Both the position numbers and the translations under genes were made by a program. A DNA stretch of 64,000 nt, taken from Sedimentisphaerales bacterium. Its GTDB lineage: Bacteria > Planctomycetota > Phycisphaerae > Sedimentisphaerales > Anaerobacaceae. Where the stretch lies: NCBI GenBank assembly GCA_963708075.1, contig OY970194.1:3584001-3648000 (forward strand). Reading direction: 5' to 3'. Below are positions 1 through 64,000 of the stretch, piece after piece (the stretch's first letter is position 1; each line of letters opens with the position of its first letter). Under the pieces are notes generated by a model. It saw only the letters and a program-made list of their open reading frames with translations. It made no database searches and had not been told where the DNA came from.

Positions 1-1
1 T

Positions 2-352
2 CAGCCGGCCCGACTGAGCGTCGATGAGGTCCTGCAGATCGAGCGTGACATCAACAGCCAGATCTACGCCCGCGACTTTCTGCTGATCGACCAGGCCGAC
101 ATGATCATCAGTTTCGTGCCCGCCCTGCCCGACGGCAGAGCCGCGATCTCCAGCGGCGTCGAGCGCGAGCTCCAGCACGCCCACGAGGCCGCCAAAGAAG
201 TCTACGTCATCTGGACCGCCCGCCAGGCCCCCTCCGTATTCGTCACCCAAACCGCCAGTAAGGTGTTCTCCAGCATCGATGAGGCGATGAAATTCTTCCA
301 AACGCGCTACACCCCCGAAGAAATCTGCACGTCACGGAACGAGAGCACGTGA
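2..352 (+). CDS. 3' part of a gene entering the window; nucleoside 2-deoxyribosyltransferase-like C-terminal domain
   Basis: Frame is open from base 2 (QPARLSVDEVLQIERDINSQIYARDFLLIDQADMIISFVP...SSGVERELQHAHEAAKEVYVIW). The RD..ID.AD / S.G...E...A....K.V pattern is typical of the NDT fold. Confidence 0.55.
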   Translation, partial: QPARLSVDEVLQIERDINSQIYARDFLLIDQADMIISFVPALPDGRAAISSGVERELQHAHEAAKEVYVIWTARQAPSVFVTQTASKVFSSIDEAMKFFQTRYTPEEICTSRNEST

Positions 353-423
353 CGTAATGTCCACTCAATGGCTTGCTCCCCCGCACAACAAGCGTCGAAC
401 CATCAACCAAGCGTGGCGCACTC

Positions 424-1413
424 TCATGTGAGCCCTACCTTCTGGATAAACTCGTCGATCTTCCCATCAAACCACCCGGATAGAGATTGATGTGGGCAGA
501 TGGCGTCCACTCGCATATTCAATCCAGGGCACCGATCAAGTTGCTTGCGCCGGTCAGCGGCAAGACCTTCGGTCGTGCACCATACTTGGTGGCTCGCAAG
601 CGATTCGAGCTTAAGTCTTCGGAGGTTCGTAGGGTGAAACCCAAATCCAAGTATGAAAACCTTTGACGACTCACCGAGCAGTCTCACGGCTTCTCCGATC
701 TTGTCCGTCTCGTCCACACCCTCAGATATGATTTGAATATTGCCTGCGGCAACGGTAAGCAAATGCTTCTGGGCGAAAAGCGTGTCTACTTGAGTCTCAC
801 GGAGTGCTTGCTCGCCAAAAGGAACGGGCTCACGTAGATGTGGAACATCAGTTGTCTTATCCTCCTCCTCCCATGGCAGACGGCCGAGCTTCCCATACAC
901 ATGAATGATCTTGATCGCACGGAGCACCTCGCGGCATTCCTCTATACGCCTCCCTCGATGGCGTTTGTACAGGGCCGTGATGAGGTAATGCTCAAGTGAT
1001 CGATCATAGTTGAAGGTTATTATGGATAGCTTGTTCTCGGCAAGACCGTCAAATGGACAGTCGTCTGCCAACAGCGAAAACAATTGTCTATACCAGTTTT
1101 GCCCATACTCCTCGAACATTTGACGTTCGTTCTCCTTTGGAAGGAGTGCTGCCGCAATGGAAGACTTGCCTAAATCAAGGAATTCTCCGTTTTCCTTCTT
1201 CTCGAGGAAGGCGTCCACAGAGGGCGTACCAACGAGTCTGTCGGCAAACTCCTGTGAAAGCTCCCTTGGATAACGCTGCCGAACGCATTCAAAGAGACCT
1301 GAGCCATTCCTGAGGCCAGCGACGACATCGCGAACAAGCCCCTCTCCTGATGGGAAGTCGTAGGGGGCACTTGCACCAGCACCCAATACCAAGACTGTCT
1401 TCTCTGTGAACAT
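424..1413 (-). CDS. SIR2-like (SIR2_2 / AbiH-like) domain protein
   Basis: Motifs VLVLGAGAS, IITFNYD, IIHVYG and VFILGFGF. Visibly more AT-rich than the flanking genes. Confidence 0.8.
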   Translation of the reverse strand: MFTEKTVLVLGAGASAPYDFPSGEGLVRDVVAGLRNGSGLFECVRQRYPRELSQEFADRLVGTPSVDAFLEKKENGEFLDLGKSSIAAALLPKENERQMFEEYGQNWYRQLFSLLADDCPFDGLAENKLSIITFNYDRSLEHYLITALYKRHRGRRIEECREVLRAIKIIHVYGKLGRLPWEEEDKTTDVPHLREPVPFGEQALRETQVDTLFAQKHLLTVAAGNIQIISEGVDETDKIGEAVRLLGESSKVFILGFGFHPTNLRRLKLESLASHQVWCTTEGLAADRRKQLDRCPGLNMRVDAICPHQSLSGWFDGKIDEFIQKVGLT

Positions 1414-1576
1414 CCTTTACATTGTACCATAGGAGCTCTACCACCGAAACAACCTGTGAGTCACAAGGCTATATGCCTCTTGCTAGTGCCCTGCCAGCAT
1501 TGTATCTTTATGATTGCGAAGGACAGTGACTGACCTAAGGGATGCTTCTGGCGGCGCTACGGTCCAGGAATATGAT

Positions 1577-1918
1577 ATGATCGAAGTCAGAGAGTCAGTG
1601 ACACAGCAGATCCAACAGATGGTCCGGCGAATTGCAGTGGAGTTCGACCCGGACCAGATCATCCTTTTTGGCTCGCATGCTCGCGGTGAGGCAGGGCCGG
1701 ATAGCGACGTGGACCTGCTTGTTGTGATGTCGGTGAAAGGTTCGAAAAGGGCTAAACAGCTTGAGATCAGGACTGCGGTGCGAGATGTCCATGTCCCCAA
1801 GGATATCATCGTCAGCAGGACCGAGGAATTCCAGTGGCGCAAAGACACCGTGGGCACGATTGAATACCCCGCCTCGCATGAAGGGAAAGTTGTGTATGCC
1901 CGAGGAATTCGTCAGTGA
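1577..1918 (+). CDS. Minimal nucleotidyltransferase (MNT) domain protein
   Basis: IILFGSHARGEAGPDSDVDLLVV (GS..RG.....SDxD motif), about 113 aa. ATG 1577 chosen over the TTG start at 1514. Confidence 0.88.
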   Translation: MIEVRESVTQQIQQMVRRIAVEFDPDQIILFGSHARGEAGPDSDVDLLVVMSVKGSKRAKQLEIRTAVRDVHVPKDIIVSRTEEFQWRKDTVGTIEYPASHEGKVVYARGIRQ

Positions 1919-2234
1919 GGCGATCAAGCCGGTGGCGGGGACGTTCGATACGGCTAGCATGACGCGGGGCGAGCCGGGACTGCCGCAGCGATTTGTATGG
2001 AGAGACAGGGAGTACACCCTTGCGGCCGTGCTACAGGCGTGGAAGGAAGACGGGCCCTGCAAACATGGCAGCGGCGAGATGTACCTTCGCAAGCACTGGT
2101 TCAGGATTCTGACCGAGCAAGGGCCGCAAATGACGATCTATTTCGAACGGCAGGCACGATCGAAGCAGCAGAGCAAAGCGCGATGGTGGCTCTATACAGT
2201 CGACAGAGAGTCAGGTTCGGCTGCGGCCGACTGA
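1896..2234 (+). CDS. DUF6504-like small protein
   Basis: MPEEFVSEAIKP...PQRFVWRDREYTLAAVLQAW...RKHWFRI...IYFER...WWLYTVD. Start overlaps the 3' end of the MNT gene. Confidence 0.65.
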   Translation: MPEEFVSEAIKPVAGTFDTASMTRGEPGLPQRFVWRDREYTLAAVLQAWKEDGPCKHGSGEMYLRKHWFRILTEQGPQMTIYFERQARSKQQSKARWWLYTVDRESGSAAAD

Positions 2235-2313
2235 GGCTTGCGATGGCGATGGCAATAGCGTACCATGACGATGCCGAGGAACACATGGCTGTCTGAATGG
2301 AAAGTTCTCTCTT

Positions 2314-3013
2314 ATGACACTGGAACCAGCAACGACTGGAACAGACATAGCACAATACATCGACCACACGCTGCTGAAGGCGGAGGCGACGCACGAGGAG
2401 ATTCTGCGGGTGTGCGATGAGGCACAGGCGTGGGGATTTCATACGGTGTGCGTCAACGGGCGATGGGTGTCGCTGGTCGCGGAACGATTGTATGGCACGA
2501 AGGTGAAGACCGCGGGCGTGGTGAGTCTGCCGCTTGGTGCCGACACCACCAAAGTCAAGATCGCAGGGGCAAGGGAGGCGATTGACGCCGGGGCCGATGA
2601 GATCGATATGGTCGCTGATCTGGCGGCCATTATCGAAGGCGACGCCAAGTACCTGCTGCACCAGGTTCGGTCGGTGCTGAGGGAATGCCGGTCCATGAGA
2701 ACCTGCCGTGCTGCTGAAAGTCATTATTGAGTCGGCGGCCCTGACCCGGGAGCAAAAGATCTTCGCCTGCCAGATTGCCCAGCAGGCCGGCGTGGATTTC
2801 ATCAAGACCAGCACGGGGCTGCACCCGGCGGGAGGGGCCACGGTGGAGGACGTCCGGCTGATCAGGGAGACAGCGCCAACCTGCAAGGTGAAGGCCTCGG
2901 GCGGAATCAAGACTGCCCGGCAGGCCCTGGCGATGCTGGAGGCCGGAGCCGATCGCATCGGCACCTCCGCCGGCGTCCAAATCATGGAAGAGCTTACAGC
3001 GACGAGGAAATGA
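2314..3013 (+). CDS. deoC: Deoxyribose-phosphate aldolase, split by an apparent +1 frameshift near 2700
   Basis: N-half has IDHTLLK and GADEIDMV (2314-2730). C-half has LKVIIE, FIKTSTG, VKASGGI and GADRIGTS (2708-3013). Removing one A from ATGAGAACCT restores [12 protein letters not shown]. Confidence 0.92.
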
Positions 3014-4473
3014 TGGCAGGTGAAAGGGACTGCGCCTGCAGAATCCACTACAAGAGAATCCGTGCGGACACAAGCCTGGGGGCGTTAACTGAGGTCATCG
3101 CAGCGCTGCCGTTGCCCGCCATCCTCGGGGGCAATCCAGCCAAGATCGATGAAGATGGATTCAGTTACTGGGCCGCCGAGCCGAGAGAAGTATTTGAATT
3201 CAAGGCCGGCCAAAGCAACCCATTTTCAAAACTTCAGGGAATCCTGGGCAAATACACGCTCACCGATGGCCCGGCCGTCAGCTATAACCAGGCAGAAGAT
3301 CAGATGGCGGGGTCGCCGTTGCCTGACGGGATGTTCTGCGGCGGCTGGATCGGGCATTTCAGCTACGAACTGGGCCGATACATCGAGCGTTTGCCCGAGA
3401 AAGCCGTTGATGACCTTCGAATTCCTCTCGTCCGATTGTGTTTCTACGACCGGGCAATCGCATACGACCATCGCTCCAGCGTCTTCTGGCTCGTGGCCCT
3501 GGAGTTGCCCGATGACTCTGAGAGGCCCAAGGAGAAGATCGCCACCCTCGAATATCGCATGGATCGGTCACGACAGATACACCTGACGGAGCCCCCCGCC
3601 GCAGACATGGAGACGATTGACTTCGCCGATGTTCGGCGCAATATGACGCGGGATGCCTACCTGGATGCCGTACGACGGATCAAGCGCTACATCTGCGACG
3701 GGGACATCTACCAGGCGAACTTCTCCCATCGCTTCGAGCAGCCATTCAGGGGCAGGCCCGTTCAGTTGTTTCATTGGCAAAATCACTATAATCCCAGTGG
3801 CTACGCAGCCTATCTTGATGCCGGCGACTTTCAGATCGTCAGCGCCTCGCCGGAGATGTTCATCACGATTCACGACCGCATGATCCGAACGAAGCCAATC
3901 AAAGGGACACGCCCGCGAATCAACGCCTCCGATGAGCAGGCGGTGAAGCTCAACGCCGAGCGATTCAATGAGCTGCTGACCAGTGAAAAAGAGCAGGCGG
4001 AACTCAACATGATCATCGACCTGGAACGCAACGACGTGGCCAGGATCTGCAAGCCCGGCACACGCCGCGTCATTCAGCCGAGGACGATTGAGACCTATCC
4101 CACCGTGTTTCATGCCGTCGCCACCGTCGGTGGCGAACTGCGCAGCGACGTCACGTTCAGCGATGTCCTGCGGGCCATGTTCCCCGGCGGCTCGATCACC
4201 GGGGCGCCGAAGATCCGCTCCATGGAGATCATCGACGAGCTGGAGCCTACGGCCAGAAGCGTCTATACCGGCGCGATCGGCTTCATCGGCCTCGACGGAA
4301 CTGTCTGCTTGAATATCGCCATCCGAACCGCTATCATCACGAACGGCAACGCCTTTGTGCAAACGGGAGGCGGGATTGTCGCCGACTCCGATCCACAGGC
4401 CGAGTGGGACGAGACGATCACAAAGGCCAGGGCACTTGTGGCCGGCATCAAGGCGGTGGAGAACATGGAATGA
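3010..4473 (+). CDS. pabB: Aminodeoxychorismate synthase component I (anthranilate synthase I family)
   Basis: [58 protein letters not shown]. The PIKGT motif favours PabB. Confidence 0.88.
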
Positions 4474-5339
4474 CGATGGCCAGGAAGGTCTTTCTCAATG
4501 ACAGCGTGATCGATTTCGACCAGGCGCATTTGTCTGTTACGGAGAGCGGATTCTTATATGGCGCCGGGCTGTTCGAGACCATGCGCAGCCGCAACGGGAT
4601 CGTCTTTCGCCTCCAGGACCATCTGGACCGGCTGTTCCAAAGCGCCGGCGCGCTGTCGATCGTTCATTCGTACGAGAAGCCGTACATCAGTGACGCCATC
4701 AGCAAGCTGCTGCAAGCCAATGAGCTGAGCGAGGCCCGCCTGAGACTGACTCTGACGAACGGCCCCCTGACGGAGTCGGAGGACCAGCGAAAGCCGACAC
4801 TGCTGATCACCGCCACCCAGTTCCGGCCGTATCCGGCGGAATACTACAAAACAGGTGTGCTGGTCATCCTGTGCCCCTTCCGACAAAACGCGACCGACCC
4901 GACGTGCGGACATAAGACGACCTGTTACTATCCGCGTCTGCTCGCGCTGAACCTGGCTCGGCAAAAGGGAGCCGTCGAGGCGATGTGGTTCACCACCGAC
5001 AATCGCCTGGCGGAAGGATGCGTCAGCAATGTCTTCCTCGTGAAGAACTCGGTGCTTTACACCCCGCCCGTCGAGACGCCGATCCTTCCGGGCATCGCAA
5101 GAAAGACAGTCCGCCAGTTGGCCCAGCAACAGTCCATCGAGCTTGTGGAGAAGGACCTTTACATCGCCGACCTGCTCGATGCCGACGAGGTTTTCCTGAC
5201 CAACGTCATCATGGAGGTGTTGCCGGTCATCCAGGTAGAGAAGCATACCGTCGGCGAAGGCAAGGTCGGGCCCATGACTACGAAGATTCGAGAGAGCTTT
5301 CTCCAGGCAATCGATGAGGAGTGCGGGAATGAAGGTTAA
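4470..5339 (+). CDS. Class IV PLP-dependent aminotransferase / probable 4-amino-4-deoxychorismate lyase
   Basis: GFLYGAGLFETMR, HLDRL, EGCVSNVF, ILPGIAR, ADEVFLTN. ATGA overlap with the pabB stop. Confidence 0.85.
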   Translation: MTMARKVFLNDSVIDFDQAHLSVTESGFLYGAGLFETMRSRNGIVFRLQDHLDRLFQSAGALSIVHSYEKPYISDAISKLLQANELSEARLRLTLTNGPLTESEDQRKPTLLITATQFRPYPAEYYKTGVLVILCPFRQNATDPTCGHKTTCYYPRLLALNLARQKGAVEAMWFTTDNRLAEGCVSNVFLVKNSVLYTPPVETPILPGIARKTVRQLAQQQSIELVEKDLYIADLLDADEVFLTNVIMEVLPVIQVEKHTVGEGKVGPMTTKIRESFLQAIDEECGNEG

Positions 5340-6441
5340 GGATATCGCGGCTGTCGTCGAGAAGATCGCGCCGCTTGGGTTGGCCCAATCGTGGGACAAT
5401 GTCGGGCTGCTCATCGGCGACCCGGAGCGGCGGATCAGGAATATTCTTCTGACGATCGACATAACACAGGCGGTGCTCGCCGAGGCGAAGGAACTCGGGA
5501 CTGATCTGATCCTGAGTTACCACCCTGTGATCTGGGACGGGCTCAAGAAGGTCCGAGCCGACGGCCCATCCCGGACCGTGTACGAGCTGATTCGCTCCGG
5601 CATCGCGGTCTTCTCCATCCACACGGCCCTGGACGCGGTCCGAGGCGGCATCAACGACGGCCTGGCCGGCATCCTCGGTATTCAGGACGCCAAGCCCCTC
5701 GGCGACTATGTAGAATACTCCACGCAAGACAACTACAAAGTCGTCGTCTATGTGCCGACCGATGCACTTGCGGGCGTGACCAATGCCATGTTCGAGGCGG
5801 GGGCCGGCTGGATCGGCAACTACCGCGATTGCGGCTTCCACACGCAGGGCACGGGGACGTTCCTGCCGCTGGAGGGAGCCAGACCTGCCATCGGACGCAA
5901 GGGAAAACTGGAGCAGGTGCAGGAGTTTCGGTTCGAGACGATTGTGCCGGCCGACAAGCTCGAGGCTGTCGTGGAGGCCATGAAAAAGGCTCATCCCTAC
6001 GAGGTGCCGGCTTTTGACATTTACCGGCTTTTCGACTATAAGAGCCGGTTTGGACTGGGTAGAATCGGCCCGCTGGCAGAGCCTTTGCCGGTGAGGCAGC
6101 TCATTGACAGAGTGAAACGCCGGACAGGAGCCAAAGCGGTTGGCTTGGTAGGCGATGAGAAACGGCTGGTGCGAAAAGCGGCAGTCTGTGCCGGCACCTG
6201 CGGCGGGATCATCAACACGGTCATCGCCGCCGGGGCCGACCTGTACCTGACGGGCGAACTGAAACATCACCACGCCCTGGCCGCCCAGGAAGCAGGATTG
6301 ACCTGCATGTGCCTGAGCCATACGGTCTCGGAGCGGTTCTTTTTGAAGGACCTGGCCCGGCAGGTGAAGGCCCATGCACGGGAGTTGACGGTTCGGGTCA
6401 GCAAGAAAGATGCTGACCCATTCACATGGAAGACAATATGA
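5329..6441 (+). CDS. Nif3-like dinuclear metal centre hexameric protein (with PII-like insert)
   Basis: AQSWDNVGLLIG, YHPVIW, HTALD, AHPYEVPAFD, LTGELKHH, SHTVSE. Confidence 0.92.
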   Translation: MKVKDIAAVVEKIAPLGLAQSWDNVGLLIGDPERRIRNILLTIDITQAVLAEAKELGTDLILSYHPVIWDGLKKVRADGPSRTVYELIRSGIAVFSIHTALDAVRGGINDGLAGILGIQDAKPLGDYVEYSTQDNYKVVVYVPTDALAGVTNAMFEAGAGWIGNYRDCGFHTQGTGTFLPLEGARPAIGRKGKLEQVQEFRFETIVPADKLEAVVEAMKKAHPYEVPAFDIYRLFDYKSRFGLGRIGPLAEPLPVRQLIDRVKRRTGAKAVGLVGDEKRLVRKAAVCAGTCGGIINTVIAAGADLYLTGELKHHHALAAQEAGLTCMCLSHTVSERFFLKDLARQVKAHARELTVRVSKKDADPFTWKTI

Positions 6442-6448
6442 CGGCTCC

Positions 6449-6519
6449 TGTAGGGTGGGGCTTGCCCCACCAGAAACCCGTCTGGTGGTAAGAATCGGTG
6501 GGGCAAGCCCCACCCTACA
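6449..6519. repeat. GTAG-type REP-like inverted pair
   Basis: GTAGGGTGGGGCTTGCCCCACC (6450-6471) and its perfect reverse complement (6497-6518). Each arm is itself a hairpin. Confidence 0.85.
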
Positions 6520-6543
6520 AGTTTCAAACGTTGGACTTAGAAT

Positions 6544-7500
6544 ATGCCCAAGGAAAAGACAGAGCGATCGAGCGAGGAAAGCCAAGCGGCACTGGACGTG
6601 GTGGATACGCAAGCGGAAGAGTCGCAAGAACCCGAGAATGCGGTGCAGGAACTCCCGAAGGATGCCGTCGAGCCTGCAGAAGAAGAGAAGGACGCCGTGG
6701 AGGGAGAAACCGTACCTTTCGAGGAGGACGTTGCGCCTCCTGCACAGGCAGATGAAGCCGTGGAGGAGAATGGTGAATCGGCCGTCGAGAGCGAGACCTC
6801 GCAAGGGGTGACGAGCCAGACCCCTGCTGAGCAAGTGAGCGAATTATCAGAGCAGGACATCGCGGAGCCCGCACCGGAAGGCGAGGCCGTGGAAGGCCAG
6901 GTCGCCGTGCAGGAAGAGCAGCCTGCGACCGAGGGCGCCAAACCGGAGGAGCAAGCTTCTCAGGCACCGGAGCAAGCTCCGACTGTCGAGTCTGTGATTG
7001 AAGCGATTCTCTTCGCGACGGATGAGCCCCTGACCGATAGCCGTCTCGCGGCCATCGTCGAGACGTCGGCCAAGCAGATCCGCGAGAGCATCGAGAGCCT
7101 GAATGCGAAGTACGCAGCCAACAACAACGCCTTCCGCATCGAGCAGATTGCGGGCGGCTACCAGATGCTGACGCTGAACCTCTACAACTCTTGGCTCAAG
7201 AAGATGCTCCGGGCCCGCAGCGACACCAAGCTCAGCCCCGCCGCCCTGGAGACGCTCGCCATCATCGCCTATAAGCAGCCGATCATCCGGGCCGATATCG
7301 AGGCCGTCCGGGGCGTCGCCTCCGGCGAGGTCATCCGCAGCCTCATGTACAAGGGCCTCGTCAAGATCACCGGCCGCGCGGAGATCCTCGGCCGGCCCAT
7401 GCTCTACGGCACAACCAAGAAATTCCTCGAAGTCTTCGGCCTCAACTCCCTCAAAGACCTCCCCAAAGCCGAAGAACTCAAAAACCCCGACCACGGATGA
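6544..7500 (+). CDS. scpB: SMC-Scp complex subunit ScpB with long acidic N-terminal extension
   Basis: IEAILFATDEPL, LSPAALETLAIIAYKQPIIRADIEAVRGV, GRPMLYGTTKKFLEVFGLNSLKDLP. Confidence 0.93.
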   Translation: MPKEKTERSSEESQAALDVVDTQAEESQEPENAVQELPKDAVEPAEEEKDAVEGETVPFEEDVAPPAQADEAVEENGESAVESETSQGVTSQTPAEQVSELSEQDIAEPAPEGEAVEGQVAVQEEQPATEGAKPEEQASQAPEQAPTVESVIEAILFATDEPLTDSRLAAIVETSAKQIRESIESLNAKYAANNNAFRIEQIAGGYQMLTLNLYNSWLKKMLRARSDTKLSPAALETLAIIAYKQPIIRADIEAVRGVASGEVIRSLMYKGLVKITGRAEILGRPMLYGTTKKFLEVFGLNSLKDLPKAEELKNPDHG

Positions 7501-7511
7501 GCATCTACATC

Positions 7512-7590
7512 GTAAGGGCAACCCCCTGTGGTTGCCCTGAATCATGCAAGCTATGGCAGGAGCAGGGCAGGCACGGGGGCCTACCCCTAC
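7512..7590. repeat. Degenerate GTAG-type REP-like pair
   Basis: GTAAGGGCAACCCCCTGTGGTTGCCC ... GGGCAGGCACGGGGGCCTACCCCTAC, between convergent genes. Confidence 0.7.
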
Positions 7591-7609
7591 AGAATCCAAC
7601 CACGTCCTG

Positions 7610-8812
7610 TCACCAGTTCCAGGGCAGTCCCTCGGCGGTGCCGGGGACGGCATTCGCCGGCCTGGGGTGGTTCTGGTCGAAGACGTAGAGCTTGTCTTTG
7701 GGCTCGATGACCACCGTGTCCTCGTTGATCTGGCCGGTCTGGTCGATGACCTCGGATAGAGAGAGACCCAGGTGCTTGGCGAGGAATTTGTAGGCGCCGA
7801 TGCGCTTGGATCGGCCGTAGTCGTGATCTTCATCCGGCAGGTGCAGGTACTCGACGTTGTTTTCCACGCCGTAGAGGCGATAGACGTTGCGGATGTAGGG
7901 ATACTCGACGTGCGGCGTGTTCTTCGTCCAGTCCTTGCCGTCGGAGATAAGCATCAGCGGACGCGGGGCGGACGCCGCGGCGATCTCCACGTTGCTCGTC
8001 TCGTGGGACTTGCTCTTGTGGACGGGCATGCCGCTCTCGCAGACGCAGCCGCCGAAGAAATGGGCCGAGACCATGACTACGGGGACACAGACGGTGACGC
8101 GGTCATCGACGGCCGCCAGCATGAACGATTGCGTCCCGCCGCCGGAGGCGCCGGTGATGGCGATGCGCTTGGGATCGACATCCGCTCTGGATGTCAGGAA
8201 GTCCACGATCCGGATACTGTTCCACAGTTGCAGCTTGAAGACCTTGGGCCGTCTGTGTTCCCAGCCGGCGTTGGCCCAGTCGCCATAGCCTACCATGTCA
8301 TAAGCGAAGACAATCGCGCCCATTCGGGCGAGAATGGCACAGCGTTTCTGCATGTCCGGCCGGAACCGGCCGTAATCCGCAGGGTTGCTCCAATGGCCGT
8401 GCGGACAGAGCACCGCCGGGAACGGTCCCGAGCCCTTCGTCGGCGTGTACAGGTTCCCCGTGACAAACACGCCCGGCAGGCTCTCAATCGCCACGTTCTC
8501 CACGCTGTACCCGTCGTACACGCGTTTGCTGTGGATAATCGGATTCAAGGGGCATTTCTTCGGCAGCGGCCAAAGCTCAGCCCCGCGCAGAATTCCCTCG
8601 CGAATCCGCTGCGCCCGCTGCTGCCAGTCAGATAACGTCGAGTACATAGCCGCGAATCTCGCGAGCTGCTCTTTCGCCTGCTCCTCCGTCTGGTAATTCC
8701 CCACGCAAAGCTGGGGTTTCTCACTATCGGCGTTTTCAGCCGCTCGTACATAGAGCGGCAACAAGATGGCTGCGAGCACGGTTACGACGACACACTTGCG
8801 AATGACTTGCAT
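7610..8812 (-). CDS. Secreted alpha/beta-hydrolase, acetylxylan esterase-like
   Basis: Signal peptide; PAVLCPHGH; nucleophile elbow ITGASGGGTQ; C-terminal EDHDY. Confidence 0.8.
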   Translation of the reverse strand: MQVIRKCVVVTVLAAILLPLYVRAAENADSEKPQLCVGNYQTEEQAKEQLARFAAMYSTLSDWQQRAQRIREGILRGAELWPLPKKCPLNPIIHSKRVYDGYSVENVAIESLPGVFVTGNLYTPTKGSGPFPAVLCPHGHWSNPADYGRFRPDMQKRCAILARMGAIVFAYDMVGYGDWANAGWEHRRPKVFKLQLWNSIRIVDFLTSRADVDPKRIAITGASGGGTQSFMLAAVDDRVTVCVPVVMVSAHFFGGCVCESGMPVHKSKSHETSNVEIAAASAPRPLMLISDGKDWTKNTPHVEYPYIRNVYRLYGVENNVEYLHLPDEDHDYGRSKRIGAYKFLAKHLGLSLSEVIDQTGQINEDTVVIEPKDKLYVFDQNHPRPANAVPGTAEGLPWNW

Positions 8813-8871
8813 GATACACCTCTGTCACAACGTTATGACTCACTCGATGCAGAAGGTGTGCGGTGCACACC

Positions 8872-10722
8872 CTACCAGTTTGCCAATGGTTTGATCTCGG
8901 CGACATCAACCGTTTTGCCGTCTTCCCACGTGGGCGAAAAGAGAACCGATACGCGAATGTCGCCGCTGGCTTGCGGCAGTCTCACCATGAGCCGCCTCAC
9001 GCCCTCGTTTTTCTTCTGCGGCGACTCCTGCTCGGCCGATTCCACCGTGAACCGCGCGTCCTTCGGGCTCAGCAGGCGGACGACCAGGCGCTTGTCTCTG
9101 AGCTTGAGCACCGCGCGAGAGCCCTCCTCAAGGTCGATCTGCGCATCAGTCGTCATACCCCATGCGACCTCGCACGGCGTTTTGATACTGAGATCGTCCT
9201 GGACCAGCACAGCTCGCCGGCCTTCGACCATGGCTACGGCCCGAAGGGCGGAGTTCACGAAGTCCTTGTACGCCTCGGTCAAATCGACAATCGCTCCGGG
9301 CTGTGCCCCGCTGAATTCCACTTTCGTGAACGTCGATTTGGCCTGCGGGTCCTGGTCCTTGCCGCCGAGCATAGGGATGTTATGGCTGGCGGAGTTGAGG
9401 CGGTAGTAGGACCATCGCTGGCCGCCGCGCTTGGCGTCCCAGTAGCCGGGCATGTTGTAGTTGTCCGCGCCCAGGTCGCGTGCCCAGCGGACGCCGAGGG
9501 CGTCGAGCTCGAAGTTGCCCAAGTCGAGATGCCCATGGTTGACCTGGTTGTAGCCGGCCTTGATGCCGACGAAGAGGGCGTTCGGATCGTCCCAGGCGCT
9601 TCGCATCGTGACGACCTCGACCGGACCCTTGAAGTAGTAATCGAGCTGTCTGCGGGCGGCCCTGGCCGGCGGACGGGCCGAGTACCAGACCAGGTGCGCG
9701 GCATCGGCGTCGCGGCCGGCGAGTTGCTCGTGTTCCGACCAGGCATACAGGGGATTATGGAAGGTGCGGGCCAGCCAGAACATGCACGGCATCGGTCGGC
9801 GGGCACTTCTTTCCCCAACATCGGCGAAGTTCAGGTACAGGCCCGTCGGTCCTGCCGTGTAGACCGGGAAGGTGCCTGCCTTGGACAAGCCGTCAATTTC
9901 GAGCAGGCCAAAAGTGCTGCCCAGGGCCGTATCCAACGCCGTCAGACCGTAGGCCGTGTAATGCGTCGCGTAGCTCCAGTAGCCCGGCCCCTCGCCCCAG
10001 GCCCCGTCAGGAGCGTAGCTCTTGAGCGCACGAGGCAAGGACTTGACTGCGGCGGGAACAATCCGCTCGGCATAGCTCGGGTCCGTCTCGGCGATGGCCA
10101 AGGCCCCGATGATCATGCCCCCGTTGCAGACCTGATTCCAGTTGTACTCACTTTGGACCCACCAGCCGTCTTTCTCATAGATCTCCAGCCCGGGCTTGAG
10201 ACCCTTCTCAATCAGGGCGGCCCGAATCTGTCCGCGCGTCGCCTCGTCCAGGTAGCCGTAGAGCCAGTCGTATCCGACCCCTACCGCATGGGACATCTCC
10301 GCCGTATCGAGGAAATGGGATGGGTTCCAATCCGGGAAGGCACAGACTTGCAGCAGGTTCTCCCTCGCCTTGGCCGCGTATTTCTCCTCGCCCGTCCAGC
10401 GGTAAGCCAAGGCAAGAGGATAAATCCGCCCCAGGCAGTCCCGGCTCACCTGCAGCAGCCGCGGGCCCACTTTCCTGTACACAAGCCCCGGCCGGGCGAG
10501 ACAATCGTTGGCGTCTTTCTGCACATCCCGCCAGATCTTCTGCATGGCCGGGTCATCCGGATAGGACGCCCGCAGCCGGCCCAGGTCCATCTCCTTGAGC
10601 ATGAGCCTTGGATGCTTCACCTCGAGCGACGACAAAACGGAAGTCTCCTTTGTCGCCTGCGCCGAGGCCAGGGAACAGAAAGTGACGACGTAGATCACGC
10701 TCAACACGGACAGGCATTTCAT
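8872..10722 (-). CDS. Heparinase II/III-family polysaccharide lyase
   Basis: Signal peptide; HPRL, WNPSHFLD, NWNQVCNGG, EGPGYWSY, HGHLDLGNF, SHNI. Confidence 0.85.
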   Translation of the reverse strand: MKCLSVLSVIYVVTFCSLASAQATKETSVLSSLEVKHPRLMLKEMDLGRLRASYPDDPAMQKIWRDVQKDANDCLARPGLVYRKVGPRLLQVSRDCLGRIYPLALAYRWTGEEKYAAKARENLLQVCAFPDWNPSHFLDTAEMSHAVGVGYDWLYGYLDEATRGQIRAALIEKGLKPGLEIYEKDGWWVQSEYNWNQVCNGGMIIGALAIAETDPSYAERIVPAAVKSLPRALKSYAPDGAWGEGPGYWSYATHYTAYGLTALDTALGSTFGLLEIDGLSKAGTFPVYTAGPTGLYLNFADVGERSARRPMPCMFWLARTFHNPLYAWSEHEQLAGRDADAAHLVWYSARPPARAARRQLDYYFKGPVEVVTMRSAWDDPNALFVGIKAGYNQVNHGHLDLGNFELDALGVRWARDLGADNYNMPGYWDAKRGGQRWSYYRLNSASHNIPMLGGKDQDPQAKSTFTKVEFSGAQPGAIVDLTEAYKDFVNSALRAVAMVEGRRAVLVQDDLSIKTPCEVAWGMTTDAQIDLEEGSRAVLKLRDKRLVVRLLSPKDARFTVESAEQESPQKKNEGVRRLMVRLPQASGDIRVSVLFSPTWEDGKTVDVAEIKPLANW

Positions 10723-10906
10723 ACGATACCTCCATCGTGTACTCCTGGGTCCTTCGTTTTTAGTTGCGGATCAAGCGGGAGGCAAGAGAATTTTCCTCGC
10801 CGCGTCACAACCCGCCGGAAGCCGCGCAATTGCTCTTGACAAATAGCTCGCAGCGCTCCACACTTCTTCAAGTTGGATGAGGGCGAACTAGCCGTGGGGT
10901 CCAGAT

Positions 10907-11653
10907 ATGAAGAAGTACATTTACGAGTTGACGGGGGACATGGCGTCGGCGGCAGGCCACTGCGCCGCCCAGGCCATTCGCAAAGCCATCAAAGAAAAGG
11001 GCCAGGCCAATGTCATCATGGCAACGGGGGCGAGCCAGTTCGAGATGCTGCGCAACCTCGTCGTACGGCCGGGAGTCGACTGGCTCAGGGTCGTCATGTT
11101 CCACCTGGATGAGTATATCGGGGTCCGGGCGGATCACCCCGCCAGCTTCCGCAAGTATCTGCAGGAGCGATTCGTGGACAGGGTCGCGCCTTTGCAGTCG
11201 GTGTACTTCGTGCGAGGGGACGCGGAGGACCCGGCTGGGGAGTGTCGAAGGCTCGGCACGCTGATTCAGGGCTATCCAATCGACCTGGCGTGCATCGGGA
11301 TCGGCGAGAACGGGCACCTGGCGTTCAACGACCCGCCCGCCGACTTTGAGACGCAGGACTCGTACCTCGTGGTGAAGCTCGACGAGCGATGCAGGCGGCA
11401 GCAGCTCGGCGAAGGCTGGTTCAAGACGTTCGAACAGGTCCCCTGCCGGGCCATCTCCATGAGTATCCGGCAGATCATGAAGAGCAGGCAGCTCGTCGTC
11501 ACCGTACCGGACGAGCGGAAGGCCGAAGCCGTCAAAAACGCTCTGGAAGGCCCCCTGACGCCGCATTGCCCCGCCTCGATCCTGCGCACGCACCAGGACT
11601 GCTCCATCTTCCTCGATGCCCCCGCCGCCTCGCTGCTGACGGACAAGTCATGA
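10907..11653 (+). CDS. nagB: Glucosamine-6-phosphate deaminase family
   Basis: [45 protein letters not shown]. Confidence 0.88.
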
Positions 11654-11666
11654 TACCCAGGGAGAC

Positions 11667-11747
11667 GGGTGCCATGCTTACGCTCGCGTAAGCATGCGTT
11701 TCCCCCGCGATCTGAAACATGTCTGCGCAGGCGTAGACGTGGCACCC
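11667..11747. repeat. GGGTGCC-type palindromic repeat (copy 1)
   Basis: GGGTGCCATGCTTACGCTCGCGTAAGCATGC...AACATGTCTGCGCAGGCGTAGACGTGGCACCC. First 31 nt are identical to 46544-46574. Confidence 0.85.
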
Positions 11748-11797
11748 TGTCCTTCGGAGACTGCTTTGAGGCTACCCGAGACGCCAGATTCGCGGGA

Positions 11798-13450
11798 TTA
11801 CAGATCGAAGGTGTGCAGGCCGCCGACGGGGGTGATCACTTCGGCCGCCGTCCGGAGGTTTCGCGGGCGATAGTATTGTTGGGCCATGTTGTCAATCAGT
11901 TCCTGGGCCCGTTCCGATTTCACGATGGCCACGATACAGCCGCCCATGCCGGCCCCTACCAGTTTCGCTCCCGCCACGCCCGGCGTCGCCAGGGCGGTAT
12001 CGACGAGCGTGTCCAGCTCGGGCAGGCTGACGCTGTAGCCGCCCCCCTGGCGCCACAGGCGGGCCTGCTCGACCCGCTCAGGATCACCCGATTCAAGGTC
12101 GCGGATCAGAACGTCGACGCGCTTGTCCGGGTAGCTGTTATCGACAGGCACATGAGCCCCATCGGCCAGTCTTGTCACGCGGTCTCCATCGTGGGAGATG
12201 CTCATCAGCTCGCCAAACCTGGCCACATCGCCGCTATGGAGGCACTGCGAAACCATATCCGCCCGGATGCACTCGGTGATCCCATAGAGGCACACCTGCC
12301 GGATCGGATAGCCCTCCGCCGGCTCATCGTGGCTCCGGAATACGCGACGCATCTTATGCTCGTCCTCGGGCAATTGCTTCAGCAATTCATCCCGACGGGC
12401 CCATATGGGCAGGGACCGTACAATGCGATAGATCTCGCTTTCGGTCACGCCGAGGGTGTCCGGATTGACATCTCTCAGGTGTTCGAGCTTCTCGGTGTAC
12501 TGCGGGAACTGTTTCTTGATCAACATCAAGCCGAAGATGTACGCGGCCACGCGGGAGTTGAACGCGCTGCGTGCCCCGGCCTGCTTCTTGGCTTCGATGA
12601 GACTATTCGCGAGCACGAGGCTGTAGCCATCGGGGACCGGGACGGTCTCGACGCTCGTGGCAAACGCGGCGGCGTGGAGAATGGCGTTGGGCTCGGCGAA
12701 TATGATGGCGGCGTGGTCGCTGCTGCCGCCGCGTGTGCCGACGTACCACTCCGCGTAACCACAGTGCCTGACCATATCCGTGCGGCTGATGTCCAGCGAG
12801 TTCAGCCGGGCCACGGCCTCCGCCGTGGCGACAACGACCGCCGAGGAAGAACTCAGCCCGACCGCCCGGGGGATATTCCCGTAGAAGACCATGTCCATGC
12901 CCTTGACGAGCGGGGTGAACGTCCCGTGGCTATCCGTGCAGACGTTTTGCAGGTACAGGGTCGCTGCACGGATGTAATTCGACCAGGTGATCGAGGGATC
13001 GCCCTTTCGCTTCTCGAACTCGGCCAGGCACCAGGAATCCCAGTCCTCGACTCTCGTCCCCGCAGACAGGCACTGCCGGATTCGAAATTGCTCGTCCGGG
13101 AACTGGCCGGACTCGACGTTGCGGGCCGCCACGAGATCGTCGTCGCGAGGCGCCACGATCAGCCACAGATGGTTGACAGCCACCGGATTGACTGAGCCGC
13201 CGCGGTGGTCGATGTGCGTGCCCAGAACGTTGACCCGGCCGGCCGTGCGAATCACAAGGACTTCCCTGTCCGGCCCGTGGATTTCGCCGAACGTCCGCAG
13301 CGCACGGACGCACATGCGTGCCGCCTGCTCGTGCAGGTCCGCCCTGCCGGCGCAAATCCGCCGCAGCGCCTGGTTGAATCCGCTGCCGAGAGCTTCCACG
13401 GCCCTGATCCACTGTCTTACCGGATGCAACACAATCCCCCGTGACACCAT
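11798..13450 (-). CDS. GHMP-family sugar kinase (galactokinase / GalNAc kinase-like)
   Basis: AGRVNVLGTHIDHRGG, GNIPRAVGLSSSSA, GAKLVGAGMGGC. Confidence 0.85.
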   Translation of the reverse strand: MVSRGIVLHPVRQWIRAVEALGSGFNQALRRICAGRADLHEQAARMCVRALRTFGEIHGPDREVLVIRTAGRVNVLGTHIDHRGGSVNPVAVNHLWLIVAPRDDDLVAARNVESGQFPDEQFRIRQCLSAGTRVEDWDSWCLAEFEKRKGDPSITWSNYIRAATLYLQNVCTDSHGTFTPLVKGMDMVFYGNIPRAVGLSSSSAVVVATAEAVARLNSLDISRTDMVRHCGYAEWYVGTRGGSSDHAAIIFAEPNAILHAAAFATSVETVPVPDGYSLVLANSLIEAKKQAGARSAFNSRVAAYIFGLMLIKKQFPQYTEKLEHLRDVNPDTLGVTESEIYRIVRSLPIWARRDELLKQLPEDEHKMRRVFRSHDEPAEGYPIRQVCLYGITECIRADMVSQCLHSGDVARFGELMSISHDGDRVTRLADGAHVPVDNSYPDKRVDVLIRDLESGDPERVEQARLWRQGGGYSVSLPELDTLVDTALATPGVAGAKLVGAGMGGCIVAIVKSERAQELIDNMAQQYYRPRNLRTAAEVITPVGGLHTFDL

Positions 13451-13463
13451 TGCTCATGCCCAC

Positions 13464-13556
13464 GATTTACATTTCACCGTGGCCGATTTACAATCGGCCG
13501 GCCGATATCCGAGCCAGAATAGTAAATGGTAAAGGGCAAATGGTAAATCATAAATC
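13464..13556. repeat. Inverted heptamer arrays (GATTTAC ... GTAAATC)
   Basis: GATTTAC x2 on the left; GTAAATG GTAAAGG GCAAATG GTAAATC ATAAATC on the right. Confidence 0.6.
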
Positions 13557-14541
13557 ACAACTAATGGTTCCCGGCCTGGTGGATCTGCAGGTCAACGGCT
13601 ACCGGGGCGTGGACTTCTCCGGCACAGAGCTGACGCAGGAGAATTTCACTTTGGCTTGTCGGGAATTGCTGAGCGCGGGGACCACGGCATTCCTTCCGAC
13701 CCTCATCACCAGCCCCGCCGAGATCTACGAGCGGAATCTGCCCATCATCGCGAGCGTCATCGGCACGGAGGAGTTCCAGGGCCGGGTACTGGGCATCCAC
13801 CTCGAAGGGCCCTTCATCTCCTCCCAGGATGGAGCCAGAGGGGCGCACGATGCCCGATGGGTCAGGAAGCCTGATGTCGCTTACCTTGAACAGCTCATCC
13901 GTCTCGCGGATAGCAAGGTCCGGCTCATCACTATCGCGGCCACTCAGGATGGGGCCGAGGACCTGGCGCGCTGCGCGGTCCGCAACAGAATCGCCGTGGC
14001 GCTCGGGCACCACATGGCCAATGAACAGGACCTGGAGCGGCTGGTCGCCGCAGGGGCGAAGGCTCTGACGCACCTGGGCAACGGCGTGCCTTCCCTGCTG
14101 AGCCGGCACCAGAACCCGGTCTGGGCGGGCATGGCGAACGACGACCTCTCCGCGACGGTGATTGCCGATGGGCATCATCTGCCCCCGTCCATGCTCACGA
14201 CCATCCTGCGAACCAAGGGCCCCGAGCGCTGCATCATCATCAGCGACGCCTCGCCGCTGGCGGGACTGCCGCCGGGGGAGTACTGGTCGATGGGCGCCCA
14301 AGTCCGCCTGGAGGAAAACGGCAAACTGCACAACCCTGCCACCGGCTACATGGCCGGCTCCTCCGCGACGATCCTGGCCTGTGCGAATCACCTGGTTTCG
14401 CTCGGCCTGGCGGGCCTCAATGAGCTTGTCACGATGTTCTGCTACAATCCCCTGCGGCTGCTGGGCATCTCGCCGAAGCAGATCCCGCCGGCGAAGGGGC
14501 TATTCTTCGACGCGAGAGAGCGTCGCGTTTCTCAGGAGTGA
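13540..14541 (+). CDS. nagA: N-acetylglucosamine-6-phosphate deacetylase (start uncertain: 13456/13540/13564)
   Basis: PGLVDLQVNG, GTTAFLPTLIT, GIHLEGPFIS, THLGNG, IADGHH, ISDA, MAGS. Confidence 0.88.
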   Translation: MVNHKSQLMVPGLVDLQVNGYRGVDFSGTELTQENFTLACRELLSAGTTAFLPTLITSPAEIYERNLPIIASVIGTEEFQGRVLGIHLEGPFISSQDGARGAHDARWVRKPDVAYLEQLIRLADSKVRLITIAATQDGAEDLARCAVRNRIAVALGHHMANEQDLERLVAAGAKALTHLGNGVPSLLSRHQNPVWAGMANDDLSATVIADGHHLPPSMLTTILRTKGPERCIIISDASPLAGLPPGEYWSMGAQVRLEENGKLHNPATGYMAGSSATILACANHLVSLGLAGLNELVTMFCYNPLRLLGISPKQIPPAKGLFFDARERRVSQE

Positions 14542-14553
14542 GCAAGAAACAGA

Positions 14554-14588
14554 ACCTATAGGACTCATGGGACCGATAGGACCTATCT
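14554..14588. repeat. 9-mer tandem repeat
   Basis: CCTATAGGA CTCATGGGA CCGATAGGA CCTATC. Confidence 0.55.
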
Positions 14589-14605
14589 GAGATGGAGGCT
14601 TGTCG

Positions 14606-17600
14606 ATGGGAAATCTGATCCTGCAGTTGATGATTGCCACGTGTCTGACCGTGCCTAACGATCCGCAATCCGACCTGAAGTTGTGGTACGGCGGGCCGGC
14701 GAAGGAATGGACGCAGGCCCTGCCGGTGGGCAACGGCAGGCTCGGGGCCATGGTCTTCGGCGGCACGGCCGAGGACCGCTACCAGCTTAATGAAGACTCA
14801 CTCTGGTGCGGCAAGCCCCACGATTACGCCCATGAGGGCGCGGCGCAATACCTGTCGCAAATCCGCCAGTTGCTCTTCGACGGCAAGCAGAAGGAGGCGG
14901 AGCAACTGGCGACGGAGCATTTCATGTCGGTCCCGCTGGGCCAGATGCCCTACCAGCCCTTCGGCGACCTGAGACTGACGTTCCCGGGCCACGAGAAGGC
15001 GCAGGATTACCGCCGAGAGCTCGATCTCGATACCGCCATCGCCACCACAACCTATCGTGTCGACGGCGTAACCTACACCCGTCAGGCATTCGCCAGTTAC
15101 CCGGACCAGGTGATCGTCGTGCGAATCGAATGCGATAAGCCCAGCGCGTTGAGCTTCACCGCGACACTGACCAGTCCCAACCAGGATGTGCAGACGCAAG
15201 CAGTGGCCGGGGACACGCTGGCGATCCGCGGGCGGGCGCGAGACTACAAGGCACGCGGCGATTACGGCGTGATCCGCGGCGCTGTGAAGTTCGAAGGCCG
15301 CTGCCGCGTCATCGTCCGCGGCGGCAAAGCCACGGTCGATGATAAGCAGATCGCCGTCGAAGGGGCCAACGCGGCGACACTGATGCTGGCGATGGCCACG
15401 AGCGTGAGGAATTACAGCGACATCTCGGCCGACCCGGCGGCGCGATGTGACGAGGTGTTGAAGAAGCTGGCGGATAAGAGGCCGCGTCAGGTGCGCGACG
15501 CGCACGTAGCTGACCATCAGGCCTTGTTTCAGCGTGTGTCCATCGACCTGGGTCCTGCGACGGAGCCCAGTCTGCCGACGGACCAGCGGGTGTTGAAGTA
15601 CGCCCAGAGAGAGGACCCTGCGTTGGCCGCCCTGTTCTTCCAGTACGGCCGATACCTCATGATCGCCAGCTCGCGGGAGGGCGGCCAGCCGGCGAACCTG
15701 CAGGGGCTGTGGAACGAGAGCGTCAACCCGCCATGGGATAGCAAGTACACCGTCAACATTAACACGGAGATGAACTATTGGCTCACCGAGCCGACCAACC
15801 TGAGCGAGTGCGGCCGGCCACTGTTCGACGCCTTGGCCGACATCAGCCGAACGGGAAGCTCCGTCGCTCAGAAGCATTACAACGCCCCCGGCTGGGTCCT
15901 GCACCACAATTTCGACCTGTGGCGCGGAGCCGCCCCGATCAACGCCTCCAACCACGGCATCTGGCCGACCGGCGGCGCATGGTTGTGCCAGCATCTGTGG
16001 TGGCACTATCTCTACACGGGCGACAAGACCTTCGTGGCCGAGCGGGCCTATCCGCTGATGAAAGGCGCGGCGGAATTCTTCGTGGCCTGTCTCATCGAGG
16101 ACCCGCGAAATGACAAACGCTGGCTCATCAGCGGCCCCAGCAACAGCCCGGAGATCGGCGGACTGGTCATGGGACCGACGATGGACCATCAGATCATCCG
16201 CGAGCTGTTTGCGAACACGGCCGAAGCGGCTCGCGTGCTGGGCGTCGATGCAGAATTCGCCGGTAAGCTCGACACGATGCGCAGCCGCATCGCTCCTAAC
16301 CAGATCGGCAAGCACGGCCAGCTTCAGGAGTGGCTGGAGGACAAGGACGATCCGAAGAACGACCACCGGCACGTTTCCCATCTCTGGGGCCTGTTCCCCG
16401 GCGAGGAGATCACGCCGGAGACGCCGGAGCTGTTCAACGCCGCCAGGCAGTCCCTCGTGTTCCGCGGGGATGGCGGCACGGGCTGGAGTCGGGCATGGAA
16501 GATCAATTTCTGGGCCCGCCTGCTGGACGGCAACCACGCCCATCTGATGCTCAAGAACCTGCTGACACTGACCTCTTCACCGCTCACGAACTACAAAGGT
16601 GGTGGAGTCTATCCCAACCTCTTCGACGCCCATCCACCCTTCCAGATCGACGGCAACTTCGGGGCCACCAGCGGCATCACGGAGATGCTGCTGCAGAACC
16701 ATCGCCGGGACGACCAGCGTCACTACATTATCGACCTGCTACCCGCCCTGCCGGATGCCTGGCCCGAGGGCTCGGTCAAAGGCCTCCGTGCCCGCGGCGG
16801 CTTTGAGGTCTATCTGGCATGGAAGGATGGCCGGTTGAGCAAAGCAAGAATACTGTCGAACCTCGGCAACGACTGCCGAGTCCGCACGCCTGTCCCGGTG
16901 CAAGTTGAAAGGGGTGGAGTCATCGTCCCTGTCTCGCGACCGGCAAAAGATATCACGGCGTTTAAGACAGAGCCGGGCAAAGACTACATTCTCCTGCCGG
17001 CTGAAGTCCATCCTGTGCTCTGGTATCGCCAGCCTGCCAAGGTGTGGACGGAAGCACTGCCGGTGGGCAATGGGCGGCTTGGCGCTATGGTCTTCGGGGG
17101 CGTGGAAAAGGAGCGGCTGCAACTGAACGAGGTAAGTCTGTGGTCGGGTAGTCCGCAGGACGCCGACAACCCGGAGGCGCTTGCGGCACTCCATGAAGTC
17201 CGCAAGCTGATCTTCGAGGGCAAGTACACCGAGGCCAATCGAATCGCCGTCAAGAATCTCGTGTGCAAGGGCGCCGGCTCCCGGCGTGGTTCCGGCGTTG
17301 GCTCGTTGTACGGCAGCTACCAGACCCTCGGCGACCTCACCCTGACGTTCGACAATGCAGGCGAGGTAAGCGACTACCGCCGCGAGCTGGACCTCGATAC
17401 AGCCACGGCAACGGTCACCTATCGTCAGGGTGATGCCACATTCCGAAGAGAAGTCTTCTCCAGCGCAGATGCTCAGATCATTGCTGTGCGGCTGATGTGT
17501 GACAAGCCGGCGAGAATAAACGTCACTATCGATCTGAGCCGGCCCGAGCGGTTCACCACAAGCGCTGACGGCATCGGCGGCCTGGTTATGACGGGACAAA

Positions 17601-19306
17601 TGGATGATGGCAGGAACGAAGACAGCGGGATCAAATACGTGGTTCGCCTGCGCGCACTTGCGGACGGCGTCCCAGTCGGCACGCCGAATGACAAGCTCCG
17701 AATCGCAGGCGCCAATGCGGTGATTGTCCTCCTGGCCGCCGGCACCGACTATGAACTTCAGCCACCCCATTATCGCGGCCGCGACCCCGGACAGATCACC
17801 GCTGCGCAGCTTGCACCGGTCGTTACGCTGCCGTATTCGTACTATTACGCGAGGCACCTGACAGATCATCGGAAGCTCTTTCGGCGCGTCGGCCTTGACC
17901 TCGACCACGGCACAAACACCTTGGCCGGCGAAGCGCCCACGGACGAGCGTCTCAAGGCAATGCGGGATGGAGCGACAGACCCCGGCTTGATCGAGTTGTA
18001 CTTCCAATATGGCCGATACCTGCTCATTTCCAGCTCGCGGCCGGGCTCGCTGCCGGCGAATTTGCAGGGGATCTGGGCGGACGGTATCCAAGTACCCTGG
18101 AATGGCGACTACCACGCGAACATCAACGTGCAGATGAACTATTGGCCGGCGGAGGTCTGCAATCTGGCCGAGTGCCACCAACCTTTGTTCGATCTGATCG
18201 ACTCGCTCCGTCCCAGCGGCCGCAAGACGGCGAAGGTACACTACGGCGCGGACGGATGGACCGTACACACGATCACGAATGTCTTCGGCTTCACGTCGCC
18301 GGGCGAGCACCCGGGCTGGGGCCTGTTCCCCGCCGCCGGCGCCTGGCTGTGCCAGCATCTGTGGGAGCACTACGCTTTTGGAGGCGACAGGCAGTTCCTG
18401 CAACAAGTCTGGCCCATCATGCGGGAGTCGGCCGAGTTCTACCTCGATTTCCTCGTGGCCGATCCTGCGACCGGCAAGCTCGTCAGCGGACCGGTGAACT
18501 CGCCGGAGAACACGTTCATCACCGCCGATGGCCAGCGCGCGTCCCTGTGCATGGGGCCGGCGATGGACCAGGAAATCATCTGGGACCTGTTCACAAATGT
18601 CCTGGACAGCGCCAAAGTGCTCGGCATTGAAGACGAATTCGTCGGACGCGTGCGCGACGCCCGTGCGCGGCTGCTCGGACCGCAGATCGGTTCCGACGGT
18701 CGGCTGCTGGAGTGGTCGCAGGAGTTCAAGGAAGCTGAGCCGGGACACAGGCACATGTCACACCTGTTCGCCCTCCATCCCGGCAGACAGATTAGCGTGA
18801 CTGGCACACCGGACCTTGCAGCGGCGGCGAGAAAATCACTGGAGTACCGGCTCTCGCACGGCGGCGGCCACACCGGCTGGAGCCGCGCATGGATCATCAG
18901 CTTCTGGGCCCGCCTCCGGGATGGGGACAAGGCTCACGAGAATATCGCAGCGCTGCTCGCCAAATCGACCCTGCCCAACCTGTTCGACACCCACCCGCCC
19001 TTCCAGATCGACGGCAACTTCGGCGGTACCGCGGGCATCGCCGAGATGCTGCTGCAAAGTCACGCGGGCGAGATTCATCTGCTGCCCGCCCTGCCAAGTG
19101 CATGGCCGTCCGGGCGCGTCAAAGGGCTGCGGGCAAGAGGCGGATACGAGGTGGACATCGCCTGGGCCGGCGGCAAGCTGACCGAGGCGACAATCCGCCC
19201 GCTACGGGATGGCCCATGCAAAATCCGGTACGGCAACGACACGGTCCAAATCGACGCGAAGGCCGATAAGGCTCTGCATCTCATTGGAAATCTTACGCAA
19301 TTATGA
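14606..19306 (+). CDS. Tandem double GH95 (alpha-L-fucosidase family) glycoside hydrolase
   Basis: Two complete modules, each with [70 protein letters not shown] and [17 protein letters not shown]. Confidence 0.93.
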
Positions 19307-19680
19307 GACAACCCTGTTGACACGGCCTCCGGCGACCGTTTTACTGAATGTCAGCATGTCAAGCAGGCAGGTTGCGGGGTTGGTATTCTGTTTTGAGTTT
19401 CCGTTTTTGAGCCGAGTCGAAACTGAGCACTCCATCTGAGAGCTCACATGGTATTTGATTTCACATGATGAGGGTCGGCGGCATGGCAACTTGCAGAGTC
19501 TGCACAGTATAGCCACACCTCGACTGCCACGAAAGGAGGGTTTTACACAGAACAGGCAATTTGGTCACCTGGGAAGGAGGGTGATGAGTTGGTTTCTCAT
19601 TGTTTGTTGCCGGCCTGCCGAGGATCGGCGGCCTGCAACCGGTAGAAGCACTACTCTGAACCCGGAAGAAGGAGACCAAG

Positions 19681-20520
19681 ATGAGAAGGATCTCACTCGG
19701 GGTGATTCTCTTGTTCCTCATAACGAGCATCGCCCAGGCAGACTACGTCACTCCCTTGTACCAGCGTGTCCGGTATTCCCCCTACGCATTTGGCTACCAC
19801 ACCAATGGGCTGGTTCCCGGCGGAATCACGTACTCCCCGTACGCTTTCAAACCCGGCAGCGCCGGGCTGGTATTTGAGGGCGTCCGGTATATCCCGTACG
19901 CATTCACCTACAAGAGCTCAGGTCTGGTCCTCGATTACTACTACTACCCCATCCCCTATGCCGTGGGCAGCCCTCCGTGTTCGTACGATCAGGCCTATGC
20001 CAACTACGGCAGCGCCCAGCCAAGCGGCGCCCATAAGCCGACCTATCGCTCGCGGCCCTACGATCAGGGCCAAGACACAGCCGCCCCAATGGGAACCAGT
20101 GGGCCCGCCGCTCCCGCGGAAGATGCCTTAACCATCATCCGACAGTATCTCCGCGAGCGAAGACTCTCGGACATCGGCATCAATCGTATCCTGAGAGTCG
20201 GCAACAAGCTCGTCAGCGCCGATTTCACCGTGGGGGGCCGCAACCTGCTGATCAAGTACTGGGATCCCACACAGGTCCAATCGCCGGACGCGAACACTGG
20301 CCTGGAACAGGGTTCGAAGGCTTCCAGTGAATCAAAGATGACCAAGAAATACAAGCAGGATTGGGAAGCCTTCGCCGGCAAGTACCAGCAGGAGGGCGGA
20401 GAGATCTACGTCGTGACAGCCTCCAGCCGAGCGGACATCATCGCCGCCCTGGATGCCTGCGAGAAACTGCGTTCCGGCGATGTCGAGCCAAGCCCGCCGC
20501 CCAGGTACGTCAAGCAGTAG
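19681..20520 (+). CDS. Secreted hypothetical protein with three 19-aa Y(S/I)PYAF...GLV repeats
   Basis: RBS GAAGGAG; signal peptide MRRISLGVILLFLITSIAQA; repeats visible in the translation. Confidence 0.8.
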   Translation: MRRISLGVILLFLITSIAQADYVTPLYQRVRYSPYAFGYHTNGLVPGGITYSPYAFKPGSAGLVFEGVRYIPYAFTYKSSGLVLDYYYYPIPYAVGSPPCSYDQAYANYGSAQPSGAHKPTYRSRPYDQGQDTAAPMGTSGPAAPAEDALTIIRQYLRERRLSDIGINRILRVGNKLVSADFTVGGRNLLIKYWDPTQVQSPDANTGLEQGSKASSESKMTKKYKQDWEAFAGKYQQEGGEIYVVTASSRADIIAALDACEKLRSGDVEPSPPPRYVKQ

Positions 20521-20529
20521 AATGCGACG

Positions 20530-23500
20530 TTATGGTGCGCCCGGCGTGGGGGACGACTCCTGCCGGCTCTGGCCGTCCAGCAGGTTCAACCCGCTTTCAA
20601 GAGGGGAAAGATCCTCTATTTTCACCAGGACGGCATCCATCGCCACGGAGATCAGGAAGTCCGAGCTGGTCGAGCCGCTGTTCATGCCATGAATGGCCAG
20701 GATGTTGGCCCCGGCCTTCAGATCGCTGATGAACGGGGAAATGTCGATGTAGTCATCGAAGCCCTGCGCGTTGGATTCGATGCTGCTATCGGCCTTCGAA
20801 TTCCATGAGGGCGTGCCGGTGAAGTTGCGCCGGGCGACCTCTTTGCCGTTGAGGTAGGCCACAAATCCGTCGTCGTACCGTATCTTCAGCGTCAGCTCGT
20901 TGACATCGGGGAGAGAACCCGCGTCCAGCGTGAACGGCGCGCGGATGTAGCACGTGTTGTTCTTGCCCGATCCATACATCTGGGCCTCCAGATCGAGGCT
21001 GATCAGTGACTCATAGTCGGTATCGCGGTCATAGCCCACCCCGCCGGGACTGCCCACGCACAACTTCCATCCGGAATCATTGAACGCCCTGCCGCCCTTC
21101 CAGTCGCCGCTGACGGAGCCGGTCGGAACAAGGACACGCTTGTCCGCCTGCTCCTGCACGACGGCGAGGCTGGTCCTGATGATCCGCTGAGTCCCCGGAT
21201 TCGCCGCCCCGGGCGTGGGCAAGGGGAAGTCGTCCAACTTGCTCGCCCCATCGGGTGTGCGACCCTGGGAGACATCGGGCGTCTGATGGCCATAGGTTAC
21301 CTTGTCGATCTCCTTCGCCTGGCTGTCGAACAGCCGGATGGTCCCTCCAGTAGTAGACAGGCGGAAGCCGACGTGCCCGGGGACATTGGACTTGTCTGCC
21401 AGGAGTACCGCGTGACCATTGCCTCCTATGAAGCTCAGCGGCTTTATCCGGCTCGCAACAGGAAGCGTCGCAGGGCCATCCGTCAGGTACATCCCTGCCA
21501 GGTCGACAGGATCAGCATCCGGGTTATAGAGCTCAATGAAGGCGTCGGCAACCAGCACCTCGGCATCGGCGAGCCATTCATTGATCCTGACCATGCCGGG
21601 ATTACCCAGCACCTGGGCAACGTTTTCCTGTCCGAGGGTGGGGACAGTCAGATGCCACTGGTCGTCATACCCGACTCGACCGATAGACAAATCCGCCGTT
21701 TGCCGGCCGAATTCGACGGAATCGACCAGCATTCTGGACTTGTTGTACAGGTAGAGAGCGCCGCCCTCCGGGTTCAGGACAAAACCAAGGTGCACGCCGG
21801 AGGTCTTGGCATCGGTGTCTGCATAGAGGACAAGGTATTGGCCCGGCATGATCTTCGAACCTGACGAGAATACGAACTTAACCGGAGGGGTCGCGCCATC
21901 CGTCAGGCTCATGCCCGACAGGTCGTACGAGGCCGCACCATCGTAGTACAGTTCGACCATGCCCGGGAACGTGCCCTCGTGGTCAACCGCCGACTCGTTG
22001 ACCACCAGAACCTCGCTGATGACAAGACGCTTGTAGGAGGAGTCCACGGTCCACGTGCGTGATGTCGTCACAACGGCATCCGTCCCGAGCAGCGGGTCGT
22101 TCTGGTACCAGCCGGCGTCGTTCTTGCCGATGACATCGACGTGGTGCGAGCCCTGGGCCAGGGCCGTGAGCGTGATCGGCGTGTCGATGGGCGTCTCGGC
22201 ACTCCAGGATTTGTCGTCCAGCCGCCATTGGTAATGGGTAAAACCGGAACCGAGAGGAAAGCCTGCCGTGGGAATGCCGCTACCGGTGCGATTCACACCC
22301 ACGAGAAGCGTGGCCACAGTCCTGCTGGTCTTTGGGGCCGGCTCGCCGGAGATGGAGACGCCGAGCGGAATCACGCCGCCCTTGTCCGCTCCGTTAGGGC
22401 CGGTGCCGCGGGCCGGGGACCCGTCCTGGAGGCTGAACCAGTCGCGCATGACCTGCGCGTCCTCCCAACTGGTGAACCGGGCTTCGGAGACATCGGGAAT
22501 GTGCTTGAGCATTGGATCGAGGGTCGTGTTGCCGCTGCCCGGGCCGTCCCAGGGTATCGGCAGGATGTTATTGTTGAAAGTCACCGTGGTCTGCTTGGCA
22601 TCGTAGCTGCGAACTAATTGCTCCGCATCGACGATGATATTGCCTTCCAGGTAGAACCCCTTGCCAAACGCGGATAAACTTGGGGTCGTGTCACGGACAC
22701 AGACCACGCCGGATGCGGCATCCTCCCCGCCCTTCTTGGTCGTGTGGACGATGGTGTTGTTGATGAGGGTGTAGAAGTTACCCTCCTTGGCTGTCGCCGC
22801 GTTGTCGCAGTCGAACATCAGGTTGCCAAGGATCGTGACCTCCGCCGTGCGGCCACTGCTACTGCCGGCCGAAACTGCGGCGGAGCTGTCCGGCGATCCA
22901 TTGCGATGAACATGCAGAAAGATATTGCCTTCGACCCAGACGTCCGTACCGTCGATGTCCATGAGGTCATCGTCGGACCCGATGAAGACATTATTGCAGA
23001 CCTGGAGAATCGGTTGATCCTGGTCCCGCTGGCCGCCCGAGAAGCCCAGGGCGTCATTGTGGCCCTTGGTCTTGCCCAGGAAGCAGTGTCGCAGGATGCC
23101 ACGGCCGCCCGCCTTGATGCCGCCGCTGCCTTTGACCAACTCGACCGAGGCCGTGGGCGTCGGGAAATGACAATCGCTGATGACAAACGAGGCCCCCTTG
23201 AGCGAGACGTACTGGTGCGTGGTCGTGACGAAGGTGGCGTGGTCAAGGAACAGCGTGCCACCGGTCACCTGGACACAGGTACTGCCATTGCCCTCGAAGG
23301 ATATATAAGCCATACGTGTCTCCGGCGAGTCGCCCGCGCCGTTGATCGTAATGCCGCCCCAACTTGCACTGGAGCCAGCCGGCCTGGTGAAACGAATCCC
23401 CTTCGCCTCCGTCCCCTCCGCCAAGATGCACCCGCCATCAGCTACAGTGATGTTGACCCCCGAGGCCAAATACACGGTAACGCCCGGCTGGATGGTCAGC

Positions 23501-23709
23501 GTACGTTTGTCGGGGATGGTAAGACTGCCGGTGAGCTGATAGGGACTTGCGGCAGCGGCCCAGACCTCATCGCTCGCCAGAGTGCCGCCGGCCCTGGTCG
23601 TTGTGGCTTGGATCGTGTACTGAGGCCCCGCGTCGGCAGTGCCGAAAGTATGGACGACCACGCTGGACGATAACACGGCCCAGACACAGAAGAGTCTTCC
23701 CATTGACAA
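20530..23709 (-). CDS. Secreted lamin-tail-domain protein with parallel beta-helix and C-terminal beta-sandwich
   Basis: Signal peptide; LTIQPGVTVYL/GTEAKGIRFT beta-helix lead-in; LTD motifs LVISEVL and VRINEWLA; IRYDDGFVAYLNGKEVARRN. Confidence 0.8.
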   Translation of the reverse strand: MSMGRLFCVWAVLSSSVVVHTFGTADAGPQYTIQATTTRAGGTLASDEVWAAAASPYQLTGSLTIPDKRTLTIQPGVTVYLASGVNITVADGGCILAEGTEAKGIRFTRPAGSSASWGGITINGAGDSPETRMAYISFEGNGSTCVQVTGGTLFLDHATFVTTTHQYVSLKGASFVISDCHFPTPTASVELVKGSGGIKAGGRGILRHCFLGKTKGHNDALGFSGGQRDQDQPILQVCNNVFIGSDDDLMDIDGTDVWVEGNIFLHVHRNGSPDSSAAVSAGSSSGRTAEVTILGNLMFDCDNAATAKEGNFYTLINNTIVHTTKKGGEDAASGVVCVRDTTPSLSAFGKGFYLEGNIIVDAEQLVRSYDAKQTTVTFNNNILPIPWDGPGSGNTTLDPMLKHIPDVSEARFTSWEDAQVMRDWFSLQDGSPARGTGPNGADKGGVIPLGVSISGEPAPKTSRTVATLLVGVNRTGSGIPTAGFPLGSGFTHYQWRLDDKSWSAETPIDTPITLTALAQGSHHVDVIGKNDAGWYQNDPLLGTDAVVTTSRTWTVDSSYKRLVISEVLVVNESAVDHEGTFPGMVELYYDGAASYDLSGMSLTDGATPPVKFVFSSGSKIMPGQYLVLYADTDAKTSGVHLGFVLNPEGGALYLYNKSRMLVDSVEFGRQTADLSIGRVGYDDQWHLTVPTLGQENVAQVLGNPGMVRINEWLADAEVLVADAFIELYNPDADPVDLAGMYLTDGPATLPVASRIKPLSFIGGNGHAVLLADKSNVPGHVGFRLSTTGGTIRLFDSQAKEIDKVTYGHQTPDVSQGRTPDGASKLDDFPLPTPGAANPGTQRIIRTSLAVVQEQADKRVLVPTGSVSGDWKGGRAFNDSGWKLCVGSPGGVGYDRDTDYESLISLDLEAQMYGSGKNNTCYIRAPFTLDAGSLPDVNELTLKIRYDDGFVAYLNGKEVARRNFTGTPSWNSKADSSIESNAQGFDDYIDISPFISDLKAGANILAIHGMNSGSTSSDFLISVAMDAVLVKIEDLSPLESGLNLLDGQSRQESSPTPGAP

Positions 23710-23739
23710 TCTTCCTGTACAAGCCGGTCTGAGCCGGCG

Positions 23740-26700
23740 TCACGGTTTACCCGGCGTGGGGGACGACTCCTGCCAGCTTTCGGAATCATTCCAGGTCGCG
23801 GGCGCGCCGGCAGGATCGAGAATCGTCAGGGACTTGCCGCCGCCGTCCGTCGAGGCGTACCACGTGTTGCTGTATTTGAATCGCAGGATGGCCGCATCCA
23901 AAGGAGCCGGCAACTGCAGCACGATGTCCTCGCCGGTGTTGTTCAGATTGCCGCTGTACTGTCCGGCGACCTTGGGCACTGCGCCGTAAGCCGACCGGAA
24001 CGAAGCCGGATCGGCCACGACCACTGTGTATTCTCCCGGCTGCAACAGCATCGCCGGGAACACGAAGCTTATGCCATGGCTGAACCGGACGCCATTCACG
24101 TCGAGCACCTTGTCGCTCACATTCGCAAGCTCGACATAGTCATAGCTGCCCCCCTGCGGCGAATGGTACATGAGCTCCGTGATGCGCAGACCGTCCAGCA
24201 GATCCAGTTCGCGCTGGTAGGCGGTTTGGCCTTCCACTTTCACGGACACCGCGTCCATTGCCGCGTTAATGAGAAAGTCCGAGCTGGTCACGCCGCTGTT
24301 CATCGCCTGAATGGCCAGAAGATTCGCCCCCGGCTTCAAGTCACCCTTGTATTGGGAGATGTTCACGGACTCATCCCAGCCCTGCCCGACGGATTCCCCG
24401 GAGCTGTCGGCGTGCGAATTCCACGAGGGCGTGCCTGTGAATTCGGCCCGAGCCACCTCTTTGCCATTTAGATAGGCGATAAAGCCGTCGTCGTACCGCA
24501 CCTTCAGCGTCAGTCCGTTGACGTCGGCAAGGGTGTTCACACCCAGGGTGAATGGAATGCGGATATAGCAGGAGTTGTTCTTGCCGCTACCGTACATCTC
24601 GGCCTCGGTGTCGAGCGTAATCAATGATCTATAGCCCTGGCCCCTCTCGAAGCCGACCCCACCCGGCGCCGGTGCAGAGGGCCCAGGTCGAATCATCGAA
24701 CGGCCCGCCGCCCTTCCAATCGTCGCTGATAGCGGCGGTGGGAACCAGGACTCTCTTGCTCGCCGCTTCCTCAATGATCGCCAGGGCCGTAGTAGTGGTC
24801 TTCTTCGACTGCGGGTTCGCCACCCCGGGTGTGGGCAATGGAAGAAGCTCGATACGATCGGCGCCATCCGGCGTGCGACCCTCGGAGACATCCGTGGTCT
24901 GCGATCCATAGAGGACCTTGTCCACCTCTCTCATCTCACTGTCAAACAGCCCTATGATCCCTCCATCGGACGACAGGCGGAAACCAAGATGGCCGGGGTC
25001 ACTGGAGCTGTCCGCCCGGAGCACCGCATGGCCATTGCCCGCCACGAAGGTCAACGGCCCTATCCTCGGCGGATCAGGCCAGATCGCGCAGTTGTCCGTC
25101 AGGGACATTCCGGCCAGGTCCACAGGGTCCGGGTGCGGATTGTAGATCTCGATGAAATCGTCTGCAAACAGGACCTGTCCGTTGGCGAGCCACTCGTTGA
25201 TCTTGAGGGTGTTGGCGGGGCCGGCGGATAGGCGATATTGGCCTGCCCGAAGGTGGGAATGGCCAGTTGCCACTGCCCGCCGGGTCCGACTCGGCCGATG
25301 GACAGATCGGGCAACTGCCGGCCGAACTGAACTGAGTCGAGCAGCGCACCATCCCTGTCATATAGATAGATCGCGTCGCCTTCGTCCGCCAGGGCGAACC
25401 CGAGGTGCAGGCCGGATGTCACGGCGTTGGCGTCGGCAAACACGACCAGATACTTGCCGGGGGCAATCGTCGCGCCGGCGGGGAACACAAACTTGTCCGG
25501 CTGTTGCGGGTCGTCGCTGAGACTCATTCCAGCCAGGCTCATCGCCGCCGGACCCTCGTAGTACAGCTCGACCACATCGGGGAAAGTCCCTTCATGATCG
25601 TAGGTCGTCTCATTGACCGCCAGCACCTCGTTGATGACAAGCTGCCGGTGCGATGTGTCCACCGTCCAGGTCGCCGTCGTCGGCTGGCTTTCCTCCTGCC
25701 AAACGCCCTCGGAGTTCTTCCTGATGACCGAGACCGTGTAGCTCCCGTTGGCCAGCCCCGTCAGCCGGATCGCCTGCGGCTTGCGAGTCCAGACATCAAG
25801 ATGCTCCGGGTGGGCGAGATTCACGGACGTCGGCAGTGTGTAAGAGAAACCGCCGGGCGTGACCGCCGTGACCGTGAACTGCCCGTTGTAGGCGGCGACG
25901 TCGGCTCCGGTGATTTCCACAATGTCACCAACCGCCAGGCCGTGGTTGGCGACCGTCGCCGTGGCGGTGACACCGCTATGCGTAAGGGCCGTGACGCGCA
26001 TCATGCGGGCCAGCTCGGTGCTCCAGGTGTTGTCGAAACCCGGGCCGGCGATGCGATACTTGTAGCCGTACATATCGGCGCCACCGACGGCAAGGGTGGC
26101 TTCCGTTCTCGAAGTGGGCGAGGCCGGGACACCTCCGATCGTTGCAGCGGCCGGGGCATAGAAGCCCATATCCACGCCGTTGAGTCCGCTGCCGCGAGCC
26201 GACGATTCCGGACGCAGGTGCACGTCGGGAATCATGCCTTCGAGGAGATATCCACTTTCAGCAAACCCCGGAAAGCCGGTGCTGAATCGGGACAGAGTCA
26301 TGTCCACGTACAGTTCGCGGTCCGCATCCACCAGGAGCGGATCAGCGTCGATATTTCCCGTGCCGAGATCGAGGAAGTCGCCGCCAACAATGGAGTTGTT
26401 GACCGTGAGCTGGGTGTTCTCAGGATTCACGAGAGTGCCGGTGCCGTTGTCGGTAGAGGTGCCATGGACCTCGGGGCCGTTGTTCCAAAAGATGCAGTTC
26501 TCAACATATGCGGCCCGGCCGGGGCTACCCACATTGCTGCCGACGTATTCATTGAGCAGGATCGCACCGGCGTTCTGAATGAACACGTTGTTGTAGATCT
26601 CCGCGTACGCGCCGGTCTTGTTGAGGATGCCGTAATCGCCGTGGTAGAAGATGTTCCGCACGACGACCAGATGCTGGGATTCAAGGTTGTCGGCGCTGGC

Positions 26701-29700
26701 AGAGCCGCCGCCGGTGCCGGTGGTGACGGCGGCCGAGGCGCTGCGGGCACTGTTGCCCACGTTGACATGCATGAAGAGATTGCCTTCGATGTGCGTGTCG
26801 GTCTCGTTGTCGTCGACGATGTCGTCGCCGCCGCCGGTGAAGACGTTGTTGAGGATCTGAGCTACGGGACCGCCTTTGACGCTGACGGAATTGAGGTGAA
26901 AGATGTCGGTGTCGCCGTGGGAATGGCCAAAGAGGTTGCCTTCGATGATGAACCAGCCGTCGGCGGGCATGCGCTCGGCCATGACCATGTAGTGACTTCC
27001 GAGATCGGCGAAGACACTGTTGCGAACGATGATCTGGGGGTCCCAGATGCTGAAGTACTGGGTATCGGAGCCGCTGAAGGTGGCATGATCGACGGTCAGC
27101 CGGGCCGTGGGGCCGACGGTGCTGCCGCTATTGTTGCCCGTGGTGATCCAGTGAGAGCGCGAGCCGCCGAATTCCAGGTCCGCATAGGCGATAATGTTGT
27201 CCTGCTTGGAGTCCGGGATCTGGAACCCGGCCCACTGCGTGGTCGTGCCGGGCAAACGCGTGAAACGAATCCGCCGGTACTCCGTGCCCTGGGCCACCAG
27301 CCGGCCATGAATAGTGAAGCCGACACTTGCGTCCAGAAAGAGGGTGGTACCGGGCTCGATCGTCAGGGTCCTGCCGGCGGGGATGTTGACATTGCCCGTG
27401 ACGTGGTAAGGACCGTCGGCGGCTGTCCAGGTTTCATCGGCACTGAGAGTTCCGCCGGCCTTGGTGGTCGGGACGCCGGTGTCGCTCCAGATATCGATGC
27501 TGGAACGATCGATCTCGCTGTCGTTTGCGTCAAAGGCCTGAACGACAATGCGGTTGATGCCGGGGAGGATGCCGACGCTGGCGATGGACCACTCGGCCTG
27601 CAAGGCGGTCCAGACGGCAGGTCGACCGTTGACGGTCACCCGCCGGGTGCGTACCGCATTAGCCGTGCCGGCAAGCGGGATCGCGTTGGACCTGGCGTGG
27701 ACAAAGCCGTCCGGCTCGGCAGGACCGGTCGTGATCGTGATGGACTGCGGGATCTGGGCCAACACCGCGGCCCTGCGGTTCCTGACGAACTGCTTCATTG
27801 CGGCGATGCGGTCCGCCGGCGTAAATTTCCCCAGGACCTGATCGAACAGCGGATCGAGCTTCTCAGGGCGAAAGATCTGATCGGTGACGTCCAGAAGTGC
27901 CTGATAGTAAAGGCGAATGATTTCCGGATGGCCGAGGAATCGCTTTAGTCCTTCCACGCCGTTCCAACTGGAATTGGGCGCGCCGGTAACGATCGTGAAG
28001 ATGCTTTGATCGACAGAGCCATGGGTGTTTCCCTGGTCCAGGATCGTATCGAGGTCGTGGGGAATCAGCACGAAGCGGGGATCCGTGGCACCCCGGTACA
28101 TGAAGTAGTCATCTCCGATGCCCATGCGGAGTCCCGTCTCGAGGTTCAACAGGCACGAGTCCAGCGCGATGTAACGCAGCCACTGCGAAATGTTGATGAC
28201 CCTGCCGACCTCCTGCTCATAGGTGGCGTCGGGCGCGTTGTTGAGCACGTCTACCAACTGGATCAAGTCCGACCAGTCGTCCTGCGAGGCATGGTTGGCC
28301 TTGAAGTAGCGGTTGCGATACCTGTCAGGGTCGGTGCCTTCATATCGCAGGTCGGCCTCGTTCGAGCCAGTCCGGAAGCACGTATAAAGGTTGCCGTCGG
28401 GGTCGTCGGAGAAGTGCTTGCCGGCAAAATCGTCATCGAATGCATCGAAGCGAGCGTACACGCCAAACATGGGACTGCCGGAATAGGCCAGATTGTCGCC
28501 GTTGATCCGCAACTGCACGGCTGCGGCATCGGCGGTGGCGATGCCCGCCATGCGGAAGATCGCACTGCCGATGATCTGCGCGTTCGTGTACCGACAGTTG
28601 AAGTTGATCGCACTGAGGCCCTTCCACAGCCCATCGCGCGGGAAGCTGACGTGGTAGTTGTTGGGCGGCCCATTTCGCGTGCCATGGCCGCGATTGCGAA
28701 TCCCTGCGCGGTAGCCCATCTCGACGCCCGTGCCGTCTATGCTGATGAACGTGCCGTTCATTTGGGAGTCGGGCCCATCGTTGCCGCTATGACTGCCGAT
28801 GTAGGCCAGACGGCCGCGCTCCATTTCCGTCATAATCAGGTAGTACAGCGGCTGGCTGCCGGCCTGCCAGTAGGTATCGGGATCGAGCGTCGCATCCACA
28901 CGATACAAGACGTTGGTCACCTGCTGCCACTGGCCATCCACGAGACTCGGGGCCGGCCACGTGCGGACCTTGCCCTCGACATCGATAGCCTCGACGTAGA
29001 ACTCGATGACGGCGCCGTCCGGCTGCGCAGGAATCCGGGCCCCGTAGAGGCCGTCACCGGCCGCACCGTCATCACTGGTCCCATCGTCAGACATCGCCAC
29101 GCCGATGAAATCGCTTCCGACCTGCGGATAGACACCCGTCCCGGCATAGATGGACCGATCCACGCGATACCACAGCCGAACCACCGCACTCTGGACGGAT
29201 TCATCGATTACCCTGGCCACAACCGTCACAGGATCGGCGGGTCCAGGAATCGGGGGATTATGCCGCACCTTAGGAATCACCGGCGCGATGTTATCCGCGG
29301 CGACGGAATTGGCTCTTCCCGGCGTCCCGCCATCCACCAGGCTCGCGGCCCAGTTCTGGCCAGACTCGTTCGGCATGGCCGCACTGATCAATTCCAGCGA
29401 CTTGCCACCGCCGTCCGTTTCCTCCGACCACTGCCACCCGCGATGACTCTGTTCCACCGGCCCAAGCTCGCGTACGGCCCAGTCACCCTCGTCGGCGTAT
29501 CGGACTTCGTTGATCACTGCCCCCGCCTCATCCACGAGTTGGATTCTCTCGCCGGAGTTGCTCAGCCATCCGGTCCAGCCACCCACCACGTTCGTCACTT
29601 CGGGATGCGCGGCCAAGAAGACACTGGTATCAGCCGCTACGACGAGGTACTCCCCGGCATTCAACACCACGTCCGGGAACACGTACTCAGCGCCGTCACT

Positions 29701-30417
29701 GAGTCCCCAGCCCGCCAAGCTAGCCGGTGCAGCCCCGGCGTTGAACAACTCGATCCACTCCTGCCTCTTGTCCTCAGCAGCCGGTGCCGCATGAGGGGGA
29801 TGAAACATGATCTCCGAGATGATGACATTCGCGGCTGCCGCCTGGTTGGATTTGCCCGGCGTAGGCCTCGCCAGGCCCTGCCACTGGTCGGCTCCATCGG
29901 GCAATCGGCCCAAAGAGACATCCGCCTCCTGGGATTGAAAAGTCACGCTGTCCAGCAGGTTGCTCTGGGCATCGTACAGGCCGATGGACTCGCCGCCGGC
30001 GCTGAGCTTGAAGTTCGCATGAAGCGGTCCCTGCTCGCCCTCCTGATCAGCCCAGACAAGCAAGAAGCCATGGGCCGGAATGGTCGTGACAGCAGGGTCA
30101 CCCATGGGGATCCGCCACTTCGTCGGGTCGGACAGGTCATCGCTGAGATAACACCCGGCGAGATTGACGGCGCTGTCGCCGTTATTGTACAGCTCGATCC
30201 AATCGTCAAAATCGCCGTGCGAGTCCTGGACGGAGCCGACGTTCTGGGCCATGAACTCGTTGATGGCGACGGTGGGCTTTCCGGTGGCTCCGCCCTGGCC
30301 GAGGACCACGGCCGAAAATGCCGACACCAGAACCAGCACGGAAATCATCCTGATTAAGCTGCATATTATCGGCCCTGATCCCTGGGACTGCACCCTCGCC
30401 ATTAGATTCTTAGCCAT
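23740..30417 (-). CDS. Very large (about 2,220 aa if corrected) lamin-tail/CotH-kinase/beta-helix surface protein, with apparent frameshifts near 25225 and 24665
   Basis: ORF pieces 25099-30417, 24629-25273 and 23740-24909 join into one protein colinear with the 20530-23709 paralogue. CotH motifs GIRNRGHGTR and GDDYFMY...LIPHDLD; several LTD motifs (AINEFMA, IISEIMFHP, VINEVLA, KINEWLA, RITELMYH). Confidence 0.82.
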
Positions 30418-30553
30418 CGAAGCCTCAAAGCAAAACCACCCTCACACGTGGCGGGTGAAGTATGTTCATTGTAGCGAAAACGAGGCCCTGAGTCAATACC
30501 AGCGTCGCGATAGCGGCGGGACAGTCATGCCCCGTGCCAGGTAGATGTTTCTT

Positions 30554-30578
30554 GTAGAGACGCAACATTTCGCGTCTC
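30554..30578. repeat. Single GTAG-type REP-like hairpin
   Basis: GTAGAGACGCAACATTTCGCGTCTC. Confidence 0.55.
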
Positions 30579-30596
30579 CCCCGGCCCGCATGACGG

Positions 30597-32009
30597 CTAT
30601 TTGGATCGCTTGGCCTTTTTCGGATTGTAGTCAGGATTGGGGGACATGCTCTGCGCGCCGACGTCGTATCGCCACAGTTCGAGCATGCGGCGCATCTGCT
30701 CGGCCTTCGCCGGCATCCTGGTCGCAAGATTATTCCGCTCGCCGGGATCATCCTTGAGGTTGTAGAGTTCGAGACGGTGCCGGTCGGCGTGGACGCTCGG
30801 GTCGAGCCATTCGATGAGCTTGTAATCCCCCACTCGCACGGCCCCGCACGGCCCGATGCTGCTGCCGTGATAGTGGGGATAATGCCAGTAGATCGCCGGG
30901 CGATTCGATAAGCCGCTCCCGGTCAGCAGCGGCCGAAGGCTGACGCCGTCGATCGGGCCTTTGCCGGCCTCCTTCGCCTGGAGGACGTCACGGAAGGTCG
31001 GGAAGAAATCCGTACTAATCACCGGTTCGCTGCAGGTGTTTCCAGGCTTGACGACGCCGGGCCAGCGGACAATCAAGGGGACACGGATGCCGCCCTCGTA
31101 GAGATTGGCCTTGCCGCTTCGACGAGGAGTCTGCTGCGCGTCCGCTTCGAGCCCGCCGTTATCGGAGAAGAAAATGACGATCGTGTCGTCCGGGAGCTTG
31201 AGTTCCTCCAGTTTCCGGAGCACCCTGCCGACGCTTCCGTCCAGTTCCTCCATCATGGCCGCAATGACGGGGTTGTTCTCCGGCCGGTCCGCGCCGGGCC
31301 TGGCTTTGTGCTTCTCCACAAGGCGCGCCTTGCTCATGATCGGCGCGTGGATGCTGTTGTGGGCCATGAGCAGAAAGAACGGCTCGTCCCTCTTCGCTTG
31401 GAGAAAGGCCAGCGACCTCTGCGTGATCTCCTCAACGTGGTGTGCATCCGTTTCCGGGTCCTGTTTCGACGACGGCTTCTCGCAAATGAACGTTTCGTCG
31501 AAGCCTTGCTTGTCGGGATCGTATGGTGCGCTGGCCGGCGGCAGTTTGGCCGTGCTCAAATGCCACTTGCCGAAACTGGCCGTGACATAGCCCTGTTCTT
31601 TGAAGAGTTCCGCAATCGTGAATTCCTCCAACGGCAGAAACTTCTGCCAGTCCGGCTGCAGCAGCCTCTCGTACGGGAAGTCGCCCCCGGCGATGAAATC
31701 GGTGATATGCAGCCGGGCCGGGTACTTGCCCGTCATGATGCTCGCGCGCGTCGGCGAGCACACCGGACACGCCGCGTACGCATCCGTGAACCTCATCCCC
31801 TCGCGAGCCAGTCGATCGATGTTGGGCGTCTCATAGAACCCGTTCCCATAGCACCCCACCTGCGCCCAGCCCAAATCATCCGCCAGAATGAACACCACGT
31901 TCGGCCTTCTCTTAGCCCCCGCGCCTGCGCGCACCACGCTGCCAAGTCCGGACAACATGGCCCCCGCAACGCCGAAACCCATGGATAGAACGAACTCACG
32001 TCGACGCAT
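30597..32009 (-). CDS. Formylglycine-dependent sulfatase (S1), Tat-exported
   Basis: Tat signal MRRREFVL; PNVVFILADDLG; CSPTRASIMTG (CxPxR); GKWHL; FFSDNGG; LYEGGIRVP. Confidence 0.93.
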   Translation of the reverse strand: MRRREFVLSMGFGVAGAMLSGLGSVVRAGAGAKRRPNVVFILADDLGWAQVGCYGNGFYETPNIDRLAREGMRFTDAYAACPVCSPTRASIMTGKYPARLHITDFIAGGDFPYERLLQPDWQKFLPLEEFTIAELFKEQGYVTASFGKWHLSTAKLPPASAPYDPDKQGFDETFICEKPSSKQDPETDAHHVEEITQRSLAFLQAKRDEPFFLLMAHNSIHAPIMSKARLVEKHKARPGADRPENNPVIAAMMEELDGSVGRVLRKLEELKLPDDTIVIFFSDNGGLEADAQQTPRRSGKANLYEGGIRVPLIVRWPGVVKPGNTCSEPVISTDFFPTFRDVLQAKEAGKGPIDGVSLRPLLTGSGLSNRPAIYWHYPHYHGSSIGPCGAVRVGDYKLIEWLDPSVHADRHRLELYNLKDDPGERNNLATRMPAKAEQMRRMLELWRYDVGAQSMSPNPDYNPKKAKRSK

Positions 32010-32167
32010 GATTGGCTCCTTGTCACTCAATGCTCTGCTCGATGAACAGGATATCCGATTCATCGGGAGAAGTCGAGCGAGCACTGCATGGAAGACGTTC
32101 AGACGCGCAATAAGAAAGGGGAGCATAAGCTCCCCTTCGGTGGCGGTGTGACGATTCTTGCCGGGGA

Positions 32168-32338
32168 CTAGTTTTCCCGTCCGTAGCCCTCAAGCGATAT
32201 CGTAAGCTCAGTAAACTCTTTGGAGGTGATAATCCTGTCTTCCACCAGCTCTTTGAGAATGAAGAAGACCCAGGATACACCGTCGCTGTTTCTTGTTCGT
32301 ACACATTTGTATTCTTCGGGCAGATTCGGTGGATACAC
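32168..32338 (-). CDS. Small hypothetical protein (56 aa; below the ORF-track cutoff)
   Basis: GTG start after an AGAGGTG SD-like sequence, 9 nt downstream of the previous ORF's stop. Translation: MYPPNLPEEYKCVRTRNSDGVSWVFFILKELVEDRIITSKEFTELTISLEGYGREN. Confidence 0.4.
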   Translation of the reverse strand: MYPPNLPEEYKCVRTRNSDGVSWVFFILKELVEDRIITSKEFTELTISLEGYGREN

Positions 32339-32347
32339 AAGACACCT

Positions 32348-32707
32348 CTACTTTACAAGTTCTACAAGTGTGGCGTACAAAAACATGACCTGCTCCAGCC
32401 CTCCTTCTTCTCCGAGACACCAGGCCCTGTTCCACAGCATATTGGCCTTGGCATGCTCTCTCATGCGGAACGCCTCCTCCAGGGCCGCCCGGAATTTCCT
32501 TCTGCGGTCCAGTTCGGCTTGCAGGCACGTATGGGACGGCTCTCGCGGGATGGAACACTTCGCACGCTCCAGCGCCTCGATATACGCCTGTAACGCCTGG
32601 ATCTGCTGGTCGAACATCGATTGAGCCGGGTCCTGCTCCTCCAGAAAGAATGAGTTGTCAAACTCCCCCTCTTGAATCCGCTCTAAGAGTGACTTCTGGT
32701 TCTTCAT
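32348..32707 (-). CDS. Hypothetical helical protein
   Basis: ATG preceded by GGAAGAAAGG; protein-like composition (MKNQKSLLERIQEGEFDNSFF...). Confidence 0.55.
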   Translation of the reverse strand: MKNQKSLLERIQEGEFDNSFFLEEQDPAQSMFDQQIQALQAYIEALERAKCSIPREPSHTCLQAELDRRRKFRAALEEAFRMREHAKANMLWNRAWCLGEEGGLEQVMFLYATLVELVK

Positions 32708-33714
32708 GTCGACCTTTCTTCCTACACGACGAGAGGGGCGAAACACGATAACTCGCCCCTCGGACTGCGTTCCGTTCCATTCAAGGTCCTACTGCTTCGC
32801 GCGTATCTCCTTATTCATGAACATGACTACACCGTGGATGCTGCGATTCATAGATGCTGTTGCATCGCGGATGCTATCAGGCACTCTTGCTGCATGGAGC
32901 CTGTAAACCCCCAGGAACGTCTGTATCGTCCAACCCATGTGCCGCTCATATCGGCGTCGATATTCCCTTTGCTGTAACTTTTTTCACCCGTTTACAGAGA
33001 TGAGCTATCCGGCGGCTTCTTAGCGGACTATCGTGCTCTTGCCGTGCGGATAGTCCGCTCACAACAGGCTCGACAACGTGACATGCAGGACTCTTTACGA
33101 CACGGCGACCGCGCGACGGACAGTACTGCTGTGGGACTCTATATTATTGGCCCCCGCCTCAGACCCCCGCCTCGCTCACGGAGGCAAGCGGCCCCAACTC
33201 TCCGCTGGTGGCGATAATCGGCAGGCGGACAATCCCGATATCGCGGCTCGTGCTTTCCCACCACGCGAGTTTCACGCCGGACGACCCGATCTCAAAGTCG
33301 CCCCGAGTGATACCGACGAGCCGATCTCCTCGAAAACCGCCATAAAAGGGTAGAGACATACGATTTTCTCGAACGTTTGCCCATCTACGGCAATTTGGGC
33401 AAACCCCGGCTTCGGCGAAAGAGCAAACTGGGAAATACCCCAGACTGCTCTCCCAATTCCCCCCCCCCCCGCCCGCGTGCAAAGGGCGTGACAAACACAG
33501 GTCACTATGCCCCCGGAACTTCACGTCCCTCCATTCCTGCCTAATAAGATTTCATGTATCTTTATACCTGGAAATAGGCCAAACCAGCGAATGACCACTG
33601 AAACACTGTGTTTTCAATTCGAGTCGGAACAGGTGCCGACCGAGGACCCCGGCACGGACAAGGGTTCAGCGGCCTCGCTGCGGCCCCGGTGAGTGTTTGT
33701 CAGCAGTCTCGTGT

Positions 33715-36309
<2,595 letters not shown>

Positions 36310-36364
36310 AACCGTATCCTCGTTCGTCGGATTCGTTTCATCACATTAGGTTATACGCTCAGTG

Positions 36365-36380
36365 TGCAAACCGTGTGCCC
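36365..36380 (-). promoter_or_regulatory. Sigma-54 (-24/-12) promoter of clpB
   Basis: Minus strand GGGCACACGGTTTGCA = GG-N10-GC, matching TGGCAC-N5-TTGCW, about 55 nt upstream of the start codon. Confidence 0.7.
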
Positions 36381-36545
36381 GACCGGGTAATAATCATAAC
36401 CCATTATCAGGCAATGGATTATGCGCTTGTGCAGGCAACAATGGAGTGCCATTCTGGCAGGTCGTGCACCTGCCGTGGGTGCAAACCATCCCCGCTCATC
36501 CTCTCGCTGAGGCTCTTAAAGGCGATGCCGGAATGAGCCTTGCTA

Positions 36546-36640
36546 TGTCACCCCCGCGTAGGCGGGGGTCCAGAGCTTGCCCTCGCGAAGGCGGGGGATC
36601 GTTCGATAGGGGCTGGCTTCCCGCTTTCGCGGGAATGACA
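36546..36640. repeat. GTCA(T/C)..CCGCG-type REP-like inverted pair
   Basis: TGTCACCCCCGCGTAGGCGGGGGTCCAG ... CTGGCTTCCCGCTTTCGCGGGAATGACA, with a third related hairpin (CCCTCGCGAAGGCGGGG) inside. Confidence 0.75.
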
Positions 36641-36680
36641 TGTGGGCCGCCTTGCCATATCTTCCTTGTGTCAGAGATTC

Positions 36681-37130
36681 TTAGAACGTCGCCCAGTCGT
36701 ACTCGATTTCCAGCCGGAGCTTGTGTTCGGCTTCCTCCTGCGCGAGTTTCGTGAGCACGTCGCGCAGGGCCTGGCTCCTCGCAAGCGATGCCAGATTCGT
36801 GTACAGTCTGAACGCGGCCTTCTCCTTCTTCATGGCGACGACCAGCAGATCGGCATAGCTCATTCCCGGTTGCGGCGAGACCTCCGCCAACGCTTCCTCG
36901 ATATCAAGGCTGCCGACTTCCTCGTCGCCCGCGAACGCCACCTCGCCGGCTCTGATGGCCTGCAAGTGGATGCTGTGCTGCAACTCATCCGTCGCGAGCC
37001 GGCCGATGATTTCGCGCACCTCGGGCTTCGTCGCGAGCTGAGCCAGTTCCCCGTAGAATCGCCGCGATTCCACCTCCCTGGCAATCGCGAAATCCAGAAC
37101 ATCGTTCACAGTCCTGAATCGTGTCCCCAC
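36681..37130 (-). CDS. Ferritin-like / rubrerythrin-family protein
   Basis: Two di-iron half motifs: AIAREVESRRFY...DELQH and AMKKEKAAFRLY...EEAEHK. Start chosen at GTG 37130. Confidence 0.85.
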   Translation of the reverse strand: MGTRFRTVNDVLDFAIAREVESRRFYGELAQLATKPEVREIIGRLATDELQHSIHLQAIRAGEVAFAGDEEVGSLDIEEALAEVSPQPGMSYADLLVVAMKKEKAAFRLYTNLASLARSQALRDVLTKLAQEEAEHKLRLEIEYDWATF

Positions 37131-37248
37131 GCAAACCAGTCTACCATCCCCCGCCCGCAAAGCAAGTCCCCTGTCAAACCGTGCATGAACGAGAGGTGGA
37201 GAAATCCGAAGCACGAAATCCGAAATTTGAGGCCAATCGGATCAGGTA

Positions 37249-37835
37249 TTGAATAGTTAAAGAAAATCGCCTTAGTCGGTCGATCTTTTCAGGCATGCGG
37301 ACACCAGGAAAACCCGAAGAGCTCGAGCGACAGCGGTTTAAGGCCGTTGCTCTGGTTGAAGCCGGTCACCGGCCCGGTGAAGTGGCCCGGCGACTCGGCG
37401 TCTCGCCGGGAGCCGTCTCCCGATGGAAGAAGATCTATCAGCGAACCGGGCTGGCCGGCTTGAAGGCCAAGCCGCATCCCGGCCGCCGGCCCAAGCTGAC
37501 GGCCCGGCAGCGGCGGAAGCTGGAACAGTTGCTGCGGAAAGGTCCTCTCGCCCACGGGTATGCGACCGATCTATGGACGGTGAAGCGGATCGCCGAAGTC
37601 ATCGAGGAGCATTTCGGGGTCTGCTACGACCCTTCCGGGGTCTGGCACGTGCTACACAGCATTGGCTGGACGTGCCGGAAACCCGAAGGCCAGGCGCGCG
37701 AACGCGACGCAATGCCCATCGCCGGTCGCCATCAGCAAGACCGGCCTCGCGCCAAGAGAAGCTCGCCCAAGCGGCCGTAATCCCGTGCCTCACACATCCC
37801 AGGCTTGAATAGTGCCATTTTCTTTATCTATTCAA
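37249..37835 (+). mobile_element. Non-autonomous IS630-derived unit bounded by 22-bp imperfect inverted repeats
   Basis: TTGAATAGTTAAAGAAAATCGC (37249-37270) versus GCCATTTTCTTTATCTATTCAA (37814-37835), 20/22 complementary, enclosing the transposase fragment. Confidence 0.6.
37295..37780 (+). pseudogene. IS630-family transposase N-terminal (HTH/winged-helix) part; DDE domain absent
   Basis: EVARRLGVSPGAVSRW, GRRPKLT, GPLAHGYATDLWTVKRIAEVIEEHFGVCY, GWTCRKPEGQARERD. Confidence 0.85.
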
Positions 37836-38000
37836 AGACCGATAAATGCAAAACCCGAACGACAGAAAGGCAATCGCTAGTCTGACCCCATTTTGAGTTT
37901 CGACATTCGCTCATTCGAGCTTGTTTCGAATTTCGATATTCGGATTTCGAATTTCCACCTTGGGCAGCGTTCCTTCCATTCCCCCGAAAACGACCGCCTT

Positions 38001-38224
38001 TTGAATAGATAAAGCAAATCGCCCCCACTCACGGCCATTTCATTTAACTATTCAAAGGTCAATGGCATGGGGTCTCCAGATTCCATCCACGCCGAATAAT
38101 GAATAATGAAGACACGACCCCCGCCCCCGAATCAATACCGACCTGTGAACGGATAAATGAAATAGCTCACACTCACGGCCATTTCGTTTAACTATTCAAA
38201 GGCCAGCAGTATGGGGTCTCCAGA
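38001..38224. repeat. Two direct-repeat units (144-bp period), each a 55-bp palindrome made of the same 22-bp arms
   Basis: Arms at 38001-38022/38034-38055 and 38145-38166/38178-38199, with 11-nt loops ending CACTCACG and shared tails ...ATGGGGTCTCCAGA. Confidence 0.8.
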
Positions 38225-38336
38225 CAACGTCCGCGCGAATAATTGCCAATTGCAGACCTGACGACCCCCAGACCTGTCGAATGAGCAAAATGAGAAGAAG
38301 TACCGCGTACCTCCAGTTCCCCACTCCTCTGTCTGC

Positions 38337-39059
38337 TTACTTGATTCTCAGAGGATATACAAGTCGCTGAGTGTTTGGGTCAAAAAGAATGCGAATCATT
38401 GTATCCGCGTAGGCATCCAACACCGCTACAATCTTCCTGTTCTGCGCTACCATTGTTTGCCTGCACTGGCTCCTAGCAAGCCTGCATGCACGGTCGAAAT
38501 CATCCGACACGTGTTTGATCTTGTTCATTCGCGGGTTCGTTCTGAGCAGATCGAACTCATCCAAGATATCCATTCCTGCAGGTTCAAACCGCCGTTGATG
38601 TACATGATGCGACCTGATGTCGACAATCGGTTTGAACGTCAACTTGATGACCTCGCGCAGCTGCTCAGATTTGGAGCGCGTTTGCGAAGACCGTTTATCG
38701 TTCCTCAGAGCTCTCTCAATAGTTGTGAGACAAGCCAGAAGGCGTTCTTTCAGTATATATGCCTCTTGAAGGTAATTCTGGACATGGTACTTCAGACACC
38801 TTAGCTCTGTCACTTGGCTATTGCGATGAGGGAAACTGCCAACATAGACAGCGATGTCTTTGAGAGCTTGGAAGGAAGCCTCAATCTCGTCAAAGCCTCC
38901 CAACATCTTGTCCCAGTAGAAATCAGTAGACCTCCGCATCGTGACCCATTGATCCAGTTTTGTCTCCAGAGGCAGCGACGTATGCTCAATATCTGTTCGG
39001 CGAATCAACTGTTTTCCTTCACCTGTAACCAGATCTAAGAGATCCTGCCATCCTGCCAT
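38337..39059 (-). CDS. HEPN-domain protein (Cthe_2314-like), putative RNase
   Basis: RxxxxH motif RSHHVH, preceded by YHVQNYLQEAYILKERL. Helical-looking sequence; AT-rich. Confidence 0.65.
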   Translation of the reverse strand: MAGWQDLLDLVTGEGKQLIRRTDIEHTSLPLETKLDQWVTMRRSTDFYWDKMLGGFDEIEASFQALKDIAVYVGSFPHRNSQVTELRCLKYHVQNYLQEAYILKERLLACLTTIERALRNDKRSSQTRSKSEQLREVIKLTFKPIVDIRSHHVHQRRFEPAGMDILDEFDLLRTNPRMNKIKHVSDDFDRACRLARSQCRQTMVAQNRKIVAVLDAYADTMIRILFDPNTQRLVYPLRIK

Positions 39060-39169
39060 GTTATGCCTCTTGTGAAGAGGTTCGCGACGATAAGGTGTGG
39101 AACGTACGGCGGTCCCTAAACATACGATATGTCCACAGGGTCAAGGCTCGTCTTCCTCGACACGCCATG

Positions 39170-40168
39170 TCATGAATCCGCCTTGAACTTCTTACTCGTT
39201 TTGTATAGATACGTCGCCACCTGATCGCCCGGTGGCTTCGCATCATCGATCACACCTGCGATCTTGAGAATTACTTTGGCGAACGAGGCCCAAGAGAATG
39301 TGCCGGCGTCGACCAAGACGGGGGCACTCCGCAAAATCATCCTCCTGATACGGCTACTCTCATGCTTCCTCATCCGATTCTCCAGAGACATCAGTGCGCC
39401 TTTGATCTCCGTATTGACCAGCACATTGGCCTCCTGGCGGATTTCGTGTAGGTCACGTATCCCCTTGATCTGGCGGTAAAGCTGCCATGTCAACTTCCGT
39501 ATTCCACCACGGAATTCAAGCAATTCATCCCTCAGGGCGGTCCTCACTTCTAACAGATCGTCGATCTCAACCGCTCTGATGCCGGGCAGGGCCAGTTGGC
39601 AGATCGCGGATTGAGCAAGCACAGCATTCAGAAGTTCTGTAGCCTCTCCTGGAGTGCCTACTTTGCGCGACGTTGTACAGTCCAGGGCTATCGGATAGCC
39701 TTTCTCATGCGAGATTGCGCAAGCCAACAATGCGTGCTCCAGACTGACCTGCGGATGTGTTTCTTTCACATCGCACATTTCCTCTCTCGTAACTGCTCTG
39801 TATCCGCCGGTTGAACGCAGACGGCGAGCCCAGTCCCACGACTTTGTATCCACGATGCCTTCACGCTCTAATGCATCAAGCATATCTATGAACTTCGTTC
39901 CTGCTTTGATGCATGCCAGATCGGTTGCCGCAGCAAGCTCACGGATGCCGGGGAATAGAGAGTCGCTTACTTCACCCTCCTGAGCAGCCGTCATTTGTTC
40001 AAGCACTTTTTGCACGATATGCAGCGGCCAACTGCAGACGACCACTTGATCATGATACAGACACAGGCTTGCCCAGACGGTCAGATCTGGTAGAGTCGTA
40101 AAGTGCTCGGCCGCAGGAAACCACACCACAACAGATTTGTCAGAACCTTCATCAACCATTCTTCGCAC
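39170..40168 (-). CDS. Hypothetical protein, DUF6236-like
   Basis: LCLYHDQV near the N-terminus; LPGIRAVEIDDLLEVRTALRDELLEFRGGIRKL segment. AT-rich. Start may be the ATG at 40159. Confidence 0.55.
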   Translation of the reverse strand: MRRMVDEGSDKSVVVWFPAAEHFTTLPDLTVWASLCLYHDQVVVCSWPLHIVQKVLEQMTAAQEGEVSDSLFPGIRELAAATDLACIKAGTKFIDMLDALEREGIVDTKSWDWARRLRSTGGYRAVTREEMCDVKETHPQVSLEHALLACAISHEKGYPIALDCTTSRKVGTPGEATELLNAVLAQSAICQLALPGIRAVEIDDLLEVRTALRDELLEFRGGIRKLTWQLYRQIKGIRDLHEIRQEANVLVNTEIKGALMSLENRMRKHESSRIRRMILRSAPVLVDAGTFSWASFAKVILKIAGVIDDAKPPGDQVATYLYKTSKKFKADS

Positions 40169-40451
40169 TCAAGGATGTCCGGTTATGTTATCCTCTCTCC
40201 GGGTTCAGGAGTCAAGACGCGCCCGCAGGCTGTCAGTTCTAGCACTGTTCAGGATTGCGGAGAGCGGCGACGGAGGTCCTTATTCTCCCCCCTGTCGAAG
40301 GGCACAGTAGCCTGCGAATCCATATCCTATTGTAGGGACAAGTCGGGGGAGAGGCAAATGGAAACCAGGACAGTAGCCACTTGGCAGTTCTCGGTCGTCG
40401 CCGAAGAACCTTGTGAAGACCGCCGAGGGACAGTTTCCATTTGCCTTCGGT

Positions 40452-41156
40452 CTACCAGACGCCGGGGATCAGGCGGCGGGGAACTCGGGCGGCGTAGTCT
40501 TTGTAGCCTGGCAGTTCCTTTTGGAGCGTTCTGTCCTCCAGGATGGTTCGCACCACGAGGACTACCGTCGCGACGGCGGATGGGATCAGGGCGTACAAGG
40601 AGCCTAAGGACAGGGGAATGCCGGCCATCATGAAGAGGGCGCCGAGGTAGAGGGGGTGGCGGACGACGGCATAGGGGCCGGTGTCGATCACTTTGTGGCC
40701 TCGCTCGGTCTGGATTCGCACGCTCGGCTCGGCGAACTTGTTGACGCTCTCGGCCCAGATGGAAATGAGGTAGCCGATGCACAGCAGGATGTAGCCGAGG
40801 ACGATCAGCCAGGGCGGAACGCTGGACCAGTGGAATCGGCCGGAGTCGAAGGCGGCTAATGGGAACATCGCGGCGAATGAGAGCATCAGCGGCACGATCA
40901 GCGCTTTGTCCCAGCGTTTCGTGCCCGCACCGAACATCCTGCTTCGGGCAGCGAAGATTTCGGGGTTGGTGCGCCGCAGATAGATGATGCTCGGGACCGT
41001 CAAGACGAAGAAGACCAGGAGAAAGAGCCAGCCTTTCCACCAGCGGATATCGCCGGCGGGGAGGAAGATCAGGACGCCGAGAACGACGAAGGATATCCCA
41101 AGCGAGAGAATACCCCGCCCAAGCACGGCCGTCGGTCCCCGTTGTCCATCTGACAT
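40452..41156 (-). CDS. Isoprenylcysteine carboxyl methyltransferase family membrane protein
   Basis: Multiple TM segments; VRIQTERGHKVIDTGPYAVVRHPLY; EDRTLQKELPGYKDY. Confidence 0.9.
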   Translation of the reverse strand: MSDGQRGPTAVLGRGILSLGISFVVLGVLIFLPAGDIRWWKGWLFLLVFFVLTVPSIIYLRRTNPEIFAARSRMFGAGTKRWDKALIVPLMLSFAAMFPLAAFDSGRFHWSSVPPWLIVLGYILLCIGYLISIWAESVNKFAEPSVRIQTERGHKVIDTGPYAVVRHPLYLGALFMMAGIPLSLGSLYALIPSAVATVVLVVRTILEDRTLQKELPGYKDYAARVPRRLIPGVW

Positions 41157-41345
41157 GTCCCTGACCCTCCCTGCTGACTCTTCCGACTCGTCCTGTAGAG
41201 CGTAGAGAACGCATAACTCGATTGTAGGCCCGGGCCAGGCGAAAGGCAAACGGAATCAAGATGGCGGTCGATACACGTGTCGCAAGGATTACTTACGTGC
41301 CTGTGGCGGGCCAACAAAAAAAGACGTGCAGCACCCGGATTTCGC

Positions 41346-41374
41346 TTGACAGGAAGTCTCGATGTTCGTATAGT
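41346..41374 (+). promoter_or_regulatory. Near-consensus sigma-70 promoter facing the repeat array
   Basis: TTGACA-N17-TATAGT. Confidence 0.8.
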
Positions 41375-41553
41375 ATCTAAACAACTGAATAGAGAATCAT
41401 GGGCAGCGGTTTCGGAGGATCATGAGCGGCAAGATGCAAGTCCGCGTCAGTGGCCACAATACCCCAAAGTCCATCGCGGAGGCGCGGGAAATGAGATCAG
41501 AACCAATCCCCCCATGGATCATCTCCGCAGTCTGTGTGGCGAGGAATCTGTAT

Positions 41554-42099
41554 GTGAAACAAAGCCAATTGCGGGCCGGGGCTCTGGGATTGCGGATTGT
41601 CGATTGCGGAGTGCGGATTGAAGGACGGATGCCGGCAATGACACACATGCGCGGCGCGCAGAACGAGGCCAATTCGGCACGCCGGGGTCGGCCGCGAAAC
41701 AAAGCCAATTTTGGGAAGGATAGGTTATCTGGGAACAATAGAACATTGCGTGCGGGGCAGTCCCACCGCGAGCAGCCTTTGCGAAATAAAGCCAATTGCC
41801 ATGGCAAGACAAGGCCGAGACGGCCTCGCCACGCGGCTCCCGGCGAGTTGTGCGAAACAAAGCCAATCTATTGGCAGAGGGCAGCAGGCGAGAGGCGGCA
41901 GGCTGAAGGAAACTGCACGGATGACTCTGCGAAACAAAGCCAACTGGAGAGGCTGGAATTAACCCTAAGTCCTTTGTGGTAAAGCGGTTACGTTCAATTC
42001 CGCGAGAATGCGAAACAAAGCCAATTCCCGGACCGGGCTGCTGGCAGGCAATCCGGGGCGAGCGGGGACGCCGGCCCTGCTGCGCGAAACAAAGCCAAC
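41554..42099 (+). repeat. Array of eight 16-nt direct repeats (GCGAAACAAAGCCAAY) with unique spacers
   Basis: Copies start at 41554, 41658, 41694, 41781, 41852, 41929, 42010 and 42084; spacers are 88, 20, 71, 55, 61, 65 and 58 nt. Confidence 0.92.
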
Positions 42100-42114
42100 T
42101 GGCGGATGAGCGAT

Positions 42115-42165
42115 ATCAAAAAGCACGCCGGTCGAGGCGGGAGAGCTTTCCTGCCTCGACCGGCG
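42115..42165 (-). terminator. Intrinsic terminator of the GEVED gene; also closes the repeat array region
   Basis: Stem CGCCGGTCGAGGC.../...GCCTCGACCGGCG (42126-42165), followed on the minus strand by TGCTTTTTG. Confidence 0.7.
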
Positions 42166-42219
42166 GTGGGTTGCGTATTCGGTTCGGACCCGCAGAGCAC
42201 GCGGGGCCCCGGCGTTTTG

Positions 42220-44421
42220 TTACTTGGCCGGAGGTCTCTCGAAGGTGTTCCAGGCGACGCCTTCCGACTTCCACACCGCAGGCTGGCGCTCCAGCGTCAG
42301 TCTCTCAGTTTCGCTCATGGTATAGATGTGGCGATTCAGGCTGGCGGACCAGAAGCGATAGACGGGCTTTGTCCCGGCGGCCTTACTCTCCGGCGGGTAG
42401 GCGTAGAACACGATGCCTTCGTACTTCCACACGGTAGGAAAGTCGCGAATCAGTGAGGCCTTCTCAGTCTCGCTGATCGTGTAGAAGTATGCGTTATTCT
42501 TCGCGGAATAGAAGCGGTAGATCGGCGCCAGATTGGGATTGCCGGACTGTTGTCCGCCCTGATTCGTCAGTAATTCGAAGGCAAGGTCCCACTTGGTACC
42601 CCTGGGGTACTCGACAGACTCCCCCGCCAGCCAGCGGGCGCCGATGACCGGAGGCCAGGAGCCGGTGGATGAGCTGCCGGCGGCGACCTGTGAGACACGG
42701 GCTGCGGCGTTGTTGAAGGAGTACGGCCGGGTCGTCCAGCCCCATGGATTCAAAGGCGTGGGTGCACCCGTGTCATAAACGGCGGCGATGCTCAGCCAGT
42801 AAACGGTGGGCACCGATGCGCCGGTGGACCCGGTTGTCGGACTTTGATAGAACCATTCGTCCTGAGACAGCAGGCAGGTGAACTGGAAGCAGGTTTCGCC
42901 GCGATTGATCCCCCGCGGGTCGTCATCCTGCCCCGCCAGGTTCCACGTCCAGTGCGTACAATACGTCTCCCAGAGGAGGGTATTGGGGTGATTCGAATCG
43001 GCGGTCTTTCCGGGCGCATCCGTCCAAATGCCGATATGGAAAGCCAGCGGCTGCACGGACGGCAGCATGGGCTTGGTCCAGCTCTGGAAGGAGCCCCACC
43101 ACTGGAACCCCGTGATCGGCCGCTCATCGGTGCACTGCCAGTCATCGGCGTTGATCTGATGCAGATGCAGGCCGGAGACCTCGTCCCATCCACGGAATAT
43201 GAATGGCGTGGCGGCATCGGAACTCTGGGCCGGCTGGCTCCATTTGAGACCTCCCTTGCCGGCATTGGTTTGCGGCTCAAAGTCGCGCACCGCGGAAACC
43301 TTGTAGTCCTCCACCTCGCCATCCTGCGCCGGACCATAATAGGGCAACAGGCCCCGGGTGTTGAAACGGAACCTTGCATAGGTATCGCCGGGGGCAACGG
43401 TTGCCGGAATGCGGAAGGAAAGGTGGTTTACGCCGCTCCTGAGCAGCACATCCTCGAATATCTGCTCATCCCTGCCATCGAAACTGCCATCGCCGTCGAA
43501 ATCCATCCACGCATTCAGATAGCCCTGGACAGAGGCCGTCACGTCAATGGTGGCGGTTTCCCCGGGCGACAGGCTGCTGGTGAATTGAACTCCATCCTCG
43601 TCGTCGCGATCGTCGTCATCGCCGGTGGCGGACGCGGTCGGCCTGCCGTTGGACTCGGTGTCGACGCCGGCTCCCAGGTAGACCCCGGCGGAGACCAGGT
43701 GCCGGGCTCCATTGCTGGCGAGGGTAGTTCCATAGGAATCGGGAGCATCGCCATAGTCCTGCTGTGTCGGCTGCTGGGTGCCTCCGTCAGAGTCGCCGCC
43801 TTTGGCCCGGCATTCGCGCATGACCCCGCGATGGATATCGACGTTCCTTCCGCGGATATCGATCGAGACCCAGTCCGGGTTGTACTGCCCGATCGTAAGC
43901 TCCTTGTTTGGCTCCACGGATCCGGGGTTCTCCGGATTTCCTAGGAATACACTGTCGAGGGCCTGGAACTCCTCGCTGTCCATATACTTGGCTTCATCGC
44001 TTTCCGTCGGCGCATCGTCCGGCAAGGGGGGCCGGTTGCGGCCGAGTTGGGACCACTGCGGCGTAGCCCAATTGAAGCGGACATCGAAAGACACGCTTCT
44101 GGCGTAGTCGTTAGCCGTGATGAACACCCTGTAATATAGCAATCCTTCCCGATCGGGGCTGTACGGCTCGTTGTAGAACCACTGTCTCCAGCATCCGCTG
44201 GCAGGGTAATAATACCACGTGCCGCCGCCGTAACCGTCGCCCTCGCCCTGCACGTAGTCACCATTGTGATCCAGGACAATGCGGAAGAAAGAGCCCGGAA
44301 ACGCGCTCGGGTCTATCTCGAAGATCAAGTCGCGCGAATCGGCCCGGGCGGTGGAGCAGAAAAACGCGAGAATGAGGAACAGCAGCCATATCGGCAGTGG
44401 TCTGGATTGCGACTCGTTCAT
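42220..44421 (-). CDS. Secreted GEVED-domain protein with C-terminal P(I/V)YRF(Y/W) repeats (DUF5648-like)
   Basis: RBS AAGGAG; signal peptide MNESQSRPLPIWLLFLILAFFCSTARA; DYGDAPDSYGT, YLNAWMDFDGDG, TYARFRF, GEVEDY; two P(I/V)YRF repeats. Confidence 0.85.
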   Translation of the reverse strand: MNESQSRPLPIWLLFLILAFFCSTARADSRDLIFEIDPSAFPGSFFRIVLDHNGDYVQGEGDGYGGGTWYYYPASGCWRQWFYNEPYSPDREGLLYYRVFITANDYARSVSFDVRFNWATPQWSQLGRNRPPLPDDAPTESDEAKYMDSEEFQALDSVFLGNPENPGSVEPNKELTIGQYNPDWVSIDIRGRNVDIHRGVMRECRAKGGDSDGGTQQPTQQDYGDAPDSYGTTLASNGARHLVSAGVYLGAGVDTESNGRPTASATGDDDDRDDEDGVQFTSSLSPGETATIDVTASVQGYLNAWMDFDGDGSFDGRDEQIFEDVLLRSGVNHLSFRIPATVAPGDTYARFRFNTRGLLPYYGPAQDGEVEDYKVSAVRDFEPQTNAGKGGLKWSQPAQSSDAATPFIFRGWDEVSGLHLHQINADDWQCTDERPITGFQWWGSFQSWTKPMLPSVQPLAFHIGIWTDAPGKTADSNHPNTLLWETYCTHWTWNLAGQDDDPRGINRGETCFQFTCLLSQDEWFYQSPTTGSTGASVPTVYWLSIAAVYDTGAPTPLNPWGWTTRPYSFNNAAARVSQVAAGSSSTGSWPPVIGARWLAGESVEYPRGTKWDLAFELLTNQGGQQSGNPNLAPIYRFYSAKNNAYFYTISETEKASLIRDFPTVWKYEGIVFYAYPPESKAAGTKPVYRFWSASLNRHIYTMSETERLTLERQPAVWKSEGVAWNTFERPPAK

Positions 44422-44613
44422 GAATAAGCTCCTTAAGGCAGTTTTCCTTTGGGTGATGTCCCATCCATGGCAAGACGCGTTCTGCTGTCCGAACACACAT
44501 CCTGTGCGGAACGCCGGTATGGAATCGGCGTTTGACTGACCCTCCTCCAGAAAATCAGTGGCACATGCGCGAGACCTCTCTCCGTAGGGGTCCTCCAACC
44601 GGCTGGTGCCGAT

Positions 44614-44642
44614 AATATACGGCGACAGCGATTGGAAATCAA
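44614..44642 (-). promoter_or_regulatory. Putative sigma-70 promoter for the GEVED gene
   Basis: Minus strand TTGATT-N17-TATATT. Confidence 0.55.
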
Positions 44643-45114
44643 GTGCCAGGAACGCACTTTTGGTAACGGAAATAACCGGAAATCCGGAAACTTTTCTGGA
44701 GCGACCCTCATGGCAAAGGCGAGGCCTCCGGACGCGATGCAGGTGATGTCGGCCATCAGCAGATGCTTGGGTGCCCAAGGCTGCCACACGTCCGAAAATA
44801 TGATTCCAACTGGACTTACGAGTGCTGACGGTGTAGATTGAAGGCATCCTGCCCCACTGGCGGCCGGCCGACAGAGGAGCAGCATCGCTCTCGGGGGATG
44901 CTTCCCTTGGTTTATCAGTTCGCAGTCAGGCATGATATAGAGATGCCCGGGCCGGACAGTATTTCTGTGTCTTGGATACGAGCGGATCGGTACGCAACAG
45001 CCGGCCTGCGGAAGGTCCGATATGCAAGTGCCCGCAAGGGCAAACGCAGTACGGGTCTTGTGCGTACGTAGAAGATCGAGCGGCTGAAAGCCGCGGAGAC
45101 AGAAGGATGTGACT

Positions 45115-46047
45115 ATGCGAGTGATTATCGCCGGAGCTACGGGCTTCATCGGCCAGGCGCTATGCCGGGAGCTTCGCGGCGACTATGAGCTTGTCGCTCT
45201 GACGCGGGATGCCAGGCGAGCCGCCTCTGTTATGAAGGAATGCGCAAAGATCGTGGAGTGGGACGCCAGAACCACCAGCGGCTGGGCGGGCCAGGCGGAA
45301 GGCGCCTACGCCATCATCAATCTGGCCGGTGAGAGCCTGGCGGAAGGCCGTTGGACGCCGTCGCAGAAGATGAGCATTTTGCAGAGCCGAACCAACAGCG
45401 CCAACGCGATCTCCGATGCGGTCGAAGGGGCCAGAAACAGGCCTGGCGTGGTCATCCAAGCCTCCGCCGTGGGCTATTACGGCTCTCGCGGCGACGAAAC
45501 GCTCACGGAGGATTCGCCGCCCGGAGACGGCTTTCTCGCCGAAGTATGCCGCAAAACAGAGGTGATTGCGGCGAGAGTCGGCCGGCAGAACGTCCGGCAC
45601 GTGCAACTCCGTTCGGGTATCGTGCTGGCGCAGGAAGGAGGTGCGCTGCCGCGGATGATGCGGCCTTTCCGCTTCTTTCTTGGAGGATGGGTAGGCAGCG
45701 GGAGCCAATGGCTTTCGTGGATCAGTCTGCAGGACGAGATCCGGGCGATCCGGTTTCTCATGGAGAACTCAAGCCTGCAGGGGCCGTTCAACCTCACCTC
45801 GCCCAGACCGGTCACGATGAAGGAGTTCAGCCGGATCCTGGGGCAGGTCCTTCGAAGACCGGCATGGACGATGCTTCCCGCCTTTGCCGCACGTCTAACG
45901 TTCGGCGAGATGGCCGACGAGGTGCTCCTCGCCAGCCAGCAAGCCATCCCCAAGCGACTTCAGGAGGCAGGGTTCAAGTTCAGCTACGTCGATTTGAGAA
46001 ACGCTTTAGAGGCGATTGTTCGAGGAGAAGAACATGAGTCTGGGTGA
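45115..46047 (+). CDS. TIGR01777-family (YfcH-like) NAD-dependent epimerase/oxidoreductase
   Basis: IAGATGFIG, IINLAGE, QASAVGYYGSRGD, GSGSQWLSWISLQD, GPFNLTSP. Confidence 0.9.
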   Translation: MRVIIAGATGFIGQALCRELRGDYELVALTRDARRAASVMKECAKIVEWDARTTSGWAGQAEGAYAIINLAGESLAEGRWTPSQKMSILQSRTNSANAISDAVEGARNRPGVVIQASAVGYYGSRGDETLTEDSPPGDGFLAEVCRKTEVIAARVGRQNVRHVQLRSGIVLAQEGGALPRMMRPFRFFLGGWVGSGSQWLSWISLQDEIRAIRFLMENSSLQGPFNLTSPRPVTMKEFSRILGQVLRRPAWTMLPAFAARLTFGEMADEVLLASQQAIPKRLQEAGFKFSYVDLRNALEAIVRGEEHESG

Positions 46048-46423
46048 GTACTTCGAGAATGTTGAGGGTATCGGAATTCTGAGCACGGCGGATGCCGAGG
46101 GTAACGTGGATTCGGCCATCTTTGCACGTCCGCACGTCGTGGACGAGGATACAGTGGCATTCATCATGGGGGACCACCTCAGTCACAGCAACATCGAGTC
46201 GAATCCGCACGCGGCGTATCTGTTCCTGGAACAAAGCCAGGGCACAGGCGGGGAAGGATATAACGGTCTGCGGCTGTACCTGACCAAGACGGCAGAGGAG
46301 ACTGATCCGAAGAAAATCGAAGCGATGCGACGAAAAGAGCGGAAAGAGGAGAGCTACGGCGGCAAAAAGAAATTCCTCGTGCAGTTCAAGGTCGATCAGG
46401 CACGCCGCCTTGTCGGGGATTGA
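46034..46423 (+). CDS. Pyridoxamine 5'-phosphate oxidase-like FMN-binding protein
   Basis: GILSTADAEGNVDSAIFARPHV, SHSNIESNPHAAYLFLE; RBS GAGGAG. Confidence 0.8.
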   Translation: MSLGEYFENVEGIGILSTADAEGNVDSAIFARPHVVDEDTVAFIMGDHLSHSNIESNPHAAYLFLEQSQGTGGEGYNGLRLYLTKTAEETDPKKIEAMRRKERKEESYGGKKKFLVQFKVDQARRLVGD

Positions 46424-46485
46424 GAGCCAGCGTAGTCGGACACGCCTTGCCGACCACGGCTGAGAGACTATCTCAAAGCGGCGAA

Positions 46486-46710
46486 TGTCATTGCGAGTCG
46501 GTCAGCCGCTGCGCGGCGGGTGCCAGGAAGAACCTGATGGTTTGGGTGCCATGCTTACGCTCGCGTAAGCATGCCTTGCCCATCGAGTGGAACATGTCTA
46601 CGCAAGCGTAGACATGGCACCCGGCCGGTCAGTTTCTTAGGAGGAGCGCAGCGACGAAGCAATCTCAATCCCAGGGGGTGGGAGATTGCTTCGCTGCGCT
46701 CGCAATGACA
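46486..46710. repeat. GTCATTGCGAG-type REP-like pair with a nested insertion containing GGGTGCC repeat copy 2 (46544-46622)
   Basis: Left arm is split: TGTCATTGCGAG (46486-46497) ... GAGGAGCGCAGCGACGAAGCAATCTC (46641-46666). Right arm is GAGATTGCTTCGCTGCGCTCGCAATGACA (46682-46710). Confidence 0.75.
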
Positions 46711-46902
46711 AGTCAGAGTCGGTTTTCGGATAGTTTCCAAGCATTTCATATCTCCCGGGGGCAGCGTTTCACGTCCTCTTGGGGGTCGAACGGGCCGTCG
46801 TTCGGGATTTTCCTGCGGTTTCGAGGCTGACCTAACCTGTGATTTTTGCGCGGCTTGCGTCACGGTGCAGCTTGCGCCGGGCGCAAATATCGCGCCCGGG
46901 TG

Positions 46903-46931
46903 TTGACAACGGACGCGCCATCCCTTATAGT
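46903..46931 (+). promoter_or_regulatory. Sigma-70 promoter of rex
   Basis: TTGACA-N17-TATAGT. Confidence 0.8.
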
Positions 46932-46945
46932 AGCCCGGCCTTGTT

Positions 46946-46963
46946 TTGTGAATGTGAACACAA
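46946..46963. promoter_or_regulatory. Rex operator
   Basis: TTGTGAATGTGAACACAA, 12/14 match to TTGTGAA-N4-TTCACAA, lying between the promoter and the rex start. Confidence 0.75.
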
Positions 46964-46988
46964 GTACGAAGTGTTCGTAGTGCTGGAC

Positions 46989-47633
46989 ATGCGGTATCAC
47001 AGAATTCCGGATGAAACGGTTCGGCGGTTGCCCGTGTATTTGCGAGGCCTGATGGTTTCTGCAAACCAGGGCGAGCGGTATATCTCCAGCCAGGCCCTGG
47101 CGGATTTCGTGGGCGTGAACTCCTGGCAGATCCGCAAGGATTTCTCATACTTCGGCGACTTTGGCACGCGCGGCGTCGGCTACGATATTGAGAAGCTGGC
47201 CAGGGAAATCAAGAAGATCCTCCGCCTGGATGTGATCCGCAGGGCCGCTCTGATAGGCGTGGGCGATCTGGGCTCGGCGCTGCTGGCGTATCCGGGTTTC
47301 GGCGTATACGGTCTGGACATCGCGGCCGCCTTCGATGTCGACCCGAAGAAAATCGGCACGACGATGAACAACGGGATCACGATCGAGGATTTCGCCCGGA
47401 TCGATACGGTGAAGGAGCGTGACATCAGCCTGGCGATCATCGCGGTCCCCCGTGCGGCGGCGCAGCCTGCCGTCGATAAACTCGTGGCCACCGGAATCAA
47501 GGGGATTCTGAACTTCGCCCCGTGCAAGGTCAGCGTCCCCAAGCGGGTCAAAGTGATCACGCTGGATATCGCGATGGAGTTGGCTCGTCTGCCCTACTAT
47601 ATTCCTCGGGCCGGGCGGACGGAGGAGCCATAG
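46989..47633 (+). CDS. rex: Redox-sensing transcriptional repressor Rex
   Basis: IPDETVRRLPVYLR, QIRKDFSYFGDFGTRGVGY, IGVGDLG, GIKGILNFAP. Confidence 0.96.
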   Translation: MRYHRIPDETVRRLPVYLRGLMVSANQGERYISSQALADFVGVNSWQIRKDFSYFGDFGTRGVGYDIEKLAREIKKILRLDVIRRAALIGVGDLGSALLAYPGFGVYGLDIAAAFDVDPKKIGTTMNNGITIEDFARIDTVKERDISLAIIAVPRAAAQPAVDKLVATGIKGILNFAPCKVSVPKRVKVITLDIAMELARLPYYIPRAGRTEEP

Positions 47634-47638
47634 CGGCC

Positions 47639-47717
47639 GAGATTGCTTCGCTACGCTCGCAATGACATAGACAGGTACTGTATGTCATTGTGAGGAGCAC
47701 AGCGACGAAGCAATCTC
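47639..47717. repeat. GTCATTG(C/T)GAG-type REP-like pair (second locus)
   Basis: GAGATTGCTTCGCTACGCTCGCAATGACA ... TGTCATTGTGAGGAGCACAGCGACGAAGCAATCTC. Confidence 0.8.
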
Positions 47718-47796
47718 CGGTCACGCGATTTGCAGGATGAGGTTGTGCGTAATGGTCGGAAATGGTTTTTGAGGCTTTTGGAGCCGGGATTTTCGC

Positions 47797-48831
47797 ATGA
47801 GTGTAAAGAAGATAACGAAGGATGATTTTGCGAAGTTTGTCGATGCCTTGATCAAGACGGAGAAGACCATCGGCGTGCAGGCGAAGGGCGACCGGTTCGA
47901 CTTTGCCCCGCTGGAATCGGCGAAGGATCTGCGTCTGGACTATGACGTGACGCTTCAGCCGCCCAAGAAGTTCTTCCTGCCCCCGGCGGAGGTGCTCCTG
48001 ACGTATGAGGTCGGCGGCCCCTACCAGTCGCAATGCGGCGCCGAGAAGTTCATCCTCCTTGGCGTGCATCCCTACGATGTGATCGCCATCAACCAGATGG
48101 ATGAGCTGTTCCGGCAGGACAACTACGACACGCACTACATGACGCGCCGGAATAACGCAACGATCATCGCCTGTGACGTGGCCAGAGCGTCCGACAACGT
48201 CTTCGCATCCTCCATGGGGACCGCCGTCGCGGAGGAAGGTTACGACATTCTGCTGACGGACATCGGCGATGCCTACGTGGCGGAGGCCGCGACACCGAAG
48301 GGCGAGCAACTGTTGGCCAAGGCCAAAGGCGCCCCGGCCGATGCGAAGGCCCTGAACAAGAGAGAGGACGTCTGGGCCCGCAACAGAAAGTCCCTGAACA
48401 AGCACGAGCTCAAGTGCGATCCCGCCTATCTGCCCAAGCTTCTTGCCAAGGCATACAAGCATCCCATCTGGGAGGAGAGGGCCAAGACGTGCTTCTCGTG
48501 CGGCTCGTGCAACCAGGTCTGCCCCACATGCTACTGCTTCAACGTGCAGGACGACGTGAGCTGGGACCTCCAGACCGGCCAGCGATCGCGGGCCTGGGAC
48601 GGCTGCCTGCTCGACGGATTCACCAAGGTCGCACCGGCCCATGAATTCCGCAAGGCCAGGGCCGACCGGTTCAGGCACCGATTGTACCGCAAGGCCAAGT
48701 ACGTCCCGGAGAAGATCGGCGGCCAGATCGCCTGTGTCGGCTGCGGACGCTGCATCGGCGCGTGCCTGCCGGACATCGCGAACCCCGTAAGCGCATACAA
48801 CCGCCTGATCGATGACCTGGGGATCGGCTGA
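47797..48831 (+). CDS. hydB: Group 3b [NiFe]-hydrogenase (sulfhydrogenase) beta subunit, 4Fe-4S dicluster
   Basis: CFSCGSCNQVCPTCYCF and CVGCGRCIGAC; AsrA/HydB-like PPKKFFLPP. Confidence 0.88.
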   Translation: MSVKKITKDDFAKFVDALIKTEKTIGVQAKGDRFDFAPLESAKDLRLDYDVTLQPPKKFFLPPAEVLLTYEVGGPYQSQCGAEKFILLGVHPYDVIAINQMDELFRQDNYDTHYMTRRNNATIIACDVARASDNVFASSMGTAVAEEGYDILLTDIGDAYVAEAATPKGEQLLAKAKGAPADAKALNKREDVWARNRKSLNKHELKCDPAYLPKLLAKAYKHPIWEERAKTCFSCGSCNQVCPTCYCFNVQDDVSWDLQTGQRSRAWDGCLLDGFTKVAPAHEFRKARADRFRHRLYRKAKYVPEKIGGQIACVGCGRCIGACLPDIANPVSAYNRLIDDLGIG

Positions 48832-48836
48832 AAGCA

Positions 48837-48916
48837 ATTGATGATGGATGATTGATAATTGATGATTGGTCCAGTGGCCAGCATCAATAATCAATCATCA
48901 ATAATCCATAATCAAT
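48837..48916. repeat. Inverted heptamer arrays (ATTGATG)n ... (ATCAATA)n
   Basis: About five units on each side of a short spacer, inside the hydrogenase operon. Confidence 0.8.
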
Positions 48917-48928
48917 AGGAGTCCACTA

Positions 48929-49768
48929 ATGTGTGAGTGTTGTACTCAAAAGAAAGACATCTACCTGCCGCAGATGGCGACCGTCGACGACGTGAGCCAG
49001 ATGAACGTCACGGAGAAGTACCTGCGGCTCTCCATGGATGACGGCCAGTTCGATTTCATTCCCGGCCAGTTCGTGGAGGTCTCGATCGCCGGATTCGGTG
49101 AGGCCCCGATCACGATCAGCTCGTCGCCGACGCTTGCGGACAGCTTTGAGCTGGTGGTTCGCAAGATCGGCCGGGTCAGCGGCGCCATCCACGGCCTCAA
49201 ACGCGGCGACAAGCTCGGCATCCGCGGGCCGCTCGGCAAAGGCATCTATCCCGTGGACGAGGCCAAGGGCAAGAACCTGGTCTTCGTCTGCGGCGGTCTC
49301 GGCCTGGTGCCGCAGCGGTCGTTCATCAACTACGTGCTCGACAATCGCGGCGACTACGGCGACGTGGCCATCCTCCAGGGAACCAAGTCCTACGACATGC
49401 GGCTGTTCACCTCCGAGATCGAGGCCTGGAGCAAGCGCGGCGACGTGCAGATCCTCGAAACCCTCGATGAAGGCGATGCACGCTGGAAGGGCAACGTCGG
49501 CGTCGTGACCAAGCTGGTTTCCAAGGTCGAGACCGATCTCAAGTCGGCCACGATCCTGGTCTGCGGCCCGCCGATCATGTACAAGTTCGTGCTGATGGCC
49601 CTGGCCGATCACAACGTGCCGCACGAGAACATCTTCCTGAACCTCGAACGGAAAATGAAATGCGGCGTAGGCAAGTGCGGGCATTGCCAGATCAACAACG
49701 CGTATGTCTGCATGTCCGGCCCGGTGTTCCGATATTCTGATTTGGCTTCTCTGCCGGAGGCGATTTAA
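48929..49768 (+). CDS. hydG: Group 3b hydrogenase gamma subunit (FAD/NAD(P)-binding, 2Fe-2S)
   Basis: PGQFVEVSI, GIRGPLGKG, GGLGLVP, CGPPIM, ERKMKCGVGKCGHC...C. Confidence 0.9.
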   Translation: MCECCTQKKDIYLPQMATVDDVSQMNVTEKYLRLSMDDGQFDFIPGQFVEVSIAGFGEAPITISSSPTLADSFELVVRKIGRVSGAIHGLKRGDKLGIRGPLGKGIYPVDEAKGKNLVFVCGGLGLVPQRSFINYVLDNRGDYGDVAILQGTKSYDMRLFTSEIEAWSKRGDVQILETLDEGDARWKGNVGVVTKLVSKVETDLKSATILVCGPPIMYKFVLMALADHNVPHENIFLNLERKMKCGVGKCGHCQINNAYVCMSGPVFRYSDLASLPEAI

Positions 49769-49770
49769 CA

Positions 49771-50523
49771 ATGGCGAAACCCAAAATTGCGATATTCGAT
49801 TTTGCCTGCTGCGAAGGATGTCAGCTCCAGATCGTCAACCTCGAAGAGGAGATTCTCAGTCTCCTCGGAGGCGCCGACGTCGTGGAGTGGCGCGAGGCAA
49901 TGAGTGAAAAGAGTGACGAGTATGACATTGCCATCATCGAAGGTTCGATCACCCGCCTGGAGGATGAGGAGCGGATCAAGATGATCCGAAGCCGGGCCAA
50001 GGTGCTGATCGCCCTGGGTGCCTGCGCGGTGATCGGCGGGATCAATAAGCTCAAGAACAACTTTGACCTCGATGAGGTCAAGAAGTGCGTTTACGGCAAG
50101 GCGGCCGGCAAACCGCACCTGAGAACGGGTCCGACCAAGGCGGTCGGCGAGGTCGTGCAGGTGGACTACGCCGTGCCCGGCTGCCCCATCGACAGGAAAG
50201 AATTCACGTACATCGTGCGATCCCTGCTGATGGGCAAGAAGCCGGAGATTCCCGATTACCCCGTCTGCGTCGAGTGCAAGGCCGCCGGCAATCCGTGCCT
50301 GTGGCAATACGATCAGGTGTGCCTCGGGCCCATCATCCGCGCCGGCTGCGGGGCTCGGTGCCCGTCGAACGGGTTCCGTTGCTTCGGCTGCCGGGGCTAC
50401 GTCGATAATGCGAACGTAGACGCGGCGAAAGATGTCATCACCCGGTACGGCCTGAACATCGACGATCTGAAGACCAAGATGGTTCTCTTTGGCAGCAAAC
50501 AGGAGCCGACGATCTATGAGTAA
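49771..50523 (+). CDS. hydD: Group 3b hydrogenase delta (small) subunit
   Basis: CCEGC, EGSI, LGACA, PGCP, VCVEC, CLGP...GCGARCP...CFGCRG. Confidence 0.9.
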   Translation: MAKPKIAIFDFACCEGCQLQIVNLEEEILSLLGGADVVEWREAMSEKSDEYDIAIIEGSITRLEDEERIKMIRSRAKVLIALGACAVIGGINKLKNNFDLDEVKKCVYGKAAGKPHLRTGPTKAVGEVVQVDYAVPGCPIDRKEFTYIVRSLLMGKKPEIPDYPVCVECKAAGNPCLWQYDQVCLGPIIRAGCGARCPSNGFRCFGCRGYVDNANVDAAKDVITRYGLNIDDLKTKMVLFGSKQEPTIYE

Positions 50524-51826
50524 AGGCACAGTCAGTATAAACGTACATCACGTGACCCGCATCGAAGGGCACGGCAATATCGTTCTCAACGCCAAGAACG
50601 GCAAGATCGAGAAGCTCGAGTGGCAGGTGCCCGAGGCACCCCGCTTCTTCGAGGCCATGATGCGCGGACGCAGCTACGAGGACATCCAGACCATCGTCAG
50701 CCGAATCTGCGGCATCTGCTCGATCTCCCACTCCCTCGTGGCGACCAAGGCGGTCGAGAACGCCATCGGCGTCGAGGTCACCGAGCAGACGGACAAGATT
50801 CGGCTGCTCATGCACTTCTCGGAGCAGTTCCAGAGCCACGTGCTGCACGTCGGCTACCTGGTGGCCCCCGATCTCTTCAACGCTCCGTCGGTCGTGCCGC
50901 TTGTGGCGAAGGCCCCCGACGCGGTCAAGACGATCATTGGCCTGCATCGCCTGGCGAATGAATGGTCCGACCTGATCGCCGGGCGGACGACGCACCCGGT
51001 GACGCTGCGTCCGGGCGGAATGACGAAGATCCCCACCGAAGCACAGCTTCGTGACCTGCAGGACCGGCTCAAGAAGTGCATGCCGGCCGTCAAGGTCGTG
51101 GCCGATGTCGTGCTTTCCGCCGCCGGCGCGCTGCCGAATTTCGAGCGGCCGACCGAGTACATCTCGCTCAAGCAGGGTAATCCGCCCACCTATACCTTCT
51201 ATCACGGCGAGATCGGCTCGACCGACTACGACAGTACCGTGCCGGTCAACGCGTGGAAGACGGTAGCCAATGAGTACGTGAACGATCAATCGACCGCCAA
51301 GTGGACAAAATGGCATCGCGATTCCTACGCCGTCGGGGCGCTGGCCCGGTTCAACAACAATGCGGAGATGCTGTCGCCCACGGCCAAAGCCGTCGCGAAA
51401 ATGTTCGGCCTCAAGAAAGGCTGCTGCAACCCCTACATGAACAGCGTTGCCCAGCTTGCCGAGGCCGTCCACGTCGTGGAGACAGCGATCCAATTGATCG
51501 ATGAGCTTCTGACGACGGGCTTGAAGCAGGAAACGGTCCGGGTCAGTCCGAGGGCCGGCAAGGCCAGCGGCGCCGTCGAGGCGCCTCGCGGCATCCTGTT
51601 CCATGAGTATGAGTTCGATCGCAAGGGCACCTGCGTCGGCGCGGATGTCTGCATTCCGACGAATCAGAATCATGCGAATATCCAGAAGGATTTTGAGAAG
51701 CTCGTGCCGGAGATCCTTGACGAGAGCGAGGACTCCATCCGGCTGAAGCTGGAGATGCTGGTTCGCGCGTACGACCCATGTGTGTCCTGCTCGACACACA
51801 TGCTGGACGTGCAGTTCGTTAAGTGA
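50516..51826 (+). CDS. hydA: Group 3b [NiFe]-hydrogenase alpha (large) subunit
   Basis: TRIEGHG; L1 SRICGICSISH; EAPRG; L2 RAYDPCVSCSTH followed by a short C-terminal tail. Confidence 0.95.
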   Translation: MSKGTVSINVHHVTRIEGHGNIVLNAKNGKIEKLEWQVPEAPRFFEAMMRGRSYEDIQTIVSRICGICSISHSLVATKAVENAIGVEVTEQTDKIRLLMHFSEQFQSHVLHVGYLVAPDLFNAPSVVPLVAKAPDAVKTIIGLHRLANEWSDLIAGRTTHPVTLRPGGMTKIPTEAQLRDLQDRLKKCMPAVKVVADVVLSAAGALPNFERPTEYISLKQGNPPTYTFYHGEIGSTDYDSTVPVNAWKTVANEYVNDQSTAKWTKWHRDSYAVGALARFNNNAEMLSPTAKAVAKMFGLKKGCCNPYMNSVAQLAEAVHVVETAIQLIDELLTTGLKQETVRVSPRAGKASGAVEAPRGILFHEYEFDRKGTCVGADVCIPTNQNHANIQKDFEKLVPEILDESEDSIRLKLEMLVRAYDPCVSCSTHMLDVQFVK

Positions 51827-51887
51827 AGTTTGAAGTGTGAAGTTTGATGTTTGATGTTGAAAATCAGAAATCAAAAATCAGACTTCA
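51824..51887. repeat. Heptamer arrays (TGAAGTT/TGATGTT)n ... (AAATCAG)n
   Basis: Begins at the large-subunit stop codon and overlaps the 5' end of the protease gene. Confidence 0.65.
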
Positions 51888-52344
51888 AAAACCGATTGTG
51901 GTGCTTGGTCTCGGCAATCCGCTGATGGGTGATGAAGGGGTCGGCGTGTACCTCATCGAGCGGCTCGCAGGTTCTGCGGCGGACTATCCATCGGTCGATT
52001 TCCTCGACGCGGGGACCGGGGGGCTGTCGGTGCTGCACGACATCGAGGGCCGGCGTAAGGTGATCTTCATAGACTGTGCTTTCATGGACGAGGAGCCGGG
52101 CACGATCAGGCGATTCACGCCGGAAGAGGTCCGTAGCAGAAAGGTGCTCGCGCATCAGTCTCTGCACGAGGCGGACCTCATGCGGATTATCGAAATCGCC
52201 CGGCAGCTTGGGCAAGCCCCTGAGGAGATTGTCATCTTCGGCATTCAGCCGCAGCGGGTCGAATTCACTCAAGGCCTGAGCCCGACGTTGATGGAGCGAG
52301 CCGATGAGTACGTTTCTCTGATTCTGCAGGAGCTGGAGGAATGA
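51847..52344 (+). CDS. Hydrogenase maturation protease
   Basis: VLGLGNPLMGDEGVG, DAGTGG, IFIDCA, SLHE, IFGIQP. Confidence 0.92.
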   Translation: MFDVENQKSKIRLQKPIVVLGLGNPLMGDEGVGVYLIERLAGSAADYPSVDFLDAGTGGLSVLHDIEGRRKVIFIDCAFMDEEPGTIRRFTPEEVRSRKVLAHQSLHEADLMRIIEIARQLGQAPEEIVIFGIQPQRVEFTQGLSPTLMERADEYVSLILQELEE

Positions 52345-52464
52345 TTGAACATGAAGAAGATGGGCCAAAGTGCGGGATTTCCGATTCCAGCATTTCGACC
52401 TTCAGATTATCATATAGTGATTACCACGAAAAATTGAGGCTTCGGAGTTGCCAAAGGAGAAACC

Positions 52465-52857
52465 ATGGGCCAGAGCTCGATTCTCATTATCGATGACGAT
52501 CCGGATATCACGGAAGCTATGACGGTGATTCTGACGAACAGGGGCTACGACGTCCGCAGCGCGGAGGACGGTTCCAAGGGCATGGAGCGGCTGAAGGAAG
52601 CCCAACCTGACCTGATCATCCTCGACGTGATGATGAGAACCTCGCAGGAGGGGTTTGAGCTGTCGAGGGAGCTCAAGCACAACAAGAAGTACAAGGACAT
52701 CCCCATCCTCATGCTCACGGGCGTCAAGCAAAAGACGGGGCTGGATTTCAAGACCACCGCCGGCGACGAATCCTGGCTGCCCGTGGACGAGTACCTCGAC
52801 AAGCCGGTCAAGCCGGACGTGCTTCTGGCCAAAGTCGAAGACCTCCTCGGCAAGTAG
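52465..52857 (+). CDS. Single-domain response regulator (receiver)
   Basis: ILIIDDD, PDLIILDVMM, ILMLTG, YLDKPV. Confidence 0.92.
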   Translation: MGQSSILIIDDDPDITEAMTVILTNRGYDVRSAEDGSKGMERLKEAQPDLIILDVMMRTSQEGFELSRELKHNKKYKDIPILMLTGVKQKTGLDFKTTAGDESWLPVDEYLDKPVKPDVLLAKVEDLLGK

Positions 52858-52870
52858 CGCCGGAATCAAC

Positions 52871-52997
52871 GATTTACAGTTTACCACTTTACGGATGTCA
52901 TCGCAGGCTGAAGCTGACAGCCTATGACGGTATTTGTATGTTGGTTTGCAGTTGTTACGCAGCCAAATCGTAAATCGTAAATTGTAAATAGTAAATC
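52871..52997. repeat. Inverted heptamer arrays (GATTTAC ... GTAAATC)
   Basis: GATTTAC AGTTTAC CACTTTAC on the left; CCAAATC GTAAATC GTAAATT GTAAATA GTAAATC on the right. Same unit as 13464-13556. Confidence 0.7.
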
Positions 52998-53001
52998 CCA
53001 T

Positions 53002-54375
53002 ATGGAAAACCTTCTGAAAAGTCCCAGTTTGATCCAGAGGGCGTATTGGCTCATTCGATTGCGGTGGGTGGCGATTGCAGTTCTAGCTATTGCCACGTTT
53101 ATCTCTCACGAGCTGATGGATGTATCCCTCGCCGCCCCGGCGCTGTATGCTCTTGCCGCCACATTGGTTGTCTACAACTTCATTCTCCTCAGCCTGTTGC
53201 GGTACTGGACGCGGCGAGATGAACAGGGGCCCGGGAACGGCACCACTGCGCCCGCCGCCCACTCAGCGGTCGAGGGAATCATCACGTTTCAGATCTCCGC
53301 GGATTTGCTGATCCTCGCCACCATCCTGCACTTTTCCGGCGGCATCGAGAATCCGTTCTCCTTCTTCTTCGTCTTTCACATGATCATCGCCAGCATCCTG
53401 CGGTCCAAGCGGCAGAGCTATCTGCAGGCGACGTTGGCAGGCCTCCTGTTCGGGGGGCTGGTCCTTCTCGAAGGCGCCGGAATCCTCAGGCATCACGGCC
53501 TGGTGGGTTTTGCCGGGCACGATCTCTACCGGAGCGGCACGTTTATCTTTGGCTTTCTCTTTACCTTCGTCGTCACGCTGTACCTCGTCGTTTACATGAC
53601 TACCTCCATCAGCGAGCAGCTCCGCCTCCAGCAGGAGGGCCTGGAGAAGGCCAACGCGCAACTCGAGGAGAAAGACCAGGTCAAAAACGAATACGTGCTT
53701 CGCGTGACGCATGACATCAAGGGGCATCTGGCCGCCGTGCAAAGCTGCCTGGATACCGTTATCAGTGGGATGGTCGGGCCGCTCAACGAAAAGCAGAAGG
53801 ACATGGTCGGCAGGGCCCACCGGCGAACGACCAAGTGCATGGAATTCATCACCGCCCTGCTGAAATTGACCCGAATGAAGCTGACGGGACAACTTGACAG
53901 GGAGCGATTCTCGCTGCGCAAGACCCTCCTCAGTGCCCTGGCCCTCGTCCAAAACAGGGCCCAGAGCAAGTCCATCGTCCTGAATCATCACATCGATCCG
54001 GCGATTGACATGATCGATGGGGAAGCTGTCCTCATCGAAGAGACGATCACGAACATCCTTCTCAATGCCGTCAAATACACTCCTGCCGGTGGACGGGTGG
54101 GAATTGAGGCGAAGCAGGATGGCGCGTTCGTCCAGATGAAAATCACCGATACGGGCATCGGCATCCCTCCGGCCGACCTGACGCGAATCTTCGAGGAGTT
54201 CTACCGGGCCGACAACGCACGTGCGGCCGAGCGGGACGGAACGGGCTTGGGACTGGCCTTTGCCAAGCAGGTGGTCGAGCGCCACGGCGGCCGAATCTGG
54301 GCCGAGAACAACCCCACCGGCGGCAGCACCTTCACCTTCACGCTGCCGAGCCACCCCAGCGAGCCCAATTCGTAG
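53002..54375 (+). CDS. Membrane sensor histidine kinase
   Basis: N-terminal multi-TM region (LIRLRWVA, HFSGGIENPF); H-box VTHDIKGHL; NILLNAVKYT; DTGIGI; GTGLGL. Confidence 0.93.
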   Translation: MENLLKSPSLIQRAYWLIRLRWVAIAVLAIATFISHELMDVSLAAPALYALAATLVVYNFILLSLLRYWTRRDEQGPGNGTTAPAAHSAVEGIITFQISADLLILATILHFSGGIENPFSFFFVFHMIIASILRSKRQSYLQATLAGLLFGGLVLLEGAGILRHHGLVGFAGHDLYRSGTFIFGFLFTFVVTLYLVVYMTTSISEQLRLQQEGLEKANAQLEEKDQVKNEYVLRVTHDIKGHLAAVQSCLDTVISGMVGPLNEKQKDMVGRAHRRTTKCMEFITALLKLTRMKLTGQLDRERFSLRKTLLSALALVQNRAQSKSIVLNHHIDPAIDMIDGEAVLIEETITNILLNAVKYTPAGGRVGIEAKQDGAFVQMKITDTGIGIPPADLTRIFEEFYRADNARAAERDGTGLGLAFAKQVVERHGGRIWAENNPTGGSTFTFTLPSHPSEPNS

Positions 54376-54554
54376 CCCCTTTGGTCACACAGCAATTTCC
54401 GCCAGAGTGACACCTTTTCCTCTTGACTTTCAGGACAGAAGGCGGATAAAATTCGTGTGCTGTGGGTTACCAGGGAACACGTACGGCTCCGGCCTCGCCG
54501 GGCCGATCAGACCGTGCGTACTCAATCTACCTCAACCTGTGAAGGAGAAGGAGA

Positions 54555-57125
54555 ATGAAGAAGCACGCATTCCTCGCGGTGAGTTCAATTCTGTTGGTTT
54601 CTGTTTGTCTCTGGGCTGGACAATTCGCACGGGATGCGTGGTCGGCGCCGAGCGACGGGGCGGGCCCCGACGACACGGCGGCGGAGTATGCCCTGACGGC
54701 CGGCGGCGATGAGCCGGCCCGAGGCACGATTCTCTTCGAGTACTATTGGGGCGCTGACGGCACCATAAGCTCACTGGAAAGCCTGCCCACCTTCCCGAAC
54801 TACCCGGACGACCGGGAGTGGCGGACCAGTTTGGAGGGTCCGACGGACTGGAGAGACCACTATGTCACCTACGTGCGCGGGTACCTCTATCCCCCCGCGA
54901 CGGGCAATTACACCTTCTGGATTGCCAGCGACGACCAGAGCCAACTGTGGCTGAGCACGGATGAAACCCCTGGTCATGCCGTGCAGATTGCCAGCGTGCT
55001 GGTTTGGACACCTGCCCGAGATTTCGACAATACCGGGGGCGGGGCCGGCGGTCCTCAACAGAAGTCCGCCCCCATCCGGCTGACGGCCGGCAAGAGGTAC
55101 TACATTGAAGCCTTGCAGGCCGAAGGTATTGGTGGCGACAACCTAGCCGTGGCTTGGCAAGGGCCCGGCATTCCCAACCGAACCATCATCGCAGGCAAGT
55201 ATTTGTCCCCTCTCATTGGGCCGCAAGACGTGACGGATCCGAATCTCCTCGGTTGGTGGAAGCTGGATGAGACCTCCGGGATGACTGCGGCCGATGCATC
55301 CGGCAACGGGCACGATGGCGCGATCCAGGGGACGCCGACCCGGGTGGATGGCCCGCCCGGATTCGGCAAGGCTCTGCACTACAATGGCCAGAACCCGGCG
55401 TCCGGGTGGGTCAACTGTGGTACGTGGAACCCCTCCGCTGCCACAGGCCAGTTGACCGTGACCTTCTGGGCCAAATGGGCGGGCCCTGTAGGACCGAACA
55501 ACTGGCAGGGCGTGGTCGGCAAACGCAATGACTGGGACTCGACCGGCGCCAATCAGATGTGGGAGTTCGAGATCGACGCCACCAACAACCAGATTCGTTT
55601 CTTCCGCGGTGACAGCTATCCGAATTGCGGCGGGCGCATTCTGCCCATCGGCGAATGGACGCATGTAGCCGCGACGTTCGACGGCGCGACGCTGGTTTTC
55701 TACATCGACGGCCAGGAGACCGGCCGGGGTGCTTTCTCCTTCGGACCTACGACCGATGCCATGATCACCATCGGTTGCGACGACTCGTTCGGCTGGAACA
55801 GCTTCAATGGGGCACTGGATGATGTGCGGATCTACGACCGGGCCCTGTTGCCGGGCGAGATCCGGTGGCTGACGGGTTTGTTCCAAGGGGAATACTTCGC
55901 CAACATGACCCTCTCGGGCAGTCCGGCCCTGACTCGTCTCGATCGAGAAATCAACTTCAACTGGGGCACCGGCGAGGTCTTCCCGGGCACTTCCGACTGG
56001 TGTTCGGTCCGATGGACCGGCGAAGTGGAGCCGGCATTCACGGAGCCGTACACGTTCTATGTGAACGCGGACGATGGTGCCCGGCTGTGGCTGGATGACG
56101 ACCTGATCATCGATGCCTGGCAAGACCAGGCGGCTACCGAGTATGCGAGCCAGCCGATCCCGCTTGTCGCCGGACAGAGGTATCATATCCGATTGGAATG
56201 GTATGAGAATGGCGCCGAGGCGGTCTGCGAGCTGCGCTGGTCGAGCCCGTCCACGCCCAAGCAGGTGATCCCATCAGGCCGGCTGCACCCGCCGGAGCCA
56301 GGCTCAGGTGGTGGCACAAGTAGTGGAAGTGCAAGCATGACCTTGAAGCCCACCAGCGGACCAGTGGGTACTGTGATAGCGATTACCGGTAGCGGCTTTG
56401 CGGCCAACACGTCCGGCAACGTGATCTCCCCGTGGGTCTCCAAGTTACTGACGACGACCCCGGACGGCGCCTTCTCGACAACAGTAACCGTGCCCGAGAA
56501 GACGCCGGGAGGCGATTACCCCTTTGCAGCGGATTTCCCGCTCGGCGGGATCGAGGAAGCTTTGGCCACCTTCACCGTGACTGGGAGCATCACCCTGAAT
56601 CCCGCCAGTGGACACGTGGGCGACGCGATAACGATCACGGGCACTGGGTTTGCGGGAAGTGCTTCCGGCAACGTGATCTTCGCGGGTGTAAGCCAGCCCG
56701 TAACGACGGCCCCGGACGGCACGTTCTCAACGACCATGACAGTACCGACAGTGCCGGCGGGGAACCACTCAGTGCAGGCCGATATCCCGTCCGGCACACC
56801 TCCAGAGGCTTCCGCCGTCTTCGAAGTTGTCCCAAAGATAACCTTGACGCCAAGGACCGCACGCGTGGGTCAAAAGGTTACGATCACTGGGACCGGTTTC
56901 CAGGAACGGATTGGCGGGAGCGTGTTCTGTGATGTGAACGGCAACGGGCGATACGACTCCGGAGAGCCAAGCATTAGTGTGACGACGACACTTTATGGTA
57001 TGTTCACAGGGTACTGGAATGTGCCTGCGGGAACGCCGCCTGGACTCTATGACATCCTCGCTGATTGCCCCATCGGATCACCCATAGAAGATTCGGAGAC
57101 TCTCGTAGTTGTTGCTGGCCCGTGA
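54555..57125 (+). CDS. Secreted PA14-LamG-PA14-Ig(IPT-like) repeat protein, paralogue 1
   Basis: PA14 (GNYTFWIASDD; YTFYVNADDGARLW); LamG (WWKLDE...WTHVAATFDG...GALDDVRIYDRAL); ITGSGF Ig repeats. Confidence 0.85.
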   Translation: MKKHAFLAVSSILLVSVCLWAGQFARDAWSAPSDGAGPDDTAAEYALTAGGDEPARGTILFEYYWGADGTISSLESLPTFPNYPDDREWRTSLEGPTDWRDHYVTYVRGYLYPPATGNYTFWIASDDQSQLWLSTDETPGHAVQIASVLVWTPARDFDNTGGGAGGPQQKSAPIRLTAGKRYYIEALQAEGIGGDNLAVAWQGPGIPNRTIIAGKYLSPLIGPQDVTDPNLLGWWKLDETSGMTAADASGNGHDGAIQGTPTRVDGPPGFGKALHYNGQNPASGWVNCGTWNPSAATGQLTVTFWAKWAGPVGPNNWQGVVGKRNDWDSTGANQMWEFEIDATNNQIRFFRGDSYPNCGGRILPIGEWTHVAATFDGATLVFYIDGQETGRGAFSFGPTTDAMITIGCDDSFGWNSFNGALDDVRIYDRALLPGEIRWLTGLFQGEYFANMTLSGSPALTRLDREINFNWGTGEVFPGTSDWCSVRWTGEVEPAFTEPYTFYVNADDGARLWLDDDLIIDAWQDQAATEYASQPIPLVAGQRYHIRLEWYENGAEAVCELRWSSPSTPKQVIPSGRLHPPEPGSGGGTSSGSASMTLKPTSGPVGTVIAITGSGFAANTSGNVISPWVSKLLTTTPDGAFSTTVTVPEKTPGGDYPFAADFPLGGIEEALATFTVTGSITLNPASGHVGDAITITGTGFAGSASGNVIFAGVSQPVTTAPDGTFSTTMTVPTVPAGNHSVQADIPSGTPPEASAVFEVVPKITLTPRTARVGQKVTITGTGFQERIGGSVFCDVNGNGRYDSGEPSISVTTTLYGMFTGYWNVPAGTPPGLYDILADCPIGSPIEDSETLVVVAGP

Positions 57126-57139
57126 TGTGGAGGATGGCA

Positions 57140-59740
57140 ATGAAAAGACATGCATTTCTCGCAGTGAGTTCAATTCTGTTGGTCTCTGTTGGTCTTTGGG
57201 CTGGACAGTTCGCACAGGATGCGTGGCCGGCGCCGAGCGACGGGGCGGGCCCCGACGACACGGCGGCGGAGTATGCCCTGACGGCCGGCGGCGATGAGCC
57301 GGCCCGAGGCACGATTCTCTTCGAGTACTATTGGGGCGCTGACGGCACCATAAGCTCACTGGAAAGCCTGCCCACCTTCCCGAACTACCCGGACGACAGG
57401 GAGTGGCGTGCCAGTTTGGAAGGGCCGACGGACTGGAGAGACCACTACGGCACCTACGTGCGCGGGTACCTCTATCCCCCCGCGACGGGCAATTACACCT
57501 TCTGGATTGCCAGCGACGACCAGAGTCAGCTATGGCTGAGCACGGATGAAACCCCTGGTCATGCCGTGCAGATTGCCAGTGTGCCGGCGTGGACTCCGCC
57601 CCGTGATTTCGACAATACCGGGGGCGGGCTCGGCGGTCCTCAACAGAAGTCCAGTCCCATCCCCTTGACGGCCGGCAGGAGGTATTACATCGAGGTCCTG
57701 CACGCCGAAGGGATTGGTGGCGACAACTTGGCCGTGGCGTGGCAAGGGCCGCGCATTCGCGACCGAAGCATCATCACCAGCGAATACTTGTCCCCCATCA
57801 CTGGGCCACAAGACGTGATCGATCCGAACCTTATCGGCTGGTGGAAGATGGAAGAGGGTTCGGGCACCGCAGTACAAGATTCTTCCGGTCATGACCAGCA
57901 CGGCACAATCTACAACAGCAACGCCGGCCTCGGCCCAAACGGAGCCGTTTGGGTCAGCGACCCCGAACGCGGCACTGTCCTGAGCTTCGATGGCGATGAC
58001 GCCACCGGCGCTTACGTCGATGCCGGAACCATTCCGGCCATGGACCTCGCCGGCGGCTTCACCTGGACCTTCTGGGCCAGGCAGGATGCGGCCCAATCGA
58101 CCGCAGTGCCGGGTGGGGGCAATGATGTCATGCTCGGCAACCGTTTTGGCGGCACCGAGACTCCCCTGCAGTTCGTCAAGTTCACCCCCACGAAGTTCGA
58201 GTACTTCAACGACTTCGACTTAATGGCGATTGACTACCAGGACCTCCCGGGCAGGCAGTGGGTCCATCATGCCGTGGTCAAGAAAGGGGCGACGCTCACG
58301 TACTATCGCGACGGGGTCGAGGCCGGGACCAGAACCCTGACCAAGACGATGGATGAGAACCCGTTCTTCATGGGTGGTGACGCCGGCGGGGAACGCTGGC
58401 GAGGCTCACTTAGCGATGTCCGCATTTACGACCGTGGCCTCTCAGCCACCGAGATCCGGGCGTTGATTCACGGCGTGCGAGGCGAGTACTTCACCAATAT
58501 GACCCTCTCCGGCAGCCCGGCCCTGATCCCTATCGATCCTCAAATCTACTTCAACTGGCCCGGCGAGGTCTTCCCGGGCACTTCCGACCAGTGTTCCGTC
58601 CGATGGACCGGTGAGGTGGAGCCGGCATTCACGGAACCGTATACGTTCTATGTGAACACGGACGATGGCGCCCGCTTGTGGTTGAACGGCAACCTGATCA
58701 TCGATGCGTGGTGGGACCAGGGTGCCACCGAGCACGCCGGCCAGCCGATCCAGCTTGTCGCCGGACAGAAGTATCCCCTTCGGCTGGAATGGTATGACAA
58801 CACGCTCAGCGGGACCTGCGAGCTGCGATGGTCGAGTCCCTCCACGCCGAAGCAGGTGATTCCCTCCGCCCGGCTGCACCCGCCGGAGCCAAGTACAAGT
58901 GGTGGCACAAGTAGTGGCAGCTCAAGCATAACCTTGAAGCCGACCAGTGGACCAGTGGGTACTGTGATAGCGATTACCGGTAGCGGCTTTGCGGCCAACA
59001 CGTCCGGCAATGTGATCTCCCCGTGGGTCTCCATGTTGCTGACCACGACCCCGGACGGCACCTTCTCGACAACAGTGACCGTGCCCGAGAACACGCCGGG
59101 AGGCGATTGCCCCTTCGCGGCGGATTTCTCTCTCGGCGGGCCGGAGGAAGCCTCGGCAACCTTCATCGTGACCGGGAGCATCACCGTGAGCCCCACCAGC
59201 GGACCTGACTATACGTGGATAACCATTACCGGCAGTGGCTTTGCACGTGCCACCGGTACTGTGTTCTTTGACAACGACCGCGATGGCATCCTTGATCCGG
59301 GTGAGCCAAGCCAGTCCATGATGGCGGGGACCGACGGGACCTTCTCCGGGGTAACCCTGCCTGTGCCCGATGTGGCGGGGGGCACCTACCCGGTCGAGGC
59401 GGACATCCCGTCCGGCGGGTCTGTAGAGGCTGAGGCAACCTTCACCATGACGACACGTATGTGGTTGGGCCTCAGCGAGGGACACGCGGGCTCTAAGATG
59501 TTGACTGCAGGATCCGGCTTCGCGGCAAACACGTCCGGGATCGCGTTCATTGATTTGAACCACAACGGGCGACATGACCCCCTCGAGCCAAGCGAGTCTC
59601 TGACGACGGAGTCGAACGGCAGTATCTGGACGTTCCTGACGGTGCCCCCAAAAACGACGCCAGGACAGTATGATTTCATGGTGGATTGCCCCATCGGCTT
59701 ACCCATAGAAGAGTCGGCGACTTTCACGGTTCTGCCGTGA
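57140..59740 (+). CDS. Secreted PA14-LamG-PA14-Ig repeat protein, paralogue 2
   Basis: Same architecture as 54555-57125; RBS GGAGG; near-identical signal peptide and first PA14 domain. Confidence 0.85.
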   Translation: MKRHAFLAVSSILLVSVGLWAGQFAQDAWPAPSDGAGPDDTAAEYALTAGGDEPARGTILFEYYWGADGTISSLESLPTFPNYPDDREWRASLEGPTDWRDHYGTYVRGYLYPPATGNYTFWIASDDQSQLWLSTDETPGHAVQIASVPAWTPPRDFDNTGGGLGGPQQKSSPIPLTAGRRYYIEVLHAEGIGGDNLAVAWQGPRIRDRSIITSEYLSPITGPQDVIDPNLIGWWKMEEGSGTAVQDSSGHDQHGTIYNSNAGLGPNGAVWVSDPERGTVLSFDGDDATGAYVDAGTIPAMDLAGGFTWTFWARQDAAQSTAVPGGGNDVMLGNRFGGTETPLQFVKFTPTKFEYFNDFDLMAIDYQDLPGRQWVHHAVVKKGATLTYYRDGVEAGTRTLTKTMDENPFFMGGDAGGERWRGSLSDVRIYDRGLSATEIRALIHGVRGEYFTNMTLSGSPALIPIDPQIYFNWPGEVFPGTSDQCSVRWTGEVEPAFTEPYTFYVNTDDGARLWLNGNLIIDAWWDQGATEHAGQPIQLVAGQKYPLRLEWYDNTLSGTCELRWSSPSTPKQVIPSARLHPPEPSTSGGTSSGSSSITLKPTSGPVGTVIAITGSGFAANTSGNVISPWVSMLLTTTPDGTFSTTVTVPENTPGGDCPFAADFSLGGPEEASATFIVTGSITVSPTSGPDYTWITITGSGFARATGTVFFDNDRDGILDPGEPSQSMMAGTDGTFSGVTLPVPDVAGGTYPVEADIPSGGSVEAEATFTMTTRMWLGLSEGHAGSKMLTAGSGFAANTSGIAFIDLNHNGRHDPLEPSESLTTESNGSIWTFLTVPPKTTPGQYDFMVDCPIGLPIEESATFTVLP

Positions 59741-59920
59741 TCCGGTGGGCGGGTCAACAGAGGCGTCAGCAACCTTTACGATACCCTGATGGCAAGCCAG
59801 ACAGTTGAAAAGACCAGGTGGAACTTCGCCGGCGACAGTGGCGGCCCTGTAGCAGGCAGGCGGACCGGGCGGTATAGTACGGGGCGTGATCAGGTTCTCG
59901 TTCTATCCGTGTGACGGGCC

Positions 59921-60445
59921 ATGAGTCTTGCACAACTGCTGCTGAAAGCGTACTACGAGCGTCTGTATGAGCGGCTGGCGGGCAATCGAGCCGGCCTGCT
60001 TGTACGGATGGACGAGCTGCTGGCGGCGGAGGTGGCAAGGCAGGGCTTCAATGACATGAATGAGGACAAGCTCGCCGCCTATCGCGAGGCCTGCATCGCG
60101 TTCATCGACGAGCGATTGGAGAGCTATAACCCGATCGGGATTCAATACACCTTTGACCGATCCACGTCCCGCACAGCGGCCGAGTTGGAGTTTCAGCTCA
60201 ACTGGTACAACAGCCGGCCCGAATTCACGGAGCTTGTGGCGACAGCCCGATCCCTCGCCGCCGAGGTCGCGTCGGACAACCTGTTGCCGGAAGCAGTCGA
60301 AGAGTTGATCCGCCGGGCCGGCGCCTTTCCCGACCGAAGCATCATCGAAGCCTACCACGCGGCACCCGCCCTCCAGAAGCTGCCTGACTACATCGTGGCC
60401 TGCGCTATCGAAGAAATCGTCTGCGGCCGCAAATCTGCGCAGTGA
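59921..60445 (+). CDS. Hypothetical protein
   Basis: 174-aa ORF with codon usage like the neighbouring genes and a helical-looking sequence; no motif recognised. Confidence 0.7.
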   Translation: MSLAQLLLKAYYERLYERLAGNRAGLLVRMDELLAAEVARQGFNDMNEDKLAAYREACIAFIDERLESYNPIGIQYTFDRSTSRTAAELEFQLNWYNSRPEFTELVATARSLAAEVASDNLLPEAVEELIRRAGAFPDRSIIEAYHAAPALQKLPDYIVACAIEEIVCGRKSAQ

Positions 60446-60491
60446 CCGCTCTGATTGACACATCGCACGTGTATGTGAAAACAACTTGGCG

Positions 60492-60590
60492 GCCGGGTGG
60501 CAGCGGCAAGCGATAGCTTGCCGACGGCTCCTCCGATGCATAGCACCATCGGCAAGCTTCGCTGCTCTTCGCTTGCCGCTGCCACCCGGC
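60492..60590. repeat. GGGTGGCA-type palindromic repeat (copy 1)
   Basis: GCCGGGTGGCAGCGGCAAGCGA (60492-60513) and its perfect reverse complement (60569-60590). Confidence 0.8.
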
Positions 60591-60740
60591 ACAACGTGCA
60601 AGACTTGCACAGACACCATGGCATCCAGAACAGGATAGAATTGTGTCACCATGAGGGGTATCATAGTCGTCTGGTGGCCTCGGGATGTGTCCGGGGTTCG
60701 TGATCGGTCATGCCAGAGTCGAGTCCGGAGAAAGGAGAAC

Positions 60741-61547
60741 ATGATGAGAGGCAAATCGAGGTTGGCGAAATCCGCCGGTTACCTGCTTGCAGTTGTGCTC
60801 TTATTGGGGGTCACCGCCTACGCGGCGAAGGAGAAGTTCTCGGTCCATGACAAGGAGCGTCCGCACCCGCCGGTCGTCAAGTCAGAAGCTTATGGACAGC
60901 CTCCGTCGGACGCGATTGTGCTCTTCAATGGCAAGGACCTGTCGAAGTGGAAGAGCGACAAGGGAGGCGAGGCCAAATGGACAATCGTGGACGATGATCA
61001 TATGGTCGTCCCGCCGAAGGCCGGCGGTATCCATACCGAGCAGGCCTTTGGCAACTGTCAGTTGCACATCGAGTGGAAGACGCCGGAAGGCGTGCCCGCG
61101 AAGGTCACAGACCAGAGCCGCAGCAACAGCGGCGTGTTCTTCATGGGGCGCTACGAGGTCCAGGTGCTGGACTCCTACACCGATGACAACTACGGGACGA
61201 ACAAGACCTATGCCGACGGCCAGGCCTCTGCGATCTATGGCTCCCACCCGCCGATGGTCAACGCCTGCCGCAAACCCGGCGAATGGCAGACATATGACAT
61301 TGCCTTCGTGAAGCCGCTGTTCGACGGTAACGGCAACTGCATCCGCAAGGCGCGCATCACCGTCTTCCACAATGGCGTATGCGTGCACAACAACCTCGAG
61401 ATCGAGGGCACCACGTCGCACAAGGTGAAGGCTGCTTATAAACCGCACGGCGACGGCCCGATCGGCTTGCAGGACCACGGCAATCCCCTTGCCTTCCGCA
61501 ATATCTGGATTCGCCCGCTGCCCGAGCAGCCGTACCTGATCGAGTAG
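60741..61547 (+). CDS. DUF1080 (3-keto-disaccharide hydrolase-like) secreted protein
   Basis: RBS AAAGGAG; PPSDAIVLFNGKDL, LHIEW, SNSGVF, YEVQVLDS, GEWQTYDI, LQDHGNPLAFRNIWIR. Confidence 0.92.
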   Translation: MMRGKSRLAKSAGYLLAVVLLLGVTAYAAKEKFSVHDKERPHPPVVKSEAYGQPPSDAIVLFNGKDLSKWKSDKGGEAKWTIVDDDHMVVPPKAGGIHTEQAFGNCQLHIEWKTPEGVPAKVTDQSRSNSGVFFMGRYEVQVLDSYTDDNYGTNKTYADGQASAIYGSHPPMVNACRKPGEWQTYDIAFVKPLFDGNGNCIRKARITVFHNGVCVHNNLEIEGTTSHKVKAAYKPHGDGPIGLQDHGNPLAFRNIWIRPLPEQPYLIE

Positions 61548-61629
61548 AACCGCAAACACAGGACCGCCGGCCTAACCATTTGGCAACGTCCCACATTCTT
61601 GAGATTGGGCCTGTGCAAGCTACGCAGAC

Positions 61630-61709
61630 GGGTGGCAGCGTCAAGGCCGAAGGCCTTGGCGATGGCGAATGGGCAAACCATCGCCAAGCTGCGCTTGACG
61701 ATGCCACCC
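61630..61709. repeat. GGGTGGCA-type palindromic repeat (copy 2)
   Basis: GGGTGGCAGCGTCAAG ... CTTGACGATGCCACCC. Confidence 0.75.
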
Positions 61710-61755
61710 AAAACTCGAGAACTCGGCATGTTGCCAATTATTTTGGGAGACAGCA

Positions 61756-64000
61756 ATGATTCCGGTGCGTCAAGGAGATCGAGAAGGCAGACTCTCAGCA
61801 TTGAAAGCCCTCCATGCCAGCGTAATCCTCGCCCTGGTCTGTTTGGCAGCGATCGGCCGAGCGGCCGCCCCGGCTGATGGGAGTTGGCCCATGCTGGGAC
61901 ATGACTGTGCCCGGTCGGGGGCGACAAGCACGGAGATCCGGCCGCCGTTCGCGCAAATGGTACAGGCTGTTTGCAGATGAAGGCCTGATGGCCGGCGTGC
62001 AGCCCGTGATCGCCGATGGCAAGGTTTTCATCGGCACGATGCGAGGAACGATCCATGCCATCGACAGCGAAACGGGCAAGGACGTGTGGGTATACTCGGC
62101 AGGCGGGGCGATTCTGCATGCGTGTGCCATCGGCGAGGGCAAGGTGGTCTTTGGCTGTGCGGATGGGAAGATCTATGCCCTGAACGTCGCCGATGGCAAG
62201 CCGGCATGGTCCGTGCAAACCAGCCAGGCGGTCTGGAATGCTCCACTGATCCACGAAAGCACCGCTCTCATCGGCGGCCGGGATGCAAGGCTCTACGTGA
62301 TTGATCTTGGTACTGGAGCCATCAAGTGGAAAGCCCTGACTGGCGGGCCGTTGCTCTCAAGTCCGGCCTTGAATGCCTCCAAAGGACAGGTGTATGTCGC
62401 CAGCGAGGACATGCATGTCTATGCATTCGATTTCGGCAACGGCAAGCAGATCTGGCAGAGCGAGAAACTGCCCGGCGTCAGCTTTCGAGGGTATCATCCC
62501 GTCGTCGCGCCCGATGGCTCGGTTATGGTCACGACCTCGCCGGCTATCAACCTGGACTCGTTCGAGCCGATCCTGATGGATATGGCCAAGGAGATATTCG
62601 GCGACTTCGCCAGTTGGCGGCATAAAAAGGAGGAGAACGACCGCCTGCGCGAGGCGAACTTCAAAAAGATGGCGGAGCCGGGCACTTATGAGGCCCAGTT
62701 GACCTACATCCGCAAACGTCTCACCCACGAGCCGATCTATCAAACGTTCTTCGTTCTCGACCCGAACACCGGCCGGCAGAAATTCGTCACACCGATTGTC
62801 TATGCCGAGAGCATGAACGGCACAGGGGCGCCACCCGTGGTGATTGCGAATGGGAAAATCATCGTGAAGTTTCAGGCCCTGCTGCGGAGCCGGTACGAGC
62901 ACTACTCGCCGTTCCTCAACGTCGGCTACCTCGACACGGTGACAGGCCATATCACACCGATCATGGACCAGTCACGAACCTACGGATGGCATGACAGCCT
63001 CCTTCTCGTGCACGATGAGCAATGCCAGCTCTCTGCCGCCGGCCGCGTGCTGATCAACACACATCAGGATAATGTCAACGCGATGGACCTCGACACGCTG
63101 CAGGGTTACGGCCAGCCCTTCTGCCGGAATATTCACGAGCCCAAGCCCGGCGAGGCCGTCGGCATCTGGGCAATGATCCTTCGCGGACAGCCCCTGCCCA
63201 CCGGCAAGGAATGGCTCGCCCGAGGCACAGCGGTCTACGGAGGGGGCTCCGTGATCGACACCGCCGTTTCCGTTGCCGGCGATAGCTTCTACTACATCCC
63301 CACTCACGAGATGAGCGCCGGTGCTGCAATCATCGCGTACAAGATGGCCGCGGATGGCGGAGCAAGCAGGGAATCTGATCCACCCTCTGCGAAGCTGACC
63401 GATGAGGAATGGACGAAAATTCAGAAGCTGCCCTGGGACTGGGACACCCTGCGATTTCAAAGGCTCAGCCATGTCCTCGACGCCCTGTCCGGCAAGGTTC
63501 AGGGCACGACCCAGAGCCCGCTCACCGAACAAGCGAGTGAGCGCGTCGGAAAGATCACGGACACCGATCTGGACCGTGTCATCTGGGAAGTTGATGCCGT
63601 GACATTCTCCGAAAGTGATAAGTCCAACGACCTGAAGGCGCAATTGGCGTCACAAGTCAAGGAGTTGATCTCCCAGCAATGGCAACCGCTCATTTTCCCG
63701 CCCGGCAAGCACCCTACCGAGGCATATCGCATTTTCGCCGACCCGACAGAGACTCTCTTCACGCTGGCCCGCGCGTACAACTACCTCGATGAGGACCTGC
63801 GGACAAACGTGAGACAGTACGTGGAGCGACTGAGTGATCCGGGCGGTCCGCTGGAGGGGCCTGTGGGCCGACGTACCGTTGACCCGTCCGCCGGCGCGGT
63901 TCGCTCATTCTACGATATCGCCCCCGACAAGCTGTTTCGGCTGAAGGATGACATCACTCGCAGTGACGTGGCTCGCCTGTACCCGCTCTGGTTTTGGGCC
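61756..64000 (+). CDS. PQQ-type beta-propeller repeat secreted protein, 3'-partial, with an apparent frameshift near 61952
   Basis: Signal peptide and WPMLGHDCARSG in the 61756 frame. Continues in the +1 frame as RKWYRLFADEGLMAGVQPVIADGKVFIGT...DGKIYALNVADGKPAW, and that frame still reads as protein at the window end. Confidence 0.8.

Follow-up and report, generated by a model that had tools for sequence, protein, structure and literature searches.

The window (the whole 64,000-nt stretch of Sedimentisphaerales bacterium DNA analyzed here) carries an array of short direct repeats on the plus strand, which is headed by a promoter and a leader and lies between a divergent and a convergent gene. 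The features of the locus are as follows.

40452 to 41249, minus strand: divergent neighbor, a PEMT/ICMT-like methyltransferase (domain search)
41346 to 41374, plus strand: sigma-70-like promoter TTGACA-N17-TATAGT, 11 of 12 consensus positions
41375 to 41553, plus strand: leader of about 180 nt, with GGAGGA at 41414 to 41419 and ATG at 41422 (sequence)
41381 to 41397, plus strand: leader start ACAACTGAATAGAGAAT, the presumed first transcribed bases (conserved 12-mer)
41422 to 41982, plus strand: open frame of 186 codons from the leader ATG, reading the repeats in three frames
41554 to 41569, plus strand: first motif copy, GTG variant (search with at most one mismatch, as for all motif copies below unless stated)
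41570 to 41657, plus strand: module of the GATTGCG-heptamer family, often the opening unit of an array (blastn cluster)
41658 to 41673, plus strand: degenerate motif copy GCAGAACGAGGCCAAT with four mismatches, a partial relative (family D3)
41694 to 41709, plus strand: motif copy
41710 to 41780, plus strand: module, cluster of 3 spacers from 3 arrays (blastn clustering)
41781 to 41796, plus strand: motif copy, AAT variant
41797 to 41851, plus strand: module in a large chained cluster of 86 spacers from 36 arrays (blastn clustering)
41852 to 41867, plus strand: motif copy
41868 to 41928, plus strand: module, cluster of 5 spacers from 5 arrays (blastn clustering)
41929 to 41944, plus strand: motif copy
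41945 to 42009, plus strand: core of an 81-nt module, ..AAGTCCTTTGTGG.AAAG.GGTTAYG.. (nhmmer profile family)
42010 to 42025, plus strand: motif copy
42026 to 42083, plus strand: module, cluster of 6 spacers from 6 arrays (blastn clustering)
42084 to 42099, plus strand: final motif copy
42126 to 42165, minus strand: hairpin with 20-nt arms, 90% complementary, then a T-run on the minus strand
42220 to 44847, minus strand: convergent neighbor, an 875-aa DUF7901/GEVED/DUF5648 protein (domain search)

Seven same-strand copies of the 16-mer GCGAAACAAAGCCAAY were found in the array when at most one mismatch was allowed; shuffled sequences contained 0.88 copies on average, and none of 100 shuffles reached seven. 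The repeat array described in the initial annotation is therefore well above chance, but of the eight copies claimed there, the one at 41658 carries four mismatches and was not recovered by a search allowing up to three. At position 41787 in the AAT variant, contigs of runs X2 and X3 have C instead of T, and one X2 contig has A. The spacers, which are 20 to 88 nt long in the window, had been taken for unique and mutually unrelated sequences. This did not hold: by blastn, five of the seven fall into clusters with spacers from other arrays of the genome, and a sixth (41945 to 42009) belongs to a module family defined by profile. The GATTGCG-heptamer module at 41570 to 41657 falls into a cluster of 38 spacers from 20 arrays, and its family also heads other arrays of the genome; its closest relative is at 7460075 to 7460144 of G000 (92.9% identity over 70 nt, blastn), and that of the module at 41868 to 41928 is at 7459986 to 7460026 of G000 (90% identity over 41 nt, blastn).

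The near-perfect sigma-70 promoter and the leader of about 180 nt that had been read from the sequence are both present. A composite pattern of the promoter and the presumed first transcribed bases (TTGAC..TA..RT..CAAC.GAAT) matched the genome six times, and all six matches, including that in the window, lie upstream of arrays; their hexamers are kept, and the sequence between the hexamers varies. The leader-start 12-mer gave 18 genome matches with at most one mismatch, 6 of them located 104 to 191 nt upstream of arrays, and transcription would, from the sequence, start near 41381. An ECF-like pattern (TG[CT]AAC/TGAAAC-N14-17-GCGTCT) matched 23 times, 15 times upstream of arrays, and TGGCAC-N5-TTGC[AT] matched 16 times, twice upstream of arrays. 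Array promoters are thus conserved and of the sigma-70, ECF or sigma-54 type, and the retention of the promoter elements while the sequence between them diverges points to selection for expression. A sigma-54 reading of the reversed motif was discarded because its spacing is wrong (GG-N9-GC rather than N10, by sequence reading). Blastn detected no relative of the window leader at other places in the genome; GGAGG followed by ATG or GTG precedes the first repeat in other arrays as well.

The hairpin that had been assigned to the end of the array is indeed there, but it is absent from other arrays and hence is not an array feature. Since TGCTTTTTG follows it on the minus strand, we read it as the likely terminator of the convergent 875-aa gene; the program scan of the window did not list it as a terminator. 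On the other side of the array, orthologues of the methyltransferase in G013 and G007 (68 to 69% amino acid identity) each have a divergent array at the orthologous site whose units differ from those of the window, so that arrays have been retained at this site for long. Among the scanned ORFs of at least 200 aa between 33.7 and 51.9 kb of the window, there were no cas genes, as had been stated, and no transposase or integrase domains.

The 16-mer is not scattered singly over the genome. With at most one mismatch, 253 copies were found in 7.5 Mb, compared with none for a reversed-pattern control, and the genome contains 41 arrays with 291 motif copies, every array being confined to one strand. 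The motif is about 22 nt long, conserved from -5 to +17, asymmetric, A-rich and non-palindromic, with the core TGCGAAACAAAGCCAATT; its G+C content is 42%, versus 63% for the purine-rich modules. Unit lengths recur among 250 units (28 of 87 nt, 12 of 34 nt, 11 of 77 nt, and 10 each of 81 and 63 nt), and 1,828 related spacer pairs lie on the same strand, versus 98 on opposite strands. The window locus is one of 41 mosaic arrays built from shared, reshuffled and diverged module families. The motif is not specific to the genus. A scan of 300 genomes of the phylum with the pattern GAAACRAASCCAAW gave 0 to 4 matches each, but this pattern is too strict for CAAAACAAACCC variants, and the scan therefore says little about the range of the motif.

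Beyond the arrays, the motif characteristically follows the genes of a multicopy family. The proteins of this family share an all-helical N-domain of about 180 aa, for which we found 24,160 cluster representatives (E ≤ 1e-3), and their tails contain AKQSQ, CETKPI and RNKAN, which are the motif in three reading frames. In 74 N-domain loci, mostly from metagenome-assembled genomes labeled Planctomycetota, the 1.2 kb downstream of the gene contain a sense motif in 60 loci and at least two copies in 40, whereas the motif was upstream in 2 of 72. In the window genome, nine N-domain gene copies lead directly into an array; the remaining arrays, that of the window included, have a promoter, a leader and an SD-ATG but no N-domain. 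Within the genus, N-domain gene matches and motif counts were correlated (Spearman 0.70 across 24 related, non-independent genomes), and low-copy genomes have about one to three motifs per N-domain gene. The 81-nt module core at 41945 to 42009 has nine copies in G000 (E ≤ 3.5e-9, nhmmer) and further copies in loci of other genomes, L059, L100, L116, L118 and L102 among them, and the window unit 41929 to 42025 aligns with 40 copies from its own and other genomes (41-sequence alignment A2). By sequence comparison, this is the one window module that is conserved beyond the genus, adjoining the N-domain gene. The window array has both the sense motif AAAC[AG]AA[CG]CCAA and the roughly 80- to 90-nt ..GTAA..TTAYG.. 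module of the N-domain-linked arrays, and it lacks an N-domain gene directly upstream, like most of the 41 arrays. Of the options listed in the initial annotation, the third is the best fit, with the array belonging to a dispersed family and the gene for its protein located elsewhere.

The N-domain protein gave no usable match in Pfam, NCBIfam, PADLOC (0 for 5 members), PHROGs or a PDB profile search. Its AlphaFold2 model is all helical (pLDDT 77.6) and had no match in the PDB (Foldseek, E ≤ 0.001), and its ESM Atlas clusters are named only "hypothetical protein." Neither the motif nor the N-domain family is described in the libraries and literature searched; the motif strings matched only unrelated primers, and a keyword search of the literature on Planctomycetes repeats returned nothing about this element.

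Folding of the whole window array was no better than that of shuffled sequences (z = +0.87), and the six window units tested on the sense strand ranged from -0.64 to +0.65, so that the small hairpins reported in the spacers are not in excess over chance. The mean z score of 226 units was -0.21, with 10% below -2, and RNAalifold placed no consensus pairs on 41 copies of the conserved 90-nt module. This lack of structure beyond that of shuffles is an observation that counts against an RNA reading. A CGTAA...TTAYG stem, seen by eye with some compensating changes, was dropped because several sequences break the pairing. In agreement with the earlier statement that no known RNA family is involved, Rfam 15 gave nothing for the window region at E ≤ 1 but one chance hairpin match, and nothing inside the arrays of 17 other loci at E ≤ 0.1. 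The terminal unit shared by gene-linked arrays has a T-arm-like GGYTCGAATCC, but ARAGORN found no tRNA or tmRNA.

We favor, with moderate confidence, the view that the window array is transcribed, does not code for protein and belongs to a gene-linked repeat family in which the motif is a linear recognition site. How it would work is a separate question, and the mechanism that we propose is plausible at best, with somewhat less than an even chance of being right. The array would be transcribed from its own conserved promoter into a long, largely unstructured, non-coding RNA, in which one trans factor would recognize the motif copies as linear, single-stranded sites. The most plausible candidates for this factor would be the protein of the family itself and an endonuclease of the RNase E type, the latter because GCCAA|UU fits the RN|WUU cleavage preference of RNase E. 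The transcript may either be cleaved into fragments the size of a module or serve as a multivalent binder. This logic, in which a protein gene lies in cis to a tandem array of RNA units and the recurring short A-rich or loop motif is where the protein cleaves or binds, recalls ToxI-like antitoxin RNAs and CsrB-like sponge RNAs. ToxI repeats are identical 36-nt units upstream of the gene for a beta-rich endoribonuclease, and CsrB motifs are GGA in hairpin loops; in contrast, the array here has heterogeneous units and an unstructured RNA, and the linked protein is all helical without known relatives. Nor was there an endoribonuclease toxin gene of a type III toxin-antitoxin system among the scanned ORFs near the window array.

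A close rival to this reading is a selfish or recombination-driven DNA repeat of the NIME, BIME or MITE kind, which we regard as possible though rather doubtful. In that case a factor resembling a recombinase or transposase, which may be the N-domain protein, would recognize the motif in DNA, and the arrays would grow and be reshuffled through insertions, duplications and the recombination of one motif copy with another. Arrays without the domain, that of the window among them, would have arisen from the gene-bearing unit by deletion and would be transcribed only incidentally. Modules are indeed common to, and reshuffled among, arrays, and one X2 DNA contig (depth 3.1) joins 41692 to 41853 straight to 41556 to 41642, an altered order of units. 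The gene-bearing unit recurs as a 1.7-kb repeat that ends sharply and is flanked by unrelated sequence; its leader shares 72 to 80% identity with the leaders of ECF-type arrays, and the flanking genes of 44 N-domain loci include no recurrent partner, as expected for a self-contained dispersed unit. The motif copy number jumps from 3 to 692 among 24 congeners, and this burst-like pattern, together with the differing content of orthologous arrays, is typical of selfish DNA repeats and counts against the RNA reading. Inverted motif pairs flank modules in seven loci, all in other genomes, and in low-GC relatives the motif occurs in tandem runs of 10 to 11 nt; both would fit recognition at the DNA level equally well. 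On the other hand, every one of the 41 arrays of the genome has its motif copies pointing the same way as the promoter or gene, and the promoter elements are under the apparent selection for expression described above. Moreover, the ends of the gene-bearing unit show neither terminal inverted repeats nor target duplications, transposase, integrase and reverse transcriptase genes were not found near the N-domain loci or the window array, and none of the libraries searched gave the N-domain protein a nuclease or recombinase signature.

The architecture agrees with that published for the NIMEs of Neisseria, in which dRS3 repeats, 20-bp inverted repeats of the form ATTCCC-N8-GGGAAT, flank RS elements and for which a site-specific factor has been suspected but not proven (PMC1797815); this agreement counts in favor of the DNA reading. 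The likeness extends to a short conserved repeat separating many module families of 20 to 200 bp (50 to 150 bp in the array definition) in long intergenic arrays, to syntenic arrays that vary in unit number and content, and to a G+C content that alternates between repeat and module, as it does in the arrays of the window genome. The window motif is not a dRS3 repeat as given there, however: dRS3 has no orientation, whereas the motif GCGAAACAAAGCCAAT is asymmetric, strand specific, A-rich and downstream of a conserved promoter, its link to one particular family of protein-coding genes extends over a phylum, and there is no sequence similarity. REPs and BIMEs, in which GTAG-tagged REPs go with RAYT (Y1) transposases, are likewise dispersed intergenic repeats that cluster with other motifs, but the signature motif here is non-palindromic, and we read no 20- to 40-bp G+C-rich palindrome with a GTAG/CGTC tag and no CTAC-tagged hairpin in the window units. 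Some modules elsewhere in the genome look by eye like a hairpin followed by CCTACG, similar to GTAG-type REPs. GTAG REPs are reported for Planctomycetes (PMC3733652). The arrangement is also not that of MITEs, which are short non-coding units bounded by terminal inverted repeats and a target-site duplication: all copies in the 41 arrays are direct, and no target-site duplication was seen at unit ends. Integrons have attC sites, an intI integrase and cassettes that carry ORFs; here there is no integrase nearby, and the array units (34 to 140 nt) are too short for cassettes.

It is improbable that translation starts at the leader ATG and turns the array into a peptide or a disordered, mosaic tail, as seems to happen in the gene-linked copies. 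In its favor, the ORF of the gene-linked arrays stays open through the entire array in eight of nine cases and ends in the shared terminal unit, which would be unexplained if the arrays were purely non-coding; forward-strand stop trinucleotides number 407 versus 558 expected under a first-order model, and many leaders carry an SD-ATG. However, the long open frames are largely expected because the composition is T-poor, which alone gave open runs of 100 to 140 codons in simulations. The motif is conserved as nucleotides across all three frames of the overlapping ORFs, as had been noticed at the outset, and the repeat array is thus not maintained at the protein level. The window frame ends after 78% of the array, ahead of the last two units, and has no Pfam match; most domain-less arrays have a leader ORF that ends within the first units. 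In 10 of 15 inspected N-domain loci, a situation seen in low-GC relatives, the gene stops ahead of the first motif, and the array there is thus downstream non-coding sequence. The frame at 41422 to 41982 is therefore probably not a gene. The first codons in many leaders resemble the N-domain start, M-[ST]-x-[EQK]-A-[QR]-[VI]. We dropped the idea of a leader peptide, since a comparison of the window leader and ORF with the family profile (hhalign) was empty at the ORF start and gave nothing shared beyond the motif; the resemblance is an impression only.

Last, a guide system in which spacers are processed at the repeats into small RNAs directed against foreign nucleic acid, as the initial annotation had considered, is very improbable and largely refuted: a promoter heads the array, the repeats all point in one direction and no known RNA family matches, but the spacers are recurring modules of the host genome (163 of 291 cluster with another spacer, and the same modules recur among the 41 arrays), range from 17 to 253 nt, have no match in 50,697 phage and 72,556 plasmid records and have no cas-like gene nearby. 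Since the phage and plasmid searches gave no match, the modules would not be guides against foreign DNA in the RNA reading either. Repeats of CRISPR arrays have a constant length of about 23 to 55 nt and are often partly palindromic. The window array shares with them direct repeats with intervening sequence, a promoter-bearing leader and a single orientation, but its repeat is 16 to 22 nt long and non-palindromic, its spacers are neither unique nor constant in length, protospacer matches are lacking, and neither a Cas domain in the scanned ORFs nor an Rfam match was found; the view that this is not a canonical CRISPR was thus borne out.

Coming back to the family as a whole, we suggest, as a tentative idea with odds clearly against it, that the helical protein of about 180 aa and the motif arrays form an undescribed phylum-wide protein-nucleic-acid system, either a mobile element or an RNA system. 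In the first case, a small element of a new kind would encode a protein acting on the motif; in the second, the A-rich motif would be bound or cut by the protein or an RNase, and stand-alone arrays under sigma-factor control would have been amplified in some species to serve as multivalent RNAs. Arrays of this type can mislead CRISPR finders and gene callers, and many database "proteins" of the N-domain family have tails that are the motif array read through. If our interpretation is true, what looks like an orphan CRISPR-like array would be a small visible part of a very large family that has gone unannotated, and every member of this family would be tied to one short cis motif. It would also provide a second, independently evolved example of a NIME-type mosaic array, in this case one that has conserved promoters and a candidate for its partner protein, which make the RNA-versus-DNA question directly testable, and it would offer a way into the function of a "hypothetical protein" that is common in the Planctomycetota and neighboring phyla.

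The initial annotation had described a promoter-driven array of 16-nt repeats in the window. Indeed, seven same-strand copies with at most one mismatch, a degenerate eighth copy, the promoter, the leader and the hairpin were all found in the places given for them. The array and its immediate flanks are composed as follows.

40452-41249, minus strand: gene for a PEMT/ICMT-like methyltransferase (domain match), on one flank of the array
41346-41374, plus strand: sigma-70-like promoter (11/12 positions matched)
Between promoter and array, plus strand: leader of about 180 nt
41554-42099, plus strand: seven copies of GCGAAACAAAGCCAAY, none with more than one mismatch (shuffles: mean of 0.88 copies, 0/100 reaching 7)
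41658, plus strand: eighth motif copy, degenerate in sequence
42126-42165: hairpin of 20+20 nt, with TGCTTTTTG 3' on the minus strand
42220-44847, minus strand: gene for an 875-aa DUF7901/GEVED/DUF5648 protein (domain match), convergent, on the other flank of the array

The wider surroundings encode ClpB, an epimerase, a Rex-like regulator and hydrogenase subunits; at 46839-51874, the Rex-like redox regulator (CoA_binding plus Put_DNA-bind_N) adjoins a hydrogenase-type cluster (Fer4_22, FAD/NAD-binding, Oxidored_q6 and NiFeSe_Hases). In a domain scan of the neighborhood, no cas domains, as had been stated, and no transposase or integrase domains were detected in the genes around the array. A hairpin of the window type was not found downstream of the other arrays in this genome; since, in addition, TGCTTTTTG comes 3' on the minus strand, we read the hairpin as the putative terminator of the convergent 875-aa gene.

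The genome consists of a single 7.52-Mb contig, in which the 15-mer, with one mismatch allowed, occurs 253 times (99 on the plus and 154 on the minus strand); the reversed-pattern control gave 0. These copies are not scattered singly and at random: 41 multicopy arrays were found, with 2 to 13 copies each (291 in total when up to 3 mismatches were tolerated there), and in 41/41 arrays all copies lie on one strand. Around the 16-mer, conserved positions reach from about -5 to +17 and read approximately (A)TT.T GCGAAACAAAGCCAAT T. The motif has a G+C content of 42% and the spacers, which are 57% purine, one of 63%; the array strand is poor in T (15.5%). Unit lengths recur (87 nt, 28 times; 34 nt, 12 times; 77 nt, 11 times; 81 nt and 63 nt, 10 times each; n = 250 units), and units of equal length from separate arrays are visibly related. 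The spacers had been taken as unique and unrelated, which proved incorrect: by blastn, 163/291 cluster with another spacer, with 1,828 same-strand versus 98 opposite-strand pairs. In the window, 5/7 cluster with spacers of other arrays, and a sixth (41945-42009) is a member of a profile-defined 81-nt family. A G-rich run of the heptamer GATTGCG is often present in the first array unit, in the window at 41588-41622. One 256-nt DNA contig, from a different sample within the study (X2), joins window positions 41692-41853 to 41556-41642, so that the module of unit 1 comes immediately after units 3 and 4; each piece differs in 1 or 2 letters. This single contig, with a depth of 3.1, suggests a strain with another unit order or a duplication.

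The upstream flanks, read in array orientation, sort into promoter classes, and a recognizable sense promoter precedes 23/41 arrays. Six arrays, including that of the window, have TTGAC-N-TA..RT followed by ACAACTGAATAG.GAAT; all six genome matches of the composite TTGAC...ACAACTGAATAG.GAAT pattern lie upstream of arrays, and the hexamers are retained across these promoters while the inter-hexamer spacers differ. The ECF-like pattern TG[CT]AAC/TGAAAC-N14-17-GCGTCT has 23 genome matches, 15 of them upstream of arrays, and TGGCAC-N5-TTGC[AT], with 16 matches in all, heads 2 arrays. Many leaders contain short A/C-rich tandem heptamers and GGAGG-ATG/GTG. The G-poor tandem repeat just before the SD is AAATCAA in the ECF-type leaders of this genome and TTAACCA or TAAATC in leaders of low-GC relatives (loci L065, L071 and L083). 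Comparison of the downstream flanks in this genome revealed no common terminator, and the 3' side is often the next gene's own promoter. In two unrelated genomes, a tRNA gene lies ~250 to 300 nt downstream of an array, which may be coincidence (tRNA-Leu[taa] at G000:C1:5762842-5762925, on the contig of the window's genome, after the array at 5762230; a tRNA at L078:3579-3650, after the array of locus L078).

Nine arrays in this genome are directly preceded by a multicopy ORF encoding a conserved domain (N-domain), of which there are 10 matches. The gene-bearing repeat unit is about 1.7 kb long, with sharp ends and unrelated flanks, and is ordered as ECF-like promoter, AAATCAA-repeat leader, SD-ATG, ~180-aa domain, array and shared terminal unit. 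The domain has no relatives in Pfam, NCBIfam, PADLOC or the PDB and only noise-level matches in PHROGs; its AlphaFold2 model is all helical (pLDDT, 77.6), and a Foldseek search of the PDB with this model gave nothing at E values up to 0.001. The family is nonetheless very large, with 24,160 representatives at E values up to 1e-3 and 7,316 at up to 1e-10. The variable tails of homologues (AKQSQ, CETKPI/CETNPI and RNKAN) are the motif DNA translated in three frames. We examined the best 80 genomic loci, mostly MAGs labeled Pirellulales, Phycisphaerae, Sedimentisphaerales or Planctomycetota and a few labeled Alphaproteobacteria, Bryobacterales, Verrucomicrobiota or Actinomycetota. The sense motif AAAC[AG]AA[CG]CCAA lies within 1.2 kb downstream of the gene in 60/74 loci (at least 2 copies in 40/74) and upstream in 2/72; the antisense motif lies downstream in 14/74. 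In 7 loci, antisense and sense copies bracket 130 to 270 nt of modules. In 10/15 loci inspected, the ORF stop precedes the first motif, and the array is therefore downstream noncoding sequence there. Such loci typically have the layout motif, ~78- to 91-nt module, motif, sometimes with 10- to 11-nt tandem motif runs, and the module aligns to the window's 81-nt unit (41 sequences). No recurrent family was found among 81 flanking ORFs of 44 loci. One flanking ORF in a Pirellulales MAG (L067:3476-4240, plus strand) has a weak Pfam match to the metalloprotease-like ATLF domain (E value, 1.5e-6, just above the cutoff), and an nhaA-I (Na+) riboswitch match lies at L025:168-223, minus strand (G000:C1:940268-940323; 49.2 bits versus a gathering threshold of 37; E value, 4.6e-7). 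These data clearly place the window array in a dispersed, modular, gene-linked repeat family with conserved sense promoters.

In 8/9 gene-linked arrays of this genome (G000:C1 941601, 1540320, 1880365, 2340339, 2509099, 3264190, 4778930 and 6281107, all outside the window), an ORF stays open through the entire array to the common terminal unit. These arrays are built from different units, in which lengths not divisible by 3 cancel out, and several of the ORFs have a similar end within the shared unit ('..PRVAYH.HD.A.S.*'); the open frames are not explained by composition alone. At its end, the terminal unit (~150 nt; about 942040-942185 on G000:C1 and the corresponding stretch of 6 further gene-linked arrays) resembles a tRNA T-arm, with GCGG(C/T)TCGAATCCGCCACC, and ARAGORN calls no tRNA or tmRNA in it. 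A coding role was also considered for the window array. The sequence makes coding unlikely there: motif copies are conserved whichever frame they fall in, the frame opened in the leader terminates at 41982, and open runs of 100 to 140 codons arise from array composition alone.

The 15-mer (at most one mismatch) is present in 23/23 other genomes of the genus, with 3 to 692 copies, and does not rise above background in the order's other families. Each genome has between 0 and 22 gene matches, and this number correlates with the motif count (Spearman, 0.70; 24 related genomes). Because low-copy genomes have about 1 to 3 motifs per gene and five or six species have 12 to 32, we regard gene linkage as the ancestral state and stand-alone arrays as lineage-specific amplification. 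In two relatives (G013 and G007), an array with different unit content lies upstream of and divergent to the PEMT-like gene, whose orthologues are 68 to 69% identical; in a third (G005), there is none within 1.5 kb.

The proposed guide-like function found no support in phage and plasmid collections, which gave no match to the array sequence. Rfam likewise had no match for this array or those of the other loci tested. Folding of the whole array gave z scores of +0.87 (sense) and +2.59 (antisense), that is, no stability above that of shuffles on either strand. For 226 units, the means were -0.21 (sense) and -0.10 (antisense), with 10% below -2; no window unit was below -2 on the sense strand, so the small hairpins ascribed to the spacers are no more than chance would give, and RNAalifold found no consensus base pairs in the 41-copy module alignment. 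A close rival to the favored reading as a transcribed array, set out below, is a repeat acting at the DNA level, of the NIME, BIME or MITE type, for which speak burst-like copy numbers among congeners, modules shuffled between arrays, inverted motif pairs in other loci and the unit order of the X2 contig. In NIMEs, as described in PMC1797815, the 20-bp dRS3 repeat lies on either side of modules from >100 RS families, about 50 to 150 bp in size, the arrays change dynamically from strain to strain, and G+C content alternates; the present architecture matches that description. However, the present motif is asymmetric, oriented, promoter headed and gene linked, and thus the element is not a NIME member. 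GTAG-type REPs are reported in Planctomycetes (PMC3733652); a likeness to them is seen in some modules of other arrays in this genome and not in the signature motif. REP-like hairpin-CCTACG elements occur in or around arrays, sometimes as inverted pairs (downstream of array 6281107, upstream of arrays 6217792 and 6492610, and in loci L096 and L097). Literature searches with the motif strings returned only unrelated primer matches.

In the favored reading, the array is presumably transcribed, as its promoter would imply; the A-rich motif, the sole strongly constrained part, would be recognized in linear form by one trans factor, either the N-domain family's own protein or an endoribonuclease, and the transcript would be cut into pieces or act as a multivalent binder. 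We rate the element as a form of mosaic intergenic repeat array, an already known kind; the more novel possibility is that the N-domain protein and the motif together constitute an undescribed system.
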